Assembly (NCBI GenBank): GCA_030424955.1
Contig: JAUHVS010000075.1
Location: 1-14,498 of the forward strand
Reading direction: 5' to 3'
DNA: 14,498 nt
Origin: a bacterium
Lineage (GTDB): Bacteria > Myxococcota_A > Bradymonadia > UBA7976 > UBA1532
Made by a program: the position numbers and the translations under genes. Every line of letters starts with the position of its first letter. Position 1 is the first letter of the stretch. Positions 1 to 14,498 of the stretch are shown one piece after another. The notes under the pieces were generated by a model that had not been told where the DNA came from, made no database searches, and saw nothing but the letters and a program-made list of their open reading frames with translations.

Positions 1-1082
1 ACCCCCCTGGCGGACGCCAGCGCGGAGTGGTTCGAGCTGACGAACACCGCCGGGGTCGAGCTGTCGCTGGCGGGCTGCGCGGTGAGCGCGGCGGCCGGCG
101 AGACCGTGATCGGCGCCTTGGACCTCGCGGCCGACGGTGTCGCGCTCTTTGCGCAGTCCGAGGATCCGGCGCTGACCGGCGGGCTGGTGCCCGACGCGCT
201 GTTCGACTTCTTCCTGAGCAACTCGGGCGCGACCCTGACCCTGACCTGCGGCGGTGAGCTCATCGACAGCGTCACCTACTCGCCCGACGCGCCCTGGCCC
301 GCCGACGCGCGATACCACAGCCTCAGCCTCGATCCCGGCGCCCTCAACGCGGCGGCCAACGACGAGGCCGGCCGGTGGTGCTACGGCAGCACGGCCTACT
401 ACCTCAACGACCGCAACCCGCCCACGGACCACTTCGGCTCGCCGGGCGAGCTCAACCCGCCCTGCGACACCCCGGTGGACTTCTGCCGGCTGCAGTTCCC
501 CACCGAGATCGACGGGCAGGCGGGCGCCACGGTCACCGTCTACGGGCGCGTGTACCAGCCCAACATCACCGATCGCACCGCCGCCACCGACGCGCGGCTG
601 ACGGTGCGCGGCCAGCTCGGCTGGGGCCCCGATGGGGCGGATCCCGCCGACTGGATGTGGATGGACGCGGCGCCCAACGCTGACTGGGCCGCGCCGGCCG
701 ACAACAACGAGGACGAGTACCAGGCCGACCTGGTGCTGCCGGCCGAGGGCCTGTACGCCTACGGCTACCGCTTCACCGTGGACGGCGGCCGCACCTGGAC
801 CCTGTGCGACGGGGACGCCGAGGGCAGCAGCAACGGCTTCAACAGCCCCGGCGTGCTGCTCAGCAACGGGCCCATCGACCCCTGCGCGGGCGCCTGCCAG
901 GACGCGCCGGCCGCCGAGTGTGCCGACGCCAACACCGTCCGCACCTTCGAGGCGCCCGGCGCCTGCGACGTGGTGGGCGGCGAGCCGGTGTGCAGCTTCG
1001 CGCCCATCGACACCCCCTGCGCCGACGGCGAGATCTGTGAGGCCGGCGCCTGCGTCGTGTTGGGCCCCCGCGCCCCCCTGGC
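1..1082 (+). repeat. Tandem coding repeat unit 1 (partial at window edge) of the 1122-bp module
   Basis: Nucleotide-level near-identity with unit 2 at a fixed 1122-bp offset. For example, 739-812 vs 1861-1934 differ at about 1 of 74 nt, and 463-516 vs 1576-1629 are identical apart from a short central patch. The motif gagtggttcgagctg occurs at 28 and 1147. Confidence 0.8.
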
Positions 1083-3858
1083 GGGCGAGGTCATCTTCTC
1101 GGAGATCATGTACGACCCCCACGGCGTGCTGGCCGACGGCACCGCCGAGTGGTTCGAGCTGCACAACACCACCGCCGAGCCCCTGGATCTCGAGGGCTGC
1201 GTCTTCACCGCCAACGGCAACGGGGGCGCCCTGGGCGCCCTGGTGGTGGCGCCCGGCGACTACGTGGTGGTGGGCCAGAGCGCCGATCCGGCGGTGAATG
1301 GTGGGCTGGTGCCCGACGCCGTGCTGGGCTTCGCCCTGGGCAACGGCGGCTCGGAGCTGATCCTGACCTGCGGCGACGTGGCGGTGGACACGGTGGCCTA
1401 CGACGACGCCAACGGCTGGCCGCTGGACGCCCAGCGCCACAGCATCAGCCTGGACGGCGAGCTGCTCGACGGCGATCTCAACGATCTGCCCGAGGCGTGG
1501 TGCTTCGGCCGCGGCCTCTACTTCGCCAACGACGTCGACCCGGTGGATGACCACCGCGGCACCCCCGGCGCCGCGAACCCGCCCTGCGACGAGGCGGTGG
1601 ACTTCTGCCGGCTGCAGTTCCCCACCGAGATCGACGCCGAGGCGGGCACCGCCGTGACCGTGTACGGCCGGCTGTACGAAGAGGGCACCACCGACCGCAC
1701 GGCGGGCACCGACGCCCGCCAGTATGTGGGCGCGCAGCTCGGCTGGGGCCCCGACGGCGCCGATCCGGCGGACTGGGCCTGGATCAACGCGGCGCCCAAC
1801 GTCGACTGGGCCGCGCCGGCCGACAACAACGACGACGAGTACCAGGCCACCCTCGTGGTGCCGGCCGAGGGCCTGTACGCCTACGGCTACCGGTTCACCG
1901 TGGACGGCGGCCGCACCTGGACCCTGTGCGACGGCGACGCCGAGGGCAGCACCAACGGCTTCAACAGCCCGGGCGTGCTGCTCAGCAACGCGGTGGCGGA
2001 CCCCTGCGCGGGGGCCTGCCAGGACGCGCCGGCCGCCGAGTGCGCCGACGCCAACACCGCCCGCACCTTCGAGGCGCCCGGCGCCTGCGAGGTGGTGGGC
2101 GGCGAGCCGGTGTGCAGCTTCGCGCCCATCGACACCCCCTGCGCCGCGGGCGAGGTCTGCGACGCTGGCGTGTGCGCGGTGCCGCCGGTGCGCGGGCCCG
2201 CCGTGGGCGAGATCGTCATCAACGAGGTGATGTACGACCCCAGCGGATCGCTGGAAGACGCCACGGCCGAGTGGGCCGAGCTCAAGAACCTGACCAACGA
2301 GCCGCTGAGCCTGGCGGGCTGCCGGTTCACGGCCAACGGGAGCGGCGGCGACCTGGGGGCCAACGAGCTGGCGCCCAACGGCTTCTTCCTCATCGGCCGC
2401 AGCGCCGATCTGGCGGTCAACGGCGGGATCTTCCCGGACGTCGTGCTGAGCTTCAACGGCCTGGGCAACGGCGGCTCGACCCTGCTGCTGGTGTGCGACG
2501 GCGTCACCATCGACACCGTGGTCTACGACGACGCGGCGCCGTGGCCCCGCGACGCCCTGCGCCACAGCATCAGCCTGGACGTCGAGGTGGCCGACGCCGA
2601 TCTCAACGACCTGCCCGAGGCGTGGTGCTACGGCCGCGACCTGTACTACCGCGACGAGGCCAGCGCGGCGGACGACCACCGCGGCACCCCGGGCGCCGAG
2701 AACCCGCCCTGCGACAAGGCGGTGGACTTCTGCCGCCTGGCCGAGCCGCTGGCCCTCGAGGGGCTGCCGGGCGAGGCCTTCACCGTGCACGGTCGGCTGG
2801 TCGAGGCGGGGCTGACAGACCGGACCTCGGGCACCGACGTGCGCCAGTACGTGCGCGCCGAGGTCGGCCTGGGCCCGGCCGACAGCAGCCCCGTCGACAA
2901 CGTGGACTGGAGCTGGCAGGCGGCACAGGCCAACCCCGACTGGGACGCCGTGGCCGCCGACGCGGGCGACGAGGATGACTACCAGGCCAGCCTGTCGCTG
3001 CCCGACGCCGATGGCATCTACGAGTACACCTTCCGCGTGACCGTCGATGACGGCCGCACCTGGACCTACTGCGACGCGGACGGCGGCGACTACACCATCG
3101 GCAACGCGGGCATCGCCCTGGCGGCCGCGCCCACGCCGGTGGACTGGTGCCGCTTCCAGTGGAACCCCGACGTCACCGCGCAGTGGGGCGACGTCGTGCA
3201 GATGTACGGCCAGGTCTACAAGGAGGGCGTCACCGACCAGCCCGACGCGGCGGGCGCCGCGATCATCGGCCAGTTCGGCTTCGGCCCCGACGGCGAGGCC
3301 CCCGAGGGCAGCGCCAACTGGGTCTGGCAGGACGCCGCGCCCAACGCCGACTGGGACTTCGTGAACAACGCGAACGACGAGTACGTGGCGGACGCCGTGA
3401 TGCCCGAGGTGGTGGGCACGTTTGACAGCGCCTACCGCTTCAGCACCGACAACGGCGAGAGCTGGGTCTACTGCGACGCCGGCGACCCGGGCATCGCCGA
3501 CGGCTTCAACAACCCGGGCAACCTGGTCATCGAGGTGCGGCCCTTCGCGGCGGCCGAGGTGCAGGACAAGTTCAACACCACCTGCGCGGGCTGCCACACG
3601 GGCGGCGGCAGCTCCGGCGGCCTGAACCTCGACGTGTTCGAAGAGACCACCATCGGCGTCGCGGCCATCGGCTCGGCGCTGAACCACATCGAGCCCGGCG
3701 CGCCGGAGCGCAGCTACCTGATGGCCAAGCTCGTGGGCGTGCACCGCGACGCCCCGTTCTTCGGCGCGGGCAACCGGATGCCCATCGGGCAGCCCTGGAC
3801 CGACAACGAGCTGCTCCGGCTCGCCGCGTACATCCAGGCCCTCCCCCCGGTGCCCTGA
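1..3858 (+). CDS. 5'-truncated giant secreted multi-domain protein: three tandem ~374-aa modules (lamin-tail-domain-like + beta-sandwich + Cys-rich mini-domain, the last absent from module 3), a 4th beta-sandwich, and a C-terminal PSCyt1-like c-type cytochrome domain
   Basis: Frame 1 is open from nt 1. The first 27 codons (TPLADASAEWFELTNTAGVELSLAGC...) already match the internal repeat 'DGTAEWFELHNTTAEPLDLEGC', so the ATG at 82 is internal and the gene begins upstream of the window. LTD-like signature in each module (EWxEL.N....L.GC...., ...V.YDD). Conserved 'PPCD..VDFCRLQFPTEID' beta-domain. Stop TGA at 3856-3858. Strong codon third-position GC bias in this frame. Confidence 0.85.
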   Translation, partial: TPLADASAEWFELTNTAGVELSLAGCAVSAAAGETVIGALDLAADGVALFAQSEDPALTGGLVPDALFDFFLSNSGATLTLTCGGELIDSVTYSPDAPWPADARYHSLSLDPGALNAAANDEAGRWCYGSTAYYLNDRNPPTDHFGSPGELNPPCDTPVDFCRLQFPTEIDGQAGATVTVYGRVYQPNITDRTAATDARLTVRGQLGWGPDGADPADWMWMDAAPNADWAAPADNNEDEYQADLVLPAEGLYAYGYRFTVDGGRTWTLCDGDAEGSSNGFNSPGVLLSNGPIDPCAGACQDAPAAECADANTVRTFEAPGACDVVGGEPVCSFAPIDTPCADGEICEAGACVVLGPRAPLAGEVIFSEIMYDPHGVLADGTAEWFELHNTTAEPLDLEGCVFTANGNGGALGALVVAPGDYVVVGQSADPAVNGGLVPDAVLGFALGNGGSELILTCGDVAVDTVAYDDANGWPLDAQRHSISLDGELLDGDLNDLPEAWCFGRGLYFANDVDPVDDHRGTPGAANPPCDEAVDFCRLQFPTEIDAEAGTAVTVYGRLYEEGTTDRTAGTDARQYVGAQLGWGPDGADPADWAWINAAPNVDWAAPADNNDDEYQATLVVPAEGLYAYGYRFTVDGGRTWTLCDGDAEGSTNGFNSPGVLLSNAVADPCAGACQDAPAAECADANTARTFEAPGACEVVGGEPVCSFAPIDTPCAAGEVCDAGVCAVPPVRGPAVGEIVINEVMYDPSGSLEDATAEWAELKNLTNEPLSLAGCRFTANGSGGDLGANELAPNGFFLIGRSADLAVNGGIFPDVVLSFNGLGNGGSTLLLVCDGVTIDTVVYDDAAPWPRDALRHSISLDVEVADADLNDLPEAWCYGRDLYYRDEASAADDHRGTPGAENPPCDKAVDFCRLAEPLALEGLPGEAFTVHGRLVEAGLTDRTSGTDVRQYVRAEVGLGPADSSPVDNVDWSWQAAQANPDWDAVAADAGDEDDYQASLSLPDADGIYEYTFRVTVDDGRTWTYCDADGGDYTIGNAGIALAAAPTPVDWCRFQWNPDVTAQWGDVVQMYGQVYKEGVTDQPDAAGAAIIGQFGFGPDGEAPEGSANWVWQDAAPNADWDFVNNANDEYVADAVMPEVVGTFDSAYRFSTDNGESWVYCDAGDPGIADGFNNPGNLVIEVRPFAAAEVQDKFNTTCAGCHTGGGSSGGLNLDVFEETTIGVAAIGSALNHIEPGAPERSYLMAKLVGVHRDAPFFGAGNRMPIGQPWTDNELLRLAAYIQALPPVP
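1083..2204 (+). repeat. Tandem coding repeat unit 2 (complete 1122-bp module: LTD-like + beta-sandwich + Cys-rich)
   Basis: Period of 1122 bp (374 codons) defined by the 'GEVIFSEIMYDP' (1083) and 'GEIVINEVMYDP' (2205) module starts, with long near-identical nucleotide stretches shared with unit 1. Confidence 0.8.
2205..3131 (+). repeat. Tandem coding repeat unit 3 (diverged; LTD-like + beta-sandwich, Cys-rich mini-domain missing)
   Basis: Protein-level similarity to units 1-2 (EWAELKNLTNEPLSLAGCRFTANGSGG; PPCDKAVDFCRL...), but lower nucleotide identity, and it lacks the 8-Cys segment. End coordinate is approximate. Confidence 0.6.
3541..3855 (+). other. PSCyt1-like (Planctomycete-type cytochrome c) domain with CxxCH heme-binding motif at 3583-3597
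   Basis: 'FNTTCAGCHTGGGSSGGLNLD...IEPGAPERSYLMAKL....RMPIGQPWTDNELLRLAAYIQ' fits my recollection of the PSCyt1 pattern (F..C..CH....GGL.LD ... I.PG.PE.S.L...I ... MPP...L...E...L..WI). The Cys-Ala-Gly-Cys-His codons are tgc gcg ggc tgc cac at 3583-3597. Confidence 0.65.
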
Positions 3859-3866
3859 GCCCGGCT

Positions 3867-3891
3867 GGGGCGGCTGATCCCACGCCGCCCC
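3867..3891 (+). terminator. GC hairpin 9 nt after the stop codon of the repeat-protein gene (candidate intrinsic terminator, no U-tract)
   Basis: Perfect 8-bp inverted repeat GGGGCGGC (3867-3874) / GCCGCCCC (3884-3891) with a 9-nt loop. It is followed by a GC-rich rather than T-rich tail, as is common in high-GC genomes. Confidence 0.35.
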
Positions 3892-4007
3892 GGCCCGCCG
3901 CCGGCCGACGCCCCTCTCTCCATCGCCGCCATCGGGGCCCCGACGCGGGGGTCCGCCTGCGCGGCGCTGCCGATGCCTGCGCCCACCGGGCCACTCGCTG
4001 TGGTCGA

Positions 4008-4037
4008 TTGGCGCCGCCTCTCCGAAACAGGTAGGAT
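4008..4037 (+). promoter_or_regulatory. Candidate sigma70-type promoter for hipBA (TTGGCG - 18 nt - TAGGAT)
   Basis: -35-like TTGGCG at 4008-4013 and -10-like TAGGAT at 4032-4037 in the only locally AT-richer stretch (about 4020-4080). It lies immediately upstream of, and overlapping, the palindromic operator candidate and the hipB start. Confidence 0.35.
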
Positions 4038-4076
4038 TTGAACCATTAGGCCGGTATTCGCCGGCTGTGGCTCAAA
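4037..4076 (+). promoter_or_regulatory. Nested imperfect palindrome: candidate HipB operator overlapping the hipB start codon
   Basis: Outer arms TTTGAACC (4037-4044) / GGCTCAAA (4069-4076), matching 7 of 8. Inner arms GCCGG (4050-4054) / CCGGC (4061-4065) on almost the same centre. It overlaps the -10-like hexamer and the GTG start at 4067. Confidence 0.4.
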
Positions 4077-4387
4077 TGTTGGCCCTTATGTCTCGCCTCC
4101 GTCTCCGCTCTCCAGATCAGGTACAGGCCGCCCTGGCCGAGCGGGCCCGGGCGCGGCGGCTGGCCTTGGGCTTCACCCAGCAGGCCGCGGCGGATCGCGC
4201 CGGCATGAGCCTGTCGAGCCTGAAGCGCTTCGAGCGCAGCGGCGACATCGCCTTGGCGTCCCTGCTGCGCCTGGCGGTGGTGCTCGACGCCCTCGATGAC
4301 TTCGAGCACCCCTTTGAGCTCAGCGAGGACCGCACCCTCGACGAGGTGCTCGCCCACGGGCAGCGCAAGCGGGGCTGGCGCTCGTGA
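4067..4387 (+). CDS. hipB: HipB-like XRE-family helix-turn-helix antitoxin / transcriptional regulator
   Basis: 106-aa product with an HTH_XRE-like segment (LGFTQQAAADRAGMSLSSLKRFERSGDIALASLLRLAVVLD). The start may be GTG 4067 or ATG 4076. Its stop TGA (4385-4387) overlaps the GTG start of the downstream HipA-family gene (GTGA). Confidence 0.8.
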   Translation: MAQMLALMSRLRLRSPDQVQAALAERARARRLALGFTQQAAADRAGMSLSSLKRFERSGDIALASLLRLAVVLDALDDFEHPFELSEDRTLDEVLAHGQRKRGWRS

Positions 4388-5628
4388 AGATCCCGGCCGA
4401 CGGCCCGCTGGCGGTCTGGTGGCGGCGGGCGCCGGGGGATGAGCAGCGCGTCGGGCGCCTGGCCCGCCGGCAGCGCCGGATCTACTTCGAGTACGACCCG
4501 GCGTTCGTCGCGGCCGGCGTCGAGCTCAGCCCCTTCGAGCTGCCCCTGGCGTCGGGGCTGTACACCGACCGCCACCAGACCTTCGAGGGCCTGCCGGGCC
4601 TGCTGCACGACAGCCTGCCCGACGGCTGGGGCCGGCTGCTGCTCGACCGCCAGGCGCGCCGCCTGGGCATCACGGGGCTCACGCCGCTCGATCGGCTGGC
4701 CTGCGTGGGCGACCGGGGCATGGGGGCGCTGGTCTATCGGCCCGAGGTCGCCATGGACGGGGCGGCCGGGGCGCTCGATCTGGACGTGCTGGCGGGCCAG
4801 GCCGCCGAGATCCTCGAGGGCCACGCCGACGAGCTCCTGCCGGCCTTGCTGCAGCTCGGCGGCTCGCCCGCGGGGGCTCGCCCGAAGGTCCTGCTGGGGC
4901 GCCGACCCGACGGCGTGTGGGTGCATGGGGCCGCCGATCTGCCGCCGGACTGGGCCGCGTGGCTGGTCAAGTTCCCGGCGCGGAGCGATCCCGCCGACAT
5001 CGGCGCCATCGAGGCCGCCTACGCGCAGATGGCGCGGGCAGCGGGCATCGACGTGACCGAGACGGCGCTGCTCCCGTCGACCACGGGCCCTGGCTGGTTC
5101 GGCACCCGCCGCTTCGACCGGCACGCGGGCCAGCGGCTGCACGTGCACACCCTGAGCGGGCTGCTCCACGCCGATCACCGCGTGCCGTCCCTCGACTACC
5201 AGGACGTGCTGCAGGCCACCTTCCTGCTGACCAAGGACGACCGCGCGGTGCGCCAGCAGTTCCGGCGCGCCGTGTTCAACGTGCGGGCCCACAACCGCGA
5301 CGATCACAGCCGGCAGTTCGCCTTCCTGCTGGGCGCGGACGGGGCCTGGCGGCTCGCGCCGGCCTACGATCTGACCTTCTCCGATGGCCCGGGCGGCGAG
5401 CACGCGATGCTGGTGATGGGGGAGGGGGCGTCGCCCGACGACACGCACCTGCTGGCGCTGGCGGCCCGGGCGCACCTGCCCCCGCGGGTCGCGCGGCAGA
5501 TCATGGCCGAGGTCGCCGAGGGGATCAGCCGCTGGCCCGCCCTCGCAGCCGCCCACGGCGTCAGCCGCCCCCAGCGCGCCGAGATCAGCCGTCGGCTGGG
5601 GATCGGGTCGCGCGGCGGATCGCGGTGA
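4384..5628 (+). CDS. hipA: HipA-family serine/threonine kinase toxin (type II TA)
   Basis: N-terminal HipA_N-like 'LSPFELPLASGLYTD...LPGLLHDSLPDGWGRLLL' (compare E. coli HipA ...FNFFDNLLPEG...). P-loop-like 'AGARPK' (E. coli AGAQEK). Catalytic-loop 'HNRDDHSRQFAF' with D306-D307-H308 (E. coli D309 region). 'LAPAYDLTFS' with D329 (E. coli D332, Mg-binding). 414 aa, stop TGA 5626-5628. Confidence 0.9.
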   Translation: MKIPADGPLAVWWRRAPGDEQRVGRLARRQRRIYFEYDPAFVAAGVELSPFELPLASGLYTDRHQTFEGLPGLLHDSLPDGWGRLLLDRQARRLGITGLTPLDRLACVGDRGMGALVYRPEVAMDGAAGALDLDVLAGQAAEILEGHADELLPALLQLGGSPAGARPKVLLGRRPDGVWVHGAADLPPDWAAWLVKFPARSDPADIGAIEAAYAQMARAAGIDVTETALLPSTTGPGWFGTRRFDRHAGQRLHVHTLSGLLHADHRVPSLDYQDVLQATFLLTKDDRAVRQQFRRAVFNVRAHNRDDHSRQFAFLLGADGAWRLAPAYDLTFSDGPGGEHAMLVMGEGASPDDTHLLALAARAHLPPRVARQIMAEVAEGISRWPALAAAHGVSRPQRAEISRRLGIGSRGGSR

Positions 5629-5656
5629 GCTGAGGGAGACGCTGGGCCCGCGGCCA

Positions 5657-5684
5657 GGCGCTGTGCTTGACGGCGCTGTGCTTG
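5657..5684 (+). repeat. 13-bp tandem direct repeat GGCGCTGTGCTTG x2 (spacer AC) in the convergent intergenic region
   Basis: Exact copies at 5657-5669 and 5672-5684, between the hipA stop (5628) and the stop of the minus-strand giant gene (5737). Followed by a G-run-rich segment (5686-5715). Confidence 0.5.
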
Positions 5685-5736
5685 GCGGTGGGGTGCCGGG
5701 AGGTGGTGTGCGGGGCCGCCGCGGGCCGGGTGGCGG

Positions 5737-8700
5737 TTACCGCTTGAGCGAGCGGTCCAGCTTGCGCAGCTCGGTCAGGAGCTCATCGACCTTGGCCCCC
5801 ACGGCCTGCGCGTCCGCCAGGTTCTTGGTCGAGGCCTGCACCAGCGGCACCAGCGTGCGCTCCACGATCTGCACCTGCTGCGCGAGGAACTCCTCGACGC
5901 CCTTCGGGCTCTGCACCGTGACCTCGAGCTGCGGGTGCGCCAGGCGGCTGAGGGCGTCGGTGAGGGCCTGGATGGTGGCGGCGTCCAGGCTGCCCGTGCG
6001 CGACACGCTGACCTGGGGGAACTCCGGCTGCGTGTCCGTGAGCCCCGCGGCCTTGCGGTAGCCGGGGGGCAGCAGGCCCTTCTGAGAGGCCCCCAGCGGG
6101 GGCAGCGGCGGCGGCGTCTTGCCGTCCGCGGCGGGCGGCGCGGCGCCGGGCTGAACGCTCAGCCCCGCCAGCGCCTGCGCGATGGCGTCGAGCTTGCCGG
6201 CCAGGGCGCCGCCCGTGGGGCCCTGCTGCAGCGCCTCGCGGATGCCCTGCACCTGCCCCGCGAGGGCGCGGAACACCTTCTCCTGCTCCAGGCCCTGCGC
6301 CATCATCGCGCGGATGCCCGCGAGGCCCTTGCCCAGCTCGCCGATGGCCTGCTCGGTGGCGCCCGCGCCGCCCAGGCGCTCGCTCACCGTGCCCAGCCGC
6401 TCCGCGATGCTCGCCAGCGAGCGCTCCGTGGCGCCCGCCTGACCCAGCTTGGCCGTCAGCGCCCCAAGGTGGGTGCCGATGCCCGCCAGCGCGGCCTCGG
6501 TCTGCTTGCCCCCACCCTCGGCCAGGGCGGCGCCGATGCGGTCGAGCTGCTCGCTGATGCCCGCGAGGGTCGCCGCGACCCGGGTGGCGGGATCGTCCGT
6601 GGCCCCCCCGCTGATCTGCACCCGCCGGTAGCCGCGCTGGATCTCTGCCCAGCGCTCAGCCTCGGCCTCGGTGAGCTGCCCGCGCAGCTCGGCCAGCTTG
6701 AGCAGGTTGTTCTCGGCGCCCGTGGTCAGCGTCTGGCTCTCGCCGCGGTAGTGGTCGGTGATCAGGGCCTCGACCTCGTCGGCGTTCTGGGCCGCCACCA
6801 CCTTCTCGGCCAGCTTGTTCATGTTGCGGTACGAGCCCTGCAACTTGAACGGCGGCTCGCTGCGGAAGGCGTCGTCCATGCTGGCGCTGCGCACGTACTG
6901 CTGGTTCACCGACAGCACCACCCGCTGGATGGTGCGCAGCCGCTTGAAGACCTCGACGATCTCGTTGACCTCCACCGCCGAGTAGCCGTGCTTGAGGTCG
7001 GTCAGCGGCACCTCGGCGCCGTCGGCCATCTCGATGAGCTTGTAGACGTCGGCCTGAGGCCGCACCGCCAGGGGGGCCAGCGCCGAGTTGCTGGTCAGCG
7101 AGTTCTCCAGGTAGCTCAGCTCGAAGGCGTCGCGGCTGCCGCTGAGGATCTCGCCCAGGTTGTAGGTGTCGGCGCGGTTGGCGAGCATGTCGGGGATGAC
7201 GAACTTGTCGCCGGTCTCGGTGTACGGGTTGCCCGCCATGATCACGCAGAACTTCTTGCCCCGCATGTCGTAGGTGCGCGTGCGCCCCCGCCAGACGCCC
7301 TCGATGCGGCGCTGGGCGTCGCACAGCGAGATGAACTTCTGCATGAACTCGGGGTGCAGGTGCTGCACGTCGTCGAGGTACAGCATCACGTTGCTGCCCA
7401 TCTCGAAGGCCAGGTTGACCTTCTCGACCTCCTGGCGCGCCGTGGCGTTGGGCGCCTCGGCGGGGTCCAGCGACAGCACCTGGTGGCCCAGCGACGGGCC
7501 GTTGACCTTCACGAACACCAGCCCCAGCCGGTTGGCCACGTACTCCATCAGCGTGGTCTTGCCGTAGCCCGGGGGGCTGGTGAGCAGCAGCAGGCCCATC
7601 AGATCCGTGCGCTTGCCCGCGCCCGCGGCGCCCATCTGCTTGGCGAGGTTGTCGCCCACCAGCGGCAGGTACACGTCGTTGATGAGCTTGTTGCGCACGA
7701 AGGCGCTCATGACCTTCGGCTGGAACTCGTTGAGCCGCAGCCGCTGCCGGGCCGCCTCGACCACCTGCTGGCGCACCTCGCGGTAGCGCCGGTAGCCCGG
7801 CACGCGCTCGGCGATGAAGGCGCTGAGCCGCCCCATGAAGGCGTCCAGGCGCAGGGGCATGCTGCGGTCGTGGATGCGCGGGTGCTGCCCGAACAGGCCG
7901 GTGAGGGTGAGGCGGGTGACCGCGCTCGACGGCTCTCGTGGGAGGGCCTCGCCCAGGGCCACGACGCCCGCGGCCTCCAGCAGCAGCTCGGCGTCGAGCG
8001 GGGGGGCGGTCGCGTCCCCCTGGGCCGCCGCGTGGTGGGCGGCGTAGGTCTCGAGCCACGCGGTGGCGAGCTCCAGCCGGCCCGGCAGGTCTTGGTTCAG
8101 GGCGCGCAGATCGTCGTCAAAGGCGCGGCGATCGCCGCTGGTGTCGAGCTGGGCCAGCAGGCCGCTCACCAGATCCAGCGCCTCGCGGCTGGTGGTGAAG
8201 CGCGGGCGCTCGGCGGCCAGCTCCTCGACCAGGTAGGTGGCGGCGAGGGGCGCGTGCGGGACGAGCTCGCCCAGGCCGGCGGCGGGCAGGGCCTCGGTCA
8301 TCGCCGCTGCGATCTGGTCGCCGAGCACGTTCAGCGCGGGGTGGCTGCCCAGGCTGTCGCGCAGGCGGCTCAGGCTGCGGGCCTTGCGGTGCCAGCGGGC
8401 CTTGGCGTCGGCGTCGGTGTAGCCGGTCCAGAACAGCAGCGCGGCTGTGCGGGGCGCGGGCGCGAAGCGCAGCAGGCCCGCGGCCTGGCGCATGTGCAGC
8501 AGCTTCTCGAGGATCAGCGTGGCGTCGGCGTCGTGCAGCCCGCGCTCGTAGCCCTCGTCGTAGCGGGTCTGCGCCTGCTCGCGCACGAGGGCCAGCAGGC
8601 CGCCCTCGGATCGGGTGGCGTCCAGCAGGGCCTGCACCGTCAGGCCGCCCTCGCCGCGCTCGGCGGCGAAGAGCAGCGTCGCCGCCAGATACTCGGCCCG

Positions 8701-11475
8701 GTAGACGGTGGGATCCTCGCTGATGAGGGTCTGCGCCCAGTAGTCGCGGGTCGCCACGAAGGCGGGGTCGTCGATGGGCTCGTAGAAGTCGGTGCCCGTC
8801 AGGTGCAGGGCCATCTCGCCCTCGCCGCGGGGCACGATGGCCAGCTCCAGCGGGCGGGTGTTCACCGTGAACTGGTGGTTGCCCAGGCTGATGAGATCGC
8901 CGCCGCCCTCGAAGAGCTCCAGCTTGTCGCGCAGGCCGCGCAGGGCGTCGTTGCGCGCGCCCTTGAGCTGCCCCAGCAGGGCCTCGGCCCGCACCCCGTC
9001 GCCCAGCTCGCCCAGCTGCTCCGCCAGGCGGCGCAGCTTCATGATCATCGCGTCGCTGGCGAAGAACGCGTTGAGCTCGGTCTCGTCCTTGAAGGCGCGG
9101 GCCCGGCGGGCGACGCCCTCCAGGATGCGGGTGGCGGCGCCCTGGATGTTCTGGGCGCGGCGGTTGCGCTCGTCGAGCAGGGTCTGCTTGCGGGCGCCGA
9201 AGGCGTCGAACACCTCTTCGCGCTTGGCCGCCAGATCGCCCAGGAACTCGTCGAACTCGCTGAAGCGGGCCTCGAGCTCCTCGAGCTGCACCATCAGCCG
9301 GCCCTGCTCGTCGTCGCAGCGCTCGGGCGTGTCGCACATGGCCAGCGCGCTCGACACGCTCTGGCCGAACAGCTTGAACTGGGCGCCGAACTCGGCGCGG
9401 CCCTCGCGGCCCAGCAGCGACTTGCGGCGGCCCTCCAGGGTGGCGCGCACCCGGTTGAGCTGGCCGAAGACGTCGCTGATGTCCTCGAGGATCTGCGTGC
9501 GCGCCGTGGCGTCGTCGATCTCGAGCCCGCTGATGACCTCGGTCAGCAGATCCAGGCCCTGGGCGAGGGCCTCCAGGCGGGCCCGCAGCGGATCGATCTC
9601 GGCGACCTTCTCGCAGCGCTCGATGTCGCCGTCGAGGGTCTCCAGGTCGCGCTTCAGCGGCCCCAGCGACTCGTCGCGCAGCAGGAACTGCACGCACTCG
9701 CGGGTGATGCGGTCGAAGTGCTCGCTCGCCTCGGCGTCGAGGGTGTCGAGCCGCGCGCGATCGATGTAGCGCGTCTCCTGCTTGCTGATGATCTCGCCGC
9801 GCAGGGTGCGCAGGCCCGTGAGCGCCTTGAGGAAGGCCTCGACGGTGTTCAGCTCGCTGGTGGACAGGCTGCGGGTGACCTCGGCGTAGCGGGCCTCGGC
9901 GGTGGCGAGCACCTCGGCGGCCTGCTGGCGGAACGCCACCACCTTCTCGAACTCGTCGACGATCAGCTCAGCGGTGCGCTTGAGATCAGCCAGCCGGGGC
10001 GCGACGCCCACCTCGGCGTGGCCCAGCCAGTGGTAGCTGTCCGACATGCGGCCCAGGCCGCGGATCAGATCCTCGTAGGTCTGGCGGTCGGGGGTGGAGT
10101 TGTCCACCAGCCGGCACAGGCTGTAGGCGTCGCTGATCCCGCGCACCAGATCGGCGTTGCCCACCTTGGCCAGGTACGATCCGTCGGTGGGCGCCTGCGC
10201 GGCGAACTCCGCCGACGTGAAGGGCGTCTGCCACACCTGCATCGGGTGCACGCGGGTGGCGGCCTCGCTCGCGGTGCGGAACACCACCATGCGGCCGTCA
10301 TCGAAGATGCTGTAGCCGTGGCAGTAGATGGGGTTCTGCACCTCTTTGCGGATCAGGTTGTACGGCAGCAGCGCGTACAGGCCGGTGGCGCCCTCGTAGA
10401 AGACGTAGAGCACGTCCTCGCCGTTGGGGCTCTTGAGCGCGCGCTTGAACCGCAGGCCCGGCGGGGCGTTGTCGAAGACCTTGTAGTCGCCGGTGCGCAG
10501 GTAGTAGCCGCCGGGGAAGATCACGCCGTGATCCTCGGGCAGCTGCACGCAGGCGCGGCCGATGGCGTCGATGCGCGCGGCGCTCTGCGTGCGGGCGTTG
10601 AACACCAGGTAGCGGTAGGTCTCCTCGCGGTACGGCTTGATCTTCAGCAGCACCAGCTCGCCGAGCCGGGCGTAGTGGATCTCGCCGTCATCGAGGGTCT
10701 GGTTGGCGTCGTCGACGGGCTCGCGGTAGACGCCGGCGCCGTCGGCGGTGTTGTTCTCGACCTTGATGGTCAGATCACCGCCGACGGTCTCGACGAAGCA
10801 CACGTCCTCGATGTTGATGTGCGGGTGCTCGCCGCTGACCTGCATCTCGCGGGTGGTGGCGGTCCACTCGAAGTCGTGGCTGGGCGGCCACGTGTAGTCC
10901 CGGTCCCCGCGGTTGTCGATGTAGGTGAGCCGGCCGTCCTTCTCGACGCGCCAGCGGAACACCTTGATGTCGGCCTCGGCGGGGCCGATGCGGAACAGCG
11001 CCAGCAGCAGGGTGTCGGTCTTGCGCAGCTGCTCCAGCCGCGTCTCGCGGTAGTAGCGGTACAGGTCGGTGAAGGCTTTGACGAACTGCGGATCGGCGAG
11101 GAAGCCGCCCACCGCCTGATCGAGGGGGGCCGCGGCGAACTCGAGCCCATCGGCCGACTCGGTGTAGCCCTGGACGCTGAACACGTCTGAGACGGCGGTC
11201 TCTTGCTTGAGCCCCAGGAACACGTTGTAGGCCAGCAGCAGCTGCCCACCGACCTGAACGATGTCGCGGGGCACGCAGTTGTTCTCGGTGCGCACCCGGG
11301 CGTTGGTGGTGATGGCCAGCTCGTTGCCGCCGAACACCTCGGTGCGGGCAGCGTTGAGGGCGTCGACCTGAGCGCGCAGGGCCTTGCCCTGGCTCACCAG
11401 CCGCCCGCGGATCACCTCGTAGTTGCCGGCCTCAACGGCGGCGTCCGCCTGATCGACCTGCTGCTCGTCCGCCAT
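5737..11475 (-). CDS. Giant (1912 aa) multi-domain protein with central AAA+ (AAA_5/MoxR-McrB-dynein-like) ATPase, long unassigned N-terminal region, C-terminal Gly/Ala-rich helical repeat array, Pro-rich linker and small C-terminal domain
   Basis: Uninterrupted 5739-nt ORF with strong GC3 bias. ATG at 11475 is preceded by GAGGGAG (SD-like) 4 nt upstream. Walker A SPPGYGKTT (aa 1300-1308; nt 7552-7578). Walker B MLYLDD (D1368-D1369; nt 7369-7374). Sensor-1-like CVIMAGNP (N1416). Arg in LANRADTYNL (R1434). Stop TAA/TGA read at 5737. Confidence 0.9.
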   Translation of the reverse strand: MADEQQVDQADAAVEAGNYEVIRGRLVSQGKALRAQVDALNAARTEVFGGNELAITTNARVRTENNCVPRDIVQVGGQLLLAYNVFLGLKQETAVSDVFSVQGYTESADGLEFAAAPLDQAVGGFLADPQFVKAFTDLYRYYRETRLEQLRKTDTLLLALFRIGPAEADIKVFRWRVEKDGRLTYIDNRGDRDYTWPPSHDFEWTATTREMQVSGEHPHINIEDVCFVETVGGDLTIKVENNTADGAGVYREPVDDANQTLDDGEIHYARLGELVLLKIKPYREETYRYLVFNARTQSAARIDAIGRACVQLPEDHGVIFPGGYYLRTGDYKVFDNAPPGLRFKRALKSPNGEDVLYVFYEGATGLYALLPYNLIRKEVQNPIYCHGYSIFDDGRMVVFRTASEAATRVHPMQVWQTPFTSAEFAAQAPTDGSYLAKVGNADLVRGISDAYSLCRLVDNSTPDRQTYEDLIRGLGRMSDSYHWLGHAEVGVAPRLADLKRTAELIVDEFEKVVAFRQQAAEVLATAEARYAEVTRSLSTSELNTVEAFLKALTGLRTLRGEIISKQETRYIDRARLDTLDAEASEHFDRITRECVQFLLRDESLGPLKRDLETLDGDIERCEKVAEIDPLRARLEALAQGLDLLTEVISGLEIDDATARTQILEDISDVFGQLNRVRATLEGRRKSLLGREGRAEFGAQFKLFGQSVSSALAMCDTPERCDDEQGRLMVQLEELEARFSEFDEFLGDLAAKREEVFDAFGARKQTLLDERNRRAQNIQGAATRILEGVARRARAFKDETELNAFFASDAMIMKLRRLAEQLGELGDGVRAEALLGQLKGARNDALRGLRDKLELFEGGGDLISLGNHQFTVNTRPLELAIVPRGEGEMALHLTGTDFYEPIDDPAFVATRDYWAQTLISEDPTVYRAEYLAATLLFAAERGEGGLTVQALLDATRSEGGLLALVREQAQTRYDEGYERGLHDADATLILEKLLHMRQAAGLLRFAPAPRTAALLFWTGYTDADAKARWHRKARSLSRLRDSLGSHPALNVLGDQIAAAMTEALPAAGLGELVPHAPLAATYLVEELAAERPRFTTSREALDLVSGLLAQLDTSGDRRAFDDDLRALNQDLPGRLELATAWLETYAAHHAAAQGDATAPPLDAELLLEAAGVVALGEALPREPSSAVTRLTLTGLFGQHPRIHDRSMPLRLDAFMGRLSAFIAERVPGYRRYREVRQQVVEAARQRLRLNEFQPKVMSAFVRNKLINDVYLPLVGDNLAKQMGAAGAGKRTDLMGLLLLTSPPGYGKTTLMEYVANRLGLVFVKVNGPSLGHQVLSLDPAEAPNATARQEVEKVNLAFEMGSNVMLYLDDVQHLHPEFMQKFISLCDAQRRIEGVWRGRTRTYDMRGKKFCVIMAGNPYTETGDKFVIPDMLANRADTYNLGEILSGSRDAFELSYLENSLTSNSALAPLAVRPQADVYKLIEMADGAEVPLTDLKHGYSAVEVNEIVEVFKRLRTIQRVVLSVNQQYVRSASMDDAFRSEPPFKLQGSYRNMNKLAEKVVAAQNADEVEALITDHYRGESQTLTTGAENNLLKLAELRGQLTEAEAERWAEIQRGYRRVQISGGATDDPATRVAATLAGISEQLDRIGAALAEGGGKQTEAALAGIGTHLGALTAKLGQAGATERSLASIAERLGTVSERLGGAGATEQAIGELGKGLAGIRAMMAQGLEQEKVFRALAGQVQGIREALQQGPTGGALAGKLDAIAQALAGLSVQPGAAPPAADGKTPPPLPPLGASQKGLLPPGYRKAAGLTDTQPEFPQVSVSRTGSLDAATIQALTDALSRLAHPQLEVTVQSPKGVEEFLAQQVQIVERTLVPLVQASTKNLADAQAVGAKVDELLTELRKLDRSLKR
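6150..6591 (-). repeat. Coding array of ~6 Gly/Ala-rich amphipathic helical repeats (~24-26 aa each; aa 1629-1775 of the giant protein)
   Basis: Protein: VAATLAGISEQLDRIGAALAEGGGKQ / TEAALAGIGTHLGALTAKLGQAGATE / RSLASIAERLGTVSERLGGAGATE / QAIGELGKGLAGIRAMMAQGLEQE / KVFRALAGQVQGIREALQQGPTGG / ALAGKLDAIAQALAGLSV. The DNA shows recurring motifs (gcccgccag, ctcgccgatg, gccagggcg). Confidence 0.6.
7150..7670 (-). other. AAA+ ATPase core (AAA_5-like) of the giant protein; Walker A 7552-7578, Walker B 7366-7392
   Basis: GxxGxGKT P-loop. About 60 residues to the hhhhDD Walker B. About 47 residues further to the '...IMAGNP' sensor-1, typical of the MoxR/McrB/dynein AAA_5 clade. Note Asp-Asp instead of the canonical Asp-Glu. 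Confidence 0.7.
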
Positions 11476-11489
11476 GACGCTCCCTCAGC

Positions 11490-11515
11490 GCCGGCCCCGC
11501 GTGGGGCGGGCCGGC
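11490..11515 (-). promoter_or_regulatory. Strong GC hairpin immediately upstream of the SD/ATG of the giant gene (candidate attenuator / processing or stability element)
   Basis: Perfect 8-bp inverted repeat GCCGGCCC (11490-11497) / GGGCCGGC (11508-11515) with a 10-nt loop. On the minus strand it ends 3 nt before GAGGGAG-N4-ATG of the giant gene. Confidence 0.45.
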
Positions 11516-11562
11516 TCGATGGGGTGAGAAGACACAGATGGGGCCCCCGGAGGGGAGGGGCG

Positions 11563-11586
11563 GGCGGCGCCTGACACCGCGCCGCC
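11563..11586 (-). terminator. GC hairpin 11 nt after the flotillin stop codon (candidate partial intrinsic terminator)
   Basis: Perfect 8-bp inverted repeat GGCGGCGC (11563-11570) / GCGCCGCC (11579-11586) with an 8-nt loop. On the minus strand it is followed by a C/T-rich tract (CGCCCCTCCCCTCC...TCTGTGTCTTCTC). Confidence 0.4.
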
Positions 11587-11596
11587 CGGGTCGGCC

Positions 11597-13855
11597 TCAG
11601 CCCTCGACGTCGAGGCCCAGGGCCTTGGCCTGGGCCGCGAGCTGCGCGAGCTTCGTGGCCCGCTCGCCCTCGGCGCCGCTGGCCAGCTTCGTGAGCAGGC
11701 TCGCCAGGCTGACGTTCTTGAGATCCTCGGCGGACACGCCGCTGATCATCTGCGTCAGGTCGTCGGGCAGGCTGCGGGAGCCGTCCAGGTAGCCGCCGAG
11801 GGTCTTCTGGGCGGTCTCGCTGTTGTCCATGAACCCGTCCATGGACTGGCCCAGGCTGACGGCCTTGACGAAGCGATCGAAGAAGGCGCCGTCGCCGCCC
11901 ACGATGTTGATCTTCGCCTGCTGCATGGCGGCGCCCATGACCTGCGCCTGCGCCTGCGCGACGGTGACCTGGGTCTCCATGCGCTTGAAGGCGATGAGCC
12001 GCTGCTGGTCGAGCTGGAAGCGGAACTCCTCGTGGGCCCGGCCCTCGGCGTCCAGCTGCTTCATCGCCAGCGCCTTCTCGGCCAGCCCCTTGGCCTCGGC
12101 CAGGTACTGCTCCTCGGCCGCCTTGGCCTCGGCGATACCGCGCTTCTCGATGGCCTGGGCCTCGGCCTCCTGCACCCGGACCAGGGCCATGCCCTTCTCC
12201 TGGTCGCCGGCGGCCTCGGCCAGCTTGGTGCCGCGCACCACGTCGGCCTGGGCCTCGCCCTCCTTGCGGTGGGCGTCGGCCTTGGCCTCGCGCACCTTCA
12301 CCTCGGCCAGCCCCTTCTGCTCGGTGGCCACGGCGTCGGCCTGGGCCTGCTCCACGCTCACCTTCGCGCGGGCGAGGCCCACCTTCTCGATGGCGCCGGC
12401 CTCGGCCTCCTGCACGCGCACCTTGGCCAGCCCCTCGGCGGCGGACTCGGCCTGCACACCCTCGGCGAGCCGGATCTTCGCGCGGGCCAGCTTGTCGGCG
12501 GCCTCCAGATCGGCCTCGGCCATGGTGAGCTTCTTGCGGGCGTCGTGCTTGGCGACCTCTTCCTGGGCCTCGGCGGCCTTGATGTGCTTGACCAGCTCCT
12601 GCTGGGCCTCGGCCTCGGCGCCGACGATGGTCACCTTCTTGTTTCGCTCCGCCTCGGCGTGGGCGCGCAGGTCCTTGATGCGCTCCTCCTCCTCGGCGAC
12701 GGTCTTCTCGACGGCGATGCGCCCGCGCACCACGTCGGCGATCTCCTTGCGCTGGACCTCGAGGTCCTTCTCCTTGGCGATGCGGCGCAGCTCCACCTCG
12801 CGCTCGCGCCCCACCTCTTCGAGATCGGCGGCCTTCTTGACCCGCACGCCCTCGACGGCGACCTCGCGCTCGCGGGCCTTGTTGGCCACCTCGACGGCGC
12901 GGGCCTTGTTCTCCTCGCCGATCTGCACCTCTTCCTGGGCCTTCTGGCGGGTCAGCGCCGTGCGCTTCTCCTCCTCGGCGCGCACCCGCTCGGCCTCGTT
13001 GCCCTCGCGGGTCTGGGCGATGGCGATCTCTTTGTCCTTCTTCGCCTGGGCGTCGGCGCGGGCCTGCTCGAAGCGGTAGACCGCCTCGTCCGCCGTCAGA
13101 TCCTGACGGCCGATGTCCATGCGCTCCTTCTGCTTGAGCTCGTTGGTCTGCACGTTCTGCATGGCCGTGAGCTCGGTGATCTTGCGGATACCCTGGGCGT
13201 CCAGGACGTTCGCCGGATCGAGCTTGCTGAGCGGGGTCTGCTCCAGGAAGTCGATGGCCGCGTCCTCGAGGGCGTAGCCGTTGAGGTCCTGGCCGATGAC
13301 CTCGATGATCTGGTCCTTGAAGTCATCGCGCTGGGTGTAGAGCTGCTCGAACTCGAGCCGCTTGCCCACGGTCTTCAGGGCCTCCGAGAACTTCGCCAGG
13401 AACAGCTCCTGCAGCGTCTCGTGGTGGCTGGCGCGGGCGCAGCCGATGGCCTGGGCGACCTTCAGCACGTCGTCCTTGGTCTTGTTGACCCGCACGAAGA
13501 AGGTGACCTGGATGTCGGCGCGGATGTTGTCTTTGCAGATCAGGCCCTCGTGGCCCTCGCGCTTCAGCTCGATGGCCTTGACCGAGATGTCCATCACCTC
13601 GGCCTTGTGGATGATGGGGACCACCACCCCGCCGGTGAACGTGACGTCGGGCTCGGCCCGCATCTTGTTGATGATCAACGCCTTGCCCTGCTCCACCTTG
13701 CGGTAGAACTTGGCGATCATCACCGCCACGCCCGCGAGGACGAGGACGACGATCCCAAAGCGACGGCCCTGAGCGCCTGACCTCGTGAGTCGGTCCACGA
13801 GAGACGCCTTAGAAGCGGACGACGAAGCCGCCTGGGCCGGTGGGGACCGCACCAC
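11597..13855 (-). CDS. SPFH/Band-7 flotillin-family membrane protein (long form, 752 aa) with extended Glu/Ala-rich coiled-coil
   Basis: N-terminal TM hairpin (FGIVVLVLAGVAVMIA). SPFH-like core (KFYRKVEQGKALIINKMRAEPDVTFTGGVVVPIIHKAEVMDISVKAIEL...KDNIRADIQVTFFVRV...). Long EA-rich flotillin-type repeats (RVQEAEAGAIEKVGLARAK... duplicated). Stop TGA at 11597-11599. Start uncertain: ATG 13855 overlaps the upstream gene by 47 nt, or GTG 13798 lies 8 nt after the upstream stop. Confidence 0.88.
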   Translation of the reverse strand: MVRSPPAQAASSSASKASLVDRLTRSGAQGRRFGIVVLVLAGVAVMIAKFYRKVEQGKALIINKMRAEPDVTFTGGVVVPIIHKAEVMDISVKAIELKREGHEGLICKDNIRADIQVTFFVRVNKTKDDVLKVAQAIGCARASHHETLQELFLAKFSEALKTVGKRLEFEQLYTQRDDFKDQIIEVIGQDLNGYALEDAAIDFLEQTPLSKLDPANVLDAQGIRKITELTAMQNVQTNELKQKERMDIGRQDLTADEAVYRFEQARADAQAKKDKEIAIAQTREGNEAERVRAEEEKRTALTRQKAQEEVQIGEENKARAVEVANKAREREVAVEGVRVKKAADLEEVGREREVELRRIAKEKDLEVQRKEIADVVRGRIAVEKTVAEEEERIKDLRAHAEAERNKKVTIVGAEAEAQQELVKHIKAAEAQEEVAKHDARKKLTMAEADLEAADKLARAKIRLAEGVQAESAAEGLAKVRVQEAEAGAIEKVGLARAKVSVEQAQADAVATEQKGLAEVKVREAKADAHRKEGEAQADVVRGTKLAEAAGDQEKGMALVRVQEAEAQAIEKRGIAEAKAAEEQYLAEAKGLAEKALAMKQLDAEGRAHEEFRFQLDQQRLIAFKRMETQVTVAQAQAQVMGAAMQQAKINIVGGDGAFFDRFVKAVSLGQSMDGFMDNSETAQKTLGGYLDGSRSLPDDLTQMISGVSAEDLKNVSLASLLTKLASGAEGERATKLAQLAAQAKALGLDVEG

Positions 13856-14447
13856 CGCGGGCGCTGAGATCGTCCATCTGCTCTTCGCGGGCCGCCTGGA
13901 CCGCGATCCCCGTGATCGCGCCCGCAGAGGCGGCGATCGCCGCGACGGTCAGCCAGAAGTACCACTTCTTGACGATCCGCTCCTTTGGCTTCGGCGGCGG
14001 CGGCCTGGCCTTCGTCGGTCCAGGCTTCGGATCGAGGGCTGCGAGGCGGGCAGCTCGGGCCTCGTCGAGCTCCTCACGGTGGGTCGAGTCGGGCTCGTCC
14101 AAGGCGGCCCCGCGCGACTCCTCCTGCAGCTCCTTGATGGTCGCGGTCGCGGTCTCGCGTTCGGAGACCGCGTCCTCGTCGAGCGCCTCGCGGTAGCCGC
14201 TCCAGGCCGCGATCGCGGCCTCGTAGTCGCCGAGCGCGGTCGCGGCCTCGGCCTCCTTGGCCCAATTGGCCGGGCTCGGATCGTCCTCGCGGGCGGCGAC
14301 GGCGAGCTCGCGAGCTCGGGTCAGGTCACCGGCTTCGAGCGCGGCCTCCACAGACGAGGCGGAGGCCGCCGGCGCGGCGAGAAGCGGCCGGGGTCCGAGG
14401 CAGAGGCCGACGCTGAGGGTCGCGACGAGGAGGGAGACGCAGGACAT
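13809..14447 (-). CDS. Small (212 aa) exported TPR-like / bitopic membrane protein, first gene of the flotillin cluster
   Basis: N-terminal signal-peptide-like segment (MSCVSLLVATLSVGLCLGPRPLLAAPAASA). Two TPR-like helical hairpins (AALEAGDLTRARELAVAA... ATALGDYEAAIAAWSGYREAL). Acidic segment. Pro/Lys-rich linker. C-terminal TM helix (WYFWLTVAAIAASAGAITGIAV) and a short tail. Same strand as, and overlapping or abutting, the flotillin start. Confidence 0.65.
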   Translation of the reverse strand: MSCVSLLVATLSVGLCLGPRPLLAAPAASASSVEAALEAGDLTRARELAVAAREDDPSPANWAKEAEAATALGDYEAAIAAWSGYREALDEDAVSERETATATIKELQEESRGAALDEPDSTHREELDEARAARLAALDPKPGPTKARPPPPKPKERIVKKWYFWLTVAAIAASAGAITGIAVQAAREEQMDDLSARGGAVPTGPGGFVVRF

Positions 14448-14498
14448 GCGCCCGCTCGAGCGGCGCTCCGGCGCTCGCGCTCCGTGGCGGCGGGCAGC

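What the first reader, a model, noticed from the sequence alone, without database searches (positions are those of the whole stretch)
3132..3858. Unusual fusion: LTD-repeat surface protein ending in a PSCyt1-type heme-binding cytochrome c domain
In the genomes where I have seen PSCyt1 domains described (Planctomycetes, Verrucomicrobia, Myxococcota), they usually sit at the N-termini of proteins with PSD1/DUF1549/DUF1553. Here a CxxCH-bearing PSCyt1-like domain terminates a protein whose remaining domains (LTD-like, beta-sandwich with conserved W/Y positions, Cys-rich) look like extracellular binding or adhesion modules. A covalently haem-loaded C-terminus on a giant repeat protein suggests redox chemistry at the cell surface, or a haem/ligand sensor domain. 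The fourth beta-sandwich (VDWCRFQWNPDV..., 3132-3540) is a degenerate copy of the module beta-domain.
Basis: partly seen in the sequence, partly recalled or inferred. Interest (0 to 1): 0.6.

Follow-up and report, generated by a model that had tools for sequence, protein, structure and literature searches.

The report
Giant surface lipoprotein ending in cytochrome c
The gene encodes the tail of a very large exported repeat protein from a myxobacterium-like organism that ends in a small haem-binding cytochrome c domain. This design recurs in public data, but its function has never been studied.

Summary
One ORF in frame 1 (nt 1-3858, N-terminus off the window) encodes three Lamin-Tail domains, four copies of an unnamed ~137-aa beta-sandwich, two Cys-rich linkers and a 105-aa C-terminal cytochrome c domain (nt 3541-3855).

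The haem signature is CAGCH (nt 3583-3597) plus Met-Pro (nt 3778-3783). Both Cys, the His and the Met-Pro are invariant in 38 homologues of about 35% identity.

Pfam places the domain at threshold for PSCyt1 (22.4 bits, cut-off 22) and for Cytochrom_C (24.2, cut-off 21.3). A profile built from PSCyt1 domains of classical PSD-type proteins matches it over its full length (55.8 bits). "PSCyt1-type" is therefore right.

"Unusual" is only partly right:
- 16 proteins in my searches carry an LTD followed by a C-terminal copy of this domain, including a syntenic orthologue and a 3955-aa protein with ten LTDs.
- 119 of 142 family representatives end with the domain.

Complete homologues start with lipoprotein signal peptides, and gene neighbourhoods are not conserved.

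Most likely this is an exported lipoprotein with binding modules and a distal His/Met haem c acting as a one-electron module. The function is inferred, not shown. I found no paper describing this architecture. It is a new variant of a known kind and of moderate interest.

The parts
1..3858 (+). C-terminal 1285 codons plus stop of one large gene; the N-terminus lies left of the window
   Evidence: Open frame 1. GC3 is 0.97-0.99. It is 64% identical to P0001, whose contig has the same downstream hipB-hipA genes.
1..378 (+). LTD copy 1 (cut by the window edge)
   Evidence: Pfam LTD, three stretches. Local jackhmmer envelope is residues 1-126.
469..870 (+). Beta-sandwich copy 1 (E-set/Ig-like, unnamed family)
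   Evidence: phmmer envelope residues 157-290. Alignment.
871..1056 (+). Cys-rich linker 1
   Evidence: Read from the translation: eight Cys in about 60 residues. A second, weak Myxo_Cys_RPT hint lies in linker 2.
1057..1500 (+). LTD copy 2
   Evidence: Pfam best stretch is residues 361-467. Envelope is 353-500.
1591..1995 (+). Beta-sandwich copy 2
   Evidence: Envelope residues 531-665. 81% identical to copy 1.
1996..2178 (+). Cys-rich linker 2
   Evidence: Translation. Weak TIGR04201 Myxo_Cys_RPT hit at residues 714-725.
2179..2625 (+). LTD copy 3
   Evidence: Envelope residues 727-875. Pfam LTD.
2716..3117 (+). Beta-sandwich copy 3
   Evidence: Envelope residues 906-1039. 49% identical to copy 1.
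3133..3543 (+). Beta-sandwich copy 4 (diverged). It follows copy 3 directly, with no Cys-rich linker or LTD between them.
3541..3855 (+). Mono-haem cytochrome c domain, PSCyt1-related
3583..3597 (+). Haem-attachment motif C-A-G-C-H (Cys1195, Cys1198, His1199 of the visible protein)
   Evidence: Read. C, C and H are invariant in 38 homologues.
3778..3783 (+). Met1260-Pro1261, the candidate sixth (axial) haem ligand
   Evidence: Met and Pro are invariant in 38 homologues. They align with the Met-Pro of the Cytochrom_C and CBB3 models, which match the domain end to end.

Best explanation
The ORF is the C-terminal part of a very large exported protein, most likely a lipoprotein, of a Myxococcota-type bacterium. 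It is a string of binding-type modules: [Lamin-Tail domain - E-set beta-sandwich - disulfide-rich linker] repeated, then a fourth sandwich. It is capped by a roughly 100-residue cytochrome c domain related to PSCyt1.

Inferred mechanism: after Sec export, the cytochrome c maturation system attaches one haem covalently to Cys1195 and Cys1198. His1199 and Met1260 act as the axial ligands. The haem domain then sits at the end furthest from the lipid anchor and works as a one-electron transfer module, passing electrons to or from a partner or substrate that the LTD and sandwich modules hold.

What is shown: the domain composition, the conservation of the haem ligands, the recurrence of the architecture, and the signal peptides of homologues.

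What is inferred: haem loading, His/Met ligation, cellular location and the electron-transfer role. I put roughly 0.9 on the domain identity and about 0.3-0.4 on the electron-transfer role. The overall confidence of 0.6 blends the two.
For: Domain identity:
- Pfam LTD 92.9 bits. Cytochrom_C 24.2, PSCyt1 22.4 and CBB3 24.4 bits on the last 105 aa.
- C19, C22, H23, M84 and P85 are invariant in 38 sequences of about 35% identity.
- A profile of 8 PSCyt1 domains from PSCyt1-PSD3-PSD5-PSD4-PSCyt3-PSD2 proteins matches the window domain at 55.8 bits over model positions 2-96 of 104.
- The exhaustive search finds 7277 clusters. In almost all of the top hits there is one haem motif per domain copy.

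Recurrence of the architecture:
- Orthologue P0001 has the same ending and the same downstream hipBA.
- P0003, P0021, P0038, P0182, P0186 (ten LTDs, 3955 aa), P0195, P0196, P0129 and others have an LTD followed by a C-terminal cytochrome domain.

Export:
- Complete homologues begin with lipobox signal peptides.
- The Cys-rich linkers and the conserved Cys pair in the sandwich fit an oxidising compartment.

Electron-transfer role:
- A stand-alone family member (P0065) is encoded between two FAD-binding flavoprotein genes whose ends overlap or nearly abut it, a flavocytochrome-like arrangement.
- Cytochrome c modules inside large extracellular binding proteins are known to donate electrons: the X183 domain of Cbp2D reduces LPMOs (PMC8981238).
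Against: - The Pfam cytochrome hits fall below their cut-offs when the whole protein is scanned (17.3-17.5 bits).
- The N-terminus, and so the signal peptide, is not in the window and could not be recovered.
- Nothing shows that this organism has a haem-attachment system.
- No redox partner is encoded nearby. Neighbourhoods differ between the window and the P0003, P0021 and P0186 loci.
- A single haem on the far end of a long string of Ig-like modules is badly placed for electron transfer back to the cell.
Confidence: 0.6

Rival explanations
1. The terminal haem domain is a sensor or ligand-binding module (redox, gas or small-molecule) rather than an electron carrier.
For: There is one isolated haem, no neighbouring redox genes, and no obvious electron path back to the cell along the string of modules.
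Against: The invariant Met-Pro together with His indicates a six-coordinate His/Met haem. That is typical of electron carriers and leaves no open site. The visible 1285 residues and the homologues contain no signalling output domain. One family member sits in a flavoprotein operon.
Confidence: 0.12
2. The domain is itself a catalyst on an external substrate, for example an Fe(II) oxidase like FoxE or a peroxidase-like activity, held at its substrate by the binding modules.
Against: The similarity is at fold level only. FoxE is a di-haem protein encoded in a fox operon, and no such context exists here. A His/Met six-coordinate haem is a poor peroxidase.
Confidence: 0.08
3. It is an ordinary class I cytochrome c domain (Cytochrom_C/CBB3 type), and the PSCyt1 label is an artefact of a short Pfam model that mostly recognises CxxCH.
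For: Cytochrom_C and CBB3 score as well as PSCyt1 and cover the whole domain. PSCyt1 covers only model positions 1-46 of 59. Only 2 of the 5 LTD-linked copies reach a PSCyt1 hit.
Against: The family profile matches PSCyt1 domains of classical PSD-type proteins end to end at 60-87 bits per copy, and the reverse profile matches the window domain at 55.8 bits. Solved class I cytochromes reach only about 23 bits.
Confidence: 0.1
4. The CxxCH is incidental. The domain is a haem-free structural cap or a decayed cytochrome.
For: A few distant homologues lack the two Cys (P0097, P0236, P0237).
Against: In the window protein and in all 38 aligned relatives, the two Cys, the His and the Met-Pro are intact. 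GC3 of 0.99 indicates a live coding sequence.
Confidence: 0.03

Closest known systems
PSCyt1 (PF07635, 'Planctomycete cytochrome C') domains of PSCyt/PSD multidomain proteins of Planctomycetes and Verrucomicrobia
   Same: Homologous domain of about 100 aa: CxxCH near the start, a conserved PG..SYL..K segment, Met-Pro, and a C-terminal WI..G helix. Both are modules in large exported proteins that also carry binding domains (CBM60, Laminin_G, WD40). Function is unknown in both (PMC5615132, PMC3542564).
   Different: Here the domain is single and at the extreme C-terminus. It follows LTD and E-set repeats instead of sitting N-terminal to PSD1-5, PSCyt2 or PSCyt3. The Pfam score is only at threshold. 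The host is Myxococcota-like.
Bacterial Lamin-Tail-Domain proteins (PF00932)
   Same: Three clear LTD copies. Homologues are lipoproteins, as reported for other prokaryotic LTD proteins (PMC5118699).
   Different: LTD proteins discussed in the literature are nucleases or hydrolases thought to be membrane-associated (PMC5118699). This one has no hydrolase domain in the visible part and ends in a cytochrome.
X183 c-type cytochrome domains of Cbp2D (Cellvibrio japonicus) and TERTU_2913/3803 (Teredinibacter turnerae)
   Same: A small c-type cytochrome module inside a large extracellular multidomain protein with carbohydrate-binding-type modules. CjX183 reduces LPMOs (PMC8981238; PMC10916295). This is the best functional analogue.
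FoxE (PDB 5mab), putative Fe(II) oxidase of Rhodobacter ferrooxidans SW2
   Different: FoxE is a soluble di-haem protein of about 260 aa without LTD or E-set modules, and the similarity is moderate.

Membership tests
PSCyt1 (PF07635) | Pfam HMM score at or above the gathering cut-off (22 bits) | tested here: inconclusive
   22.4 bits when the 105-aa domain is scanned alone, 20.3 for the 241-aa fragment, 17.3 for the whole protein.
PSCyt1 (PF07635) | Full-length homology to PSCyt1 domains of classical PSCyt/PSD-architecture proteins | tested here: met
   A profile of 8 domain copies from P0107, P0117 and P0188 (Pfam PSCyt1 25-52 bits, with PSD2-5 and PSCyt3) matches the window domain at 55.8 bits over model positions 2-96 of 104. 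Caveat: those three proteins were found with a profile that included the window domain.
PSCyt1 (PF07635) | Usual architecture: N-terminal position, together with PSD1/PSCyt2 (DUF1549/DUF1553) or PSD2-5/PSCyt3 | tested here: not met
   No PSD or PSCyt2/3 hit in the 1285 visible residues, and the domain is C-terminal. The unseen N-terminus cannot be excluded, but LTD-cytochrome homologues with complete N-termini show none.
Class I c-type cytochrome (Pfam clan of PF00034 / PF13442) | CxxCH near the N-terminus of the domain plus a distal Met ligand, both conserved | tested here: met
   CAGCH and Met-Pro are invariant in 38 homologues. PF00034 scores 24.2 bits (cut-off 21.3) and matches model positions 2-89 of 90.
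Class I c-type cytochrome (Pfam clan of PF00034 / PF13442) | All-alpha cytochrome c fold | tested here: inconclusive
Class I c-type cytochrome (Pfam clan of PF00034 / PF13442) | Covalently bound haem | not testable with these tools
   Needs a haem stain, pyridine haemochrome assay or mass spectrometry of the expressed protein.
Lamin Tail Domain (PF00932) | Pfam HMM score above the cut-off (34.3 bits) | tested here: met
   92.9 bits, three stretches.
Bacterial lipoprotein | N-terminal signal peptide with a lipobox Cys | not testable with these tools
   The N-terminus lies outside the window, and the contig could not be extended. At least 27 of 48 homologues with a start codon have one, including the LTD-cytochrome proteins P0003, P0186, P0195 and P0209.
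Carbohydrate-binding modules (Pfam CBM families), for the beta-sandwich | A match to a CBM HMM | tested here: not met
X183 cytochrome domains (Cbp2D type) | Sequence or specific structural similarity to CjX183 or TtX183 | tested here: inconclusive

The most novel reading that the evidence does not exclude
These giant LTD lipoproteins could be 'redox adhesins' on the surface of Myxococcota and Bradymonadia. A long stalk of Ig-like modules would bind an external polymer, mineral or prey surface and present a single high-potential His/Met haem c at its tip, carrying out extracellular one-electron chemistry. Examples would be feeding secreted oxidative enzymes or oxidising Fe(II). This would be a mode of extracellular redox biology distinct from multihaem wires. 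It would also give the first function for the PSCyt1 superfamily, which has more than 7000 clusters.
Probability: 0.1. Interest if true: 0.7.

Novelty: new variant of a known kind. Interest (0 to 1): 0.4.

Why it matters
PSCyt1-type domains are abundant: 7277 clusters at 50% identity matched the profile. The papers I read on PSCyt-domain proteins still state that nothing is known about their function (PMC5615132).

This window shows that the domain is not confined to the planctomycete PSD architectures. In Myxococcota-like genomes it recurs as the C-terminal cap of huge LTD-repeat lipoproteins, which public annotation labels only as "lamin tail domain-containing protein".

The roughly 105-residue domain, with a confident model, is a small target for expression. 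Showing that it carries haem and measuring its potential would be a cheap first experiment on a large uncharacterised family. It would also test whether bacteria other than cellulose degraders attach cytochrome c modules to extracellular binding proteins.

Tried and rejected
- A word-indexed homologue search with the C-terminal 241 aa found nothing. Homologues appeared only with the whole protein or a profile.
- I tried to recover the N-terminus and source contig four ways, all without success. A HipA exact look-up gave only 4.3-4.6 kb contigs that end inside the gene. A protein-pattern scan of genome contigs gave nothing. Exact 40-mer scans of genome contigs and metagenome contigs gave nothing.
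- A two-domain MAFFT alignment (A3) stretched the sandwich fragments into the cytochrome region. I discarded it and modelled the two domains separately (A4, A5).
- Gene-neighbourhood inference failed. The window and the P0003, P0021, P0038 and P0186 loci share no neighbours. Multihaem cytochrome genes about 5 kb from P0186 are separated from it by unrelated genes, so I treated them as coincidence.
- NCBIfam has no model for the haem domain. PADLOC finds nothing relevant in the neighbouring genes.
- I considered a chance CxxCH or a spurious ORF in GC-rich DNA and rejected both, on the conservation and the GC3 profile.
Full report
**1. What is in the sequence**

The window is about 73% G+C. Frame 1 of the + strand is open from nt 1 to a stop at 3856-3858, so the gene starts left of the window and 1285 codons are visible. 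Third-position G+C is 0.97-0.99 along the whole frame, including 3133-3855, and drops to 0.81 in the spacer after the stop. This is a real coding frame with no break before the last domain.

Pfam finds three Lamin Tail Domains (PF00932, 92.9 bits against a cut-off of 34.3). It finds an Asp-box. In the last 105 residues it finds three cytochrome c clan models:

| Pfam model | Score, 105-aa domain alone (bits) | Cut-off (bits) | Model positions matched |
|---|---|---|---|
| Cytochrom_C | 24.2 | 21.3 | 2-89 of 90 |
| PSCyt1 | 22.4 | 22 | 1-46 of 59 |
| Cytochrome_CBB3 | 24.4 | 27 | 2-68 of 68 |

When the whole protein is scanned these fall to about 17 bits.

The repeat unit is LTD, then a beta-sandwich of about 137 aa, then a Cys-rich linker. 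Local searches place:
- the LTDs at residues 1-126, 353-500 and 727-875;
- the sandwiches at residues 157-290, 531-665, 906-1039 and 1045-1181.

Sandwich 4 (nt 3133-3543) is 47% identical to copy 1, while copies 1 and 2 are 81% identical.

**2. Is the haem motif real?**

Fifty-four homologues of the whole protein were found, all LTD proteins from Myxococcales, Bradymonadia or Myxococcota metagenome-assembled genomes. Four of them end in the same domain with CxxCH: P0001 (64% identical), P0003, P0021 and P0038. P0001 is an orthologue: its contig continues into hipB-hipA exactly as the window does.

A profile of the five C-terminal domains found 41 further proteins. In an alignment of 38 domains averaging about 35% identity, the invariant positions are Cys19, Cys22, His23, Ser62, Lys67, Gly81, Met84, Pro85 and Ile102. 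These are the two haem-attachment cysteines, the proximal histidine and a Met-Pro of the kind that supplies the sixth ligand in class I cytochromes c. In window coordinates they are C1195/C1198/H1199 (nt 3583-3597) and M1260-P1261 (nt 3778-3783).

It fails, so the claim survives.

**3. Which cytochrome family?**

An exhaustive profile search of 1.84 billion representatives returned 7277 clusters at E<=1e-3 and 1627 at E<=1e-10. These proteins carry one to eight copies of the domain and range from 95 to 3955 aa. In almost all of the top hits the number of CX(1-4)CH motifs equals the number of domain copies.

Pfam scans of long hits show varied partner domains:
- classical planctomycete-type architectures: PSCyt1 x2-3, PSD3, CBM60, PSD5, PSD4, PSCyt3, PSD2 (P0107, P0117, P0188);
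- CHRD domains;
- Big_7;
- a PQQ-type propeller;
- MopE copper motifs;
- LTD.

A profile that I built only from the eight PSCyt1 copies of the three PSD-type proteins matches the window domain at 55.8 bits, nearly end to end. By contrast, solved class I cytochromes reach only about 23 bits against the family profile. The domain is therefore a relative of PSCyt1. The Pfam model covers only the first half of the real domain, which explains the marginal score.

**4. How unusual is the fusion?**

Among all proteins gathered, 16 combine an LTD with this cytochrome domain. In every case the LTD is upstream and the cytochrome is at the C-terminus, often only 20-30 residues after the LTD. They include P0186, which is 3955 aa with ten LTDs and a terminal domain 57% identical to the window's. 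They also include P0129, which has five MopE motifs, one LTD and two cytochrome copies.

LTD-linked copies are frequently each other's nearest relatives, which suggests an inherited fusion that spread within this lineage. C-terminal placement is the norm for the subfamily: 119 of 142 representatives.

I found no paper that mentions this architecture. Public annotation calls these proteins only "lamin tail domain-containing protein".

**5. The other modules**

Complete homologues start with lipoprotein signal peptides. The Cys-rich linkers fit an oxidising, extracytoplasmic location.

**6. Context**

Downstream lie hipB-hipA (nt 4067-5628), a 1912-aa DUF3686/DUF7902/AAA ATPase on the minus strand, and two unannotated genes. 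None is a redox gene. The loci of P0003, P0021, P0038 and P0186 share no neighbours with the window or with each other. The gene therefore appears to stand alone.

One stand-alone member of the cytochrome family (P0065, Zoogloea) lies between two FAD-binding flavoprotein genes whose ends overlap or nearly abut it. This is a flavocytochrome-like layout that supports electron transfer as the family's basic activity.

**7. Most likely mechanism**

Shown: the protein is a multi-module, probably lipid-anchored exported protein whose last domain has all the sequence requirements of a mono-haem His/Met cytochrome c.

Inferred from established knowledge of c-type cytochrome biogenesis: haem is attached covalently in the periplasm after Sec export.

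Inferred from analogy: the haem acts as a one-electron module serving whatever the LTD and sandwich modules bind. The best functional analogue is the X183 cytochrome domain of Cbp2D, which reduces lytic polysaccharide monooxygenases (PMC8981238; PMC10916295).

The rivals are a sensor haem, a FoxE-like catalyst, a generic class I cytochrome and a haem-free relic. They are weighed in the rival-explanations section. None is favoured, but the first two cannot be excluded without biochemistry.

**8. Verdict**

This is a new architectural variant of a known kind: exported multidomain proteins carrying PSCyt1-type cytochrome modules. The family has no known function. Interest is moderate (0.4). The main value is that it offers a small, well-defined domain for a first biochemical test on a very large uncharacterised family.

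Noticed in passing
window 4067-5628 (+): A hipB-like HTH antitoxin gene (about 103-106 aa) overlaps a 414-aa HipA kinase toxin gene (Couple_hipA + HipA_C). The same pair follows the orthologous LTD-cytochrome gene on contig L006, so the synteny is conserved between two genomes only 64% identical in the big gene.
   Followed up: partly
window 5737-11475 (-): A 1912-aa protein with DUF3686 ('ATPase involved in DNA repair', 676 bits), DUF7902 and a central AAA+ module. It has no PADLOC match and no NCBIfam name.
   Followed up: partly
window 11597-13855 (-) and 13809-14447 (-): A 752-aa protein with no Pfam, NCBIfam or PADLOC hit. By eye it has an N-terminal membrane helix, an SPFH/flotillin-like segment and a long Glu/Ala/Lys-rich coiled coil. 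This accounts for the strong AT skew (-0.45) and lower G+C (0.66-0.72) of the region. A 212-aa unknown ORF lies upstream of it.
   Followed up: no
window 2716-3543 compared with P0001 residues 1020-1527: In the window protein, sandwiches 3 and 4 are adjacent. The orthologue P0001 has a Cys-rich linker and an extra LTD between the corresponding sandwiches. One repeat element has been lost or gained since the two diverged.
   Followed up: partly
window 469-870 vs 1591-1995: Modules 1 and 2 are 81% identical at protein level, against 47-49% for modules 3 and 4. This points to a recent internal duplication or gene conversion within the repeat array.
   Followed up: no
homologues P0063-P0090: Small homologues of the haem domain vary in the spacing of the attachment motif: CxCH, CxxCH, CxxxCH and CxxxxCH all occur at the same alignment position.
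   Followed up: no
P0097 (3575 aa, 7 copies), P0236, P0237: Distant members keep the Met-Pro, the SYL..K segment and the C-terminal helix but lack both haem-attachment cysteines. Some keep a His, and they have 'PC' where others have 'PG'. They may be haem-free or non-covalent-haem derivatives. The N-terminus of P0097 does not look bacterial.
   Followed up: no
locus of P0186 (JGI 3300072015): Three multihaem cytochrome genes (weak or faint Cytochrom_CIII, C7 and MtrC-like Pfam hits) lie about 5-8 kb upstream of the ten-LTD cytochrome gene, on the opposite strand and separated from it by unrelated genes.
   Followed up: no
L008 4268-7890 (Zoogloea sp. GCA_028693495.1): A 132-aa stand-alone member of the same cytochrome family is encoded between two FAD_binding_2 flavoprotein genes. 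It overlaps the first by 4 nt and ends 34 nt before the second, which suggests an uncharacterised flavocytochrome c system.
   Followed up: no
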